DNA from: an uncultured delta proteobacterium
GTDB taxonomy: Bacteria > Myxococcota > Myxococcia > Myxococcales > Myxococcaceae
DNA length: 64,000 nucleotides
Assembly (NCBI GenBank): GCA_963796055.1
Contig: CAWCKH010000004.1
Location: 3,136,001-3,200,000, forward strand
Direction: 5' to 3'
Positions 1 to 64,000 of this stretch are shown one piece after another; the first letter of the stretch is position 1, and each line of letters starts with the position of its first letter. A program made the position numbers and the translations under genes. The notes beneath the pieces are model-generated. The model saw only the letters and a list, made by a program, of their open reading frames with translations. It ran no database searches and had not been told where the DNA came from.

Positions 1-2921
1 CGCTGCCGGCTCCCGATGGGCCTGACCGTCACGCGCGTCCGTCCGCTGGAGCAGGACGTGGGCGGGCTCCGGGTCACCTCCCAGCGGGCGGTGTTGCCCC
101 TGCTGTTCGACACCGGCGCCGCGGGGAAGGTCCACTTCGAGCGCCAGCCACTCCCCGGAGCGCCCGAAGCGACCGACAGCCGGCTGGCGCTGGCCGACTT
201 CGCCGAGATGGGAAGGTTGGGCGTGCACCCCGAGGTGGTGCTCCAGTCGCTGCTCGCCTCCGCGGCCTTTCCCGTCGCCTTCCGCCCTCGCGTGCTCTGC
301 GAGTGTGCCACCGACTGCGGTCTGGACCCGGAGGCGCCCGAGGGCACCTGCCCCGGGCCGCAGGGCACGCCGCTCACCGGGCTGTCGTGCCAGGCGCACT
401 CCGCGGCCCAGGGTGGGCGGGCGCTGAAGATCTGCATGCGTCGGTTCGTGGACGGCGGCGTCTTCGACAACGCACCGGTCGGGCTGGCGCTCGAGCAGTC
501 CGAGGCCTTCTGGCGCCCCGGGGTGCTGAAGCCGCTCACCGCGCTCTTCGTCGACCCCGACATCCGGCGGCTCCAGCCGTTCAAGCGACGGGCGGAGGAG
601 GACCCGGTCCGGGGCACCGGAGCCTTCACCACCTTCGCCGCCGACCTGGTACAGACCGCGCGCAATCGCGAGCTGTCCCGCGCGGCGCAGGCGGGCCGCT
701 GGAATCGCACCACACGGCGGCTGCTGCTCACCACCTCGGGCCACATCCGCGACTACCTCCAGCTGCTCGGCGAGCTGCTCGACCTCGACGGTCCGCCGCC
801 GAGCCCGGCGCTTCCCCCGGCCCTGCGCGGAACGCCACCGGAGAGGGCCCGGTTCGCGCGGACCCTGCAGAGCTGTCTGGTCCGGCTTGCCCCGCGCCCG
901 CTCGACGCCTCGTCCGATGCGCTCGGACGGCAGTGCGCCGGCTATCTTCCGGGGCGAGGCGGTGGCCGACCCGCTCCAGGCCGACCCGGTGCTCCGGGCC
1001 CGGGCGACCGAGCCGCTGTCCGAGACGGAGCTCGTCGACCTGGTGGCGCTGGTCAGCAAGACTTTTGGAAACCCGAGCAGCCCTGCCCGGGAGAGCGCGG
1101 AGCGGAAGATGCTCGACGCCTCGACCCCCCCGCGGACGCGCATCGAGATGGGGCGCACGCTCGCCGACCGGCTGGAGATCGTCTCGCTGTTCGAGATCTA
1201 CCTCGCCGAGCAGCTGGGCTTCCTGAGCCACGGCGAGCTGCCGGAGGCGCGCCTGCTGCAGCTCCGGCGGGACGTGCTCGGGTCCCTGACCCAGGCGGAG
1301 GCGCTCGGGCCCTCCTCGGCACGGGTCGCGACGGCCCAGCTCGAGGAGGCGCTGCTGGCCCTGGCCGGGCGCTCCGGGCCCGGGACCATCCCCGCCGAGG
1401 CGCGGCGGGTGCTGGCCGAGGTCCGCTCCGAGCCGCCGGGGACGCTGTTCGGCATCTCGCAGGCTGCTCCCGCTGCTCACCGCGCTCGACGAGCTGCAAC
1501 CGTCGCAGATCGACACCCCGTTGCTCCACGCCTGGCAGCGGCTCGACCGGCTGGTGCAGCTGCGGCCGCGGCTCCAGAGCCTGGCGGCGGACACGGTGCC
1601 GGTGGCCCAGGACGCCCGGGCCCTGCTCTCCGAGGGCACCGCGGAGCGGACGCTCGCTCTGTCCACCCGCTTCAGCCCGCTCGCCGGCGCGCAGCTGGCC
1701 AACTTCGCCGGCTTCCTCGACCAGCCGCTGCGCGAGTTCGACTACTACGCCGGAATCTACGACGGCCTCCATTCGGCGGCGCTGTTCGTTTGCCGGGAGC
1801 AGGACCCGGCCGAGCCGACGCGGCCGGCGCCGGTCCGGCTGCCGAACAGCTGGGATCTGGACCCCTCTCAGCTCGAGACCCAGCGGTGCGTGGGCGCGGC
1901 GATGGGGCAGGTCGCGGCGATGCTCGGCATCCCGAGCTCCGAGAAGGCGTCGGCGATCGTCGCCTGGCTCGCCCGGGCCGAGCTCGGGGCCTCGCTCGGG
2001 AGCAGCGCCCAGGCCGAGAAGGAGCTGGCCCGGCCGGAATGGAGCTGGCTCGGTCCGCCGCGAGATCCGCGCTCGCTCGGCTCGCTGGGCATCGTGGGCC
2101 AGGTGCTGCTCTCGCCGAAGTCCCCCTGCACCGAGCACGACCGAGAGGCGCTCTGCATCTCGGACCTCACCTTCGACCAGTTCCTCACCGCGCTCGCCCG
2201 GGCGGGCTACCAGCCCGAGTCTCGCGCCATGCGGCTGGCAGTCGAGGACCCGAAACAGTTCTGGCGCGAGACCGTGCAGCGGGTGCTCGACCGTGCGACC
2301 ACCATCGAGCTCACCTCGGGACCGTCCGAGACGGGCCAGAGCAAAGGCATCCTCTTCGCGCTCTCCGCCGGGGAGGTCTGGACCCGCGGCGACGTGAGCG
2401 GCTCGTCGGTGCGCCTCACCTTCGACCCCTCGACCATCCCCACCGTTCCCCTGGCCGACGGCCCGGAGTGGGCGATCTGGGCGGCGCACGTGCTGCCGTA
2501 CCGGGCGGCGGTGGACGTGGCGCGCGGAGGGCTCGCACTGTCGTGGGTCGAGCCCGCGCTCCGGCTCGGGCCGCACTTCTCGGTGCTCTCCACCTTGCAG
2601 CTGGTGGACATCGAGTTCGGGAATCGGACCAGCAGTACGATTGGTGTGCGCCCCGCGCTCCACGTCGGCGGTCTGACGGTCTCGGTGGGCCCGCGCCTCG
2701 CGGTGCACTGGAACGGTGGCGCGGACTGGGGCGGCGAGGTGGGGGTGGCGGTCCTCCAGGATCGGCTGGGCCTCTCGGTGGGCGTCCGGCAGCTCTCGGG
2801 GTTCAGCGACCTCTTTGTGGCCCTGTCGATCTCGGACCTGAACGGGATGGTCTACTGGCTCACGCCCTGGGCGGAGCGGAAGAAGGTCACCGTCACCGAC
2901 CCCGCACGTCCGGCACCGTGA
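1..2921 (+). CDS. Patatin-like phospholipase domain protein, 5'-truncated by the window edge and split by two +1 frameshifts (~949, ~1460); C-terminus resembles an outer-membrane beta-strand domain
   Basis: Frame 1 has ASAAFPVAF and FVDGGVFDNAP (patatin DGG motif). Protein-like sequence continues in frame 2 (RGEAVADPLQ...LFGIS) and then frame 3 (RLLPLLT...NFAGFLDQPLREFDYYAG) to TGA at 2921. Confidence 0.7.
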
Positions 2922-3447
2922 GCACGAAGTCGAGCTGCTGGTTCAGCGAGGCGAGCGACCCGCCGCACTTCACCGCGTTGAACTCGACCTTCGAGACCAG
3001 CGCGTAGCGGTAGTCGGGGATGGAGAGGGCCACCACCTTGCCGGAGAAAGTGGCGCCGCCGGGCGGGACGTCGGTGACCTGGTAGTGGCACTCACCCCAG
3101 CCGCCGGCGAGCACCCCGTCGGCGTGCACCAGCTTGGTGCTCCCGTCGTCGGTCTTCATCACCAGCACCACATTGTCGCAGCCGATGCTCGCCAGCTCGT
3201 CGGCCGTCGACTGGGCGCGCAGAGACTGGTCGAGCGTGATGCGGCCGCCCACCCAGCAGGGCCCATCGGTGCGGACGAAGGCTGGCGCCGCGCCCGGGCT
3301 GGTGGCCGACGCCCCCGCCGACTCGCTCCGGCCCGAGGCGCAGGCGGCCATCGCGAAGGCGATCAGGGGAGCGAGAAAGCTGCGGTGCCGTTGCGCGCGG
3401 CCGGCGGCGATTGGGCGCGCGGATGTCGTCTCGTGCACGGCGGCCAT
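2893..3447 (-). CDS. Hypothetical lipoprotein
   Basis: Lipobox-like LIAFAMAAC followed by a Ser/Ala linker and a domain with 4 Cys; start codon uncertain. Confidence 0.6.
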   Translation of the reverse strand: MAAVHETTSARPIAAGRAQRHRSFLAPLIAFAMAACASGRSESAGASATSPGAAPAFVRTDGPCWVGGRITLDQSLRAQSTADELASIGCDNVVLVMKTDDGSTKLVHADGVLAGGWGECHYQVTDVPPGGATFSGKVVALSIPDYRYALVSKVEFNAVKCGGSLASLNQQLDFVLTVPDVRGR

Positions 3448-3553
3448 GACAGCCCGCGGCTCGGTCCGGGGTCAACTGACATCTGCTGGACGGCTCGGTC
3501 CTGCCGCGGCGGGGTGGGGTGTCTAGCTTTCTGCCCGGAGGTCGACACGAGGA

Positions 3554-6484
3554 ATGGGGAGGGTACTTCGGCGCACGTGCTGGGTGCTGGTGTGTGTGCT
3601 CGCCGCTTGCGGGGATCGGAACACGGTGAGTGTGGACGGGGCCCTGGAGCTCGCTCCGGGCACGCTCGACTTTCAGCAGGTCGCGGTCCACGACCAGCGC
3701 ACCTTGCCGGTCACCCTCCGCAACCGCGGTCGCGGACGGCTGGACCTCACCGGAATCAGCATCCAGGGCGCTTCGGGGACGAGCTGGCGCGTCGACGTCC
3801 CCGACGGCACGGCCGTCCTCCCGGGACAGACGGTCCAGGGCTCCGTCGCGTTCCAGCCCGCTGCAGCGGGACCGGTCACCGGGACGCTCCTCGTCACCAC
3901 CGACAGTGCCCTTTCTCCCCAGGGCACCGTCGCCCTGAAGGGAGAAGGCATCGAGGCGGAGGCGGCGGTCAAGGAGGAGGCGCTCGACTTCGGGAAGATC
4001 GAGGTCGGGGCCGACAAGCGGCTCCCCCTCAGCCTCTCCAACCCCTCCGCGCTGCCGGTGCAGGTGAGCGCGCGCGTGGTGGGCGCCGGCGCCGACGAGT
4101 TCTCGATGGACGCCGTGACCCTCGCCCCGGGCGAGACCCGTCTACAGGACGTGAGCTTTCATCCCCAGCGAGCGGGGGTGAAGCGGAGCGCGCTGGCCAT
4201 CACTCCCTGCAAGGGGTGCGGCGACCTTCTGGTGACGCTCGGAGGCGAGGGCCTGGAACGGGCGCTGGTCGCCATCCCTGCGACGCTCGACTTCGGGCTC
4301 GTGCCGACCGACTACACCCTCACCCAACCGGTCCTGCTCCAGAACCTCTCCACCGAACCGGTGACGGTGGAGGCACTGGCCGTGACCGGGCCGGCCGGGA
4401 ACTTCGCCGCCGGGGGAACTCCGGTACCGTTCACCCTCGCCGGCGGGGCCACGGCCACGGTGGACCTGAGCTTCACCAGCACGCAGCTCCCGCAGCTGCA
4501 GGGCAACGTCCGCTTCTCCACCATGACCCTGGGCCACCCCAACACGCTCGACGTCCCGCTGACCGGCACCGGCGGCGGCTCGAAGCTGTGCGTCGCCCCG
4601 CTGCTCCTCGAGTACGGCCAGCATGCGATCGGCACCCGGACCGATGCCTCGGTGACGGTGCGCAACTGCGGGGCGCCGGGTGACGTCTTCACGGTGAACT
4701 CCGCCACGCTCGTCTCCGGAGACACGAGCCAGTTCCAGATCGGCGCCGTGCCTTTCCCGGTGACCTTGACGCAGGGTGGACCGGTGGACTCGGTGGACAT
4801 CCCGGTGAGCTTCGTTCCCACCGTCGCCAAGGACCCGGTCGCGGCGCAGCTGCAGATCACCAGCTCACTGGCGGGCGGAACCGCGGTGGTGCAGCTGCAG
4901 AGCACCGCCGCCGCCTCCTCGCCGTGTAACCTCGAGGTCTCGCCGGGCACCCTGGACTTCGGGACCGTGGTCCCCGGCGCTCAGGCGCTCCTGGGGGTCA
5001 AGGTCCTCAATCCCGGCCCGGACGTCTGCGTGCTCAATCAGCTGACCCTGACCGACACCGGAGGCAACGTGTTCGGCCTCCCCGCGGGCAGCCTGGTCGC
5101 GTTCACCATGGGGCCCGGCTCCTACTTCACCAGCGAGGTGCAGTTCTCGGCCCCACAAACAGCGGGGAGCTTCACCGGAAACCTGCGGGTGCGGGGCAAC
5201 GGACAGGCAGACATCGACGTCCCACTCGAGGCGACCACGCAGAGTAGCTGCCTGGTGGCGAATCCCGGGTACGTCGACTTCGGCGTGGCCAGCCCGGCCT
5301 GTCCGGCCTCCACGCGACAGATCAGCGTCACCAACGGCTGCTCGGCGGCAGTGACCGTCAACTCGGCGGTGATCGGAGCCGGGAGCACCGACGGGGAGTT
5401 CCTCTTCGCCGTCGCGCCGCCCGTTCCTCAGAGCCTGGCCCCGGGGAGCCAGCTCACGCTGGAGGTGAAGTACCTGGCCAAGGTGTCCGGGCTGAACGTC
5501 TCTCCGCTGCTGATCGACAACTCGCTCTTCGCCCCGCCCTTGCTGGTCTCGCTGGTGGGGGAATCGAGCGCGACGGCCGTCCAGACCGATCGCTTCCTCC
5601 AGGGGAACCCCAGCCAGGTGGACGTGCTCTTCGTCGTCGACAACACAGCCTCGATGCTGGAGGAGAGCCCGAGACTGGTGGGCGCAATGCCGGCCTTCGC
5701 GAGCGCCGCGCTGGCCACCGGGACCGACGTGCACATCGGCGTGACCACCACCGGCATCGACCCCACCAACCCGGCGTGCCCAGGAGGCGCGGGCGGCGGG
5801 GAAGCGGGACGGCTGTTCCCGGCGAACAACAGCGCGCCTCGCCTCTTCACCTCGGCCACGCCCAACCTGGGCCAGGCGCTCCAGCAAGCGGTGCAGGTGG
5901 GCGAGTGCGGCTTCGAGCAGCAGGGGCTGGAGGCCATGCGACGCGCGCTCACCCCACCGCTGGTGAACCAGGCGGACGACCCGCTCACCTCGCTCTCCTC
6001 GGATGGGAACGCGGGTTTCTACCGAGACACGGCCTCCCTGGCGGTCGTGGTGGTGAGCGATGACGACGACACCTCACCGGACGCGGTGGCGACTTACGTC
6101 CGCTTCCTGCAGCAGCTCAAGGGGGCAGGGGCCGCCGGGCGTGCGTCGCTCTACGCCATCGTCCCCTCGGGGCAGAGCTGTCCCAGCGCCTCCGGGCAGG
6201 GCCTGCGCTACGCCGAGGCCGCGAGCCGGAGCGGCGGGGCGATCGAGTCGATCTGCGCCTCCGACTTCGGGCCGCTGCTGCAGGACGTGGTGGGCCGCGC
6301 CTTCTCGCCGCAGACCCGGTTCCCGCTGAGCGGAACGCCGGACGCGGCGGGGGTGACGGTGACGGTGAACGGCACTCCCGCCGCCGGCTGGGTCTACGAC
6401 GCGGCATCCAACACGGTGGTCTTCGCCGCCCCGCCGCCGCCGGGCGCCGAGATCAAGGTCAGCTACACCCGAGGCTGTGGCTGA
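3554..6484 (+). CDS. Surface lipoprotein with multiple Ig-like (choice-of-anchor D/ASH-like) repeats and a C-terminal vWA domain
   Basis: Signal LVCVLAAC; repeated P.TLDFG...V.N.G units; vWA start VDVLFVVDNTASM and LAVVVVSDDDD; GAGGA ribosome site upstream. Confidence 0.8.
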   Translation: MGRVLRRTCWVLVCVLAACGDRNTVSVDGALELAPGTLDFQQVAVHDQRTLPVTLRNRGRGRLDLTGISIQGASGTSWRVDVPDGTAVLPGQTVQGSVAFQPAAAGPVTGTLLVTTDSALSPQGTVALKGEGIEAEAAVKEEALDFGKIEVGADKRLPLSLSNPSALPVQVSARVVGAGADEFSMDAVTLAPGETRLQDVSFHPQRAGVKRSALAITPCKGCGDLLVTLGGEGLERALVAIPATLDFGLVPTDYTLTQPVLLQNLSTEPVTVEALAVTGPAGNFAAGGTPVPFTLAGGATATVDLSFTSTQLPQLQGNVRFSTMTLGHPNTLDVPLTGTGGGSKLCVAPLLLEYGQHAIGTRTDASVTVRNCGAPGDVFTVNSATLVSGDTSQFQIGAVPFPVTLTQGGPVDSVDIPVSFVPTVAKDPVAAQLQITSSLAGGTAVVQLQSTAAASSPCNLEVSPGTLDFGTVVPGAQALLGVKVLNPGPDVCVLNQLTLTDTGGNVFGLPAGSLVAFTMGPGSYFTSEVQFSAPQTAGSFTGNLRVRGNGQADIDVPLEATTQSSCLVANPGYVDFGVASPACPASTRQISVTNGCSAAVTVNSAVIGAGSTDGEFLFAVAPPVPQSLAPGSQLTLEVKYLAKVSGLNVSPLLIDNSLFAPPLLVSLVGESSATAVQTDRFLQGNPSQVDVLFVVDNTASMLEESPRLVGAMPAFASAALATGTDVHIGVTTTGIDPTNPACPGGAGGGEAGRLFPANNSAPRLFTSATPNLGQALQQAVQVGECGFEQQGLEAMRRALTPPLVNQADDPLTSLSSDGNAGFYRDTASLAVVVVSDDDDTSPDAVATYVRFLQQLKGAGAAGRASLYAIVPSGQSCPSASGQGLRYAEAASRSGGAIESICASDFGPLLQDVVGRAFSPQTRFPLSGTPDAAGVTVTVNGTPAAGWVYDAASNTVVFAAPPPPGAEIKVSYTRGCG

Positions 6485-6570
6485 GCTAACGTTGAGCGCA
6501 TGGACGGAAGGGGGCGGGGTGGGGCCCCTCCAGGCTGGTGCGTCGGTGTGGGTCGGCAGGGCCCGCCCGT

Positions 6571-6600
6571 TTGACCCCCGAAGAACGCCGCCGGTACCGT
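6571..6600 (+). promoter_or_regulatory. Putative sigma70-type promoter of the kinase gene
   Basis: TTGACC-18 bp-TACCGT, ending about 40 bp upstream of ATG 6640. Confidence 0.4.
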
Positions 6601-6639
6601 AGGCAGCTCGCTTCGCCAACCCGTGCCACGACCTTCGCG

Positions 6640-8274
6640 ATGACGCTCGCCGCCGGGACGCCCATCGGCAAGTACGTCGTCCGGCGCAAGCTCGCCGAGG
6701 GCGGAATGGCGGAGATCTACCTCGCCGCGGCGCTCGGCCCCGAGGGGTTCGAGAAGGACGTGGTCATCAAGCGCGTCCGCCCCGGGCTGGCCGGCGATCC
6801 GGACTTCGTGCGGATGTTCATCGCCGAGGCGAGGGTGGCCAGCCGGCTCAACCACGCCAACCTGGTCCACATCTTCGACTTCGACAAGCACGAGGACACC
6901 TACTACCTGGCGATGGAGTACGTGCGCGGCCACTCGCTCTGGGAGCTGCGCCGCCGGTGCCAGGAACGCGGCGTGGCCATCCCGCCGATCCTCGTCGCCC
7001 AGATCGGCATGGAGGTCGCGCGCGGGCTCGCCTACGCCCACCGGCTGAGCGACAACGGACACAGCCTGAACCTCGTCCACCGGGACGTCACCCCGCACAA
7101 CGTCCTCCTCAGCTTCGACGGCGCGGTGAAGCTCACCGACTTCGGCATTGCCAAGGCCGGTGGTCGCGTCACCACCTCGGGGATGCTGAAGGGGAAGTTC
7201 GCCTACATGTCGCCGGAGCAGGCACGGGGCGACGTGGTGGATGCCCGCACCGACGTCTTCGCCCTCGGGGTCACGCTGTGGGAGCTGCTCACCGGTGCCC
7301 GGCTGTTCGAGGGCGACGGCGACGTGGCGGTGCTGCGCGCGGTGCAGGAGCGCCTCATCGTCCCGCCCGCCAGGCTCAACCCGGCGGTCGCCGCGCAGCT
7401 CGACGCCGCGGTGATGCGTGCGCTGGAGCGGAACCGCACCCGCCGCTGGCCCACCGCGCACGGGCTGGAGCGCGCCCTCGCCGAGGTCCTCCTCACCGGG
7501 GCCCGCTCGCTGGAGGACACCGACGTCGGCGCCTTCCTTCGGCGGATGTTCCCCGAGGAAGCCGGGGTGGCCGAGCCGGTGGCTGGCACGACGTCGATCC
7601 CCATCTCGCTGTCCGTCTCGGCCCCGCCGGGCGCCCCCACCCCCGAGCGCGCTCCGGGCGAGTCCGTGGCACAGCCGACGGAGCTCGCTACGCCCGCGGC
7701 GGTCGAGCCCGTGGAGACCGAGGTCATCCCCGGCGCCGCGCGGACGCCCCGGCCTTGGCCGGCGGTGCTGCTCGCCCTCGGGGCGATCGCCGCGGCGACG
7801 ATCCTCGGGGTGCGCTCCGGACCGGGGCTGGTGGCCCGCTGGCGCGGGCAGGAGACGCCCGTCCCCGCCGCAGCGGCTCCGGCCGTCCTGCCGGCGGTGA
7901 CCAGCGCCGAGACCGGGCAGCCGGCGCCCCCTGAAGCGACGACAGCCTCCGCCACGCAGCCGGCGACGGCGGCGCCCGCGCCCCCCACTCCCCGGGCTGC
8001 GTCGACCGAGCCGGATGCCGCCGCGCGGAGCGGGGGAGGGGTGCCGGGCTCCGCCGTGGTCCGGGCGCGCCTGGTCATCCGCGCCAAGCCGTGGGCCGAG
8101 CTCCGGGTCGACGGAAGGCGCGCGGGGTACGTGCAGGGCTCCAGGACGGTGCGGCTCCCGGCCGGGCGTCACCTGGTCGAGCTCACCGGGCCCGACGGCG
8201 TCGCCGGCACCTACACGGTGCAGCTCGTCCAGGGCCGCACGGCCACGCTCGAGCATCCGCCCGGCGATCGCTGA
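6640..8274 (+). CDS. Membrane Ser/Thr protein kinase with a C-terminal PEGA-like domain
   Basis: LAEGGMAEIY, VVIKR, HRDVTPHNVL, DFG and YMSPEQ motifs; one TM segment; C-terminal AKPWAELRVDG...LPAGRH. Confidence 0.92.
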   Translation: MTLAAGTPIGKYVVRRKLAEGGMAEIYLAAALGPEGFEKDVVIKRVRPGLAGDPDFVRMFIAEARVASRLNHANLVHIFDFDKHEDTYYLAMEYVRGHSLWELRRRCQERGVAIPPILVAQIGMEVARGLAYAHRLSDNGHSLNLVHRDVTPHNVLLSFDGAVKLTDFGIAKAGGRVTTSGMLKGKFAYMSPEQARGDVVDARTDVFALGVTLWELLTGARLFEGDGDVAVLRAVQERLIVPPARLNPAVAAQLDAAVMRALERNRTRRWPTAHGLERALAEVLLTGARSLEDTDVGAFLRRMFPEEAGVAEPVAGTTSIPISLSVSAPPGAPTPERAPGESVAQPTELATPAAVEPVETEVIPGAARTPRPWPAVLLALGAIAAATILGVRSGPGLVARWRGQETPVPAAAAPAVLPAVTSAETGQPAPPEATTASATQPATAAPAPPTPRAASTEPDAAARSGGGVPGSAVVRARLVIRAKPWAELRVDGRRAGYVQGSRTVRLPAGRHLVELTGPDGVAGTYTVQLVQGRTATLEHPPGDR

Positions 8275-8320
8275 GCGCGTGCTCCGACCAGCGCACACCA
8301 TCCTGAACGGCCGACCCCCC

Positions 8321-8350
8321 TTGACGGGAGTAGAAACCACTCAATACCAT
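8321..8350 (+). promoter_or_regulatory. Putative sigma70-type promoter upstream of the MerR-like gene
   Basis: TTGACG-18 bp-TACCAT within a locally AT-rich patch. Confidence 0.55.
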
Positions 8351-8385
8351 CTTGTCAGTAGCAGATATTCTCAATCCATCATTCA

Positions 8386-8913
8386 ATGGATTATCTCGAC
8401 CCGGGAGAGCTGGCGCGCATCGAGAGCGAGTTCGCCCGCGGCCTGTCCGCCGGGGCGATCGTCGAGATCTTCCGCCCCAAGGGCGTTCGCCTCTCCGAGG
8501 CCACCTTCCGCAAGTACGTGCAGGCGGGCCTCCTGCCCCGCAGTCGCCGGGTGGGCCGCAAGGGCAAGCACCGCGGCAGCCACGGGCTCTACCCCGTCGA
8601 GTCGGTGCGGCGGATCAACGCCATCAAGAAGATGATGGCTGCCGGCCTCACCCTGGAGGAGATCCGCCGCTCCTTCGTCGGGGTGAAGAACCACATCGAC
8701 CAGGTGGAGCGCAGCCTGGACGAGACGCTGAGCGGGCTCGAGTCCGAGCTCGGCGAGCGGGCCCTGGCCACCGCTCAGAAGCGGAGCCTGCAGGGAGAGC
8801 TCACCGGCCTGCGCCGGCGCGCCGAGGATCTGGTGGCCGACCTCTCACGGGTCGGTAGCGCGCTCACCGCGCAGCGGGCCCTCGGCTCCCTCGAGCGGAG
8901 CGATCTGTCGTGA
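8386..8913 (+). CDS. MerR-like HTH transcriptional regulator
   Basis: SEATFRKYVQAGLLP...LYP...INAIKKMMAAGLTLEEI matches the MerR winged HTH; coiled-coil C-terminus. Confidence 0.8.
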   Translation: MDYLDPGELARIESEFARGLSAGAIVEIFRPKGVRLSEATFRKYVQAGLLPRSRRVGRKGKHRGSHGLYPVESVRRINAIKKMMAAGLTLEEIRRSFVGVKNHIDQVERSLDETLSGLESELGERALATAQKRSLQGELTGLRRRAEDLVADLSRVGSALTAQRALGSLERSDLS

Positions 8914-8961
8914 CACCACTGGCGACCAGTTCGCCGTCGAGCGGTCCGGAGGAGGGAAGCA

Positions 8962-9438
8962 ATGAGTGAGGCCAAGCCCGAGTGGACGGCGGAACCCGGC
9001 GGGGAGCCACAGGGCGCTCCCGCGGCGCCTGCGGAGCGCCGCCGCTCCAAGACCATGTCCCGGAAGGAGATGGCTCGCGAGCTGCGCCGGCGCCGCCTCT
9101 CCGGCGAGGTGGACCCCGAGGAGCAAGAGCTGCTCCGGAGCGTCGAGGACAACCGGCCTCGCACCCGGGCGGACTGCATCAACGGCCCGCGCCCCTGCCT
9201 CTTCGTCTCCTGCAAGCACAACCTCTACCTGGACGTGAACCCGGAAACCGGGTCCATCAAGCTCAACTTTCCGGACAAGGAGATCTGGGAGCTCGAGCAC
9301 ACCTGCGCACTGGACGTGGCGGAGAAGGGCGGCATCACCCTCGAGGAGGTGGGGGAGATCATGAATCTCACCCGCGAGCGCATCCGCCAGGTGGAGACCC
9401 GCGGCCTCGCCAAGCTGCGCGAGGCCACCGAGGACTGA
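8962..9438 (+). CDS. asgB: AsgB-like DNA-binding protein (sigma70 region-4 HTH only)
   Basis: 158 aa; C-terminal [20 protein letters not shown] is close to RpoD region 4.2, with no sigma region 2. Size and position before purH agree with my recollection of Myxococcus asgB. Confidence 0.72.
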
Positions 9439-9627
9439 CCAGCAGCCCATGCCGTTCTTCTGCATGCGGAGCGCTGAAGCGCGGCTGGGCCCCGTGCCGC
9501 GGGCCGCCTGCGCCGGGGCCGGGGCAGGGTGGACCCCCCGGTGCCGCCGGGCAGCGCTCGTTCGTTGACACTCGGGAGGGCTGCGGTGTTTCGTCCCGGT
9601 GCCCTCCCGCCGCACTCCCCAGGACCC

Positions 9628-11166
9628 GTGATCGCCCTTCTCAGCGTCTCCGACAAGCGGGGACTCGTTCCCTTCGCCCGTGGTCTGGTCGACCTCGGAT
9701 TCCAGCTCCTCAGCACCGGCGGAACCCTGCAGGCACTGAAAGAGGCGGGGCTCCCTGCGGGCAAGGTGTCCGAGCACACCGGAAGCCCGGAGATCCTCGG
9801 CGGCCGGGTGAAGACGCTCCATCCCCGGATCCACGGCGGGCTGCTCGGGCGCCCGGACCTCGCGTCGGACCGCGCAGAGATGGAGGCCGGGGGCATCGCC
9901 CCCATCTCGGTCCTGGCGGTGAACCTCTACCCGTTCCGCGAGACGGTGGCCAAGGGACTCGGGGAGCAGGAGATCCTGGAGAACATCGACATCGGGGGGC
10001 CGGCGATGATCCGCGCCGGGGCCAAGAACGCCGCCTCGGTCACGGTGGTCGTCGACCCCGAGGATTACCCGGCGGTGCTGGAGGAGCTGCGCCGGGGTGG
10101 CACCTCGCCGGAGACCCGTCGCCGCCTCCAGCGCAAGGCCTACGCCCACACCGCGGCCTACGACGCGAGCATCGCCGGGTGGATGGCGGAGCGAGACGGG
10201 GTCCCCTTCCCAGACGAGCTGGCGCTCGGGTTCCGGAAGGTCCAGGAGCTGCGCTACGGCGAGAACCCGCACCAGCGCGGCGCCTGGTACCGCGGCTACC
10301 GCGAGCCGCCCGGTCCTTCGGTCTCCTTCGCCGAGGTGCTGCAGGGCAAGGAGCTCTCGTACAACAACCTGCTCGATCTGGACGCCGCGCTGGCCCTGGC
10401 GCTGGAGTTCCCGGAGCGACCGGCGGCGGTCATCATCAAGCACAACACCCCCTGCGGCGTGGCACAGGACGAGGTGCTGGAGAAGGCCTACCGGGTCGCG
10501 CGCGCAGTGGACGAGGTTTCGGCCTTCGGGGGGATCGTCGCCTGCAACCGCGAGGTGGACGAGCCCACCGCCCGGGCGATGGCCGAGACCTTCCTCGAGG
10601 CGGTGATCGCGCCGGGGTACTCGGACGCCGCCCGCGCGGTGCTCGGGGGCAAGAAGAATCTCCGGTTGCTCGACGCCCGGAAGGCCTGGGCCCCGGTGGC
10701 CCGCCCCTTCGCCTCGTTCGAGCTGCGGAGCATCTCCGGAGGGCTGCTGGTGCAGGACCGCGACGCGGTCGAGCCTTCCACTGAATGGAAGGTGGTGACC
10801 CGGCGTTCGCCCACCGCCGCCGAGCTCGCCGCCCTGCGCTTCGGATGGCGGGTGTGCAAGCACGTGAAGAGCAACGCCATCGTCTTCTCCACCGCCGAGC
10901 GGATCCTCGCCGTGGGCGGCGGCCAGACCAGCCGGGTGGAGTCAGTGAAGATCGCTGCCGCCCGTGGGGGCGAGGCGCTCCGCGGGAGCGCGGTGGCGTC
11001 CGACGCCTTCTTCCCCTTCCGGGACGGCATGGACGCGCTGGCCCAGGCCGGCGCCCGGGCGGTGGCCCAGCCCGGAGGCAGCGTCCGGGATGCCGAGGTC
11101 ATCGCCGCTGCCGATGAGCACGACGTGGCAATGGTCTTCACCGGCGTGCGGCACTTCCGGCACTGA
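9628..11166 (+). CDS. purH: Bifunctional AICAR transformylase/IMP cyclohydrolase
   Basis: [50 protein letters not shown] and the terminal RHFRH. Confidence 0.97.
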
Positions 11167-11179
11167 CGCGCCGCCCCGA

Positions 11180-14167
11180 ATGCGCCTCCGATGTGAACAG
11201 TGCGGTACCGAGTACTCGCTGCCGGACGAGTCGGTCGCCCGGGCGACGCGCGCCCGCTGTCCGCGGTGCAAGCACGCGCAGGCCCTGGGGCCTGGGGGCG
11301 TGCCGCTCAGCACGCCACCGGGGGGCAAGAGCCACATCGGCCGGGTGGTGCTGACCACCCTCCCCGTCGAGCCCACTCCCCAGCCCCCGCAGGAGGAGGA
11401 GCTCTTCGGTGAGCTGGAGTGGGAGACGGACAGCGAGCTCGAGTTCGTGGTGGGCCGGAGCCACGTCCAGTTCGAGGAGTTCCCGCCTGCCGCGCCTCCG
11501 AGCGTTCCTCCGGTGAGCCAGCCGGGCGGGAGCGCTCCAGGCCCGCTCCAGGCCCCGAGCTCCGCGCCCATCGACTTCAGCGACATCCACATCGAGGAGG
11601 ACGGGGCGACGCCCGGCGCCGCGCGGAGCGGGCCAGAAGCGGACGCGTGGCCGGAGACCGAGCGGTCGGATCCATGGAGGACCACGCCGCTTCCCCCCCT
11701 GCAGCAGCCCCTCTCGCCTGCGGCGCGGAGCACCCAGGGACAGCACCGCCCGGTGCAGCCGGCCCCCGCCGTCCCGGCCACCACCCCGACCGGCGCACCA
11801 TCGCCGTCTGACCTCGCTCCCACCACGCCCCGCCCGGCTCCGGGCCCGGCGATGACGCCCACCGCCGGCGGCACCCCGGCGGGTCCAGCCCCGGTGCCGG
11901 TCGCGTCTGCCGAGCCGTGTGGCGCCTGCGGCGGGAAGCTGGTCGACGCCGATGACCTGGCCAGCGGAGTCTGCGGCGCGTGCCGGGCCCGCACTGCCGC
12001 CGCGCTCGGCCGGGGTCTGCCGGTCTACGGTCCGGTCACCCCGGCCGGATCGAAGCCCCCGGCCATGTCCGAGCCGGTCACGGTGGACCTCACCGGGCGC
12101 ACCCCCGCGCCCTCGGCGCGCCCGCGCCGTGCCTTCCGGACCATGCCCGAGCCGGAGCGACGAGGTCGGGTCTGGATCCTGCTCGGGGTGCTGGGCATTG
12201 CCGCTGCCGTCTCCGCGGTGCTCTGGTACCTGCGCGTGCGGCCGGACCCGGCGGATCTGGAGCGCGTGGCCGAGGTCCTTCCCCGTCCGGGCAAGAGGAA
12301 GCCCCCCACCGAGGCCCGGCTTCCCGAGGGGCTGGAGGTGCGGCTGGCATCCTGGAAGGCGCCGGCCGAGCCCCGCCCTGTCCCCGACCTCCTCGGCTCG
12401 GCCCAGCTCGACCTGGCGAAGGACACCGAGGTCTCCGAGCTCTCCGCCGAGCACACCCTGGAGTCGGCCCTCCTCCAGGAGCCCCGCAACCCGGAGGCGC
12501 TCGGCCTGTGGATGGAGGCCATCGCTCGTGGACGGGGAAGTCACCTCGCCGCGGGCGAGCTCGATGCGCTGGTGCGGCTCGGCGAGAGCGCGCTGGAGCG
12601 GCTGGGCCGGCGTCCTCCGCTCCAGGTCGGGCTGGCCAGCCTGTTGCTGGTGCGGGGCGCTGCCCAGGACATCGAGCGTGCCCGGACCCTGGGACAGGCC
12701 GCGGTGGACGCCACTCGACCGCCGCCGTCTCCTCCGCCGGGGACGCCGCCACCGCCGAGCCCCACCGCTGGCCCGCCGGCCGTCTGGGGAACCCGCGCCC
12801 GGCTGGTGCTGGCGGAGGCCTACGCGCCCTCGTCGGCCGCGCTCGCGCTCTCCCTCCTGCAGGAGGTCCAGCAGCGAGACCCGGGCCAGAGACGGGTGTT
12901 CAACGTCCGCGCGGTGACGCACGAGGCTGCGGGGTCGCCGCGCGCGGCCGGGGGGGACCTCCAGTCGCGCCTGGCAGTGGACCCCGACGAGCCGCGTACC
13001 GCGCGGGCACTGGCCCGGCTCTGGGGGCAGGTGGGCGAGACGGCGCAGGCGCGGCGCCTCTACGAGCGGCTGCAGGCGAACCCGGCGACCCAGGACGGGC
13101 CGGCGGTCATCGAGATGGCCGCGCTGCGGGCCGGCGCCGAGCGGGCCCCCGCCGAGGCGGTGAAGCTCGTCCAGCACGCGTTGCAGCGCGGGCGGCTGGA
13201 GGGCTCGGACCTGCTCCGGGCGCAGCTCTGCCTGGCCCGGGTGGCCCGTGCCGCGGGCGACCTTCCGGTGGCGGTGCAGGCGGTCACCGCGGCCCTGGCG
13301 ATCGCCCCCGACGATGTGCAGGCGCACCTCCAGGCACTGCTGGTCGATCTGGACCGGGGAGAGGCGGACCGCGCCAGCGCGCACCTCGGCCCGGTCGTCG
13401 ACCACCTCGGCGATGCCGGGCTGGCCGCGCTGCTCGAGGGAAGGGTCCGGGCGGCCCAGCAGCGCTGGCAGCCCGCCGCCGAGGCCTTCGACCGCGCCGC
13501 CTCGACGGACGCCCGCCGCACCGACGCTCGGCTCTGGGCCGGTGCCGCGTGGGCCATGACCGGGACGCGCGAGCGGGCGCTCCAGAGCGTGGCCCCGGCG
13601 CTCCAGGCGGACCCTTTCCGCGATGGCCCCGGTGTTCCGCCGCTCTGGCCCGGCGACGGGCTCAAGGGCGCCGCCGAGCGACTGGTGCTGCTCAGCAAGG
13701 AGGACCGCGACGGACAGCCCTTGCTGGCGGAGGCCGTGCTTCGGGTGCACCAGGGAGACGCGCCGGCCGCCGAGGCCCTCATCGATCGCATCCTGAAGAC
13801 CGGCACCACCCAGGCGGTGGTGCTGGGGTGGAAGTCCATCCTCGTGGCCGCGCGGGGAGACACCGCCGGGGCGCTCGCCCGCGCCCAGGAAGCGGTCGCG
13901 GCGGGGGGGCGCACCAGCGGCTTCGCCCAGTACGCGCTGGGCTCGGCGCTCCTCGCCACGGGCGACCTCGAGGGCGCCCAGCGCGCACTTCGCGAGGCCC
14001 AGACCCTGAGCCCAGGGTTGCTCGCGGCCCAGGTGCGGCTCGCCGAGGTGGAGGCTCGCCTGGGGGCAATCGTGTCCGCCCGGGAACGACTCCAGCGTGT
14101 CATCGTGCTCGATCCGGAGTACGCCTCGGCCCGGCGGGCCTTGTACCTTCTGCCGCCAGAGGGTTGA
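11180..14167 (+). CDS. Zinc-ribbon (MJ0042-type) / TM / TPR-repeat protein
   Basis: N-terminal CEQC...CPRC; Pro-rich linker; second CGAC...CGAC; TM helix; Ala/Leu-rich TPR-like helices. Confidence 0.8.
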   Translation: MRLRCEQCGTEYSLPDESVARATRARCPRCKHAQALGPGGVPLSTPPGGKSHIGRVVLTTLPVEPTPQPPQEEELFGELEWETDSELEFVVGRSHVQFEEFPPAAPPSVPPVSQPGGSAPGPLQAPSSAPIDFSDIHIEEDGATPGAARSGPEADAWPETERSDPWRTTPLPPLQQPLSPAARSTQGQHRPVQPAPAVPATTPTGAPSPSDLAPTTPRPAPGPAMTPTAGGTPAGPAPVPVASAEPCGACGGKLVDADDLASGVCGACRARTAAALGRGLPVYGPVTPAGSKPPAMSEPVTVDLTGRTPAPSARPRRAFRTMPEPERRGRVWILLGVLGIAAAVSAVLWYLRVRPDPADLERVAEVLPRPGKRKPPTEARLPEGLEVRLASWKAPAEPRPVPDLLGSAQLDLAKDTEVSELSAEHTLESALLQEPRNPEALGLWMEAIARGRGSHLAAGELDALVRLGESALERLGRRPPLQVGLASLLLVRGAAQDIERARTLGQAAVDATRPPPSPPPGTPPPPSPTAGPPAVWGTRARLVLAEAYAPSSAALALSLLQEVQQRDPGQRRVFNVRAVTHEAAGSPRAAGGDLQSRLAVDPDEPRTARALARLWGQVGETAQARRLYERLQANPATQDGPAVIEMAALRAGAERAPAEAVKLVQHALQRGRLEGSDLLRAQLCLARVARAAGDLPVAVQAVTAALAIAPDDVQAHLQALLVDLDRGEADRASAHLGPVVDHLGDAGLAALLEGRVRAAQQRWQPAAEAFDRAASTDARRTDARLWAGAAWAMTGTRERALQSVAPALQADPFRDGPGVPPLWPGDGLKGAAERLVLLSKEDRDGQPLLAEAVLRVHQGDAPAAEALIDRILKTGTTQAVVLGWKSILVAARGDTAGALARAQEAVAAGGRTSGFAQYALGSALLATGDLEGAQRALREAQTLSPGLLAAQVRLAEVEARLGAIVSARERLQRVIVLDPEYASARRALYLLPPEG

Positions 14168-14177
14168 TCGAACGCCG

Positions 14178-15437
14178 ATGCGGGTTCTGGTCCTGGGAAG
14201 TGGTGGGCGGGAGCACGCGCTCGCCTGGAAGCTGGCGCAGAGCCCGAGGCTCTCGGCGCTGATCTGCGCTCCGGGCAATCCGGGCACGGCCTCCATCGCC
14301 GAGAACTGGCCGGTGGCCGCCGAGCGTCCCGAGGCCGTGGTGGGGCTCGCCCGGGATGTCCGTGCGGACCTGGTGGTGGTCGGTCCGGAGGCCCCGCTGG
14401 TCGCTGGCGTGGCCGACGCGCTCCGGGCCGCGGGGATCTCGGTCTTCGGTCCCGACGCCGCAGCTGCGCGGCTCGAAGGCAGCAAGGCGTTCGCCAAGGA
14501 GGTGATGCTCGCCTCGGGAGTCCGCACGGCCGCCGGGCGGGCGTTCGCCTCGGCGCAGGAGGCGGAAGCCTGGGCCCGCCTCCGCGGTTCGGTGGTGGTG
14601 AAGGCGGACGGGCTCGCGGCAGGCAAGGGCGTCATCGTCGCCCGCGGCGTGGACGAGGCGGTGGAGGCGGTGCGCGCGCTCGCCGCGCTGGGCGAGGCGG
14701 GGCGCACCCTGGTGCTCGAGGAGGTGCTGGACGGCGAGGAGGTGAGTGTCATCGCGCTGTGCGACGGCGCCCGGTACGTGCTGCTCCCGCCGGCCCAGGA
14801 CCACAAGCGGCTCCTCGACGGGGACCAGGGCCCCAACACCGGGGGCATGGGCGCCTACTGTCCGGCGCCGGTGCTCGACGCGGTGGCGCTCGCCCGGGTG
14901 GGCGAGGAGGTCATCGCCCCGGTGCTCCGGACCATGACCGCACGCGGGACGCCGTTCCGGGGCGCGCTGTACGCCGGCCTGATGGTGGGGGAGGGCGGCC
15001 CGGCGGTGCTCGAGTTCAACGCCCGCTTCGGGGACCCGGAGGCACAGGTGGTGGCGATGTCGCTGGGGGAGGACCTGCTGCCCTGGCTCGACGCCTGCGC
15101 CCGCGGCACGCTCGTGCCCCGGCCGCTGGCGGTGCTGCCCGGCGCCTCGGTGGGCGTGGTGCTGGCCAGCCCGGGCTATCCGGCGGCCCCGGTGACCGGT
15201 GCCCGCATCTCGGGGGTGGACCGCATCGGCGGCAGCTGCCAGGTCTTCCACGCCGGCACCGCGCTGCGTGACGGGGCGCTGGTGACCGCCGGCGGCCGGG
15301 TGCTCACCGTGTGCGCCCGCGGGCCGACGCTGGCCGAGGCGCGGGCCAACGCCTACGGGGCGGTGAGCCGCATCTCCTTCGAGGGAATGCAGTTCCGGCG
15401 GGACATCGGCAGCAAGGGGCTCGGTTCGCGCGCGTGA
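14178..15437 (+). CDS. purD: Phosphoribosylamine-glycine ligase
   Basis: MRVLVLGSGGREHAL, VKADGLAAGKGV, GPNTGGMG, EFNARFGDPE. Confidence 0.97.
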   Translation: MRVLVLGSGGREHALAWKLAQSPRLSALICAPGNPGTASIAENWPVAAERPEAVVGLARDVRADLVVVGPEAPLVAGVADALRAAGISVFGPDAAAARLEGSKAFAKEVMLASGVRTAAGRAFASAQEAEAWARLRGSVVVKADGLAAGKGVIVARGVDEAVEAVRALAALGEAGRTLVLEEVLDGEEVSVIALCDGARYVLLPPAQDHKRLLDGDQGPNTGGMGAYCPAPVLDAVALARVGEEVIAPVLRTMTARGTPFRGALYAGLMVGEGGPAVLEFNARFGDPEAQVVAMSLGEDLLPWLDACARGTLVPRPLAVLPGASVGVVLASPGYPAAPVTGARISGVDRIGGSCQVFHAGTALRDGALVTAGGRVLTVCARGPTLAEARANAYGAVSRISFEGMQFRRDIGSKGLGSRA

Positions 15438-16558
15438 GGTGGCCCGAGCTCCCCCTGCTCGTCCGGTATCTGCTCCGCGAGCTGCTGGTCCCGCTCTCGC
15501 TGTGGGTGGTGTTCCTCTTCCTGCTGCTCTTCGTGATGCAGTTCCTCCGGGGCACCGAGGTGCTGCTCGGCTCGGCGATGACGCCCTGGGACTTCGTCAG
15601 GCTGGTGGTGCACCTGAGCCCGCACCTGCTCGTCATGTCGCTGCCGGTGGGCTTCCTGCTGGCCATCTTGCTCGGGCTCGGCCGCCTCGGGGAGGACCGC
15701 GAGCTGCTGGCCCTGCTCTCGCTGGGGGCCACGCCCTGGCAGCTGGCGCGGGTGCCGCTCGCGGTGGGTGGGGCGCTGGGGGTGCTGGTCCTGCTGCTCG
15801 CCTCGACCGCCGAGCCGTGGGGGCTGAAGCAGGTGAAGGTGCAGGTGAGCGAGGTCATCAAGCGAAACGTGCTCGGCGACGTCCGCCCGGGTGTCTTCTA
15901 CGAGGACCTGACCAATCTCACCCTCTACGCCCAGGAGGTGGACCGGGAGCGCGGGGTCTGGACCCACGTGCTGGTCCACGACGACCGGGACCCGCGGGCA
16001 CCACTGCTGGTGCTGGCGCACGAGGGGACGGTGAACCCCTCCGGCCGGGGTGCCTCGCTGTCGGTGGGCCTCCGGGCGGGCGAGGTGCACCGGGCCGAGC
16101 AGACCGGGACCGACTACGCCATCCTCACCTTTCGCGACGGCAACCTCTCGGTGGGCGTCGAGGACTCCATCCTCCGGAAGAACCACTTCCGCTCGCCGAA
16201 GGAGGAGCTCACCCCGCGAGAGCTGCTCGCCGCGGCCGACGAGGCGCGCGGCGGGGGGAGGAGCGCGGCCCCGTTCCTGACCGCGTTCCACGTCCGGCTG
16301 GCCCAGGGGCTGACCCCGCTGGCCTTCGCCCTGTTCGGGGTGCCGCTGGCCATGTCCTCGCGCGCAGCCAGGACGCGAGGCTATCTCCTCGCCCTGGGGG
16401 TCTACGTCGCCTACTACATCGTGGAGCGCAGCTTCGAGAACCTCGGCACCGCGGGACGGCTCGTGCCGTGGCTCTCCGGAATGGCACCCAATCTGGTGTT
16501 CGGCGCCTTCGGCACCTGGCTCTTCGTCCGGCTCACCCGCAAGGGGCTGGTGGCCTGA
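15434..16558 (+). CDS. lptF: LPS export ABC transporter permease LptF
   Basis: RYLLRE, GRLGEDRELLALLSLG, PGVF; multi-TM; GTGA overlap with the purD stop. Confidence 0.85.
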   Translation: MRWPELPLLVRYLLRELLVPLSLWVVFLFLLLFVMQFLRGTEVLLGSAMTPWDFVRLVVHLSPHLLVMSLPVGFLLAILLGLGRLGEDRELLALLSLGATPWQLARVPLAVGGALGVLVLLLASTAEPWGLKQVKVQVSEVIKRNVLGDVRPGVFYEDLTNLTLYAQEVDRERGVWTHVLVHDDRDPRAPLLVLAHEGTVNPSGRGASLSVGLRAGEVHRAEQTGTDYAILTFRDGNLSVGVEDSILRKNHFRSPKEELTPRELLAAADEARGGGRSAAPFLTAFHVRLAQGLTPLAFALFGVPLAMSSRAARTRGYLLALGVYVAYYIVERSFENLGTAGRLVPWLSGMAPNLVFGAFGTWLFVRLTRKGLVA

Positions 16559-17685
16559 TGCGCGGGCTCCTGGCGCGACATCTGCTGGTCCGCTACCTGG
16601 TCATCGTCGGCGCGGTGCTGGCGGGCCTGCTGGTGGTCTTCCTGGTGGCGGACTTCGTCGACCGCGCCCGCTCGTACACGGGGCCCAACTGGGTGCGGGA
16701 CGTGGCCGAGCTCTACGGGTGGAAGTCGGTGGTGGCGGCGCACCAGCTCGCCCCGGCTGCCCTGCTGCTGGCCAGCGCCGCGCTGGTCTCGCTGCTCCGG
16801 CGCCGCGGGGAGCTCACCGCCATCCTCGCCCTGGGGTTCGGGCGGAGGGTGCTCTTCCTGCCGGTGGCGGCGGTGGCGCTCGTCGCGGCGCTGGTGCTCG
16901 GGTTGCTCGACGAGTTCGTGGTGGGGCATGCCAGCCGGCGGGTGGACGAGATCACCGCGCTCCGCTTCCATCGCTGGGGCGACTGGCGGTCGTTCTACGA
17001 GCGCAAGCAGTGGTTCCGGCACGACGACCGCATCCTCCACCTCGAGGGCGGGGACGTGGAGTCGGGCTTCCGGGGCGTCACCGTGCTCCGCCTCACCCCG
17101 GACTTCGACCTCGCCGAGCGGGTGGACGCGCAGCGGATGGAGCACGCCGGCGGCACCCGGTGGCGGCTGGTGGGGGTGACGCGGCGGGTGTTCGACCGGC
17201 GGGGTGGCCTGAAGCTGACCACGCTCCCGGAGGAGACGCTGGACCTGGGCATCACCCGGGCGCTGCTGGGCATCCGGCCGGGGCGGCCCGAGCAGATGCG
17301 GGTCCCCGTCCTCCGGCAGCAGATCCGCGCGCGGCGGGAGGTGGGCCTCTCCGACCGGCTGTATCTCCTGGCGCTGGGCAATCGCTTCACCTACCCGCTG
17401 GCCGGCGTTCCAGCGGCGCTGCTGGCCCTGGTGCTCGCGATGCGCCCCGGCCGCGGCGGCTCGCTGACCGGAGCGCTGGTGGAGGGGCTGGCGGTCACCA
17501 TGGGCCTGTGGGGCCTCACGGTCATCGCCCGGGCGCTGGTGAACGCCGGACGCATCGCCCCGCTGTTCGCCGCCGCGGTTCCGCTGCTCGCGCTCAGCCT
17601 GGCCCTGGTGGCGCTGCTCTGGGTCCCCCCCGGAGCAGGTCGGCGGGTCCTCCGGCGGGGAGGGTGGTCCGGGGCGCGGGCGTGA
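16558..17685 (+). CDS. lptG: LPS export ABC transporter permease LptG
   Basis: LRRRGELTAILALG motif; LptF/G topology; TGATG coupling with lptF. Confidence 0.85.
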   Translation: MRGLLARHLLVRYLVIVGAVLAGLLVVFLVADFVDRARSYTGPNWVRDVAELYGWKSVVAAHQLAPAALLLASAALVSLLRRRGELTAILALGFGRRVLFLPVAAVALVAALVLGLLDEFVVGHASRRVDEITALRFHRWGDWRSFYERKQWFRHDDRILHLEGGDVESGFRGVTVLRLTPDFDLAERVDAQRMEHAGGTRWRLVGVTRRVFDRRGGLKLTTLPEETLDLGITRALLGIRPGRPEQMRVPVLRQQIRARREVGLSDRLYLLALGNRFTYPLAGVPAALLALVLAMRPGRGGSLTGALVEGLAVTMGLWGLTVIARALVNAGRIAPLFAAAVPLLALSLALVALLWVPPGAGRRVLRRGGWSGARA

Positions 17686-18986
17686 GCCCGGCGCGGGTCG
17701 CCACGGTGCTGGTGGCCGGCTGGGCCGCCGCGTTCTGGCTGGCGGAGGGGCTGCTCCAGGCGGTGGCGGACGTCGCGCTGGTCGCCTCGGCGGTGCTCGT
17801 CCTCCGCGGCGCATCCCTTCCGGGCGAGGCCAGGCTTCCGGCCGGTGCGGCGCTCGGGCTCGCCGGGTGGCAGGCACTCTCGCCGCTCGTGGCGCGTGCG
17901 TTCGGCGCCCCGGCGTTCCCCCCGGCCGCGCTGTGGCTGCACTGCCTCGACACCGCCGCCCTCGCCGCCGCGGCGCTCCTCTCGGCGCAGGTCGTCCGCT
18001 GGACCTGGCCCGAGGCGCTCTTCCTCGCCGGGGGTTTGCTCTCGCTCGGGCTCTCGGCGGTGCAGCACCTCGTCCGCTGGTCCGTCCCCGTCCCGCGGTT
18101 CCTGCGGCTTCCCGTCGACCGGGTGCACGAGACGTTCGGCGGCGAGGACCGTTACGCGGCGGGCGGGTTCTTCTTCCACCGTCTCCGGCTGGCCCACGCC
18201 TCCATTGCCGCGCTCGGCCCGGCAGTGGCCACCGCGCTCCGTCCCGCTGCGGCCCGGACCCGGGCGCTGGCCGCTGCGCTGGCGTTCGCCTGCGTGGGGT
18301 GCATCGTCTTCGCCTACGCCCGGGCGGCGCTCCTCACCGCGGTCCTGCTCGTGCTCCTGGCCGGAGTGGTGGTCACCCGGAGCGCACGCGTCCGGACCGC
18401 GGTGGGCGCGCTGGTGCTCGCGGTGGCGGTGGCGGCGCTGGCGAGCCCGGGTTGGCACGTCCGGCTGGGCCAGGGGGCCGAGAACTTCGTCGGAGGGGAG
18501 CGGGCGCTGGCGCGGGCCGCGGGGTGGGACCTGGTCCACCAGCACCCGTGGCTGGGGGTGGGCTACGGCAACTACCGGACGGCGGCGCTCGCCCGGCGGG
18601 AGGTCACCGGCATCACCGACATGCTCTCGCGGGACGCGCACTCCATCGCCCTCACCGTCTGGGCGGAGACGGGGCTCCCCGGCCTCATGCTGTGGGTGCT
18701 GCTCCACGCCGCGCTCCTTCGCGTGCTGCTCCTCCGGGCACGCGGCGGGAACACGGTGGCCCTGGGAGCGGCGCTCTCCTGGGTGGGGTACCAGACCCTG
18801 GGCATCGCCCACTACCTGCCGTTCCACCCCAGTGCGGCCCTCGGGTTCGCGCTCGTCTGGGGCGTGGGCCTGGTGCGCCCCGGCTCACAGGGCCGATCGG
18901 TAGAGCGCGAGGGTATGGCGGGCGCAGCGGTCCCAGGTGAAGGCCCGGGCGCGCTCGCGGCCGGCGGAGGCCCAGCGGGCGCGTAG
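17682..18986 (+). CDS. waaL: O-antigen ligase family protein
   Basis: Multi-TM; AYARAA, HPWLGVGYGNY and DAHS...WAETGLPG (Wzy_C signature); LPS gene context. Confidence 0.8.
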   Translation: MSPARVATVLVAGWAAAFWLAEGLLQAVADVALVASAVLVLRGASLPGEARLPAGAALGLAGWQALSPLVARAFGAPAFPPAALWLHCLDTAALAAAALLSAQVVRWTWPEALFLAGGLLSLGLSAVQHLVRWSVPVPRFLRLPVDRVHETFGGEDRYAAGGFFFHRLRLAHASIAALGPAVATALRPAAARTRALAAALAFACVGCIVFAYARAALLTAVLLVLLAGVVVTRSARVRTAVGALVLAVAVAALASPGWHVRLGQGAENFVGGERALARAAGWDLVHQHPWLGVGYGNYRTAALARREVTGITDMLSRDAHSIALTVWAETGLPGLMLWVLLHAALLRVLLLRARGGNTVALGAALSWVGYQTLGIAHYLPFHPSAALGFALVWGVGLVRPGSQGRSVEREGMAGAAVPGEGPGALAAGGGPAGA

Positions 18987-19950
18987 CAGCGGGTCACCGA
19001 CGAGGGCGTTGCTCGCGGCGATCCACGCCTCGGGGACGTCGGGATCCAGCAGCTCGGCGGCACCGCCGGTCACCTCGGGAAGGGCGCCGGCGCTGGCGGC
19101 GAGGACCGGCGTGCCAGTGGCCATCGCCTCGAGCGCGGGCAGTCCGAAGCCCTCGTGGCGCGAGGGGAGCAGCAGGGCCTCGGCCCCGCCGTAGAGCGCC
19201 GGCAGGTGCGCCTCGTCCACCCCGGTGAGCACCCGGGTGGGCCGGGGGAAGACGCGCGCAGCAGCGTCGCCGGCCAGCAGCACCAGCGGGACGGGGAGCC
19301 GGGTGGCGATGCGCACCAGGAGGGCGAGGTTCTTGTGCGGCTTGGGGTTGCCCACCGCCAGGAGGTAGCGCGGCGGCAAGCCCAGCCGTGCCCGGATCTG
19401 GAGCCGCTCCTCGGCGGAGGGGGGCCGGAAGCGCGCGTCCACCCCGGGAGGGACGACGGTCCAGCGCGACTCGGGGACCGCCAGCCGTCTGGCGAGCTCG
19501 CCGCGCGCGAACTCGGACACGGTGAGCAGCCCCCGGGCGCGGCGCACCGTCGGGCGCACCACCACCCGGTAGTACAGGGCGGTGAGTCGCCCGAACTCCT
19601 CGCTCCTGACGAGGTGGGCGGCGTCGTGCAGGGTCGCCACCAGCGGCCCGTGCCAGAGGAGCGGCACCGAGAACGAGGTCGCATGGAAGAGGTCCGGCCG
19701 GAGCCGGCGCAGGACGGCGGCGAGCGCGGGCTGCTCGAGCGGGGAGAGGAACCCGGCGGGGGAGGCGTGCACCGGAAAGCCCGGGGCGAGCGGTCCGAGG
19801 TCCGGCAGGCCGCCTGGCGGACCGAGGCCCTCGAATGCCAGAATCTGGCGCGAGCGCGGGGAGCACCCGGGCCAGCTCCAGCGCGTACCGGGCGATGCCG
19901 TGCAGCCGGCCGGACACCATCCGAAGATCGATGAGCACCCGGGAGGCCAT
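18885..19950 (-). CDS. GT4 (GT-B) glycosyltransferase with a +1 frameshift at ~19842
   Basis: N-terminus IDLRM...HGIARY in one frame; TLHD, PHKN and PSRHEGFGLPALEAMA in another. Removing one T in GATTCTG gives APD-LAFE. Confidence 0.85.
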
Positions 19951-20000
19951 CTAGAGCCGCCGGGGCATGCTACACCCCATCGGCCCGAACGCCCTTCCTG

Positions 20001-21131
20001 ATGCGCGTCGCTCTCGTCCATGACTGGCTCACCGGGCGCCGCGGCGGAGAGCTGGTGCTCGCCCAGCTGGTGCGGCTCTTCCCCGACTCGGAGATCTTCA
20101 CCCTGCTGCACGTGCCGGGGAGCGTCGGGCCGGACGTGGAGTCGCGGCCGATCCACACCTCGCCGCTGCAGCGGCTGCCCGGAATCGCGCACCGCTACCG
20201 GGCCGCGCTGCCCCTGATGCCGGCGGCGCTGCGCTTCCTCGACACCCGCGGGTTCGACCTGGTCGTCTCCTCCAGCCACTGCGTGGCCAAGGGGGCGCGG
20301 GTGGCGCCGGGGACGCCGCACCTGGCCTACGTCCACTCGCCCATGCGTTACATGTGGGACCAGTTCGACGTCTACTTCGGTCCCGGCCGGGCGAGCCTCC
20401 CGGTCAGGCTCGCGGCGGCGGTGAGCCGTCCGGCGCTGCAGGCCTGGGACCGGCGCACCGCGGCCGACCCGGATGTGCTGGTGGCCAACAGCCACCACGT
20501 CGCCCGGCGCATCGCGCGGTTCTGGGGCCGCGAGGCGGAGGTCATCCACCCGCCGGTGGACCTCGCCCGCTTCGGGACTCGGTCCCCCGCAGCGGGCCGG
20601 GGCGGGTACTTCCTCTGGCTCGGGGCGCTCGCGCCCTACAAGCGGGTGGACCTCGCGGTGGAGGCCTTCCGCCGGACGGGGCAGGCGCTGTGGATCGCCG
20701 GCGACGGGCAGGACGCGCGGCTGCTCCGCTCGGGGCTCCCCCCCAACGTCCGCTGGCTCGGGAAGGTGCCCGACGCCGAGGTGCCGGAGCTGTACCGAGG
20801 AGCGCGGGCGCTGGTCTTCCCGGGCGAGGAGGACTTCGGCATCGCCCCGCTCGAGGCGCTCGCCTCCGGCCGCCCGGTCATCGCCCTCGGCCGGGGCGGG
20901 GCCCTGGAGACCCTCACCCCCGAGACGGGACTGTTCTTCGACGGCCCGACGCCGGAGGCCCTGGTCGACGCGCTGGGGCGGTTCGAGGCGTTCGAGCGCG
21001 GCTTCGAGCCCGCGGCCGCCCGTGAGCGCGCCGGGCTCTTCTCCGAGGAGCGCTTCCGGGCGGCCATCCGTTCGAGGGTGGACGCGCTGTTCGCGGGTCG
21101 TCCCGACCTGCCCACGCGAGTTCCGTGGTAG
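20001..21131 (+). CDS. GT4 glycosyltransferase
   Basis: MRVALVHDWLTGRRGGE, HSPMRY, YKRVDL, EDFGIAPLEALASG. Confidence 0.92.
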   Translation: MRVALVHDWLTGRRGGELVLAQLVRLFPDSEIFTLLHVPGSVGPDVESRPIHTSPLQRLPGIAHRYRAALPLMPAALRFLDTRGFDLVVSSSHCVAKGARVAPGTPHLAYVHSPMRYMWDQFDVYFGPGRASLPVRLAAAVSRPALQAWDRRTAADPDVLVANSHHVARRIARFWGREAEVIHPPVDLARFGTRSPAAGRGGYFLWLGALAPYKRVDLAVEAFRRTGQALWIAGDGQDARLLRSGLPPNVRWLGKVPDAEVPELYRGARALVFPGEEDFGIAPLEALASGRPVIALGRGGALETLTPETGLFFDGPTPEALVDALGRFEAFERGFEPAAARERAGLFSEERFRAAIRSRVDALFAGRPDLPTRVPW

Positions 21132-21140
21132 GGCAGGGAC

Positions 21141-22526
21141 GTGTTCAACCGGCTGCAGCGGTTCTGGACATCGATCAAGGTCGCCATCGACGTCGCGATG
21201 CTCACCCTCGCGTTCGCCCTGGCATACGCGACGCGCTTCGACGCCTTCACCGCGACGAGGCCGCCGCTGCGCGAGACGCTGGTGACCCTGGCGCTGGTCC
21301 TGGTGCTGTTCCCGGTGGCCTACCGCCAGTCCCGCCTCTACGCCACCAACCGGGTGCGGACGCACCTGGAGGAGGTCTTCGAGCTCTTCAAGGCCACCAT
21401 CACCGGGAGCCTGGTCCTGGTCGCCCTCACCTACTTCGGTCGCGAGCGGTACTCGCGGCTCACCCTGTTCTTCTTCGCCGGCTACTCTTTCGTCCTGGTG
21501 GCGGCGACGCGGGTCGCCTTCCGGATGTGGCTCGAGTCGCTGCGCCGGAAGGGCCTGAACCTCAAGTCCATCCTTCTGGTGGGGGCGGGGGAGCTGGGGG
21601 AGCGGGTGGTGGAGACCATCGAGCACCACCGAGAGCTCGGCTTCCGGGTGACGGGGGTGCTCTCCCGGGACCTCCTGCTCCCCGGGACCACGGTGCGGGG
21701 CGCGCCGGTGATCGGCACCACGGACGAGCTGGAGCGGGTGCTCGGCCAGCAGAGCGTGGATCAGGTCATCCTCGCCCTGCCGTCGGAGGACATGTCGCTG
21801 ATGAAGTCGCTGATGGAACGGCTGGCGCTGCACACGGTGGACGTGAAGATCGTCCCCGACCTCTTCCAGTACGTGACGCTCTATGGCGGGCTGGAGGAGT
21901 TCGGCGGGCTGCCCATCGTCAGCCTGCAGGGCGGGCCGCTCGAGGGCTGGAACCTGGTGGCCAAGCGCGCCTTCGACGTCCTGTTCTCGGCGGTGGCGCT
22001 GCTGCTGGTCTCACCGGTGATGCTCGGGGTCGTCCTGGCGGTGAAGCTGACCAGCCGCGGGCCGATGCTCTACCGGCAAGAGCGGATGGGCATGGACGGA
22101 GCGGTGTTCTCCATCCTCAAGTTCCGCACCATGCGGACGGACTCCGAGCCGGCGGGGCCGCGGATGGCCACCGCCGGGGACGACCGGCGCACCCCGGTGG
22201 GGGCCTTTCTCCGCCGGACCTCGCTCGACGAGCTGCCGCAGCTGTTCAACGTGCTGCGCGGGGACATGAGCCTGGTCGGTCCACGCCCCGAGCGGCCGGT
22301 CTTCATCGAGGAGTTCAAGCGGCAGATCCCCAAGTACCACCTGCGCCACAAGGTGAAGGCCGGCATCACCGGCTGGGCGCAGATCAACGGGCTCCGGGGG
22401 CAGACGTCGATCCAGAAGCGGATCGAGTACGACCTCTACTACATCGAGAACTGGTCGCTGCTGCTGGACCTGAAGATTCTGGTCCGCACGGCGCTGGGCG
22501 GGTTCCTGTCGCGCAACGCGTACTGA
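21141..22526 (+). CDS. wbaP: Undecaprenyl-phosphate hexose phosphotransferase (WbaP/WcaJ family)
   Basis: KRAFD, KFRTM, SLDELPQLFNVLRGDMSLVGPRPE, GITGWAQING; four N-terminal TMs plus a CoA-binding-like domain. Confidence 0.9.
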   Translation: MFNRLQRFWTSIKVAIDVAMLTLAFALAYATRFDAFTATRPPLRETLVTLALVLVLFPVAYRQSRLYATNRVRTHLEEVFELFKATITGSLVLVALTYFGRERYSRLTLFFFAGYSFVLVAATRVAFRMWLESLRRKGLNLKSILLVGAGELGERVVETIEHHRELGFRVTGVLSRDLLLPGTTVRGAPVIGTTDELERVLGQQSVDQVILALPSEDMSLMKSLMERLALHTVDVKIVPDLFQYVTLYGGLEEFGGLPIVSLQGGPLEGWNLVAKRAFDVLFSAVALLLVSPVMLGVVLAVKLTSRGPMLYRQERMGMDGAVFSILKFRTMRTDSEPAGPRMATAGDDRRTPVGAFLRRTSLDELPQLFNVLRGDMSLVGPRPERPVFIEEFKRQIPKYHLRHKVKAGITGWAQINGLRGQTSIQKRIEYDLYYIENWSLLLDLKILVRTALGGFLSRNAY

Positions 22527-22682
22527 GCGGCGAGAGGGGCGCTACCGGGGGACGGGCGAGCGTCCCTCGGTCGAGGGCCGAGCGCGGTCCGCTTGAGGTA
22601 CGCTCGGCCGCCTTCGGGTCAGGGGGCCCAGGGCGTGAGGTCGTTCGGCGACACAGCCAAGTCGGGCCCCGGAGCAGGGGCG

Positions 22683-24299
22683 GTGAAGGTCGGGGCGCTC
22701 GCCCACACCTCCGAGCTGCTGGTCCTCGGGGTGGTCTACGTCATCTCGGCGCGGCTGGGGCTGTCGCTGGGCCCGGTGAGCGGGTTCGCCGCGCTGGTCT
22801 GGCCACCGACCGGGATCGCCCTGGCCGCCTTGCTCCTCCGGGGCGTCCGCGTCTGGCCGGCGGTGACGCTCGGAGCCGTCGTGGCCAACGTCTTGACCGG
22901 AGCCAGCTTCTGGGTGGCATTGGGGATCGGGATCGGGAACACGCTGGAGGCGGTTCTGGCGGTATCCCTCCTCAAGCGCTTCACGGGCTTTCGTCTTGGC
23001 CTGGACCGCCTGGGCGACGTCGTCGCGCTGGTCACCCTCGCTGCCGGCCTGAGCACCATCGTCAGCGCGTCGCTCGGGGTGCTGGCGCTCCGGGCGGGGG
23101 GCATCGTCCAGCCCGGCCATGTCGGCGACACCTGGCGAGCGTGGTGGGTGGGAGACGCTCTGGGCGATCTGGTCGTGGCTCCGGTCCTGCTGACCTGGAG
23201 CGCCCTGGGTGGGATGACCCTCTCACCTCGACGGCTCCTCGAGGCGGTGGCGCTGGCGGTGGCTTCGGTGGGGCTGAGCTGCTTCCTGTTCCTGGTCGGT
23301 CCACCTCTGGATCCGGCTCCTTTCCGACAGGTCTACATGCTGTTCCCGGTCCTGATCTGGGCGGCGATCCGCTTTGGACCGAGGGGCGGAACGGCGACCA
23401 TTCTGATCATCTCCGTCTTCGCGATCTGGGGGACGCTCGTCGGCCACGGTCCATTCGTCGGCCAGACGCTGGGCTCGAGCCTCCTGAAGCTCCAGCTCTT
23501 CATGGCAGTGGCAGCCCTCACCACCCTCGTGCTGGCGGCAACCAGCGCGGAGCGTCTGGAAGCCCTGAAGGCGGAGAAGGAGATCCTGGCCATCGTTTCC
23601 CATGACATGAAGAACCCGCTGGGAGCCCTGCGAATCACCGCCCGGAATCTCCTGAAGCGGCCCTCCTCCGAGCTCGGTCCCGCTGCGCGCAAGCAAGGCG
23701 AGTTCATCGCCAGGTGTGCCCAGCGGATGGAATCGCTGATCACCAATCTCCTGGATGCGGCGACGATTCGCACCGGCCACCTGTCGCTGGTCCGCGAGCC
23801 ACAGGATCTGAGCGCGCTGATCAACGACGCCGCAGAGACTCTCCGGCCACTGCTGGAGGAGAAGTCACAGACCCTCAGGCTCGAGGTGCCGCCGGTCATC
23901 CAGGTGAATGCAGACCGGGAGCGCCTGCTTCAGGTCCTTTCCAATCTCCTGGGCAACGCCAGCAAGTTCGCTCCGCCCGAGGGGCACATCACCGCCAGGG
24001 CGACGGTGATCGACGGGTGGGCGCATTGCTTCATCTCGGATGATGGCCCCGGCATCGAGCCGGAGGAGCTCGATCAGGTCTTCGAGCCGTACTGGAGTGG
24101 AGCCACGGGGAAGGGCACGGGGCTGGGCCTCTCGATCGTCAAGGGCATCGTCGAGGCGCATGGCGGAAGGACGTCGATCGAGAGCAAGCCCGGGTCGGGC
24201 ACGACCATCGCCTTCGTCCTCCCCCTTACCTCGGGGGCGCCCTCCTCTCCCGCAGTGCTGATGCCGAGAGTCCTGTCGCGGCGCCCGAAGGAGGGATGA
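22683..24299 (+). CDS. MASE1-domain sensor histidine kinase
   Basis: VWPPTG and WWVGDALG (MASE1); H-box SHDMKNPL; N-box NLLGNASKF; DDGPG; GTGLGL. Start could be further upstream (22593/22635). Confidence 0.9.
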   Translation: MKVGALAHTSELLVLGVVYVISARLGLSLGPVSGFAALVWPPTGIALAALLLRGVRVWPAVTLGAVVANVLTGASFWVALGIGIGNTLEAVLAVSLLKRFTGFRLGLDRLGDVVALVTLAAGLSTIVSASLGVLALRAGGIVQPGHVGDTWRAWWVGDALGDLVVAPVLLTWSALGGMTLSPRRLLEAVALAVASVGLSCFLFLVGPPLDPAPFRQVYMLFPVLIWAAIRFGPRGGTATILIISVFAIWGTLVGHGPFVGQTLGSSLLKLQLFMAVAALTTLVLAATSAERLEALKAEKEILAIVSHDMKNPLGALRITARNLLKRPSSELGPAARKQGEFIARCAQRMESLITNLLDAATIRTGHLSLVREPQDLSALINDAAETLRPLLEEKSQTLRLEVPPVIQVNADRERLLQVLSNLLGNASKFAPPEGHITARATVIDGWAHCFISDDGPGIEPEELDQVFEPYWSGATGKGTGLGLSIVKGIVEAHGGRTSIESKPGSGTTIAFVLPLTSGAPSSPAVLMPRVLSRRPKEG

Positions 24300-24304
24300 G
24301 ACCC

Positions 24305-25540
24305 TCAGGGGCTCGGCGGTGAGGCCCGGCGCTCGTCGCGGCTCGTGCGCAGCGCCGCGGGGGTGGACCGCAGCTCGGCCAGCGTCTGCCCCAGCCGGGC
24401 CATGCCGAGCTCGATGTTGGCGACGCTCTGGTTGGAGAAGTTGAGTCGCAGGAAGCCGTGCTCGGGCGGGCCGACGAAGAAGCCGCTTCCGGGGACCACG
24501 GCCACCGCGTGCTCGATCGCCGCGAGGAACACCTCGTCGTCGCGCAGGCCTGATGGCAGCTCGAGCCAGAGAAAGAGGCCGCCGTCCGGTCTCGACCACC
24601 GCGTGCCGGCCGGCATGCTGCGCTCCAGGGCGCGGAGCATCGCGTCGCAGCGCCGGCGGTACTCGGCGCGGATGGCCTCGAGATGTGCCTGGTAGTCGAA
24701 GGTCTCCAGCAGCTCGACCACCGCGTGCTGGGTCAGGGTGGCGGTGTGCAGATCGCAGGCCTGCTTGGCAATGGTCAGGGTGCGAATGAGCGCCTTGGGT
24801 CCGTGGATCCAGCCGAGCCGCAGCCCGGGGGCGAGGGTCTTGGAGAAGGTGCCGAGGTAGAAGGTGAGCCCGTCGGCGAGCGCGGCGATGGGCGTGGAGG
24901 ACGTTCCGCGGAACCGCAGGGCGCCATAGGGGTCGTCCTCGAGTACCGGGACGCCGTGGCGGGTGGCCACCCGGGTGAGCTCGCGCCGGCGGCTCTCGGC
25001 GAGCGTGGTGCCCCTGGGGTTCTGGAACTCGGGCACCAGGTAAATGAGCGCGGGCCGGTGCGCGCGCACGGCCTCCTCCAGCAGCTCGGTGCGAAGGCCG
25101 TCGTCGTCCCCCGGGAGCGCCACGACCTTGGCCTCGCAGGCGGCGAACGCCTGAAGGGCGGCGAGGTAGGTAGGGTTCTCGACCAGCACCGTGGCGCCGG
25201 GGTCGAGGAGCACGCGGGACACGAGGTCGATGCCCTGCTGGCTGCCGCTCACCACCATCACGCTCTCGGCCGTCGCCGGGATGCCCTGGCCGCGGAGCCG
25301 CGCCGCCAGCCACTCCCGCAGCGGGAGGAATCCCTCGGTGATGCCGTACTGCAGCGCAGCGCCGGGGTTCTTCCGCAGCGCCGCCTGGTAGGCCTGGCTC
25401 AGCGCCTCGGCGGGAAAGAGCTCCGGCGCCGGCAGGCCTCCAGCGAAGGACAGCACGTCGGGCCGCTCGGCCACCTTGAGGATCTCCCGGACCGCCGAGG
25501 GCACCACACCCCGCATTCGCCTCGCAGTCTCGATGCTCAT
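24305..25540 (-). CDS. PLP-dependent aminotransferase, class I/II (LysN/2-aminoadipate transaminase-like)
   Basis: SFAGGLP, ALQYG, FQNPRG, EDDPY, GTFSKTLAPGLRLGW, RLNFS. Confidence 0.9.
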   Translation of the reverse strand: MSIETARRMRGVVPSAVREILKVAERPDVLSFAGGLPAPELFPAEALSQAYQAALRKNPGAALQYGITEGFLPLREWLAARLRGQGIPATAESVMVVSGSQQGIDLVSRVLLDPGATVLVENPTYLAALQAFAACEAKVVALPGDDDGLRTELLEEAVRAHRPALIYLVPEFQNPRGTTLAESRRRELTRVATRHGVPVLEDDPYGALRFRGTSSTPIAALADGLTFYLGTFSKTLAPGLRLGWIHGPKALIRTLTIAKQACDLHTATLTQHAVVELLETFDYQAHLEAIRAEYRRRCDAMLRALERSMPAGTRWSRPDGGLFLWLELPSGLRDDEVFLAAIEHAVAVVPGSGFFVGPPEHGFLRLNFSNQSVANIELGMARLGQTLAELRSTPAALRTSRDERRASPPSP

Positions 25541-26001
25541 GGCGCCGACTCCTTCCTCGGCGCGACGTGGGTCTCTTCCTTCACCGAGCAGAGGACGATG
25601 GTGGTGTAGGTCCGGGTGACTCCGGGCAACGTGCGCAGCTCCTCCGTCAGCAGACGGTCGAGCGTTCCGGTGTTCTCGGTGCGCACCTTGAGGAGGTAGC
25701 TGTCCTGGCCAGCCACCCGATGGCACTCGAGGACCTCTTCCAGCCCCATCACCTTCTTGGCGAAGCCGTCGAAGTACCTGGGGTGCTCGATGCCCACCCC
25801 GATGAAGGCGGTGATGTCCTTGCCGAGCTTCCGGGGGTCCACCTTGGCCGTGTAGCCGGTGATGATCCGCTGCTCCTCGAGCTTGCGGATGCGGTCAGCC
25901 ACCGAGGGCTGCGAGAGCCCCACCTTCTTGGCGATCTGCGCCTGGGTGAGCCGCGCATCCGCCTGGAGCAGGTCCACGATGCCGGCGTCCACGTCGTCCA
26001 T
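25537..26001 (-). CDS. Lrp/AsnC family transcriptional regulator
   Basis: IAKKVGLSQPSVADRIRKLE HTH; ECHRVAGQDSYLLKV; overlaps the aminotransferase start by 4 nt. Confidence 0.93.
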   Translation of the reverse strand: MDDVDAGIVDLLQADARLTQAQIAKKVGLSQPSVADRIRKLEEQRIITGYTAKVDPRKLGKDITAFIGVGIEHPRYFDGFAKKVMGLEEVLECHRVAGQDSYLLKVRTENTGTLDRLLTEELRTLPGVTRTYTTIVLCSVKEETHVAPRKESAP

Positions 26002-26080
26002 GGAAACCGCATATTGCGCCGGCAGCTCGGATATTCAATAGGAGAAATAGGAGTCAGCCTATACATTATCGGTAAGTGAG

Positions 26081-26578
26081 CTACTGGACGGCGGCGGCCG
26101 TCACGGTCGGCGACTGCCTCCGGGGCGCCCGGAGAGCCAGGATCGACGTGCCCGCGACGTGCAGCGCAGCGCCGAGGAGCACCACGTCCTTGAGGATGAA
26201 CCCTGCGCCGTCGTTGTCGGGGGCGAGGAGCCCGGGCGTGCTGGCGAGGAAGGACAAGGTGGTCAGGAAGGTCCCGGTGGCGACGAGTCCCCCGATGGCC
26301 CCCAGCCGTGGCCACCAGGGCGCCAGCAGCAGCCCGAGCGCCGCGGCCAGCTCCACCACGCCGATGAGCGCCGAGGCGGCCCGGATGCTGAACAACGCGT
26401 ACAGCCAGCCCACCAGCGGCGAGTGACTCACCAGTGGCTGGATGGCGTCGGCCTCGAACTGGAAGAACTTGAAGGTGCCGAAGAGGGCGAGGAGGAAGGC
26501 CAGGCCGATGCGGAGCATGGCGTCTCCGAGGGTCTGGATCCGTTGTCCGCGTCGCGGGTCGAGCAGGTGGGGGGTCAT
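26081..26578 (-). CDS. DUF417 / RclC(YkgB)-like inner-membrane protein
   Basis: FGTFKFFQFEADAIQPLVSHSP, IGVVE, TLSFLASTPG, FILKDVVLLG. Confidence 0.82.
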   Translation of the reverse strand: MTPHLLDPRRGQRIQTLGDAMLRIGLAFLLALFGTFKFFQFEADAIQPLVSHSPLVGWLYALFSIRAASALIGVVELAAALGLLLAPWWPRLGAIGGLVATGTFLTTLSFLASTPGLLAPDNDGAGFILKDVVLLGAALHVAGTSILALRAPRRQSPTVTAAAVQ

Positions 26579-26750
26579 CCGAGCGGCCTCCTGCCGGTGA
26601 GTACGCCCACCCCCGCGGAGGGGTTACTCCGGCAGGTGCCGTCACCCTGAATGACAAGCAAACGGGCTCTCGAAGGGGCCGCGTCACCTCCACCCACTCC
26701 CGGTCATCACTTCGGGCGGCTTCATCCCACGGGGCCGAACTGGAGCGGAC

Positions 26751-28148
26751 ATGCGTGCCGGGTGGACGAGGGTGGTGGTTCTCGGAGGATTCCTGATCGC
26801 GGCCTTCTGGTGGATGGGATGCAGCGGTCGAGCAAGCGTGGACCCTGCCACCCTGGCCTCTGCCCGGAGCGAGGAGCAAGAGCACGACGCGTCGGGAGCG
26901 AACGACAAGGATGGGAACGGCCGGCTCGATGGCCTGTTCCGGGATGCGATCGGGACCCTCCGGGAAGGGCGGCGCACGTTCCGCTTCGACACCTTCGGCG
27001 ACGAGGACTTCTGGGGCGGGCAGCTCCGGATTCACGAAGCGATCGAGGGTGCCCGCCTGGGCGGGGTCGGCGCGGGCGTGGGCCCGAAGGCAGCGCTCGC
27101 GGTCGGCCTGAAGGTGGACGTCGACGCGCTGCCACGCGCAACCATTCGCGCGTTGAAGGCGGGAACGGTGGACCTCGACGATCCCGCGGTGACCGTGGCG
27201 CTCCTCACCAGCAACGCCGTCCTGGGCGTCACCGGATTTCCGGATGGAAAGGGCGGGCTCCGGTCCATCGGCATCCAGTGCGCGCTGTGTCATTCGACGG
27301 TCGACGACTCGCTCGCCCCTGGCATCGGCCACCGGCTGGACGGCTGGCCCAACCAGGATCTGAACGTCGGCGCCATCGTCAACCTCTCGCCGGATCTCAG
27401 CTCCGTGGCCGCGCTCCTCGGCGTGCCCGAGGACACCGTGCGCCAGGTGCTCCTGGGTTGGGGACCAGGCAAGTTCGACGCCGAGGTCTTCCTGGATGGG
27501 AAGGGATTCCGTCCCGACGGACGATCCGCAGCCACCCTCATTCCCCCGGCGTTCGGTCTCGCCGGAGTGAACCTCCACACCTGGACCGGGTGGGGTTCGG
27601 TGACGCACTGGAACGCGTTCGTCGCCAATCTCGAGATGCACGGGAAGGGGACCTTCTTCGACCCCCGGATCGACGACCCGACCCGGTTCCCCGTCGGGGC
27701 GAAGAACGGTTTCGGGCACGTCCGGAACGATCCGGATCTCATCACCCCCAAGCTCGGTGCCTTGCACCTCTACCAGCTGGCCATCGAGGCTCCCCCTCCT
27801 CCTGCATCCAGCTTCGATGCATCCGCGGCGGTGCGCGGGAAGACGCTGTTCACCGGACGTGCACGGTGCTCGGAGTGCCACGTTCCGCCGCTGTTCACCG
27901 AGCCGGGGTGGAACCTCCACACCCCGGAGGAGATGGGCATCGACGACTTCCAGGCGAACCGCGCACCCGACGCGCGCTACCGGACGACGCCGCTCAAGGG
28001 GCTGTGGACCCACATGCGGCGCGGGTTCTACCACGACGGTCGGTTCGCGACGCTCCGTGACGTGCTGGCGCACTACGACGCGCGTTTCTCGCTCGGGCTG
28101 TCTTCCGCCGAGAGGAGCGACCTCGCCGAGTACCTCAAGTCGCTCTGA
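26751..28148 (+). CDS. Exported di-heme cytochrome c (C-terminus of the CcP/MauG superfamily type)
   Basis: Signal/lipobox AFWWMGC; CALCH and CSECH heme motifs; YRTTPLKGLW...FYHDG...TLRDVLAHY. Confidence 0.78.
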   Translation: MRAGWTRVVVLGGFLIAAFWWMGCSGRASVDPATLASARSEEQEHDASGANDKDGNGRLDGLFRDAIGTLREGRRTFRFDTFGDEDFWGGQLRIHEAIEGARLGGVGAGVGPKAALAVGLKVDVDALPRATIRALKAGTVDLDDPAVTVALLTSNAVLGVTGFPDGKGGLRSIGIQCALCHSTVDDSLAPGIGHRLDGWPNQDLNVGAIVNLSPDLSSVAALLGVPEDTVRQVLLGWGPGKFDAEVFLDGKGFRPDGRSAATLIPPAFGLAGVNLHTWTGWGSVTHWNAFVANLEMHGKGTFFDPRIDDPTRFPVGAKNGFGHVRNDPDLITPKLGALHLYQLAIEAPPPPASSFDASAAVRGKTLFTGRARCSECHVPPLFTEPGWNLHTPEEMGIDDFQANRAPDARYRTTPLKGLWTHMRRGFYHDGRFATLRDVLAHYDARFSLGLSSAERSDLAEYLKSL

Positions 28149-28209
28149 CGGCGCGCCAGGTCGACCCGCATCCGATCACCATCGCCCGCGCCCTGCTCCG
28201 GCCCCAGCG

Positions 28210-29064
28210 CTAGGTCGGGATCGCTCTCAGCGCGAGGGTGTCGAAGTGCGCGTCCGGGTCCTCCATCCATTCGCGCAGCACCTTGGCGATCCGGGCGGCA
28301 TGGACCCCGTCGATGACGCGGTGATCGATGGTCGCGTTCACGCTCATCGCCATCCGGACGGCAGGCACACCGTTCTCCACCAGCACGTGCTCCCTGGCCT
28401 CGCCGAGGGCGAAGAGCATGGGCACGCGCGAGAACGGGACCAGCGGCGCATAGGCCGTGTCGAGGCCCAGGCTCCCGACATTGGTGATCATCAGGCTCCC
28501 GAAGGGATCCGAGGCGATCCCCAGAGCGCGTAGATCCAGGTTCAAGGTGAAGCTGAGGAACGAGAGCACCTTGAGAAACGCGTTCAGGAGGAGGAACGGG
28601 ATCCGCTGGAACGTTCCGCGCGTCTTCTCCAGCGCAGGATCTTTCCGTTCGCGGACCAGCCTCACCTTGGTCTCGAACTCGTCGACGATCTCCAGCAGCG
28701 ACTTCTGCTCGACGTCGTACAGCGTCGCGCCGGAGAGATCCGCCTTGCCCTCGCCTTCATCCGTCATCAGCACCTGGAAGAACACGCCGATGCGTTGCCG
28801 CAGGTAGATGCGGTTCCAGCGGAGGATGGCGTTCGCCTCGGGGCAGGCCTGGAGCGCCATCGCCGAGGCCTTGGCCATCAGATGGCTGACGGTGAGCCGA
28901 CGACCGGTGCACGCCCGAAACCGGGCGATGTAATCGAGCGCCCGGTCCATGCGGAGGAGGAGCGTGCCGTAGATGGAGGGGTCGTACGCCGTCTCCCACG
29001 TGCCGAGCGCGATCTTCCGGAAGGACGAGAGTTCCTTCAGCCTGACCAGGGAAAGGTTCGGCAT
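28210..29064 (-). CDS. Stand-alone 2-oxoacid dehydrogenase E2-type acyltransferase catalytic domain
   Basis: FRKIA, ITNVGSLG and the catalytic DHRVIDG; no lipoyl or E3-binding domain. Confidence 0.82.
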   Translation of the reverse strand: MPNLSLVRLKELSSFRKIALGTWETAYDPSIYGTLLLRMDRALDYIARFRACTGRRLTVSHLMAKASAMALQACPEANAILRWNRIYLRQRIGVFFQVLMTDEGEGKADLSGATLYDVEQKSLLEIVDEFETKVRLVRERKDPALEKTRGTFQRIPFLLLNAFLKVLSFLSFTLNLDLRALGIASDPFGSLMITNVGSLGLDTAYAPLVPFSRVPMLFALGEAREHVLVENGVPAVRMAMSVNATIDHRVIDGVHAARIAKVLREWMEDPDAHFDTLALRAIPT

Positions 29065-29197
29065 GAGCTCGACCGTACACCCGGTCCGCACGCAGGCCGC
29101 CGCCTCGCGGGGCTGCCGGCGGGTGTACGCCCTCGGTCCAACTGGCGCCGCTCCCGCGGCGGTGCCCACGCGGGAACGGCCGTTCTCTCCGGTGTGA

Positions 29198-29953
29198 TCA
29201 GCGCGCCGTGAAGCCTCCGTCCACCGTCAGGACCTGCCCCACGACGAAGCGCGCCTCGGGTGAGGCCAGGTAGAGCACGGCCTCGGCGACGTCCTCCACC
29301 GCCCCGGGGGTGCCCGCCGGCACCGTCGCCTTGGTGACCTCCCGGAGGGCCTCCAGCGAGCCGAATGCCCGCGCCGCCATGTCGGTCTCGATGGGCCCGG
29401 GAGCCACCGCATTCACCCGGATTCCCTGGGGGATGAACTCCATCGCCGCCGCGCGGGTGAGCGCGCTCACCGCGCCCTTGCTCCCCGAATAGATGCTGAA
29501 GTTCGGAAAGCCGGCCTCGGCGGCCACCGAGCTGTTGTTGACGATGTTTCCCTTGGTCTTCGCCAGGTGGGGGAGGGCGTGCTTCATCGCCAGCCAGGCG
29601 CCGCGGACGTTGACCCCGAAGGTCTCGTCGAAGTCGGCGGCACTCAGCCCGGCGATGGGGCCGTTCTTGCCCTCGATGCCCGCGTTGTTGAACAGCACGT
29701 CCAGCCGTCCGTACTCCTTGACCGTTCCGTCGATGGCCGCCTGGACGTCGGCCTCCTTCGCCACGTCGGCGCGGATGAACTTCGCCGTCCCGCCGGCCTT
29801 CTGGATGCCCTGCACCACCGCCACGCCCTGGTCCTCTCGCCGGGCCGAGACCACCACCGTGGCCCCCTCGCGGGCGAATGCCTCCGCCGCCGCCCGGCCG
29901 ATGCCAGCGTTTCCGCCCAGCACCAGCACCACCTTGGAATTGAAGCGCTTCAT
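29198..29953 (-). CDS. Short-chain dehydrogenase/reductase
   Basis: GGNAGIG, NNAG, YSGSK, IRVNAVAPG. Confidence 0.95.
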   Translation of the reverse strand: MKRFNSKVVLVLGGNAGIGRAAAEAFAREGATVVVSARREDQGVAVVQGIQKAGGTAKFIRADVAKEADVQAAIDGTVKEYGRLDVLFNNAGIEGKNGPIAGLSAADFDETFGVNVRGAWLAMKHALPHLAKTKGNIVNNSSVAAEAGFPNFSIYSGSKGAVSALTRAAAMEFIPQGIRVNAVAPGPIETDMAARAFGSLEALREVTKATVPAGTPGAVEDVAEAVLYLASPEARFVVGQVLTVDGGFTAR

Positions 29954-30026
29954 GACCTGTGCTCCCTCGTCACCCCCCGGAGCGAAAGGCCCCGGGACCG
30001 GATGCGGCGTCTTGGATGCGGATATT

Positions 30027-30040
30027 GGAACGAGCGTTCC
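30027..30040. promoter_or_regulatory. Putative TetR operator
   Basis: Perfect inverted repeat GGAACG-AG-CGTTCC between the divergent SDR and tetR genes. Confidence 0.6.
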
Positions 30041-30099
30041 GAAACATCTGTGTGACGAGAGCTGCCGCCCGGATATCCGGGAGTTACAATCCGGGCGTC

Positions 30100-30726
30100 A
30101 TGGCCAGGCCGCGTGAATTCGACCTCGACGAGGTGCTCGACCGGGCGACGGAGCTCTTCTGGACCCGGGGCTACGAGGCGACCAGCGTTCAGGATCTCGT
30201 CGACGCGCTCGGCGTCAACCGCGCCAGCCTCTACGCCACCTTCGGAGACAAGGCCCAGCTCTTCGAGGCGGTGCTCCACCGCTACGGCGAGCGGGTCAAC
30301 GGCGCGCTGACGGAGGTGCTCGCCGCTCCGGCGACCGGAGCGGAGGGGGTCCGGGCCTGGTTCAAGGTGCTGATCGAGAAGGCGACCCAGCCGGGCGGCC
30401 CGCGAGGCTGCCTGATGCTGAACACGCTGACCGGCTGCACCACGGTGCCCGAGCCGCTGATGGAACGGGTGGTTGCCGGCGTGCGGGCGTCGACCGAGCG
30501 CCTCCACGAGGCGCTGGTGCGCGATCCCGAGCTGGCGGCCCGGGAGAATGTGCGGACCCTGGCGCGCTTCTTCGCCGCCGAGGGGCACGGGCTGGCGGTG
30601 CTGGCCCGCGCCGGCGTGCGCCGCGCCGAGCTGGAAGCGGCGGCGGAGGTGGCGCTGCGGGTGCTCGAGCCGACCCCTGCTCAGGGGAGGAGAGGACCTG
30701 CGGTGAAGCCCTCCGGGCACGGGTGA
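30100..30726 (+). CDS. TetR/AcrR family regulator (ComR/NemR-like)
   Basis: MARPREFD...FWTRGYEATS...GVNRASLYATFGDK; GCLMLN. Confidence 0.93.
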   Translation: MARPREFDLDEVLDRATELFWTRGYEATSVQDLVDALGVNRASLYATFGDKAQLFEAVLHRYGERVNGALTEVLAAPATGAEGVRAWFKVLIEKATQPGGPRGCLMLNTLTGCTTVPEPLMERVVAGVRASTERLHEALVRDPELAARENVRTLARFFAAEGHGLAVLARAGVRRAELEAAAEVALRVLEPTPAQGRRGPAVKPSGHG

Positions 30727-30787
30727 TCGGACGCCCCGGCGCCTGACGAGAGAAGCAGCGAAACCGTCACTTGCGCGCCGGTGCGCG

Positions 30788-30826
30788 TGCGTATAGATAT
30801 GCAGGCTCAATGCATAAGTATGCCAT
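30788..30826. promoter_or_regulatory. Tandem ARG boxes (ArgR operator)
   Basis: 18-mers TGCGTATAGATATGCAGG (30788-30805) and AATGCATAAGTATGCCAT (30809-30826) fit nnTGnATwwwwATnCAnn with a few mismatches, with the canonical 3-bp spacing; argR is in the operon. Confidence 0.8.
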
Positions 30827-31874
30827 CGGGGTGGTCGGGGCCTCCGGCTACTCCGGCATCGAGCTCTGCCGCGTCCTCGCCGCCCACCCGGGGGTGGAGG
30901 TCCGCTTCGTCGCCAGCGACCGGTGGGAGGGCGCCACCGTCCGGGCGAAGACCGGCCTCGGCGGGCCCGTCGGCGCCCTGGCCTACGTTCCGAACGTCCA
31001 GGCGTTGAAGGCCTCGGAGGGCTGCGCGGCGGTGCTGCTGGCCACCCCGGCCGAGGCGTCGCTGGAGCTGGCGCCGGCCCTGCTCGAGCGCGGGGTGAAG
31101 GTCATCGACCTCTCGGGCGCCTTCCGGCTCGCCGACGCCGCTGCCTACCCGCGGCACTACGGCTTCGAGCACCGGCTTCCGGCGCTGCTGGAGTCGGCGG
31201 TGTACGGGCTGCCGGAGCTCGTGGACCGCAAGGCCATCGCCTCGGCGCGGCTGGTGGCCAACCCCGGCTGTTACCCCACCGCCGCGGCCCTGGCCCTCGT
31301 GCCGCTGCTCCGGGCGGGGCTCCTCGCCGACGAGTCCATCGTCATCGACGCCGCGTCGGGCGTCTCCGGAGCCGGGCGGCAGGCCTCCGAGGCTTACAGC
31401 TTCTGCGAGGTCGCCGACGACGTCCGGCCGTACAAGGTCCTCCGGCACCAGCACACCCCCGAGATCGCCCAGTCGCTCGCCCGCGGGGCGGGCAGGGCCG
31501 TGCGCCTCACGTTCACCCCGCACCTGCTTCCCATCAGGCGAGGCATCCTCTCCACCGCCTCGGCGCGGCTCGCCCCGGGCGCGGCCCCTGGCGCGCTGGC
31601 CGAGGTGCTCCGCGCCGCCTACCGGGACGAGCCCCTGGTGGAGATGCTCGAGACGCCGGAGCAGGTGTCCATCGCCAGGGTCGTCGGCACGCCGCGCGCC
31701 GCGGTGGCCGTCTCCGCCGCCGAGTCGGGCTTCGACCCGGGCCGGGTGGTGGTCGTCTCCTCCATCGACAACCTCCTCAAGGGTGCCGCGAGCCAGGCGG
31801 TGCAGAACCTCAACCTCGTGCTCGGGCTCCCCGAGCGCACCGCGCTCGAGCCGAGCCCCGGAGTCCGCTCATGA
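30810..31874 (+). CDS. argC: N-acetyl-gamma-glutamyl-phosphate reductase
   Basis: GASGYSG, DLSGAFRL, ANPGCYPTA, SGVSGAG, HQHTPEI, DNLLKGAASQAVQN. Confidence 0.96.
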   Translation: MHKYAIGVVGASGYSGIELCRVLAAHPGVEVRFVASDRWEGATVRAKTGLGGPVGALAYVPNVQALKASEGCAAVLLATPAEASLELAPALLERGVKVIDLSGAFRLADAAAYPRHYGFEHRLPALLESAVYGLPELVDRKAIASARLVANPGCYPTAAALALVPLLRAGLLADESIVIDAASGVSGAGRQASEAYSFCEVADDVRPYKVLRHQHTPEIAQSLARGAGRAVRLTFTPHLLPIRRGILSTASARLAPGAAPGALAEVLRAAYRDEPLVEMLETPEQVSIARVVGTPRAAVAVSAAESGFDPGRVVVVSSIDNLLKGAASQAVQNLNLVLGLPERTALEPSPGVRS

Positions 31875-33907
31875 TGGTGCAGGGCTTCCGGTTCGCCGGG
31901 CTCCATGCAGGCATCAAGCCGGCGAAGAAGGACCTGGCGCTGGTGGTGAGCGACGTGCCCGCCTCGGGCGCCGGCTGCTTCACCATCAACCGCGCTCAGG
32001 CCGCCCCGGTGCAGGACGCCCAACCCCGGCTCCCCGCGACCGGGGTCCGTGCCATCCTGGTCAACAGCGGCAACGCCAACGCCCTCACCGGCGAGGAAGG
32101 CCGCAAGGACGTGGCCCAGGTCCGGCGGGCGCTCGGCGCGGTCCTTCGCGTGCCGCCCGAGTCGACGTTCACCGCCAGCACCGGCGTCATCGGCGTCCGG
32201 CTCCCGGTGGAGAAGATCACCCACGGGCTCGGCCGCCTCGTCGAGTCCCTGGGCCCGAGCTGCGAGCCCGCCGCCGAGGCGATCCTGACCACCGACACTC
32301 ACCCCAAGGTGGCGCGCCGGTCGCTCCACCTCGGTGGGCGGGAGGTGAGCATCCTCGGGTTCGCCAAGGGCTCGGGGATGATCGCCCCCCAGATGGCGAC
32401 GATGATCGCCGTCGTGTGCACCGATGCGGCGATTCCTCCTCCGGTCCTCGCCCGGGCGCTCCGGAGCGCGGTCGACGCGAGCTTCCACGCCGTGGTCGTC
32501 GACGGCGACATGAGCACCAACGACTGCGTGTTCGCCCTGGCCAACGGGATGGCGGCGAACGCCCCGGTCGGCGAGGCAGGCCCGGACTACGAGAGCTTCT
32601 GCGCCGCGCTGACCGACGTCTGCGCCGAGCTCGCCCGCGACATCGCCGCCGACGGTGAGGGCGCCACCAAGCTGCTCACGGTGGAGATCACCCAGGCGCC
32701 GAGCGCGGCGATCGCCCGGGACATCAGCAAGGCCATCGCCGTCTCGCCCCTGGTGAAGACCGCGCTCTTCGGCGCCGATCCCAACTGGGGCCGGGTGCTG
32801 GCCACCGTCGGCGCGCGCGCCGGGAGCCAGGACTACCCCATCGACCCCGAGCAGGCCGAGGTCCGGATCCAGGGTGTACGGGTGTTCGGCGACGGCGCGC
32901 CGCAGCCGCACGACCCGGAGACGCTCCGGGCGCGCATGCGCGAGCCGGAGGTGGTGGTGGAGGTGGCGCTGGCCGCCGGCAAGGATTCGGCGACCGCCTG
33001 GGGCTGCGACTTCAGCTACGACTACGTGAAGATCAACGCCGACTACACCTCGCTCATCGTCCCCCAGGCGGACGGCTCGGTGCGGCGCGAGGACCGGCTC
33101 ACCCGGTACAGCCCGGGCTTCAAGCAGACGCTGCTGGTCGAGGCGCTCAAGTACATCTCCCGCTTCTCCGGGACCACCTGCGTGCTGGGCTACGGCGGGG
33201 AGGGGCTCCGCAAGAGCTCGAACCGGGCGAGCTTCTGCGAGGACGTGGTGCTCCTCCGCTCGGTGGGGCTCCGGCCGGTGGTTGTGCACGGTGCCGTCCC
33301 GCCGGAGGAGGGGATGCCCCCGGTGGATCCCGACGTGCTGGAGATGGTCCTCACCGGACGAATCACCGGGGACCTGGTGGCGCTGCTCAACGCCGGGGGT
33401 GGCCGCGCAGTGGGCGTCTCGGGCAAGGACGGGCCGCTGCTCCGCGCCGTTCCTTCGGCGTCCGACGCCGCCGCCCTGGGCGAGCGCAGGGGCGAGGTCC
33501 GCGAGGTGAACCGCGGGTTCCTCGAGATGTTGATGGAGAAGGACTACCTCCCGGTCATCGCCCCGGTGGGGATCGGGCCGGGGGGCGAGACGCTGCACCT
33601 GTCCCCGGAGGGTGCCGCCGCCGAGGTGGCCATCGCGCTCGGGGCGCCGAAGCTCATCCTCCTCCAGGACGCCAAGGGCCTGGTCGCGGGCGGCGAGGTC
33701 CGCAACCAGCTGACGGTCACCGACCTCGAGCGCCAGCTCGCCGACGGCGCCGTGCCTGCGCAGAGCAAGCCGCTGGTGCACGCCATCCTCCGCGCGCTCG
33801 CCGGTGGAGTGGAGCGGGTCCACGTGCTCGACGGCCGGCTGGCCCACGCCACCATCGCCGAGCTCTTCACCGACCACGGCGTCGGCACGCTGGTGACCGC
33901 CGGATGA
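31871..33907 (+). CDS. argJ: Ornithine acetyltransferase ArgJ fused to a degenerate acetylglutamate-kinase-like (AAK) domain
   Basis: NSGNANA, STGVIG, TTDT, KGSGMIAPQMATM, DGEGATK, DPNWGR, YVKINADY, then about 280 aa of ArgB-like sequence ending ELFTDHGVGT. Confidence 0.9.
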   Translation: MMVQGFRFAGLHAGIKPAKKDLALVVSDVPASGAGCFTINRAQAAPVQDAQPRLPATGVRAILVNSGNANALTGEEGRKDVAQVRRALGAVLRVPPESTFTASTGVIGVRLPVEKITHGLGRLVESLGPSCEPAAEAILTTDTHPKVARRSLHLGGREVSILGFAKGSGMIAPQMATMIAVVCTDAAIPPPVLARALRSAVDASFHAVVVDGDMSTNDCVFALANGMAANAPVGEAGPDYESFCAALTDVCAELARDIAADGEGATKLLTVEITQAPSAAIARDISKAIAVSPLVKTALFGADPNWGRVLATVGARAGSQDYPIDPEQAEVRIQGVRVFGDGAPQPHDPETLRARMREPEVVVEVALAAGKDSATAWGCDFSYDYVKINADYTSLIVPQADGSVRREDRLTRYSPGFKQTLLVEALKYISRFSGTTCVLGYGGEGLRKSSNRASFCEDVVLLRSVGLRPVVVHGAVPPEEGMPPVDPDVLEMVLTGRITGDLVALLNAGGGRAVGVSGKDGPLLRAVPSASDAAALGERRGEVREVNRGFLEMLMEKDYLPVIAPVGIGPGGETLHLSPEGAAAEVAIALGAPKLILLQDAKGLVAGGEVRNQLTVTDLERQLADGAVPAQSKPLVHAILRALAGGVERVHVLDGRLAHATIAELFTDHGVGTLVTAG

Positions 33908-34389
33908 GGCCCCGCGAGGAGCAGACCACCGAGGCCCGCCGCGAGGCGATCCGTCGCCTCATCCGTGGCCGGAAGGTCGCGACCCAGGAGGATCTCCGCT
34001 CGCTCCTGGCCGACCAGGGCTTCGAGGTGACCCAGGGCACGCTCTCTCGCGACCTGGCCCGGCTGGGCGCCCGGCGGGCTGCCGGATTAGAGGGGGGCAC
34101 GGTCTACGAGCTTCCCCCCGAGGGGTCCTCGGTTCCCGCCCCCGGGCTCCTCGAGGCGCTCGACCCCCTCGTCCGCGGAGTGCGAGACAACGGTGCGCTG
34201 GTGGTGGTGCACACCACTCCCGGCGCGGCCCCGGCGGTCGCCCTGGCGCTGGACCAGGCGCGCTTGCCGGAGGTGCTGGGAACGATTGCCGGCGACGACA
34301 CGGTGTTCGTCGCCCCGGCGCAGGCTGCCTCGGCGTCGAGGCTCACCAGGGTCCTCCAGGGACTCCTACAGAAGGGAAGAAGGTCATGA
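33904..34389 (+). CDS. argR: Arginine repressor
   Basis: TQEDL, VTQGTLSRDL, GTIAGDDT. Confidence 0.95.
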   Translation: MRPREEQTTEARREAIRRLIRGRKVATQEDLRSLLADQGFEVTQGTLSRDLARLGARRAAGLEGGTVYELPPEGSSVPAPGLLEALDPLVRGVRDNGALVVVHTTPGAAPAVALALDQARLPEVLGTIAGDDTVFVAPAQAASASRLTRVLQGLLQKGRRS

Positions 34390-35588
34390 AGAGAGAGAAG
34401 ATCGTCCTCGCGTACTCCGGAGGCCTGGACACGTCGGTCCTGGTCCGCATCCTCACCGAGGATTATGGCTACGACGTGGTGTGCTGCCACGCCGACGTGG
34501 GCGAGGCGCGCGACGCCAAGGCGCTCACCGAGCGGGCCAAGGCCGCCGGGGCGATCGCCATGGAGATGGTGGACGCCAAGGAGGAGTTCGCCAAGGACTT
34601 CTGCTTCCCGGCGCTGCAGGCCAACGCGCTCTACGAGGGCGTGTATCCGCTCTCGGCCGCGCTCAGCCGCCCGCTGATCGCCAAGCACCTGGTGGACATC
34701 GCCCACAATTACGGAGCCACCGCGGTGGCCCACGGCGCGACCGGCAAGGGCAACGACCAGGTACGGTTCGACCTGGCGGTGAAGGGTCTCGACCCGGCGC
34801 TGAAGATCATCGCCCCCCAGCGCGAGCGGAACATCAGCCGCGACGAGGCGATGGACTACGCCGCCAAGCACGGCATCGCGGTGCCCACCACCCGGAAGAG
34901 CCCGTTCAGCATCGACGAGAACCTCTGGGGGCGCAGCATCGAGGGCGGGGTACTGGAGGATCCGGCCACCGAGCCCCCCGAGGAGGCCTTCGCCTGGACG
35001 AGGTCGTGGAAGGACGCGCCGGCCGAGCCGGGGCTCATCCGCATCGGCTTCGAGGCTGGATATCCAGTGTCGGTCAACAGCGAGCGGCTGTCCCCCGCCA
35101 GGCTCATCACCAAGGTGGGCGAGTTCGCCGGTCTGCACGGCGTGGGCCGCATCGACCTCATGGAGAACCGGGTGGTGGGCATCAAGAGCCGGGAGACCTA
35201 CGAGTGTCCGGCCGCGGTGGCGCTCATCGCCGCCCACCAGGACCTCGAGCGGTTCACCACCCTGGGCCTGTCGGCGAGGACCAAGGCGCAGCTCGACACC
35301 ACCTTCGCCCAGCTCACCTATGACGGCTTCTGGTTCTCGCCGCTCCGGCGGGCGATCCAGGCCTTCAACGACGAGAACGACAAGTACGTCACCGGCGAGG
35401 TGACCTTGAAGCTGCACAAGGCCTCGCTCCGCGTCGTCGGCCGCAAGTCCGAGTTCGGCGTGTACAACAAGCTGCTCTCCACCTACGGCCGCGAGGACAA
35501 GTTCGACCACCGGGCCGCCGAGGGCTTCATCAACTTGCTCGGGCTCCAGCTCCAGGAGTACAGCCGTCTGCACGGGGGAGGGGCTTGA
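34386..35588 (+). CDS. argG: Argininosuccinate synthase
   Basis: LAYSGGLDTS, HGATGKGNDQVRF, SIDENLWG, ENRVVGIKSRE. Confidence 0.97.
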   Translation: MKREKIVLAYSGGLDTSVLVRILTEDYGYDVVCCHADVGEARDAKALTERAKAAGAIAMEMVDAKEEFAKDFCFPALQANALYEGVYPLSAALSRPLIAKHLVDIAHNYGATAVAHGATGKGNDQVRFDLAVKGLDPALKIIAPQRERNISRDEAMDYAAKHGIAVPTTRKSPFSIDENLWGRSIEGGVLEDPATEPPEEAFAWTRSWKDAPAEPGLIRIGFEAGYPVSVNSERLSPARLITKVGEFAGLHGVGRIDLMENRVVGIKSRETYECPAAVALIAAHQDLERFTTLGLSARTKAQLDTTFAQLTYDGFWFSPLRRAIQAFNDENDKYVTGEVTLKLHKASLRVVGRKSEFGVYNKLLSTYGREDKFDHRAAEGFINLLGLQLQEYSRLHGGGA

Positions 35589-37024
35589 TCGCCAAGACCG
35601 ACGCTGCCGGCGGACCGGGGCTTCTTCCGGAGGTGCTCGCCTTCTCCAGCTCGCTGGAGCAGGACCGGGCGCTGCTGCGCGAGGACCTGGTGGGCTCGAT
35701 GGCCCATCTGGCGATGCTCAGTCGCCAGGGCATCGTGCCCGCCGAGGCGGCGCGCACCATCCACGACGGCCTGGTGGCGCTGTGGCGCGACGCCGAGTCG
35801 GGCGCCTTCGTGCCCGCGGGCGAGGAGGACGTGCACATGGCGGTGGAGGCCGAGCTGACGCGCCGTCTGGGCGACGTCGCCGGCTTCCTCCACACCGGCC
35901 GCTCGCGGAACGACCAGGTGGCGCTCGACCTGCGCCTCTTCGTCCGGGAGCGGTGCGCCGACGTGCTGACCGGCCTCTCCGAGCTGCTCGCTCTGCTGGC
36001 CGGCCGGGCCGAGTCGGACCGCGAGGTCCTCTTCCCCGCCTACACCCATCGCCAGCGAGCCCAGCCGGTGAGCGCCGGCTACTGGTGGGCCGCGTACGGA
36101 GCGATGTTTGCCCGGGACGTGGAGGCGATGCGCTTCGCCCTGGCCCAGGTGGACGCCTCGCCGCTGGGGGTGGGTGCCATCGCCGGAACCTCGCTCCCCA
36201 CCGACCGGCGCATCCCCCAGGAGCTGCTCGACTTCTCCCGGCTCACCCTCAACGGTCTGGACACGGTGGGCGACCGGGACTTTGCGCTGGACTTCGTCTA
36301 CGCCGCCAGCCGGGTGCTGCTCCATGCCTCGCGGCTGGCCACCGACGTGGTGGACTTCGCCTCCAGCGAGTTCGGCTTCCTGGTGCTCGACGACGCCATC
36401 GCTTGCGGCTCGAGCCTCATGCCCCAGAAGAAGAACCCCGACGTCTTCGAGCTGGTGCGCGGCCGGAGTGGGCAGGGCATCGGCGCCCTGGTCCAGCTCT
36501 TCACCACCCTCAAGGGACTTCCCGGGGGCTACAACCGGGACCTCCAGGAGGACCGGGCCCCGCTGCTGGGAACCGCGTCGAACGTGCTGGCGGTGCTCGC
36601 CGCGCTCCGCGTGTCCATCCCCCGCATCCGCTTCGACGCCGACCGCTGCCGCGCAGCGCTGGAGCGCGACTACACCCAGGCGACGGACGTCGCCGAGGCG
36701 CTGGTCCGGGTGGGCGTCCCCTTCCGCTCGGCATACCGCCGCGTGGGCACGCTGGTCCGCAGGGCGCAAGCGGCCGGGCTGGGGCTTCTGCAGGCCCAGG
36801 ACCTCGCCCAGGCCCTCGACCCGGAGCTCGCCACCGCGCTGGCCTCGGTCGGTGACGTGCGGGCCTCCGTGGCCGGCAAGCGCAGCGCGGGCTCGACCGG
36901 GCCGGCCGAGGTGGAGCGGCAGATCGCCGTGCTCCGCCAGGCTGCCTCCGACGCCCGCGCCACCGCCTCGGCCGTTCCGCGCCTCGCTCAGCTCTTCACC
37001 ACGCTCGCCGGGGGCGGCCGGTGA
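35585..37024 (+). CDS. argH: Argininosuccinate lyase
   Basis: HTGRSRNDQV, YTHRQRAQP, GSSLMPQKKNPD, YNRDLQED. Confidence 0.96.
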   Translation: MIAKTDAAGGPGLLPEVLAFSSSLEQDRALLREDLVGSMAHLAMLSRQGIVPAEAARTIHDGLVALWRDAESGAFVPAGEEDVHMAVEAELTRRLGDVAGFLHTGRSRNDQVALDLRLFVRERCADVLTGLSELLALLAGRAESDREVLFPAYTHRQRAQPVSAGYWWAAYGAMFARDVEAMRFALAQVDASPLGVGAIAGTSLPTDRRIPQELLDFSRLTLNGLDTVGDRDFALDFVYAASRVLLHASRLATDVVDFASSEFGFLVLDDAIACGSSLMPQKKNPDVFELVRGRSGQGIGALVQLFTTLKGLPGGYNRDLQEDRAPLLGTASNVLAVLAALRVSIPRIRFDADRCRAALERDYTQATDVAEALVRVGVPFRSAYRRVGTLVRRAQAAGLGLLQAQDLAQALDPELATALASVGDVRASVAGKRSAGSTGPAEVERQIAVLRQAASDARATASAVPRLAQLFTTLAGGGR

Positions 37025-37947
37025 GACACTTCCTGCGGATGGCCGACCTCGGACGCGGGGAGATCCGCCGCCTCTTCGCCCGTGCCGCCCAGTTGAAGCG
37101 GCGCCGGCGAGAGGGGCACCTTGACGACTCGCTGGCCGGCAGGACGGTGGTGCTCCTGATGGAGAAGGCCAGCACCCGGACCCGGCTCTCGTTCGCCGCC
37201 GCCGCGTTCCAGCTCGGCGGCCACGCGATCGAGCTGACCGCCAGCACCAGCCAGCTCGCCCGCGGCGAGCCCCTGTCCGACACCGCTCGGGTCGTCTCGT
37301 CGTACGCCGACGCGGTGGTGATGCGCACCACCGCCGATGCGCGACTCGCCGAGTTCGTCCGCTGGAGCTCGGTGCCGGTCATCAACGGGCTCACCGACGG
37401 CGGACACCCGGTCCAGGTGCTGACCGACCTGTTCACCGTGGAGGAGTCGGTCGGTGCGCTGGCCGGCAAGCGGATCGCCTTCGTCGGCGACGGCTCGGGC
37501 AACATGGCCCGCTCCTTCCTGGAGGCGGCCCCGCTGCTGGACTTCACCCTGCAGCTCGGGTCTCCACCGGAGTTCCGCCCGCCCGCCGCGGAGGCCCAGC
37601 CCGCCGGGAGTCACCTCCTGATCTCCGGCGATCCGCGGGCGGCGGTGGCAGGTGCCGACGTGGTGGTGACCGACGTGTGGACCAGCATGGGCCAGGAGGC
37701 GGAGGCCGCGGCGCGGCTGAAGGCCTTCCAGGGCTTCACGGTGGACGCGGCGCTGCTCGCCGCCGCACGTCCGGGTGCGATCGTCCTCCACTGTCTACCT
37801 GCTCACCGGGGCGAGGAGATCACCGACGAGGTGCTCGAGGGACCGCAGTCGCGGGTCTTCCAGGAGGCCGAGAACCGGATGCACGTGCAGAAGGCGCTGC
37901 TCGAGCACGTCATCCTCGGCGGCGTTGCCGAGACGTCAGAGGCCTGA
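37021..37947 (+). CDS. argF: Ornithine carbamoyltransferase
   Basis: STRTRLSF, HPVQ, TDVWTSMGQE, HCLPAHRGEE, AENR. Confidence 0.96.
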   Translation: MRHFLRMADLGRGEIRRLFARAAQLKRRRREGHLDDSLAGRTVVLLMEKASTRTRLSFAAAAFQLGGHAIELTASTSQLARGEPLSDTARVVSSYADAVVMRTTADARLAEFVRWSSVPVINGLTDGGHPVQVLTDLFTVEESVGALAGKRIAFVGDGSGNMARSFLEAAPLLDFTLQLGSPPEFRPPAAEAQPAGSHLLISGDPRAAVAGADVVVTDVWTSMGQEAEAAARLKAFQGFTVDAALLAAARPGAIVLHCLPAHRGEEITDEVLEGPQSRVFQEAENRMHVQKALLEHVILGGVAETSEA

Positions 37948-38074
37948 GGCCGGCCTGACACGGACGCTCCAGAGGAAACTTTGGACAACGTTCACTGATC
38001 GGCACTCCCTGGCCCCCGGGTAGAAGCGGCCTCAGGCTGCGGGGCAGAGTGTTCACCGTACGAAGGGGGGTGTC

Positions 38075-38850
38075 ATGGGGACCATCCTCGGTTCGTGGTT
38101 CGTGGAGGTCGTGGACCCGGATCCGATCGACCGGGCCCGTCTGGTGGAGGCGGTGACCGCACTGGGGGTGATGGTCCAGGGGCACGCTCGCCTGGAGGAT
38201 GGTTCGACTCTTCGCGGGAACCCGCAGCTTGGGTGTCTGCTCGTCTCCGCCGAGGACTGGACGACGACCTCCCGCGGTCTGGACGCGCTCCTCGCGGAGC
38301 TGGGGGCTGGCGTCCCGGCCGTGGCGATCGGGCGAGCGCTGTCGCTGCCGAGGGTGGTGCAGCTGCTCAAGGCAGGGGCGGTCGACGTGCTCCACAAGCC
38401 GGTCGAGCCGGCGCGCGTGCAGCGGGCGGTCCACGAGGCGCTGCTCCGGGCCACGGATGCGCGGGCGCGCGCCCGGCGGATCTCCGAGCTGCGGGCCAAG
38501 CTCGACCATCTCACCCCCAGGGAGCGGGAGGTCACCTCGCTTCTGGTGCGGGGGCTGCTGAACAAGCAGGTCGGGCGGAGCTCGGCATCGCCGAGCGGAC
38601 GGTGAAGGGCTACCGGGCGCAGATCCTCCGGAAGGTCCGTGTCTCCGGCGTGGCCGAGCTGGTGCGGATCGCCACCTTGCTCGAGCTCGAGCAGACCGCC
38701 GGCGGGTCTGTCCGCCTCGGTCTGTTCGGACCGGGCGAGCCAGGGACCGACAGGCGCCGGGCTTCCCGTGCCGCGGGCGAGATCCAGGTCGCCACTGGCC
38801 CGGTGAGGCTGGAGGCGAGAAGGGCCTGGGAGCCTGTCGGCCATCGCTGA
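38075..38850 (+). pseudogene. FixJ/LuxR-type response regulator with a degenerate receiver and a 1-nt deletion frameshift at ~38575
   Basis: GAVDVLHKP and LTPREREV...GLLNKQV, then AELGIAERTVK...KVRVSGVAELVR in the next frame. Could be a sequencing error. Confidence 0.75.
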
Positions 38851-38984
38851 CTGCGGCCGCCCTGACCTCGCCGCCTCGCCGGGCTTCCCGTGCCGCGGGC
38901 GAGATCCAGCTCGCCACTGGCCCGGTGAGGCTGGAGGCGAGAAGGGCCTGGGAGCCTGTCGGCCATCGCTGACTGCGGCCGCCC
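38755..38984 (+). repeat. 108-bp direct repeat (38755-38862, 38877-38984)
   Basis: The two copies differ at one position (CCAGGTCG vs CCAGCTCG). A 20-bp partial third copy is at 39033-39052. Confidence 0.92.
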
Positions 38985-39161
38985 GGACTGCGCCGACTGC
39001 AGCCCACCCGACGACACCCTGACCCGGACCTCGACTGCGGCCGCCCTGACCTAGCCCTCGCGAGGAGTTCCGGCCCCGGCCGGCAGCCTCGGGCGAACTG
39101 GCTCGAGGAGGCAGACTCTGTACCTGTCGTGGACCGCCCCCGGGCCTGTACCCTTCCGGGC

Positions 39162-39521
39162 ATGGTGGTGATCGTCTTTCGCTCCCGGCTGACGCCCGAG
39201 GCCGGCGAGGATTACCAGGCGCTCGGCGCCGAGCTGGAGCACCTGGTGCTCACCCAGCCGGGGTATGTGTCTCACAAGTACTACGAGGCCGCTGATGGAG
39301 AGCGGCTGACCCTGGTCTGGTTCCGCGACCAGGAATCCCTCCGGACCTGGAAGATGCTGCCGCGCCACCTCGAGGCGCAGCGCCGGGGCCGGGAGCGCTG
39401 GTACGAGTTCTACGAGATGGACGTCGCCGAGGTGGTTCGCAGCTCGCGGTTCAGTCGTCCGGGGGCCTCGGGCGGGCCGAGCGGCGGCGGCCCCGCCGAG
39501 CGGGCGGAAGCGGAGTCCTGA
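39162..39521 (+). CDS. Antibiotic biosynthesis monooxygenase (ABM) family protein
   Basis: VIVFRSRL...QPGYVS...W...HLEAQRRGRERWY. Confidence 0.85.
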   Translation: MVVIVFRSRLTPEAGEDYQALGAELEHLVLTQPGYVSHKYYEAADGERLTLVWFRDQESLRTWKMLPRHLEAQRRGRERWYEFYEMDVAEVVRSSRFSRPGASGGPSGGGPAERAEAES

Positions 39522-40003
39522 TGCTCCCCGGTGGCCTGGTCGAGCGGCTTGCCGCGATGCCCCGTCTGTTGCAGGCCTGTGCGGACCGTCTGCCGCGGTC
39601 CGACTGGACGCGCCAGCCGTCTCCGGGGCTGTTCTCGCTGGTCGAGCACTGCTGCCACCTGCGTGACCTCGAGGAGGAGGGGTATTCGCTCCGGATCCGC
39701 CGGATGATGCGCGAGCAGGCTCCGGTGCTCGACGACTTCGACGGCGGGACGGTGGCCGCTGGCCGTGCCTACCCCGCCCAGGATCTGGCGGCGGCGCTCC
39801 AGGCCTTTGCCGGCGCCCGGAGCCGGAACCTCGCCGTGCTCTCGGGGCTCGATGCCCGGGCGCTCGGACGGACGGCGAACTTCGGGGTCCACGGGACCAT
39901 CACCCTTGCCCGGCTGGCGGAGCTCATGGACGAGCACGACGCGAGCCACCGCGCCGAGATCCAGGACCTGTTCCGGATGCTCGGAGTGGCAGCCCCCGAC
40001 TGA
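39521..40003 (+). CDS. DinB family protein
   Basis: FSLVEHCCHLRDLE...EHDASH; coupled to the ABM gene (TGATG). Confidence 0.85.
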   Translation: MLPGGLVERLAAMPRLLQACADRLPRSDWTRQPSPGLFSLVEHCCHLRDLEEEGYSLRIRRMMREQAPVLDDFDGGTVAAGRAYPAQDLAAALQAFAGARSRNLAVLSGLDARALGRTANFGVHGTITLARLAELMDEHDASHRAEIQDLFRMLGVAAPD

Positions 40004-40053
40004 GGGTCGCCGGGCCGCGGCGATCGCGAAGAGCTCGGTGGTGCGAGGAGTCC

Positions 40054-41844
40054 TCAGCGCGCGTTCTGCCCGGCGATCCAGGCGTCGATGCGCCGCTCGA
40101 GCACGTCCAGGGGCAGCGAGCCCTGGAGCAGCACCGCATCGTGGAACGCGCGCACGTCGAACCGGGGGCCGAGCGCCTTCTCCGCCCGGGTGCGGAGCTC
40201 GCGAATCTTCAGCTGCCCGATCTTGTAGGCCAGCGCCTGACCCGGGTAGACGATGTACCGGTCCACCTCGTTGGTGACGTCCAGCTCCGGTCGCGGGGTG
40301 TTCTCCAGGAAGTACTGGATGGCGCGGGCGCGGCTCCAGCTCTTGACGTGCATTCCGGTGTCCACCACCAGTCGCACCGCCCGCCACATCTCGTACACCA
40401 GCTGCCCGAACTCGTCGGTGGGCTCGTCGACCAGGCCGAGCTCGCTGGCCAGGGTCTCCGAGTAGAGGGCCCAGCCCTCACCGAACGCCGAGTGGTACAG
40501 GTGTCGTCGGAAGGTGGGCAGATCCCGCTGCTCCGCGGCGAGGGCGGTCTGCAGATGGTGGCCGGGCACCGCCTCGTGCAGGGTGAGCGGGACCATCTCC
40601 CAGCGGGGACGCGTCTCCGGGTGGTAGGTGTTCACCCAGTAGGTGCCGGCGCGAGACCCGTCCTCGGCGCCTGCGTAGTAGAAGCCGGTCGGCGCGTCCG
40701 GCGCCATCGCCGCCGGTGTGGGCTCCACGCCGTACGGCGCGCGGGGCAACGTCCCGAACAGCCGCACCAGCTTGGGGTCGATGCGCTTGGCCAGGTCGCG
40801 CGAGTGCAGGAGCAGCTCGGCGCCGGTCTTGAAGAAATAGCGCGGGTCGGTGCGCAGATGCTGGAAGTACTCGGCCAGGGTTCCCTTGAAGCCCGCCCTC
40901 GCCTTCACCGCCTCCATCGCGGCCCGGATGCGGGCCACCTCCGCCAGCCCCAGCTGGTGCGCCTGCTCCGCGGTGATGGCGGTGGTCGTGTAGTGCTGCA
41001 CCGACCACTGGTAGATGCGCTGCCCGTTGGGCCAGCGGCCCACGCCAACCTCTGCCGGCGCAGCGGGGAGGTATGTCCCGACCACGAAGTCCCGGAGGCG
41101 CCCGTATGCCGGCTGGACCCGTTCCCGGATCAGTCGCTCGGCGGTCTGGGCAAGCGTCTTCCGCTCGGCCTCGGGGAGCGAGGCCGGCATGTGGGCGAAG
41201 GGCGCGTAGAAGGAGGTCGCCACCGGGGCGGCGGCGAGGAGCGCATCGAGCTGCGGCGGAATGCGTTCCAGCGTCACCTTCGGCCACACCATGTTGCGAC
41301 GAACACCTTCCTGGAGGAGGGCGATGGTCTGGTCGACGTAGGCGCCGAACCCGTCCAGCCGAGCCATCCAGTCCCGGTAGTCCTCGAGGGTGGTGAAGCG
41401 CAGCTGTCCCGCGAGCTCTCCCGCGTTCTGCACCCCTGGGAACTCCCCGGTGCCCTCGGGAAGGCCACGCATGTGGTTCAGCGGGAGGAGGTGCAGCCCG
41501 AGCGCGTGGGCCTCGATGCGCTCACGGTGCTCGCGGCCGATGAGCTCGGCGTCGAGCCGGTCGGCCTCGGACAGCTTGCCCCGAGTCGCCTTGGCGAGCT
41601 TGTCCAGAAAGGCCACGTCGTGCTGGTGGTCGGCCTCGATGCCTGCCGCCGACAGGTCGTCCCACCGGTCGTTCCAGCGCCGATCGCCGAGGATGGAGGC
41701 GTAGGTCGGGCTTCGCGAGAGGTGATGCTGCCAGTCCTCGGCAAGCAGCGTCGCCAGGGCAGGGGAGGGTCGAGCCTCGGCCGCCGGGGCCGGTGCGGAG
41801 AGGAGCGGGGCCATGAGGAGGATCACCCGGGGCCAGGGGGTCAT
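40054..41844 (-). CDS. DUF885 family exported protein (putative metallopeptidase)
   Basis: Signal peptide; HEAVPGHHLQ, EGWALYSE, RAVRLVVDTGMH, PGQALAYKIG. Confidence 0.9.
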   Translation of the reverse strand: MTPWPRVILLMAPLLSAPAPAAEARPSPALATLLAEDWQHHLSRSPTYASILGDRRWNDRWDDLSAAGIEADHQHDVAFLDKLAKATRGKLSEADRLDAELIGREHRERIEAHALGLHLLPLNHMRGLPEGTGEFPGVQNAGELAGQLRFTTLEDYRDWMARLDGFGAYVDQTIALLQEGVRRNMVWPKVTLERIPPQLDALLAAAPVATSFYAPFAHMPASLPEAERKTLAQTAERLIRERVQPAYGRLRDFVVGTYLPAAPAEVGVGRWPNGQRIYQWSVQHYTTTAITAEQAHQLGLAEVARIRAAMEAVKARAGFKGTLAEYFQHLRTDPRYFFKTGAELLLHSRDLAKRIDPKLVRLFGTLPRAPYGVEPTPAAMAPDAPTGFYYAGAEDGSRAGTYWVNTYHPETRPRWEMVPLTLHEAVPGHHLQTALAAEQRDLPTFRRHLYHSAFGEGWALYSETLASELGLVDEPTDEFGQLVYEMWRAVRLVVDTGMHVKSWSRARAIQYFLENTPRPELDVTNEVDRYIVYPGQALAYKIGQLKIRELRTRAEKALGPRFDVRAFHDAVLLQGSLPLDVLERRIDAWIAGQNAR

Positions 41845-41937
41845 GGACCGTTCCCTCTACCCCAGGCGGGATTGCTTGACAGCCCTCGCCGGTGTCCTCC
41901 TTGATGTCCGGGCCGTCGTTCGTCGCGGGGAGGGGAG

Positions 41938-42408
41938 ATGGGCAAGGTGCGGGTCCGTGCCCCCCAGGATCTGGTGGCCGGTGCGAGCCTGGTGGCGGTG
42001 TCCCTGTTCGCGCTCTGGGCGGCCGCGCCGCTCGCCACCGGCCGGCTCGGCGCGCCTGGCCCCGGGCTCCTGCCGCGGGTGCTGGCGGTCCTGCTCGGCG
42101 CCTGTGGCCTCTCCCTCTGCGTGCTGTCGCTGGTCCGGGCTGGTGAGCCGCTGGGGCGATGGCCGCTGCGCGGGCCGCTCCTGATCTGCCTGGCGGTGAT
42201 GGCCTTCGCGCTCACCATCCGGGTCCCGGGGCTGGCGGTGGCCGGCCCGCTGGCGATGCTGGTCTCGGGCGCCGCCTCGCCGGAGACCCGCTGGCGGGAG
42301 CTGGCGATCTTCTCGGTGGCGGTGACCGCGGTCTGCATCGGGCTCTTCCGCTCGCTGCTCCACCTGCCGATCCCCATCTTGGTGATTCCCGGAAAGTTCA
42401 CCTTCTAG
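41938..42408 (+). CDS. tctB: Tripartite tricarboxylate transporter small subunit TctB
   Basis: GPGLLPR motif; 4-5 TMs; lies upstream of tctA. Confidence 0.82.
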   Translation: MGKVRVRAPQDLVAGASLVAVSLFALWAAAPLATGRLGAPGPGLLPRVLAVLLGACGLSLCVLSLVRAGEPLGRWPLRGPLLICLAVMAFALTIRVPGLAVAGPLAMLVSGAASPETRWRELAIFSVAVTAVCIGLFRSLLHLPIPILVIPGKFTF

Positions 42409-42421
42409 CGCGCGCCCGCCG

Positions 42422-43924
42422 ATGAGCACCCTCCTCACCAACCTTTCGCTGGGATTCTCGGTGGCCTTCACCCTGCACAACCTCGGGCTGTGCTTCCTGG
42501 GGTGTCTGGTCGGCACGCTGATCGGTGTGCTCCCGGGCATCGGGCCGATCGCCACCATCACCATGCTGCTCCCGGTGACCTTCGGGCTGCCGCCGGTGGG
42601 AGCGTTGATCATGCTCGCCGGCATCTATTACGGCGCGCAGTACGGGGGCTCCACCACCGCAATTCTGGTCAATATCCCAGGCGAGGTGACCTCGGTGGTC
42701 ACCACGCTCGACGGCCACCAGATGGCGCGCCAGGGCCGGGCCGGGGTGGCGCTGGGCATCGCCGCGCTCGGCTCGTTCTTCGCCGGATGCGTGGCGACCC
42801 TGATCATCGCTGCGCTCGCGGTCCCCCTCACCCGGGTGGCGCTGCTCTTCGGGCCGGCGGAGTACGCGGCGCTGATGACCACCGGCCTGGCGTTCGCGGT
42901 GGTCCTCGCCCGCGGATCGATTCTCAAGTCGATCGCCATGGTGGTCCTGGGGCTGCTTCTCTCCACGGTGGGGGACGATCTCGAGACCGGGGCCGAGCGG
43001 ATGACCTTCGGGATCACCTCGCTGTCGGACGGCTTCGACTTCGCGGTGCTGGCGATGGGGCTGTTCGGGTTCGCCGAGGTGATGCGCAACTTGACGATGG
43101 AGCAGTCCCGCGACGTGGTGCACGGCGCCATCGGCCGGCTCCTGCCCGGAGTCGCGGACCTCCGCCAGTCCGCGGCGCCGATCGTCCGCGGGACCTTCCT
43201 CGGGGCGTTGCTGGGCATCCTTCCGGGCAACGGCGCGGTGCTCGGACCGTTCGCCTCGTACGCCCTGGAGAAGAAGCTCGCCCGCGACCCCAGCCGCTTC
43301 GGCCGGGGGGCCATCGAGGGAGTGGCGGGGCCGGAGTCGGCCAACAACGCCGGCGCCCAGACCTCCTTCATCCCGCTGCTCACTCTCGGCATCCCGCCCA
43401 ACGCGGTGATGGCCCTGATGGTCGGAGCGATGACCATCCACGGCATCGTCCCCGGGCCGCTGGTGATGACCCGGAACCCCGGCCTGTTCTGGGGCGTCAT
43501 CGCCAGCATGTGGCTCGGCAATCTCATGCTCCTGGTCATCAACCTCCCGCTGATCGGCGTCTGGGTCCGGTTCCTCAAGGTGCCGTACCGTTTGATGTTC
43601 CCGGCCATCGTCATCGTCTGCTGCGTGGGCATCTACTCGGTGAACAACTCGGCGGGAGACGTGCTCCTCACCGCCTTCGTCGCCCTCTTCGGCTACGCCG
43701 CATCGCGGCTGGGGTTCGAGAGCGCGCCGTTGCTCCTGGGATTCGTGCTCGGGCGACTGCTGGAGGAGAACCTCCGGCGCGCGCTGGCCATCTCCCGCGG
43801 CGACCTGACCGTCTTCGTCACCCGCCCGGTGAGCGCCTGGCTCCTCTTCACCGGGCTGATCGTCCTGGTGGTGGCCGTGCTTCCCAACATCCGCGCGCGT
43901 CGGGAAGAGGTATTCGTGGAGTAA
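42422..43924 (+). CDS. tctA: Tripartite tricarboxylate transporter permease TctA
   Basis: GVLPGIG, YYGAQYGGSTTAILVNIPG, GPESANNA, LTLGIP. Confidence 0.93.
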   Translation: MSTLLTNLSLGFSVAFTLHNLGLCFLGCLVGTLIGVLPGIGPIATITMLLPVTFGLPPVGALIMLAGIYYGAQYGGSTTAILVNIPGEVTSVVTTLDGHQMARQGRAGVALGIAALGSFFAGCVATLIIAALAVPLTRVALLFGPAEYAALMTTGLAFAVVLARGSILKSIAMVVLGLLLSTVGDDLETGAERMTFGITSLSDGFDFAVLAMGLFGFAEVMRNLTMEQSRDVVHGAIGRLLPGVADLRQSAAPIVRGTFLGALLGILPGNGAVLGPFASYALEKKLARDPSRFGRGAIEGVAGPESANNAGAQTSFIPLLTLGIPPNAVMALMVGAMTIHGIVPGPLVMTRNPGLFWGVIASMWLGNLMLLVINLPLIGVWVRFLKVPYRLMFPAIVIVCCVGIYSVNNSAGDVLLTAFVALFGYAASRLGFESAPLLLGFVLGRLLEENLRRALAISRGDLTVFVTRPVSAWLLFTGLIVLVVAVLPNIRARREEVFVE

Positions 43925-43949
43925 GCCCTTCTCATCTGGAGGTGACGTC

Positions 43950-44924
43950 ATGAAGCTTCGTCTGCTGATGCTCGCCGCAGTGCTCGCCGTCCCCCTGTCC
44001 GGGAGGGCGGCATACCCGGAACGTCCCATCACCCTGATCGTCCCCTTCGCCGCCGGAGGCCCGACGGACGTGGTGGCGCGCATCGTGGGCGAGAACATGT
44101 CGAAGACGCTCGGCCAGCAAGTGGTGGTGGAGAACGTCGCCGGGGCCGGGGGAACCACCGGAGCGACGCGAGCGGCGCAGGCCACGCCGGACGGCTACAC
44201 GCTGATCATGGGCCACATGGGGACCCACGGTGCGGCGCCCGCGGTGTACCCGAACCTCAAGTACGACCCGGTGAAGAGCTTCCAGCCCATCGGCCTGGCG
44301 GCGGGCACGCCAATCGTGATCGTGGCCAAGAAGAGCTTCCCGGCGAAGGACCTCAAGGAGTTCGTCGCTTACGTGAAGGCCAACTCGGCGAAGCTGAACG
44401 AGGCCCACGCTGGGGTGGGCTCGGTCTCGTTCACCACCTGTGCCCTCCTCAACTCGCTGCTCGGCGCGAAGCCCACCCGGGTCGTGTACCGCGGCACCGG
44501 GCCGGCGCTGAACGACCTGGTCTCCGGCCAGGTCGACTACATGTGCGACCAGATCGTGAACCTGGTGCCGCAGATCCAGGCCGGCACCATCAAGGCCTAC
44601 GCGGTGGCCCTGCCCCAGCGCTCGCCCGCCCTGCCCGACGTCCCCACCACCAAGGAGGCCGGGCTCCCCGAGTTCCAGGTGTCGGCGTGGAACGCCATCT
44701 TCGCCCCGAAGGGCACGCCGCCCGAGGTGGTGAGCAAGCTCAGCGGGGCGCTCCGCAAGGCACTGGCCGACGAGGGCACCCGGAAGCGCCTCCTCGAGCT
44801 CGGCGCGGACCTCTCCAACACCGCCGCCCAGACTCCCGAGGGGCTGGCCAAGCTGGTGGAGAGCGAGGTCGCGCGGTGGAAGAAGGTGCTCGCCTCGGTG
44901 GCGGCGAGCCCCGCGCCGAAGTAG
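43950..44924 (+). CDS. tctC: Tripartite tricarboxylate transporter substrate-binding protein (Bug/TctC)
   Basis: YPERPITLIVPFAAGGPTD, VENVAGAGG, PDGYT, LPDVPT. Confidence 0.93.
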   Translation: MKLRLLMLAAVLAVPLSGRAAYPERPITLIVPFAAGGPTDVVARIVGENMSKTLGQQVVVENVAGAGGTTGATRAAQATPDGYTLIMGHMGTHGAAPAVYPNLKYDPVKSFQPIGLAAGTPIVIVAKKSFPAKDLKEFVAYVKANSAKLNEAHAGVGSVSFTTCALLNSLLGAKPTRVVYRGTGPALNDLVSGQVDYMCDQIVNLVPQIQAGTIKAYAVALPQRSPALPDVPTTKEAGLPEFQVSAWNAIFAPKGTPPEVVSKLSGALRKALADEGTRKRLLELGADLSNTAAQTPEGLAKLVESEVARWKKVLASVAASPAPK

Positions 44925-44990
44925 GCCCTGCAATGGAAGATTGGTCGAACGTGCGTCCGATGAACGATCACTCCCTCGGCGGCTGGGAGC

Positions 44991-47744
44991 TCAGCTGCAA
45001 CCGCTGGTGGCGCCGCAGTTGTTGCATTTGTAGCAGGCGCCGCTCCGGTACATGATCGCCCCGCACGTGTGGCACGGCGGTGCGTCCTGCTGGTTGAGGA
45101 ACGCCTGCCGCGGCGCGGCTTCCACCGGGTCGGGAGTCCGCTCCGGCGCCGGGGTGGGCAGGGCCCGGACCTCCGGCGCGGCGTCGGCGTCCACCCCCTC
45201 CTCCAGCGCCGGCTTGTCGAACTTCAACGACAGCCAGCGGAAGATGTAGTCGGTGATCGACTTGGCGATGGGGATGTCCGGGTTGCCGGTAAAGCCGGAC
45301 GGCTCGAAGCGGGTGTGGCTGAACTTGTCCGCCAGGACTTGAAGGGGCACCCCGTACTGCAGGGAGAGCGAGATCGCGGTGGCGAAGCTGTCCATCAGCC
45401 CCGACACCACCGAGCCCTCCTTGGCCATCACCACGAACAGCTCGCCCGGCGTGCCGTCGTCGTACATCCCCACCGTCAGATAGCCCTCGTGGCCGCCGAT
45501 GCTGAACTTGTGGGTGATGCTCCGGCGCTCGTCCGGGAGCCGCCGGCGCACCGCGCGGGTGGCCTCGGGCGGGGTGGCCTCGACCTTCGCCTCCTCCTTC
45601 TTGGAGGTGTTGAGCGGCTGGCTGCGCTTGCAGCCGTCGCGGTACACCGCCACCGCCTTCAGCCCGAGCTTCCAGGCCTCGAGGTATGCCTCCTCGATGT
45701 CCTGCACCGTGGCCGCGTTGGGCAGGTTCACCGTCTTGCTGATCGCGCCGGAGAGGAAGGGCTGGGTGGCTCCCATCATCCGGAGGTGGCCGAGGTAGTG
45801 GATGCTCCGCTCGCCCTTGGCCGGCTTGAAGGCGCAGTCGAACACCGGGAGGTGCTCCGGCTTCAGCCCCGGGGCGCCCTCGATGGTCTCCCGCTGGTCG
45901 AGGAACTGGACGATCGACTGGGCCTCGGTGGTGCTGTAGCCGAGCCGCTGCAGCGCGAGCGGGACGGTGTTGTTGACGATCTTCAGCATCCCCCCGCCGA
46001 CCAGCTTCTTGTACTTGATGAGCGCGATGTCCGGCTCGATGCCGGTGGTGTCGCAGTCCATCATGAAGCCGATGGTGCCGGTGGGGGCGAGCACCGTGAC
46101 CTGGCTGTTCCGGTAGCCGAACTCGCTCCCCACGGCGAACGCCTCGTCCCACACCGCCCGCTGGGCGGCGAAGAGCTCCTTGGCCACGCCCTCCGGCGCG
46201 ACCTGGTAGGCGGCCCGGCGGTGCTTGCCGATGACGTGGAGCATGGGCTCGGCGTTCTTGGCGTAGCCGCTGAACGCCCCCATCTTCTCCGCCATCTTCG
46301 CCGACATCCGGTACGCCTCGCCGCACATCAAGGAGGTGACCGCCGCGGCGTAGTTCCGGCCCTGGTCCGAGTCGTACGGCAGACCAGAGGCCATGAGCAG
46401 CGCGCCGAGGTTGGCGTAGCCGAGCCCCAGGGGCCGGTAGGCGTGGCTGTTCACCTCGATCTTCTGGGTGGGGTACTTGCTGAACCCGACGATGATCTCC
46501 TGCGCCAGGAGCACCACGTCCACCGCGTGCTTGAACGCCTCGACGTCGAAGCTGCCGTCGAGCGGGCTGCGGAAGAGCATGAGGTTGAGCGACGCCAGGT
46601 TGCAGGCCGAGTCGTCGAGGAACATGTACTCGGAGCAGGGATTGCTGGCGTTGATCCGCGCGGTGTTGGGGCAGGTGTGCCACTCGTTCACCGTGGTGTC
46701 GAACTGCAGCCCCGGGTCACCGCAGAGCCACGCCGCCCCGGAGATCTCCCGGAAGAGATCCCTCGCCCGGTAGGTCTCCATGGGCCGGCCGTCGCGGACC
46801 GCATGCGTTTGCCACGCCTGGTCCTCCACCACCGCCTTCATGAAGCCGTCCGTCACCCGGACCGAGTTGTTCGAGTTCTGGAAGAAGATCGAGCCGTAGG
46901 CCTCGCCGGTGAACCTGCCGTCGTAACCGGCGTCGATGAGCGCCCAGGCCTTCTTCTCCTCCTCCGCCTTGCAGCGGATGAACTCGAGGATGTCCGGGTG
47001 GTCGGCGTTGAGGATGACCATCTTCGCCGCGCGCCGGGTCTTCCCCCCGCTCTTGATCACCCCGGCGAAGGCGTCGAAGCCCTTCATGAACGACACCGGA
47101 CCGGAGGCGGTGCCGCCGCCCGCCAGCAACTCCTTGCTGGAGCGGATGGGCGACAGGTTGCTGCCGGTGCCGCTGCCGTACTTGAAGAGCATCCCCTCGG
47201 TCTTGGCCAGCCCGAGGATGCTCTCCATCGAGTCCTCGACCGAATTGATGAAGCAGGCCGAGCACTGCGGGTGGGACTCCACGCCCACGTTGAACCAGAC
47301 CGGTGAGTTGAAGGCCGCCTTCTGGCGCAGCAGCAGATGGGTGAGCTCGGCGTGGAAGGTCAGCCGGTCGGTCTCGGTGGCGAAGTAGCCGCCCTCCTGG
47401 CCCCAGCGGGTGAGGGTGTCCACCACCCGGGCGACCAGCTTCCTGACGCTGCTCTCGCGCTCGGGCGTGCCCGGGGTGCCCCGGAAGTACTTCGAGGCGA
47501 CCACGTTGGTGGCGAGCATCGACCAGGACTTGGGGACCTCGATGTTCTTCTGCTCGAAGACCACCTTCCCGTCCTCGCCGGTGATGCCGGCGGTCCGGTA
47601 CTCCCAGGCCATCTCGTCGGCCGGGTCCACCCCCGGGGTGGTGAAGAAGCGCGGAATGACCAGGCCGCCACCGCGCACCGCCGCCCTGCGCTCCTTCGCC
47701 TGCTTCCGCTCCTTCGATGCCGGGGACTTCAGCTCACGCTCCAT
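44991..47744 (-). CDS. nrdJ: Adenosylcobalamin-dependent (class II) ribonucleotide reductase with a C-terminal TSCPD/zinc-ribbon region
   Basis: FNSPVWFN, CSACFI, SNPCSEY, ACNLASLN, APTGTI, ISKTVN, YRDGCK; C-terminal CHTC...CNNCG; AGGAG ribosome site before ATG 47744. Confidence 0.95.
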   Translation of the reverse strand: MERELKSPASKERKQAKERRAAVRGGGLVIPRFFTTPGVDPADEMAWEYRTAGITGEDGKVVFEQKNIEVPKSWSMLATNVVASKYFRGTPGTPERESSVRKLVARVVDTLTRWGQEGGYFATETDRLTFHAELTHLLLRQKAAFNSPVWFNVGVESHPQCSACFINSVEDSMESILGLAKTEGMLFKYGSGTGSNLSPIRSSKELLAGGGTASGPVSFMKGFDAFAGVIKSGGKTRRAAKMVILNADHPDILEFIRCKAEEEKKAWALIDAGYDGRFTGEAYGSIFFQNSNNSVRVTDGFMKAVVEDQAWQTHAVRDGRPMETYRARDLFREISGAAWLCGDPGLQFDTTVNEWHTCPNTARINASNPCSEYMFLDDSACNLASLNLMLFRSPLDGSFDVEAFKHAVDVVLLAQEIIVGFSKYPTQKIEVNSHAYRPLGLGYANLGALLMASGLPYDSDQGRNYAAAVTSLMCGEAYRMSAKMAEKMGAFSGYAKNAEPMLHVIGKHRRAAYQVAPEGVAKELFAAQRAVWDEAFAVGSEFGYRNSQVTVLAPTGTIGFMMDCDTTGIEPDIALIKYKKLVGGGMLKIVNNTVPLALQRLGYSTTEAQSIVQFLDQRETIEGAPGLKPEHLPVFDCAFKPAKGERSIHYLGHLRMMGATQPFLSGAISKTVNLPNAATVQDIEEAYLEAWKLGLKAVAVYRDGCKRSQPLNTSKKEEAKVEATPPEATRAVRRRLPDERRSITHKFSIGGHEGYLTVGMYDDGTPGELFVVMAKEGSVVSGLMDSFATAISLSLQYGVPLQVLADKFSHTRFEPSGFTGNPDIPIAKSITDYIFRWLSLKFDKPALEEGVDADAAPEVRALPTPAPERTPDPVEAAPRQAFLNQQDAPPCHTCGAIMYRSGACYKCNNCGATSGCS

Positions 47745-47908
47745 GGACTCTCCTGAAACTAACCGTTGAAGGCGCACGGATCTCGGCCGTTCGCCCCCTC
47801 ATGGGAGCGGCCGGAACCCGTTGCGGATGGGGTGGGATGGGAGCGGCGGCGAGACGACTTCTCGTTCTCTTTTTCGGCGCTTCGGAGGCGCCGCCGTGCG
47901 TGGAACCG

Positions 47909-47937
47909 ATGAAACCGCGGAGCGAACAGGCTGTCAA
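47909..47937 (-). promoter_or_regulatory. Putative sigma70 promoter of nrdJ
   Basis: Minus strand TTGACA-17 bp-TTTCAT. Confidence 0.55.
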
Positions 47938-47955
47938 GCGCCTGACCGCTCAAAA

Positions 47956-48003
47956 GCTCAACCTGTAGGGGGGCTCTGTTCGCCAACACTCAACGTGTTG
48001 AGG
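47956..48003. promoter_or_regulatory. Tandem NrdR boxes
   Basis: GCTCAACCTGTAGGGG (47956-47971) and near-palindromic ACTCAACGTGTTGAGG (47988-48003), 32 bp apart, upstream of an RNR gene. Confidence 0.65.
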
Positions 48004-48167
48004 TGCACCGTGTCTCCCCTGTGCTGCACGGTCATGGCGTCCCCTGGGCGATTCGGCTCGCCTCCGAGGAGTCCGGAGGCAGGGATCGAACATCCCTCGG
48101 GGGTCTGACAGCGGTGGCGATGGTGCCTTTGCCGTCGGCATCGCGTCAGGCACCGCTCTGGCGCCGC

Positions 48168-50651
48168 TCACTCCGCGGCGAGAGCCTCCGACGGGCTCAC
48201 CCGCGCTGCCCGTCGCGACGGCACCACCACCGCGGCGACCGAGGCGGCGAGGAGCAGCACGGCGGCGCAGCCGAAGGTGAGGACGTCGCTCGTCCCGACC
48301 CCACGCACCACCCCGGCGAGCGCGCGCCCGAGCACCAGCGAGAGCACGACCCCGACCAGCAGGCCGATCGCCACCGGAGCGAGCCCGGTCCGGGCGGCCA
48401 TGGCCAGGACCTCGCGTGCGGTGGCCCCCAGCGCCATCCGGATCCCAATCTCCCGGCGCCGCTGGGCGACCGCGTAGGCCACCACCCCGTAGACGCCGAT
48501 GGCGGCGAGGAGGAGCCCGGCCAGCCCGAGCGCGCCGAGCAGCCGGAGGAGGAACCGGTACACCGCGGTCGAGTCACGCAGCCGGGTCTCCATCGTGGCC
48601 ACGTCGTAGAGCGGCAACGAGGGGTCGAGCTGCGCCACGGCGGCCCGCATCACCGGGACCAGCCGACTCGCGTCGCCCTGGTCGGTGCGCGCCACCACGC
48701 TCATCGACTGCTGGTTCCAGCGCCACGACAGCGGCGGCGCCTGGGTGAGCGGCAGGTAGAACTCCGGGTGGAGCTGGCCCGCAGGCCCCTCGGTGTGCAC
48801 GTCGTCCACCACGCCCACCACCGTCTTCCAGACGATGTGCTCGGGCCCGCCCTCGCAGCAGTCGATGCGCTTGCCGATGGGATCCTGACCCGGGAACGCT
48901 GCCCGGGCGAGCGCGCGGGAGATGACCATCACCCGCTCGGATCCGGCGACGTCGCTGGGGGCGATGAAGCGTCCTTGCAGCAGGCGAAGCCCCATCGATT
49001 CGAGATATCCGGGCGTGGTCACCCGGAGGAGCGAGTTGATCCGGTTCTCGGGGTCGAACGACTTTCCCTCGGGGATGAGCCCGTTGCTCGACTGCGCGGA
49101 GCCGAGCGGGACCGACGTCACCACCGCCGCAGCGTCCACCCCGGGCATCGCCTGAAGCGACTCGACGACCCGGGAGAAGGAAGCGGCCAGGGCCTCCGGG
49201 CCGTCGTAGACCCCGGGAGGCAGAGACAGGCGGGCGCTGAGGAGCCCGTGCGGACGGAACCCTGGCTCCACCGTTCCGAGGTAGAGCGCGGTCCGGACCA
49301 GGAGCCCCGCGCCGACCAGCAGCGTCGCGGAGAGGGCCACCTCGATGACGATCAACCCGCCCCGCAGCCTGTCCCGTCCTCCGCCGGACTGGGCGGTGGC
49401 CGCGCGCTGGAGCGTCCCGTGCAGGTCGGTCCGCGCGGCCCGGAGTGCTGGCACCACCCCGAAGAGAACGCTGCTGCCGAGGGTGACCACCAGGGTGAAG
49501 GCGAGCACCACCCCGTCCAGCTCCGCCTCGCCGAGCCGGGGAACGTCCGCCGGCGCCGAGGCACGGAGCACCTGCACGAGGGCCGCCGCCAGGGCGACCC
49601 CCACCGCGCCCCCGAGAACGGAAAGCACCATGCTCTCGGTGAGCAGCTGCCGGACGATGCGCCGGCGTCCGGCGCCGAGGGCGGCACGGACGGCCAGCTC
49701 TCGTGTCCGCGCGGTCCCCCGGGCGAGCAAGAGATTTCCCACGTTGAGGCAGGCGATGACCAGGACCAGCAGCACCGCGCCGAGGAGCATCCACAGCTGC
49801 TGGGCGGTGTCACCGACCAGGAAGACGCCCACGGGAGTGACCCGCGCGGTGCGCCCGAACTCGTTCTGGGGATACTCCCGGGCCAGCTGGGCGGTGATGG
49901 AGTCCATCTCTCGCTGGGCCGCGGCCCGGATCGTGCCGCGCTTCAACGTCCCGAACACCTGGAGGTAGTGCTCGTCGTGCATCGCCCGCTGCTCCGGGGT
50001 CAGCGCCAGCGGGACCCAGAGCTGGGTGTGGTCGAGGAGCGGATCGAAGCCGGCGGGCATGACGCCCACCACGGTGTACGCGTCCCCGCCGAGGCGGATC
50101 GCCCGCCCCAGCACCGCGGGATCTCCGCCGAACCGCCGACGCCACAGCCCCTCGCCGAGCACCACCACGTTCTCCCCCGGGGCGTCCTCCGACGGCAGGA
50201 ACGTCCGGCCCAGTCGCGGCGCGCTCCGGAAGACGTCGAAGAAGCCCGTCGAGACGCGGGTGGCCGCGACCCGCTCCGGGGGCCCGGCCTCGCTCAGGTT
50301 GAAGCTCGCCCCGTCCACCGCGGTGAGCTGGTCGAACTGCGTCGCACGCGCCTGCCAGTCGACGAAGTTGCCGGCGGAGACGCCTCCGGGCTGGCCGTTG
50401 AGGAGGGATTCGACGGTCACGGTCCGCTGCGGGTCCACGCCAGGAAGGGGCTTGAGCACCACCGCCCAGACCAGGCTGAAGATGGCGCTGGTGGCCCCGA
50501 TGCCGAGGGCGAGGGTCCCCACCGCGGCGGCGCTGAACCCGGGGGCCCGCCCGAGCTGGCGCAGCGCGTACCGGACGTCGCGCCTCAGCCCGGACAGCGC
50601 CCCGGGGGAACGGTCCTCCGCGCGTCCGAGAGTCGTCTGCTCACCCTGCAT
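48168..50651 (-). CDS. Duplicated MacB/FtsX-type ABC permease (ADOP-like)
   Basis: DVRYALRQL...PGF, TLALGIGA, LVIACLNVGNLLLAR, RRREIGIRMALGA. Confidence 0.92.
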   Translation of the reverse strand: MQGEQTTLGRAEDRSPGALSGLRRDVRYALRQLGRAPGFSAAAVGTLALGIGATSAIFSLVWAVVLKPLPGVDPQRTVTVESLLNGQPGGVSAGNFVDWQARATQFDQLTAVDGASFNLSEAGPPERVAATRVSTGFFDVFRSAPRLGRTFLPSEDAPGENVVVLGEGLWRRRFGGDPAVLGRAIRLGGDAYTVVGVMPAGFDPLLDHTQLWVPLALTPEQRAMHDEHYLQVFGTLKRGTIRAAAQREMDSITAQLAREYPQNEFGRTARVTPVGVFLVGDTAQQLWMLLGAVLLVLVIACLNVGNLLLARGTARTRELAVRAALGAGRRRIVRQLLTESMVLSVLGGAVGVALAAALVQVLRASAPADVPRLGEAELDGVVLAFTLVVTLGSSVLFGVVPALRAARTDLHGTLQRAATAQSGGGRDRLRGGLIVIEVALSATLLVGAGLLVRTALYLGTVEPGFRPHGLLSARLSLPPGVYDGPEALAASFSRVVESLQAMPGVDAAAVVTSVPLGSAQSSNGLIPEGKSFDPENRINSLLRVTTPGYLESMGLRLLQGRFIAPSDVAGSERVMVISRALARAAFPGQDPIGKRIDCCEGGPEHIVWKTVVGVVDDVHTEGPAGQLHPEFYLPLTQAPPLSWRWNQQSMSVVARTDQGDASRLVPVMRAAVAQLDPSLPLYDVATMETRLRDSTAVYRFLLRLLGALGLAGLLLAAIGVYGVVAYAVAQRRREIGIRMALGATAREVLAMAARTGLAPVAIGLLVGVVLSLVLGRALAGVVRGVGTSDVLTFGCAAVLLLAASVAAVVVPSRRAARVSPSEALAAE

Positions 50652-50798
50652 CGCGTGCTCCTCCGTCCTGGCCATCGTGCAAGGCGCACGCCGCATGGTC
50701 GGCCCCCTTGCGCGGAGGGGCGGCGCAGAGGCCGCGCCGCGGACGATCCCGCTTCCGGGACGCCCGCTCCAGAGCTGGGACGGCCCAGCCGCCGGCGC

Positions 50799-53225
50799 TC
50801 AGAGTGAGCGGAGCGCCACCGCCGGGTCGACCCGCGATGCGCGGAGCGCGGGAACGAGCGCGCTGCCAACCGCGACCGTCCCCAGCACCCCGGCGACTGC
50901 GGCCAGCACGGCGGGATCGGCGCTCGTCACCCCGAACAGAAGTCCGCGGAAGACGGTGGCCAGCGCCACCGAGCCCGCCAGCCCGGCCAGCGCTCCAGCG
51001 ACGATGGGCGCGCTGCTGCCGCGCAGCACGAGCCCCACGATGTCGCGCCCCACGGCGCCCACCGCCATCCGGATCCCGAACTCCCGGGTGCGCCCAGCCA
51101 CGCCGAACGAGACCACCCCGAAGATGCCCACGCACGCCAGCACCAGCGCGACGCCGGCGAAGACGCCGAGCAGGAACACCGGGTAGCGGCGGAGGAACAT
51201 CGTCGGTGCCTCCTCCAGCACCGCGCCGAGCTGCCGGGCAGGTCCCACCACCAGACCCGGTGCGGCGCCGCGGATGGCCTTCCGCAGCTCCTCGGCCACG
51301 CCCGGCCGATCCGAGCGGACCACCACCGTCCAGCGCTGCGAGGCGGCTTGCGCGTCGGGGTAGTAGAGGACCGCCGGCCGCCCCTCGTCGAGGCCCCCCA
51401 GGGTCTGGTCTCCGACCACACCGACGATGGTGAGCGCCGCGCCGGTGGTGGAGTAGATGGGTCGAATCGTCTTCCCGATGGCGTCCTCCCCGGGGAAGTA
51501 CCGCCGCTGCAGTGCGCGGTTGACGATGACCACCGGAGCCCCACCGCGGGTGTCCTCGGGCCCGAAATCCCGCCCTCCCAGCAGGGGAATGCCGAGGGTG
51601 CGGAAGTAGCCTGGGCTCACCTCCCGGTAGTACGCCTCCGGCTCGGGTCCGCTGGGCCGGGGGCGGTCGGGACGGACGAAGCTGTGCGAGCCTGCGCTGC
51701 CGGTGCCCGGCATCCAGTTCACCCGGGCGACCAGCGCGACGCCGGGGATGCCCTCGATGGCCTCCTGCACCTTCGCCTTCAGCGCGGCGATGGCCCCTGG
51801 TTCCTGCGCGCCCGGACTGGCCAGCGAGAGCTCGAGCCCGAGCAGTCCCCCCGGGCGATACCCCGGATCCGCGGAGAGCACCCGGAGAAGGCTCTTCCCC
51901 ATCAGACCTGCCGAGCCGAGGAGCATGACCGCCAGCGCGATCTCCACCACGACCAGGAGGTCTCCGAGCCCGTGGCGGACCGTCCCCGATGGACGGGGAG
52001 CGACGTCCTTCAGGGTGCCCTGGATCTCGGGCCGGGAGGCGCGGAGCGCCGGCAGCAGGCCGAAGAGCAGCGTGGTGAGCACCACCACCGCCGCGCCGTA
52101 TCCGAGCACGCGACCATCCACCTCCAGGTGCTCGAGGAACGGCATCCCGGCGCGGTTCTTCGCGGGGATGCCTGCCAGGAGCAGTGGCAGGCTGAACCGT
52201 GCCGCGAGCAGCCCGAGCGCTCCGCCGGCGCCCGCCAGCAGGGCGCTCTCGGTGAGCAGCTGCCGCACCAGCCGTCCGCGCCCTGCGCCGAGCGCGATGC
52301 GGAGGGAGATCTCCTTCTGCCGGCCCGTCGCCCGGGCCAGGAGGAGATTCGCCACGTTCACGCACGCCACCAGCAGGACGAGGCTCACGCAGACGAAGAG
52401 GAGCACCAGCACCGGCTCGACCCGACCGACCAGCTCGTCGCGGAGCGGGACCACGTCGGTCAGCACGCCTCCCAGCGCGTCGGGGAAGCGTTCCCGCAGC
52501 GCGTCCTCGAACGAGGCGAGGTGCTTCCGGGCCTGCGCCACGGTCACCCCGTCGCGGAGCCGGGCGATGGGTTTGATCCAGTTGAGGCTCCGCCGGGTGG
52601 CCCGGTCACCGCGTGGCTGCACGGCGACGACCACCCGCGCATCGAGCCCCGGCGCGAAGGGGAACCCCGGCGAAAGCACGCCCACCACGGTGGTGGGCTC
52701 GCCGCCAAGAGTGAGCGTCTTTCCCACGACGTCTCGATCCGCTCCGAGCCGCGTCCTCCAGAACGCGTCGCTCAGGATGACGGCCCGGGGACCTCCGAGC
52801 TCGTCCTCCCCGGGGAGAAAGGTGCGCCCGAGCGCCGGGCGAACGCCGAGCACGTCGAAGAAGTTGGCGGACACCAGCAGCGCCGGCAGCTCCTCGGGTT
52901 CGGCTCGGCCGGTCCAGGCGATGGGGGCCGTGGAGTACCCGGCAACCGAGGCGAACAGGTCCGCCGAGGCCTGCAGCTCCCGCAGGGTCTGCCAGGCGAA
53001 GGGAAACCGCCTCCGCTCGGCGTCGTCCTGAACCTGCCACAGGTGGACCAGTCGCTCCGGCTCGGCGTAGGGCACGTTGCGGAGGAGCGCCGCGTCCACA
53101 ACGGTGAACACCGCGGAGTTGAGGCCGATCCCCAGCGAGAGGGTGAGGATGGCCACCGCCGCGAAACCGGGGCGGTTTCGGAGACTTCGCAGTCCGTAGC
53201 GGAGGTCGTGGAGCAGGGTGCTCAT
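50799..53225 (-). CDS. Duplicated MacB/FtsX-type ABC permease (ADOP-like)
   Basis: DLRYGLRSL, TLSLGIG, ACVNVANLLLAR, RTREFGIRMAVGA, RVDPAVALR. Confidence 0.92.
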   Translation of the reverse strand: MSTLLHDLRYGLRSLRNRPGFAAVAILTLSLGIGLNSAVFTVVDAALLRNVPYAEPERLVHLWQVQDDAERRRFPFAWQTLRELQASADLFASVAGYSTAPIAWTGRAEPEELPALLVSANFFDVLGVRPALGRTFLPGEDELGGPRAVILSDAFWRTRLGADRDVVGKTLTLGGEPTTVVGVLSPGFPFAPGLDARVVVAVQPRGDRATRRSLNWIKPIARLRDGVTVAQARKHLASFEDALRERFPDALGGVLTDVVPLRDELVGRVEPVLVLLFVCVSLVLLVACVNVANLLLARATGRQKEISLRIALGAGRGRLVRQLLTESALLAGAGGALGLLAARFSLPLLLAGIPAKNRAGMPFLEHLEVDGRVLGYGAAVVVLTTLLFGLLPALRASRPEIQGTLKDVAPRPSGTVRHGLGDLLVVVEIALAVMLLGSAGLMGKSLLRVLSADPGYRPGGLLGLELSLASPGAQEPGAIAALKAKVQEAIEGIPGVALVARVNWMPGTGSAGSHSFVRPDRPRPSGPEPEAYYREVSPGYFRTLGIPLLGGRDFGPEDTRGGAPVVIVNRALQRRYFPGEDAIGKTIRPIYSTTGAALTIVGVVGDQTLGGLDEGRPAVLYYPDAQAASQRWTVVVRSDRPGVAEELRKAIRGAAPGLVVGPARQLGAVLEEAPTMFLRRYPVFLLGVFAGVALVLACVGIFGVVSFGVAGRTREFGIRMAVGAVGRDIVGLVLRGSSAPIVAGALAGLAGSVALATVFRGLLFGVTSADPAVLAAVAGVLGTVAVGSALVPALRASRVDPAVALRSL

Positions 53226-53228
53226 GGT

Positions 53229-53723
53229 TCAGCGCCGGCGCGGCCTGCCGTCGTGCGGACCCAGCGGGCGCCGGGGAGCATCGCTCCACCAGCGACTCGG
53301 AGGGAGGTCGGTCCGGCGGCTCGGGTTGAGTGGATAGACGATGCGGTTCTCGTCCTTGTCCGCCTCACCTCCGACGAGCAGCAGCGCCTCGTGCTCGCCA
53401 TCGTTGAGGACGGCGTGGCAGATGCCCGTTCCCGACGGAAACGCGGCGAGGTCGCCGGCCCTCATCCGGTGGAGCTCCCCGTCGATCCAGGCGTCGACCT
53501 CTCCGGCGATGACGTAGACGAACTCCTCCTCCGAGGACTCGGCGTGCGGCCAGGAGGTGCGCGTTCCCGGAGGGAGCCGCTGTAGATGCAGTCCGACCCG
53601 GCGCAGTCCCGCCGCACGCCCGATGGCGCGGGTAGGCCCCATCTCCTCCTCGCTGTTCGGATAGCGGTGACGGGTCTCGGGCACGTCGGCAGCGGAGACG
53701 AGGAAGGGCGGCCGGGTCGGCAT
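53229..53723 (-). CDS. Cupin domain protein
   Basis: PPG..SWPHAESSEEEFVYVIAG...GD...FPSG...H. Confidence 0.88.
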   Translation of the reverse strand: MPTRPPFLVSAADVPETRHRYPNSEEEMGPTRAIGRAAGLRRVGLHLQRLPPGTRTSWPHAESSEEEFVYVIAGEVDAWIDGELHRMRAGDLAAFPSGTGICHAVLNDGEHEALLLVGGEADKDENRIVYPLNPSRRTDLPPSRWWSDAPRRPLGPHDGRPRRR

Positions 53724-53915
53724 GGTCCGGGGAGCTTGCACCGACCAGGCCACCGGTTGGCTCCCCGAAGTGTGCGGAGCGAGCGGCGTGACGGGCGCCG
53801 GGCCGGTGCGAGGTGACCGTCTCCGGGCGGGGGCGTCCCAGGACCGGGCGGGGGCGGCCCTGTCCAGGTGCACCGCAGGCGTTCTGGCTGGCCTCAGGAT
53901 CGCTCCCGAGCAGCC

Positions 53916-53984
53916 GCCCCGGGGTGACCGACCGATTCTGTATGTGGAGCGCCCTTCCACGCACAAAACCGGTCGCCCCGGGGC
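53916..53984. repeat. Long imperfect palindrome/hairpin
   Basis: GCCCCGGGGTGACCG...TTCTGTATGTGGA-loop-TCCACGCACAAAA...CGGTCGCCCCGGGGC. Confidence 0.7.
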
Positions 53985-54029
53985 CGGGCACCTGCCGGCG
54001 GCGCGGGTTGCGCGGCTGCCTCGGGGGTC

Positions 54030-55466
54030 TCAGACCTCCGCGACCCGGCGGATGGCGGCCAGCAGCGCCTCGAGGTCATCCTCGGTGGTCAGCGGGTTGA
54101 TCAACGTCACCCGGAGGTGCACGTGGCCGCGGAGCCGGGTCTGCACCAGGTAGAAGCTGCCCTCGGCGAGGAGCCGCGCCCGAACGCGTTCTTGGTGTCC
54201 GTCGAGATCCTGGAAGTCCGCCGGCACGTGACGGAAGCAGACGATGTTGCAGTCCGGCGCGACGGCCAGCTCGAAGTCATCGGCGTCGTCGAGCATCCTG
54301 CCGAAGGTCCGGCCGAGGTCGAACATCCGGGTCACGTACTCGGAGAACATCCGCGTGCCATGGAGGGCGAGCGCCCCCCAGAGCTCGAGGCCCATCATCC
54401 GCTTGGTGCATTCCAGCGTGCGGTGCGCCGGGTTCCACCACTCGCCCTGGGCGTGCTGGCGGAGGAGGTAGTCGGCCCGCTGCGAGAACGCCTCGTACGA
54501 GCGCCGACCATCGCGGAAGAGCACCGCGGTGAGCAGCGCCGGAAGCAGCATCATCTTGTGCGCGTCCCAGACGAGGGAGTCGGCCCGCCCGAGGCCCGCG
54601 GCGAGGTGGGCGTATTTCGGCGAAAGCACCGCGGAGGCGCCGTGCGCGCCATCCACGTGGAACCAGAGGCCACGGGCGCGGCAGAACTCGGCCACCGACT
54701 CGAGCGGATCGAAGGCGCCGGTGGAGGTCGAGCCGGCGCTGGCGACGACGGCGAAGACCTGCCGCCCGGCGCGCTCGGCCGTGGCGAACGTCTCGGGCAG
54801 CGCCTCGGGCCGGAGCTTGAATCGCTCGTCGACGGGGATGGAGAAGATGCCCGCCTTGCCGAGGCCGAGGATCTGCGCGGCGCGCTTCACGCAGTAGTGG
54901 GTCTCGTCCGGCACCAGGATGGCGAGCGGCCTGCCCCCGGCGAGCCCCTCCTCCCAGATGTCGCGGCCGGTCACCGCCTGACGCGCGGCGAGGAGCGCGG
55001 TCAGGTTCCCGACCGAGCCACCCGAGGTGAGAACGCCGTCCGCGCCTGCGGGAAGCCCGGCCTGCTGCGCCATCCAGGCCAGCGCCCGTCGCTCGAGCGG
55101 CGCCGAGACGGGCCCCATCTCGTACACCGCCGTGCCGTTGTTGAGCAGCGCCGAGGCGAGGTGGAGCAGCGCCGAGGACGGCAGGGGTGCGGTGACCTGG
55201 TGCCCCACGTAGCGCGGATGGTGGAGGTGGTTGGACCCGGCGAGCACCCGGGTCATGAGCTCGCCGAGCGAGGTGCCGGGTTCCTCCGGCAAGCTCTCCG
55301 GCCAGCGTCCGAGGTTGGTCTCCGGGTCGACCCAGGGAAGGACGGGACCCTGGCGCTGGGTCACGGCCCGCAGGTAGTCGGCGAGCTGGTCGACCAGGGC
55401 GTGGCCGTCGCGGCGGAAGCGCTCGGGGTCGTAGGCGGAGCGGAGTGTCTCTGGGAGTGCGTCCAT
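54030..55466 (-). CDS. Group II PLP-dependent amino-acid decarboxylase (DABA/aromatic decarboxylase-like)
   Basis: HHPRYVGHQ, TSGGS, HVDGAHG, WDAHKMM (PLP Lys), NPLTT. Confidence 0.9.
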   Translation of the reverse strand: MDALPETLRSAYDPERFRRDGHALVDQLADYLRAVTQRQGPVLPWVDPETNLGRWPESLPEEPGTSLGELMTRVLAGSNHLHHPRYVGHQVTAPLPSSALLHLASALLNNGTAVYEMGPVSAPLERRALAWMAQQAGLPAGADGVLTSGGSVGNLTALLAARQAVTGRDIWEEGLAGGRPLAILVPDETHYCVKRAAQILGLGKAGIFSIPVDERFKLRPEALPETFATAERAGRQVFAVVASAGSTSTGAFDPLESVAEFCRARGLWFHVDGAHGASAVLSPKYAHLAAGLGRADSLVWDAHKMMLLPALLTAVLFRDGRRSYEAFSQRADYLLRQHAQGEWWNPAHRTLECTKRMMGLELWGALALHGTRMFSEYVTRMFDLGRTFGRMLDDADDFELAVAPDCNIVCFRHVPADFQDLDGHQERVRARLLAEGSFYLVQTRLRGHVHLRVTLINPLTTEDDLEALLAAIRRVAEV

Positions 55467-55564
55467 CGTCCGCAGCGTGCCCGAGACGGCGGACCGGCGC
55501 CCAGGAGAAAGCTGCGGTGCCGGGGTCCTGACTGCGCCGGCGGCACGGTGCTAGAGCATCCGGC

Positions 55565-55924
55565 GTGCCTCCGTATCGACTCCACATCTTCACCTGCATC
55601 AACCGGCGGCCGGACGGCAATCCCAAGGGCTCGTGCGGCGAGAAGGGGAGCGAGGCGGTGCACGCCCGCTTCAAGGAGCAGGTGGCGAAGCTCGGGCTCA
55701 AGGGGGAGGTCCGGGCCAACCAGGCCGGGTGCATGGACGCCTGCGCCTTCGGGGTGACGGTGGTCGTCTACCCCGATGGGGTCTGGTACGGCCGGGTCAA
55801 GGTGGAGGACGTGGACGAGATTCTGCAGTCCCACATCATCGGGGGCCGGCCGGTGGAGCGGCTCCGGCTGAAGGGGCACTTCGAGTCCCCCAAGATCAAG
55901 CGCGTCGATCCGGGCGAACGCTAG
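55565..55924 (+). CDS. Thioredoxin-like [2Fe-2S] ferredoxin
   Basis: FTC.N.R...SC...AGCMDAC..G...VVYPDGVWY. Confidence 0.9.
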   Translation: MPPYRLHIFTCINRRPDGNPKGSCGEKGSEAVHARFKEQVAKLGLKGEVRANQAGCMDACAFGVTVVVYPDGVWYGRVKVEDVDEILQSHIIGGRPVERLRLKGHFESPKIKRVDPGER

Positions 55925-55969
55925 GCCCTGGCGGGCGTCCTTGACGCCGAGCGTGCCGGCGATGGTCGG

Positions 55970-56974
55970 TCAGCGCGCGGCCTCGATCCGCAGCCGCCCG
56001 TTCGTTTCACGGAGCGTCTTCGCCAGCAGCGCGACGCAGGCGTGGATCGCGGTCAGGTTCGGCGTCGGCACGCCGGTGATCCGCCCCAGTTCCAGCACCG
56101 AGCCGACCAGCGCATCGAGCTCCAGCGGGCGGCCGGTCTCCACGTCCTGGAGCATCGAGGTCTTGTGCTTCCCGACGGCCTCGGCGCCGGCGATGCGCTT
56201 CTCGAGCGACACCGGGAACCGGACCCCGAGCTTCTCGCCAATCTCCTGGGCCTCGCGCATCATCCGCTCGGCGAGCGCCCGCGTGGGTGGGAACTGGCAG
56301 ATGTCCACCAGGGTCGCGTGGGTGAGCGCGCTGATGGGATTGAAGGTGCAGTTGCCCCAGAGCTTCACCCACAGCTCGGAGCGCAGGTCGGTCGAGACGC
56401 GCACCTTGAAGCCCGCCTCCCGCAGCAGCTTCGCCGTGCTCCGCAGCCGCTCGGTGTCGGAGTTGTCGATCTCCCCCAGCGAGATGCGGTCGCCCTCGAC
56501 GTGGCGGATGACGCCCGGGGAGACGATGTCCGCCGCCGGGTAGATGATCGACCCGAGGACGCGGTCCACGTCGATGTTCTTCGCGATGACCCCGCCCGGG
56601 TCCACGCTCTCGAGCACCGTACCCTCGTACCGCCCGCCGCTCTTGAAGAAGTACCACCAGGGGATCCCGTTCTGCGCGGTCACCACGGTCGTCGTCGGCC
56701 CGCAGAGCCCCCGGATGTCCGCCGCCACCCCGGCGACCTGGTGGGCCTTCAGGCCGATGATGACCAGATCCTGCGTGCCGAGCTCGGCCATCCTGTCCGT
56801 GGCGCGTACCGGGAAGATCCGCTCGGTCCCGTCGGACTGGAGCGTCAGCCCCCGCTCGCGGATCGCTGTGAGATGGGGTCCACGCACCACCACGCTGATC
56901 TTGTGACCGATCGCGGCCAGCTTCGCCGCGACCAGCCCGCCGATGGCTCCGGCGCCGACGACGCAGATCTTCAT
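55970..56974 (-). CDS. Ketopantoate reductase family protein, putative oxalyl-CoA reductase (PanE2-like)
   Basis: GAGAIG, QNGIPWWYF, KLWGN, TSMLQD; last gene of the oxlT operon. Confidence 0.8.
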   Translation of the reverse strand: MKICVVGAGAIGGLVAAKLAAIGHKISVVVRGPHLTAIRERGLTLQSDGTERIFPVRATDRMAELGTQDLVIIGLKAHQVAGVAADIRGLCGPTTTVVTAQNGIPWWYFFKSGGRYEGTVLESVDPGGVIAKNIDVDRVLGSIIYPAADIVSPGVIRHVEGDRISLGEIDNSDTERLRSTAKLLREAGFKVRVSTDLRSELWVKLWGNCTFNPISALTHATLVDICQFPPTRALAERMMREAQEIGEKLGVRFPVSLEKRIAGAEAVGKHKTSMLQDVETGRPLELDALVGSVLELGRITGVPTPNLTAIHACVALLAKTLRETNGRLRIEAAR

Positions 56975-56975
56975 G

Positions 56976-58505
56976 TCACGAGGCGAGTCCCAGCTTCTGG
57001 GCCAGGCCGATGCGCTGGAGCTTGCCGGTGGCGCCCTTGGGGATCTCGGCCAGGACCACCACCTTGCGCGGCACCTTGAAGTCCGCCAGCCGGCCGGCGC
57101 AGAAGTCGCGCAGCTCGCGCTCGGTGGCCGTCGCGCCCTCGCGGAGGACCACCGCCGCCGCGACCTCTTCCCCGAGCTTGTCGTGGGGCATGGCGAAGGT
57201 CAGCGCCTGCGCCACCGCCGGATGAGAGGACAGCACGTCGTCCACTTCCAGTGGGGAGATCTTCTCCCCCCCGCGGTTGATGAGCTCCTTCAGCCGTCCG
57301 GTGAGGCGCAGATATCCCTCCTCGTCGAGCAGGCCCTGGTCACCGGTGCGGAACCAGCCGTCGGTGAACGCCTTGGCGTTCGCGCCGGGATTGGCCTCGT
57401 ACCCCGGGGTCACGTTCGGGCCGCGGATGCAGACCTCGCCGATCTCGCCGCGCGGGACCTGGTTTCCCTTCTCGTCGAGGATCGCCACCTCGGGCCCGGC
57501 GGCCACTCCCACCGACCCAGGCTTGCGCGGCCGCGGGGGAAGTGGATTCGACGCCATCTGGTGCGAGGCCTCGGTCATCCCGTAGCTCTCGATGACCGGC
57601 ACACCGAACACCTTCTCCATCTCCACCATCACCGGCGCCGGCAGCGACGCCGAGGACGAGCGGATGAGGCGCAGCCGGCTCCGGGCGATGATCTCCTTGT
57701 TGCGATCCGCCCGGGCGAGGATCGCCTGATGCATGGTCGGGACCGCCGTGTACCAGGTTGGGCGCACCTCATCGAGCCAACCGAAGAACTTGAGGGCGTT
57801 GAACCCGGGCGCGCACGAGACCGATCCACCGGCTGCCAGCGAGGACAGCGTCGCCGCGAGGAGCCCGTGGATGTGAAACAGCGGCATGATGTTCAGGCAG
57901 ACGTCGTCCCGGGTCAGGCCGATCGCGCGGCCGATGTGCTCGGCGCTGGCCAGGAGATTGCGCTGGAGCAGCGGGACCAGCTTCGGCCGCGAGGTCGTGC
58001 CGGAGGTGTGGAGGAACAGCGCGGGGTCGTCCTGCTCGCCCATCCCGCGGTGCGCGGCCTTGCCTGGCGCCCTCCCGGCGGAGGAGAGGGTGAACCACCC
58101 CGCGCCGCGGGAGCGATCACCGGTCAGCTCGAGGACCGGGATGGACATCTTCCTCGCGGTGGCCCGGGCCGGCGAGTCAGCGCCCGCCTCGAGCACCAGC
58201 GCCCTGGCCTTGAGATCTCCCAGGTAGAACTCCAGCTCCTCGGCGCGGTAGGCCGGGTTCAGCGGCGCCGTCGCCGCGCCCGCCGCGATGGCGATGAACG
58301 CGCTCGCCATCTCCGGCCCGTTGGGGAGCACGATCGCCACCCGGTCTCCGCGGCCGATGCCGAGGGCGTTCAGGGTCTCGACGGTACCCCGGGCCAGCGC
58401 CCCCAGGTCCCGGTACGACAGCCACTTCACGTCCTCGGGCGCCCCGATGGCCGGAGCGTCGGCAGGGGCTGCCTCGAGGAGCGCGGCGATCGATGCGTGT
58501 GGCAT
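56976..58505 (-). CDS. Acyl-CoA synthetase, putative oxalate-CoA ligase
   Basis: LHTSGTTSRPK, PLFHIHG, TWYTAVPTMHQ, IRSSSASL, YGMTEASHQ, INRGGEKISP, TGKLQR; these resemble AAE3/Pcs60-type oxalyl-CoA synthetases. Confidence 0.82.
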   Translation of the reverse strand: MPHASIAALLEAAPADAPAIGAPEDVKWLSYRDLGALARGTVETLNALGIGRGDRVAIVLPNGPEMASAFIAIAAGAATAPLNPAYRAEELEFYLGDLKARALVLEAGADSPARATARKMSIPVLELTGDRSRGAGWFTLSSAGRAPGKAAHRGMGEQDDPALFLHTSGTTSRPKLVPLLQRNLLASAEHIGRAIGLTRDDVCLNIMPLFHIHGLLAATLSSLAAGGSVSCAPGFNALKFFGWLDEVRPTWYTAVPTMHQAILARADRNKEIIARSRLRLIRSSSASLPAPVMVEMEKVFGVPVIESYGMTEASHQMASNPLPPRPRKPGSVGVAAGPEVAILDEKGNQVPRGEIGEVCIRGPNVTPGYEANPGANAKAFTDGWFRTGDQGLLDEEGYLRLTGRLKELINRGGEKISPLEVDDVLSSHPAVAQALTFAMPHDKLGEEVAAAVVLREGATATERELRDFCAGRLADFKVPRKVVVLAEIPKGATGKLQRIGLAQKLGLAS

Positions 58506-58519
58506 CGGGACCCTGGACT

Positions 58520-59824
58520 CTAGACGCGGCTGATTCCGAGCGCGTCGGGGATGAGCTCCTCGGTCATCTTCCGGTGGCGCATCGGCTTGAGGACGAAGAG
58601 CGCCAGGATTGCGGCGAGGAAGTTCAGCACCGCGGAGATGATGAACACGCTGGACCAGCCCGAGCGCTGGGCGATGATGCTCCCCACCGGCACCAGCAGC
58701 GCGGCCGTACCCTTCGCCGTGTAGAGCATCCCGTAGATGGTGGTGCAGTACTTCCGGCCGTAGATGTCCGCGGTGGTGGCCGGGAACAGGCTGAAGATCT
58801 CGCCCCAGGCGAAGAACACCAGGCCGGTGAGGATCACGAAGAGGACCGGATTGGCGGCGAACTTCAGAAGCAACAGGATGCCCAGCCCCTCGACGAAGAA
58901 CGCGCCGAACATCGTGTTTTCTCGCCCCAGATGGTCCGACACCCACCCGAAGAAGGGCCGGGTGATGCCGTTCATGATCCGGTCGATCTTCAGGGCGAAG
59001 ATCAGCGCCGGCATCGTGAAGCCGAGCAGCGACACTGGCACGGTGGCGACCTTGTAGTCCTTGGCAATGGGTGCGAGCTGTGCCACCGCCATCAGCCCTC
59101 CGGTCGCCACCGCCACGAACATCACGTACATGACCCAGAACATCGGCGTCTTCAGCGACTCGCGCGGCGTGTAGTCACGTGCGGTCTGCTTGTTCTTCGG
59201 TTGGATGGTGATTGCCGGGACCTCGCCGGGGCGCGGCGCCCGGAGGAAGAGCGCACAGAGCATCACCACCGCGCCCTGCAGGATGCCGAACCGGAAGAAC
59301 GCCGCCTGGTATCCGCTGCTATGGATCAGGTTGGCGATGGGCTCCACGGTGAGTGCCGACCCCATCCCGAAGCCCGCCGCGGTCAGCCCGGCCGCCAGCC
59401 CGCGCTTGTCGGTGAACCACTTCAGCGAGTTCCCCACCGCGGTGCCGTACACCGCGCCCGCGCCCGTCCCGCCGATGATCGCCGCGGTGTAGAGGCCGGG
59501 GAGGGTGGTGACCATCGAGTTCAACACCCAGGCGATGCCGACCAGGAGCCCCCCGACGAGCAGCACGATGCGCGGACCGAAGCGGTCGATCAGGTACCCC
59601 TCGACCGGGACCAGCCAGGTCTCGGTCAGCACGAACAGGGTGAAGGCCACCTGGATCGCTGGCTTCCCCCAGTGAAAGGTCTGGTCGATCGGCCCGACGA
59701 ACAGCGTCCACCCGTACTGGAGGTTGGCGATCATCACCATGCTGAGGACGCCAAGGACCAGCTGGGCCCAGCGGATGGGGGGCGGGTGCACGACCGGGGA
59801 CGGTGCGGCGGACGGTTCGGCCAA
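58520..59824 (-). CDS. oxlT: Oxalate/formate antiporter (OFA, MFS)
   Basis: ANLQYGWTLF, NGITRPFFG (conserved Arg), WGEIFSLFP, LYTAKG (conserved Lys); TTG start with an AGGAGG ribosome site. Confidence 0.85.
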   Translation of the reverse strand: MAEPSAAPSPVVHPPPIRWAQLVLGVLSMVMIANLQYGWTLFVGPIDQTFHWGKPAIQVAFTLFVLTETWLVPVEGYLIDRFGPRIVLLVGGLLVGIAWVLNSMVTTLPGLYTAAIIGGTGAGAVYGTAVGNSLKWFTDKRGLAAGLTAAGFGMGSALTVEPIANLIHSSGYQAAFFRFGILQGAVVMLCALFLRAPRPGEVPAITIQPKNKQTARDYTPRESLKTPMFWVMYVMFVAVATGGLMAVAQLAPIAKDYKVATVPVSLLGFTMPALIFALKIDRIMNGITRPFFGWVSDHLGRENTMFGAFFVEGLGILLLLKFAANPVLFVILTGLVFFAWGEIFSLFPATTADIYGRKYCTTIYGMLYTAKGTAALLVPVGSIIAQRSGWSSVFIISAVLNFLAAILALFVLKPMRHRKMTEELIPDALGISRV

Positions 59825-60114
59825 GGGCGACCTCCTACCTACGCGCGATCTGCGAGCGGATCGTCGGATCTAGGACTTCGGATGATTTGGGTCCAGCACG
59901 GCGGAGCGTCGAGTGGCGTCGAGCCGCACCGGTCTACCGCGGGACACTCGACGGAGTGGCTCGCTGCGGAGCGCCGCAGGTCGAACGCCCGATCTGGCTG
60001 GGTCCGGCGAAACTACCGTATTGACTCGCGAACGGGCGTCTTCGAGAGTGCCCAGCCCCGCCGTGGGGCGGGCGGTACCTTCGAACTCGCTTTCTGTCGA
60101 CAGGAGGCACACAG

Positions 60115-60459
60115 GTGAACGGACACGACGACGAGACGATGCGCTTCAACCGTCGGCGGGCGCTCCAAATCCTCGGGGCAGGGCTCGGCGCGGCGAGCGG
60201 CGTGCTCGCGTTGGCCAGCACGGAGGCGCACGCGGAGGCCGCCCTCAACTGCAAGACCAAGATCCCGGTGGACCCGGCCGCGATGCAAGTCCGGCGCAAT
60301 CTCCAGTACAAGGAGAAGTCGGAACAGCCCGGGAAGAAGTGCTCCAACTGCGCCCAGTTCGAGGCGGGGAAGTACAAGGAGTGCGGCGGCTGCAAGCTCT
60401 TCGCCGGAGCGGTCAACCCCGAGGGCAGCTGCCTGAGCTGGGCGGCGAAGAAGACCTGA
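60115..60459 (+). CDS. High-potential iron-sulfur protein (HiPIP), Tat-exported
   Basis: NRRRAL Tat motif with AEA cleavage; LQY...CSNCAQF...GCKLF...VNPEGSCLSW. Confidence 0.88.
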   Translation: MNGHDDETMRFNRRRALQILGAGLGAASGVLALASTEAHAEAALNCKTKIPVDPAAMQVRRNLQYKEKSEQPGKKCSNCAQFEAGKYKECGGCKLFAGAVNPEGSCLSWAAKKT

Positions 60460-60543
60460 GCCCACCCGCAGTCCATGTGTCGCCGGGCGCGCTCGGGCCG
60501 GGGTGCGGCCCGAGATGCCGGGACGGTCGGCGCTCCCCGCGAG

Positions 60544-61284
60544 CTACCGGCGCCGGTCGCCGAACAGCCGGAGCAGCGCCAGGAACAGGTTGATGAAGTC
60601 GAGGTAGAGGTTCAGCGCGCCGACGATGGTGATCGACGTCAGGCCGCCTCCCGCGTACTGCGCCCCGAGCGCCCGGAGCTTCTGCGTGTCGTAGGCCGTC
60701 AGGCCGGCGAAGACGATCACCGTGGCGCAGGACAGCGCAAAGCTGAACGCCGGGCTGCTCCAGAAGAACTGCACCAAGCTGGCCAGCACCACGCCGATCA
60801 GCCCCATGAAGAGGAACGTCCTCCAGGCGCTCAGGTCGCGCTTGGTGACCGTGCCGTACATGCTCAGGGCAAAGAAGGAACCGGCGGTGATGAGGAAGGC
60901 CGTTCCGATCGATCCCACGGAGTAAACGAAGAAGATGCCGCTGAGGGTCAGGCCGGTGAGGCCGGCGTAGACGAGGAACAGCAACGCTGCCACCGGTCCG
61001 CTGATCCTCTGGGCCATGAACGAGAGCCCGAGCACGACCAGGAACTGGACGATCACCAGCGGCCAGATGTTCCGGGCCACCGTCATCGCCAGCTGGACGT
61101 TGCTCGCGGTGTACAGCGCCACGCCGGCGGTGACCGCCAGGCCCAGCGTCATCCAGCGGTAGACGCCGGCCATGAAGCTCGCCGCTGTCGCGCCGCTGAG
61201 CTCGCGGGCCCGGCCGAAGCCGCCCGTCTCGCCGAGGTCGCGGCCATCGCGCGCCGCCCTGCGTGCATCGAATTCCCAGGCCAT
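60544..61284 (-). CDS. Bax inhibitor-1/YccA family membrane protein
   Basis: FMAGVYRWM, TKRDLS, TAYDTQKL, GALNLYLDFINLF. Confidence 0.93.
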   Translation of the reverse strand: MAWEFDARRAARDGRDLGETGGFGRARELSGATAASFMAGVYRWMTLGLAVTAGVALYTASNVQLAMTVARNIWPLVIVQFLVVLGLSFMAQRISGPVAALLFLVYAGLTGLTLSGIFFVYSVGSIGTAFLITAGSFFALSMYGTVTKRDLSAWRTFLFMGLIGVVLASLVQFFWSSPAFSFALSCATVIVFAGLTAYDTQKLRALGAQYAGGGLTSITIVGALNLYLDFINLFLALLRLFGDRRR

Positions 61285-61380
61285 TTTCGCCTTCTCCTTG
61301 AGGGGCACCGCCCCTGGTGCGTCCTCTCATAACGCAGCGTGGGTCGGTGGCCAGCGTCGACCACAACAGCGGGAAACCGG

Positions 61381-62847
61381 TCAGGATTCCGCCTGGAGTG
61401 CACCCCGGAGCCGCGCCCAGACCCGCTCCTCCAGCAACGGGAGCACCCCGCCACCCCCCTGGATGTTGACGATGCGAGAGGCCGAGGCCCGCACAACGCC
61501 GCCCCACCGTGGCTCCGGGTCCACGCCCACCGAGGCGAAGGCCGAGTAGTCGACGAAGACCTCCGCCTCCACTGGGCCGGTGGGGGTGGCGAAGAGGTGC
61601 CGCTCGCGCGGGACGTCCACCACGGACTGGACGACGAACCCACCCCCCCGGGTGTCCAGCGCCGCGTGCCGGACCAGTTCCGACCAGGACAGGCGCTTGC
61701 CGAAGGCGGCCTCGGAGCGGGTCGCGAAGCCGGGCTCCTCGGCGGCCGGACCGACGAAGACCGCCTTCCCGCCGTAGTCCCAGGCGCGCTTCAGGACGAA
61801 CGACTCGGGGTGCGCGGCGACGTGGGCCACCAGGTCGCTCAGCGCCCTCCCGCCGGGACCGCGGACCGGCCCCGGCGCGAGTACCCGCGTCCAGGGCACC
61901 GCCTGGCGGATCGCCTCGAGCTCCTCGGGACCGAGCCCGGCCGCCCTGGCCAGGGCGGGCTCCTCCAGGGCGCGCGAGAGCAGGGCGAAGTTGCTCTTGG
62001 CCTCCACGTGCGCCGCCGGGCGGTTCAGGAGCAGCGAGCCGGGGGCGGCCTGGCCAGCGAAGAACGATTCCAGGAAGGGGCTCGCTGTCTCGCTGAGCCG
62101 ATGGACGAAGAGGTGGCGGTAGACGAAGTCGAAGGTCTTCCCCTGCGCGGTGAAGAGCGCGTCGCCGCTGGCCTCGTCCGGGTAGACGCGGTGGGTCTCG
62201 GTCCCCAGCTCGCCGAAGCGGCTCACCAGATGGTCCACCTCGGAGAGCTGGCTGTCCGCGCGCCGGCATAGCACCGCGATCCGTTCCGGGGGGCGGCGTC
62301 TTTCCTTGACGAAGGCGGCGAGCAACCCCTGGTACAGCGCCTCGACGTTGCTCCCGTTGTCCCGCTCCAGCGTCCGGATCGCCGCCCCCGCCAGCCCCAC
62401 GGCTTGACCGACGGCGTGGAGGAAAGCGCCAGCGGCCATGTCCGAGTAGCCCGGCATCGCCGGGATGGTGGCGTTTAGCTCCAGCGCCGCGGGACGCTTC
62501 GAGATCAGGAAGTCGATCCGGGCGATGGCCAGCTGCCGCGCGGCCGGTGCGGAGCGCTCGACCAGCCGGCGCTCCAGTGGGGAGAGCGCGCCCAGCAGCA
62601 GCTCACGCGAAGGGCCCTGCACCGTCGCCTGCGCCATCCGGAACCCGGCACGAGCGAGCGTGCAGGCCAGCACGTGGCGATCGGCGATGACCCGGGCGGG
62701 AAGCACCACCGGCGTCGCGCCCGGAGTGATGGCCTTCTGCGTCCCGTCCGGGGCGGTGGTGACCAGGCCGCGGGCGAACGCCTCCCGGGCGAGCGCCGTC
62801 GCATAGGCGCCGGCGAGCGGGCGGAGGTCCTGGAAAGGATCTTTCAC
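61381..62847 (-). CDS. Circularly permuted ATP-grasp ligase (glutathione synthetase/Gsp synthetase-like fold)
   Basis: ARIDFL...ELNAT, FVLKRAWDYGGKAV, FVVQ, RASASRIVNIQGGGG. Confidence 0.72.
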   Translation of the reverse strand: MKDPFQDLRPLAGAYATALAREAFARGLVTTAPDGTQKAITPGATPVVLPARVIADRHVLACTLARAGFRMAQATVQGPSRELLLGALSPLERRLVERSAPAARQLAIARIDFLISKRPAALELNATIPAMPGYSDMAAGAFLHAVGQAVGLAGAAIRTLERDNGSNVEALYQGLLAAFVKERRRPPERIAVLCRRADSQLSEVDHLVSRFGELGTETHRVYPDEASGDALFTAQGKTFDFVYRHLFVHRLSETASPFLESFFAGQAAPGSLLLNRPAAHVEAKSNFALLSRALEEPALARAAGLGPEELEAIRQAVPWTRVLAPGPVRGPGGRALSDLVAHVAAHPESFVLKRAWDYGGKAVFVGPAAEEPGFATRSEAAFGKRLSWSELVRHAALDTRGGGFVVQSVVDVPRERHLFATPTGPVEAEVFVDYSAFASVGVDPEPRWGGVVRASASRIVNIQGGGGVLPLLEERVWARLRGALQAES

Positions 62848-62914
62848 GGGAGATAAACGACAGCCCGCAGTCCTACGACGGCCTGCGCTCCGGCGCCAGG
62901 CGGGAGACGAACGC

Positions 62915-64000
62915 ATGGGGATGGTGACCGGCGGGCAGCTGGTGGCGCGCATGCTCAAGGAGGAGCGGGTCCGTCACGTCTTCACTCTCTCGGGACTGCA
63001 CGTCGCTCCGATCTACGCCGGCCTGGTGGAGGAGGGCATCGAGGTGGTCGACACCCGGCACGAGCAGGCCGCGGCCCACGCCGCCGACGCTTACGCCCGC
63101 ATCACCCGTGGGGTGGGGGTGGCGGTGGTCACCGCCGGCCCGGGGGTCACCGACGCGCTGACCGGCGTCGCCAACGCCAACGCGGCCAACTCGCCGCTCG
63201 TCCTCCTCGGGGGCGCCGCGCCGCTCTTCAACCAGAGCCGCGGCAGTCTTCAAGAAATGGAGCAGGTCGACCTGTTCCACCGGATCTCCAAGTGGTCCGA
63301 CCGGGTCCCCTCGCCCGACCTGGTCCCGCTCTACATGGCGAAGGCCTTCCGGGTGGCGCTGAGTGGGCGGCCCGGGCCGGTGTTCCTCGAGCTGGCCTGG
63401 GACGTGCTGTGCAACGGTGTCGACGAGGGCGCCTTGCAGATTCCCCGCCTCTACCGGACCCGCGCCAGGCTGGCTCCGGACCCGGCCGGGGTGGACGAGG
63501 CGCTGGTGCTGCTCGCCGCCGCCGAGCGTCCGGCGATGATCGCCGGCTCCAGCATCTGGTGGGACGACGCGACCGACGCGCTCCGGGCCTTCGTGGAGCG
63601 CGCCCAGATCCCCACCTACCTCAACGGCGCCGGCCGGGGCTGCCTGCCGCCCGACCACCCGATGTTCTTCCAGCACACCCGCAAGGAGGCCCTCACCGGG
63701 GCGGACGTGGTGTTCGTGATCGGGACGCCGTTCGACTTCCGCCTCAACTACGGGGCCGAGCCCACCTTCAGCTCCGCCTCGAAGATCGTCCAGGTGGACA
63801 TCGATGCGACCGAGGTGGGCCGGAACCGTCCGGTGGACGTGGGGATCGTGGCCGACAGCCGCTCGGCGCTGGCGAGCTTCGCCGACGGAGCGAAGAAGGC
63901 GGCGCGCACCGCGTACATCCAGGAGCTGCGGGCCGCCGAGCAGAAGAAGCTTGCGGCGATGGAGGAGTGGACGCGGAGCGACGCCGTACCCATCCACCAC
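62915..64000 (+). CDS. Thiamine-diphosphate-dependent enzyme (acetolactate synthase-like / 2-hydroxyacyl-CoA lyase family), 3'-truncated
   Basis: Not in the ORF track because it runs off the edge. Manual translation gives MGMVTGGQLVARML...FTLSGLH...TRHEQAAAHAADAYAR...TAGPGVT...GRPGPVFLE...DFRLNYG. Confidence 0.88.
   Translation, partial: MGMVTGGQLVARMLKEERVRHVFTLSGLHVAPIYAGLVEEGIEVVDTRHEQAAAHAADAYARITRGVGVAVVTAGPGVTDALTGVANANAANSPLVLLGGAAPLFNQSRGSLQEMEQVDLFHRISKWSDRVPSPDLVPLYMAKAFRVALSGRPGPVFLELAWDVLCNGVDEGALQIPRLYRTRARLAPDPAGVDEALVLLAAAERPAMIAGSSIWWDDATDALRAFVERAQIPTYLNGAGRGCLPPDHPMFFQHTRKEALTGADVVFVIGTPFDFRLNYGAEPTFSSASKIVQVDIDATEVGRNRPVDVGIVADSRSALASFADGAKKAARTAYIQELRAAEQKKLAAMEEWTRSDAVPIHH

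Follow-up and report, generated by a model that had tools for sequence, protein, structure and literature searches.

Arginine feedback has been described at ArgA or at ArgB. In classical ArgA (NAGS), an amino-acid-kinase (AAK) domain with an arginine site regulates the fused acetylglutamate-making domain via a length-sensitive linker (PMC4490483, PMC13637947), and a longer linker abolishes arginine inhibition (PMC4490483). The arginine site comprises a loop with the motif E-(L/I)-(F/M)-(T/S)-x-x-G-x-G-T and a Lys of the central sheet, as given in PMC4490483, where it is also deduced from sequence that the NAGS-K of Azospirillum B510 has lost NAGK activity, which another gene supplies. For ArgJ, the control on record is inhibition by ornithine (PMC3827942) rather than a dedicated arginine domain. 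The terminal residues of ArgJ enter its active site, and truncation cuts activity 2.5-fold (PMC13725253).

In the DNA analysed here (the window, a stretch of 64,000 nucleotides), an ArgJ continues into an AAK domain within one operon gene:

30810..31874, plus strand: argC, operon context
31871..33907, plus strand: argJ-argB fusion gene, 678 aa (open reading frame list, translation, Pfam, NCBIfam)
31871..33052, plus strand: ArgJ (ornithine acetyltransferase) domain, residues 1-394 (Pfam, NCBIfam, structure alignment)
32399..32401, plus strand: T177, predicted autoproteolysis site (A176-T177) and nucleophile (alignment to solved beta chains)
33053..33112, plus strand: linker, residues 395-414
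33170..33904, plus strand: AAK domain, kinase site dead (Pfam, alignment, fold model)
33904..37947, plus strand: argR, argG, argH and argF, operon context (starts and stops overlapping)

The start ATG of the fusion gene overlaps the argC stop and its own stop overlaps the argR start, the operon order being argC-argJ/B-argR-argG-argH-argF. A Pfam search of the 678-aa frame returned ArgJ (residues 8-394, E 2.8e-140) and AA_kinase (residues 436-654, E 1.8e-20) and no other domain; the observation of an intact ArgJ in frame with an eroded NAGK domain, made earlier in a sequence-only reading of this locus, is confirmed. The ArgJ part scored above both NCBIfam cut-offs (NF003802, 459 bits against 351; TIGR00120, 403.6 bits against 298), and its proposed catalytic Thr, T177, aligned with the first beta-chain residue of 1VRA, 2VZK and 3IT4. 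The nucleophile and conserved site residues of known ArgJs (1VZ6, 1VRA, 3IT4; plant NAOGAT) are kept. The solved ArgJ chains stop at the residue aligned with S394, whereas the fusion frame runs on for 284 residues and lacks the usual ending at an active-site-entering Thr or Ser. In an alignment-based full-length fold model (pTM 0.59), both domains fold and the junction does not; since residues 386-398 and 402-426 are at pLDDT below 50, the model shows no domain contact. A single-sequence fold of the AAK domain (pLDDT 38) was set aside. An Rfam scan of the window gave no matches, a sigma-70 promoter scan found nothing on the plus strand, and an ARG-box pattern matched 69 times genome-wide, being too loose to define a regulon.

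Kinase motifs were called by aligning the AAK domain with Thermotoga and Pseudomonas NAGK, which located the following changes:

33188..33190, plus strand: G440 replacing the first catalytic Lys (Thermotoga K27; E. coli K8), motif VLGYGG (alignment)
33287..33343, plus strand: HGAV and shortened lid, residues 473-491, with the acetylglutamate-binding Arg hairpin deleted
33596..33610, plus strand: HLSPE replacing NINAD, with both Asn lost (H576, S578) and the catalytic Asp changed to Glu
33758..33775, plus strand: AQSKPL replacing GGMIPK, with the second catalytic Lys and one Gly lost

Catalytic Lys8, Lys217 and Asp162 of NAGK (E. coli numbering; PMC3329491) are represented in the alignment by G440, L635 and E580, and the lid between H473 and E491 has 17 residues versus 34-35 in intact copies, 17-18 having been lost. 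Each of the eroded motifs claimed beforehand (VLGYGG, HGAV, HLSPE and LQD) was thus found, as was the shortened acetylglutamate-binding region, and the domain is well described as a pseudo-kinase, with neither catalytic Lys, nor the catalytic Asp, nor either Asn left and with the lid cut short. The GGMxPK to AQSKPL change had been overlooked. Three of 12 scored kinase-site residues (G443, G474 and D600) are kept, the score counting the first two Gly of HGGG (residues 474 and 475) and leaving out the third. Against the argB model TIGR00761 the domain scored 111 bits, under the cut-off of 151.3. Its identity as LysZ, a LysW-dependent kinase, was rejected (71.5 bits against a cut-off of 223; no match to LysW in the 98.5% complete genome).

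Pfam and NCBIfam revealed no separate argB or argD in the operon of the fusion. Both genes had been expected elsewhere, unless the pathway was rewired, and a genome search found argD and a second argC-argB pair outside the operon, the latter with intact kinase motifs and no arginine-site signature. Assignment of this pair to the LysW pathway was rejected, with the ArgB and ArgC models above cut-off, LysZ not, LysW without a match and LysX under cut-off. Two aspartate kinases and one glutamate 5-kinase are among the further AAK matches of the genome; two minus-strand matches were not above the argB cut-off. ArgA gave nothing above cut-off in this genome, and among 121 genomes of the order a single one has it. 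A search of the genome for a short NAGS returned, as its best GNAT, a protein far under cut-off that adjoins arsenic-resistance-like genes. A PII gene is present.

By its distribution, the fusion has an old origin and is widespread in Myxococcota, not special to this genome. The kinase site is kept in 68 of 200 full-length fusions, eroded in 120 and intermediate in 12; database matches include Archangium, and many of the proteins are annotated as acetylglutamate kinase. Judging from the ArgJ tree, on which erosion needs at least 8 changes and a single eroded clade is rejected (p-AU 2.5e-8), kinase loss came after fusion, several times. Replacements at the lost catalytic positions differ between lineages. 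A second argB is present in 64 of 67 genomes with eroded fusions, none being found in G139 (98% complete, 7% contamination), G194 (92%) and G198 (87%; searched by protein query only). Intact fusions without a second argB occur in 20 genomes from four lineages, all scoring 12/12 at the kinase site, and 27 genomes have an intact fused kinase despite a second argB, which therefore does not force kinase loss. In distant copies, the N-lobe stretch of 124 residues is reduced to 74, 61, 51 or 6, with the arginine-site Y, F, K and loop retained; the 6-residue form was seen in two different sequences, and in the extreme case, a 577-aa form, the fused domain is cut down to an N-helix, three N-terminal elements and the C-lobe. 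The earlier idea that a feedback domain was invented on ArgJ stands as to the pseudo-kinase and the retained arginine site, but has to accommodate a fusion shared across Myxococcota, many of whose kinases are intact.

The arginine-site elements of the fused domain are:

33113..33169, plus strand: N-helix of the arginine-sensitive NAGK type, with Y428 and F432 (alignment; dN/dS 0.027)
33650..33652, plus strand: K594, arginine-site Lys (Thermotoga K196 by alignment)
33860..33889, plus strand: ELFTDHGVGT, an exact fit to the published arginine-site motif

Retention of the N-helix (LVEALKYISRF) and of ELFTDHGVGT, noted in the first reading, was borne out by the alignment to Thermotoga and Pseudomonas NAGK. 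The helix has the two large aromatics of its type, Y428 and F432, and appears at residues 415-430 of the fold model with low confidence. Y428, K594, E664, F666, T667, G670 and G672 occur in every one of the 200 full-length fusions, the 120 eroded ones among them, and F432 in 198; one distant copy (P0131) has His instead of Y428. In 199 of the 200 copies the spacing from Y392 to Y428 is 37 residues, and four intact copies of family f14 have linker lengths of 30, 34, 36 and 38. The 8 arginine-site positions average 0.125 changes along eroded branches, versus 5.7 for a background of 94 other positions that do not vary among intact copies (rank test p 1.3e-4). Seventeen of these 94 are likewise unchanged on all eroded branches, so the retention is partly structural. 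Among standalone second ArgBs lacking the N-helix signature, taken as a control, 5/10 and 0/9 (two sets) have K at the Lys-equivalent position, none has the loop motif, and 8/10 have E at the equivalent of E664. Selective retention of the arginine site in eroded copies is strongly supported by these comparisons. The dead AAK domain is also under purifying selection: over 10 close sequences the AAK core has a dN/dS of 0.115 and ArgJ one of 0.100, while the domain in the sister clade gives 0.110.

The best sequence and fold matches of the fused domain are hexameric arginine-sensitive NAGKs (Thermotoga 2BTY, Pseudomonas 2BUF, Synechococcus 2JJ4), with which it shares the N-helix, Lys and loop motif, and from which it differs in having no catalytic residues or lid and in being joined to ArgJ. 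Its fold also matches 2R8V and 3D2P of Neisseria gonorrhoeae, which are classical ArgA, the type to which the Pseudomonas aeruginosa ArgA also belongs. In ArgA, however, the AAK domain is N-terminal and its partner is a GNAT, whereas here it is C-terminal, joined through the N-helix to ArgJ, a self-cleaving protein of the Ntn-hydrolase fold. The domain is nearer to true NAGKs (E 1e-51) than to the ArgA AAK (E 7e-18) and so was recruited independently. The possibility that the fusion is a classical ArgA was rejected (no GNAT in Pfam; ArgA models under cut-off). Azospirillum B510 NAGS-K follows the same logic but in an AAK-GNAT protein rather than an ArgJ fusion.

We consider it probable that the AAK domain is an ArgA-like arginine sensor controlling ArgJ through its C-terminal active-site tail, and we predict arginine binding and inhibition. 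ArgJ would cleave at T177, so that the beta chain carries the AAK domain. Arginine would bind in a site bounded by the N-helix, K594 and the E664 loop, shifting the N-helix as in NAGK and ArgA; the short fixed linker would pass this shift to the last ArgJ residues, N389-S394, which line the active site, and less acetylglutamate would be formed. Historically, an active arginine-sensitive NAGK would have joined ArgJ early in Myxococcota, and the kinase site, with a second argB present, would have been lost several times with the sensor retained.

Alternatively, the domain could bind arginine and act elsewhere, by assembling or releasing a complex in which the second ArgB, ArgC or PII is its partner, or by setting the oligomer state of an arginine-pathway metabolon. 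The second ArgB has no arginine signature, so a partner could supply its control; in yeast, NAGK and NAGS are joined in a metabolon (PMC3329491), a PII gene is present here, and within this clade the N-lobe shows conservation (dN/dS 0.099). We nevertheless regard this as unlikely: distant copies have lost the greater part of the N-lobe, and with it the usual dimer surface, while the pocket and the ArgJ spacing stay, and the second ArgB also occurs in genera without the fusion (in g3, 11/11 have it and 0/9 match the fusion junction). Slightly less likely again is a structural appendage without arginine sensing, irremovable because the fusion or its oligomer depends on the N-helix and last strand for cohesion, the pocket being interface residues. 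Many non-pocket positions are fixed too, and since standalone ArgJ ends right at the junction, folding may have come to depend on the fused part; yet a stop after S394 would give an ordinary ArgJ, a domain of 180-280 residues is still kept across deep branches, and K594 and the loop motif are dispensable for the fold, since standalone second ArgBs have lost both. That the domain retains kinase function, be it residual NAGK activity or action on a new substrate, is very improbable in spite of the three kept residues and of two well-assembled genomes with eroded copies and no other argB, because the catalytic residues and lid are changed or deleted and the lineage-specific replacements fit loss, not a new shared site. 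Decay of the domain into a relic that the second argB has rendered superfluous is hardly credible: erosion tracks second argB presence and AAK change relative to ArgJ is raised on eroded branches (0.96 against 0.59), but the dN/dS values of both clades largely refute decay, the pocket residues are invariant, and the frame is open in close relatives except at one locus with frameshifts all through the operon.

A literature search found no paper on this fusion, though it may be mentioned in work on NAGK mutagenesis, ArgA dissection or in pathway reviews. If the sensor reading is true, the domain on ArgJ would be a third arginine feedback route, convergent with ArgA, and the end product would control an ornithine acetyltransferase allosterically through the enzyme's own sensor domain; there would be living intermediates from an active bifunctional enzyme to a minimal sensor. 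The natural series (intact kinase, point-eroded, lid-deleted and N-lobe-deleted) occurs in cultured genera such as Archangium, making the birth of a pseudo-enzyme regulator directly testable. The acetylglutamate kinase label given to many of these fusions calls for correction, with the kinase site lost in 120 of the 200. Myxobacteria may even, though we hold this at a little less than an even chance, have made a second kind of ArgA out of unrelated parts, a self-cleaving ArgJ with its active-site tail tethered to an arginine-binding module, to which several lineages would independently have reduced a working kinase. The pattern across many myxobacteria points to a candidate off-switch of arginine synthesis that has not been described before.

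Positions 31871-33907 of the window form a single open frame of 678 residues, in which a Pfam search placed an ArgJ match at residues 8-394 and an amino-acid-kinase (AAK) family match at residues 436-654. This upholds the sequence-only reading, according to which a complete ArgJ continued in frame into an ArgB-like domain. The ArgJ part scored above both NCBIfam cut-offs, and the kinase part below the argB cut-off (111 versus 151.3 bits). In the operon, argC-argJ/B-argR-argG-argH-argF, starts and stops overlap. The source genome (G000; window G000:C4:3136001-3200000) has a completeness rating of 98.5%, and its close relatives are labelled Myxococcaceae. The relevant features of the window are:

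30790-30824, two ARG-box-like palindromes, the first over a TATAGAT element and the second over the argC start codon (30810)
31871-33907, forward strand, the argJ-argB fusion gene
38053-39017, a response-regulator-like frame downstream of argF, broken near 38600; the region includes a repeated stretch that ORF translations show twice, which may reflect a local duplication or an error of assembly

The palindromes resemble the ARG-box consensus, and in some relatives the first one reads as a perfect TGCAT-N4-ATGCA. Since TTG and TATAGAT elements lie very near the ATG, the argC transcript may be nearly leaderless.

T177 of the fusion aligned to the first residue of solved ArgJ beta chains, and T104, G105, T140, K166, T177, and E263 were invariant across a 71-sequence alignment; judged from these residues, the ArgJ active site is intact. 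In a fold model from 71 sequences both domains were well folded (mean pLDDT 84.5), while residues 386-398 and 402-426 were poorly folded, leaving the ArgJ/AAK junction unresolved. Fold comparison of the model matched ArgJ and the acetylglutamate kinases (NAGKs) of Thermotoga and Pseudomonas.

These arginine-inhibited NAGKs were also the closest solved relatives of the AAK part (E 1e-51 and 1e-49, respectively), the Neisseria ArgA domain being more distant (E 7e-18). According to one study (PMC3329491), Lys8, Lys217, and Asp162 are the NAGK catalytic residues. In the fusion the first Lys is replaced by G440, the second by L635, and the Asp by E580; NINAD has become HLSPE, GGMIPK has become AQSKPL, and HGGG has become HGAV. 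The lid measures 17 residues versus 34-35, and 3 of 12 scored kinase-site residues remain. The motif erosion and shortened lid noted earlier were thus borne out by alignment, and the fused domain is judged inactive as a kinase.

Of 301 genomes of the phylum, 148 gave a match to a junction query (two of these at the kinase end only); with a longer query, 120 of the family's 190 genomes did (six through the kinase part alone). Protein-search matches (120) and fetched loci yielded 200 distinct full-length fusions after removal of proteins outside 660-720 residues, duplicates, partial or frameshifted loci, and non-Myxococcota loci. The unpublished genome G208 was counted only in the two query tallies and one second-argB tally. 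Among the 200, 68 had 11-12 of the 12 kinase-site residues (intact), 120 had eight or fewer (eroded), and 12 fell between. In 21 of the 200 the ArgJ nucleophile position is Ser rather than Thr (A-S-T-I/L-A in most; L185-L198, L200, L201, L203, L204, L211, L051, and L179, nearly all in one lid-deleted clade), a difference that could slow cleavage or move the cut by one residue. One genome carries a second, more eroded copy (L210; G169:C11:326200-328380) with a changed ArgJ tail and a retained arginine loop. A standalone second ArgJ accompanies the fusion in nearly all genomes of one family (f7; e.g., G020:C1:1438807-1439985). Database entries with both domains already exist, named as ArgJ or as acetylglutamate kinase.

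Searching 50%-identity representatives revealed additional, distant fusions. Of 20 aligned, 16 retain a 37-38-residue spacing, even with unrecognisable linker sequence; the other four (P0128, P0141, P0142, and P0148) have intact kinase motifs and different, short junctions, and are probably separate fusion events. In several of the distant fusions the N-lobe has shrunk from 124 residues to 74, 61, 51, or 6, and these still have the Tyr, Phe, Lys, and loop; the exceptions among the distant copies are one with His for Tyr and one apparently frameshifted near the Lys. A 577-residue form, whose AAK part was missed by Pfam, occurs as two different sequences. In one protein (P0229) the order is reversed: the AAK domain precedes ArgJ, its kinase motifs are altered, and it carries a loop-like EIFTDDGCGT, suggesting another independent fusion.

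On a tree of 54 chosen ArgJ domains (27 eroded and 27 intact), the eroded state required eight changes, six of which are imposed by branches with good support, and a topology uniting all eroded copies in one clade was rejected (p-AU 2.5e-8). Replacements vary by lineage (Lys8 to Gly, Ser, Arg, or Gln), and lid deletions are separate. Part of the eight changes could be regains; regain of a deleted lid is unlikely. By simple pairwise counts among 10 close nucleotide sequences, dN/dS values were 0.115 (AAK core), 0.100 (ArgJ), 0.084 (linker), and 0.027 (N-helix); in the sister clade the AAK core gave 0.110.

The sequence-only reading placed argB and argD elsewhere unless the pathway is rewired, and both were found. 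A second argC-argB pair is located at G000:C4:1588407-1590317; its ArgB exceeds the argB cut-off (181.8 bits) and has KVGG, HGGG, the lid Arg, NINAD, and GGMIPK, and neither an N-helix signature nor an arginine loop motif was found in it. Across the 118 genomes whose fusion was scored (two loci fell outside the pattern), a second argB accompanied 64 of 67 eroded, four of four intermediate, and 27 of 47 intact fusions. All 20 intact fusions lacking one have 12 of 12 kinase-site residues, a pattern rather than a test because they come from four lineages. The three eroded genomes without it (G139, G194, and G198) each have only one argC, which fits an unassembled second locus. Some 4 kb from the second pair is a gene resembling arginine N-succinyltransferase but scoring below cut-offs (L013:3706-4740, about G000:C4 1583700-1584740). 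Such a gene is found close by at 6 of the 22 loci of this kind, and the argC-argB pair could additionally serve a succinylated route. The argD gene (G000:C4:3259247-3260417), immediately preceded by what is presumably a ClpY/HslU-like ATPase gene, has a one-base frameshift near 3259729, probably an assembly error since the gene is intact in congeners (cut-off passed in 11 of 12, the remaining one being cut off at a contig end). Neither ArgA nor a short NAGS scored above cut-off in G000, and among 121 genomes of the order a single one has ArgA. An ArgE-family gene is a candidate for an arginine role, although it lies behind a probable histidine-utilisation gene.

The arginine site comprises the loop E-(L/I)-(F/M)-(T/S)-x-x-G-x-G-T, a central-sheet Lys, and an N-helix (PMC4490483), whose aromatic residues are described in PMC2566978. 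The fusion matched all these elements (ELFTDHGVGT, K594, Y428, and F432), the retained helix and loop being as first read, and bears the sole such signature among arginine enzymes found in G000. Y428, K594, E664, F666, T667, G670, and G672 were present in 200 of 200 fusions and F432 in 198, in a sample picked by likeness to this fusion, which favours conservation generally and not that of the pocket especially. On eroded branches of the ArgJ tree these eight positions underwent a mean of 0.125 changes, whereas the mean was 5.7 at 94 further positions that do not vary among intact copies (p 1.3e-4); 17 of the 94 were likewise unchanged. Standalone second ArgBs served as a control: 5 of 10 in one set and none of 9 in another had the arginine-site Lys, and the loop motif was absent from all; the Glu was nonetheless present in 8 of 10.

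Solved ArgJ chains end at the residue that aligns with S394. PMC13725253 reports that the last residues of ArgJ reach into its active site, that their truncation lowers activity 2.5-fold, and that the terminal Ser of Mycobacterium ArgJ contacts ornithine. The fusion therefore links the arginine-responsive N-helix to an active-site element ca. 20 residues away, and 199 of the 200 copies share one spacing from ArgJ to the N-helix. Arginine shifts the N-helix of ArgA, pulls the linker tight, and leaves the glutamate site disordered; inhibition is lost when the linker is made longer (PMC4490483). By analogy, arginine bound at the fused AAK domain would act through the N-helix on the ArgJ active site. 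The fusion would thus work like ArgA, yet by family test it is an ArgJ and not an ArgA, with another catalytic fold, reversed domain order, and an AAK domain derived from true NAGKs, from which it is set apart by its apparent lack of kinase activity. No description of an ArgJ-ArgB fusion was found among the titles and abstracts searched, which included few subscription journals, and in passages of PMC1382215 ArgE alone is mentioned for Myxococcus xanthus.

We conclude that a pseudo-kinase arginine-site domain on ArgJ is a real conserved feature, repeatedly derived from an active fusion. Genera g9 and g5 (L237 and L238) gave no ArgJ matches and have a standalone ArgB with an N-helix and the loop EVFTNEGSGT, so that, without the fusion, arginine control appears to lie on the kinase. 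In fusion-bearing organisms ArgJ is rather likely to be under arginine control through the fused AAK domain, and inhibition would be likelier than activation, because the other entry points of the pathway have no arginine site.
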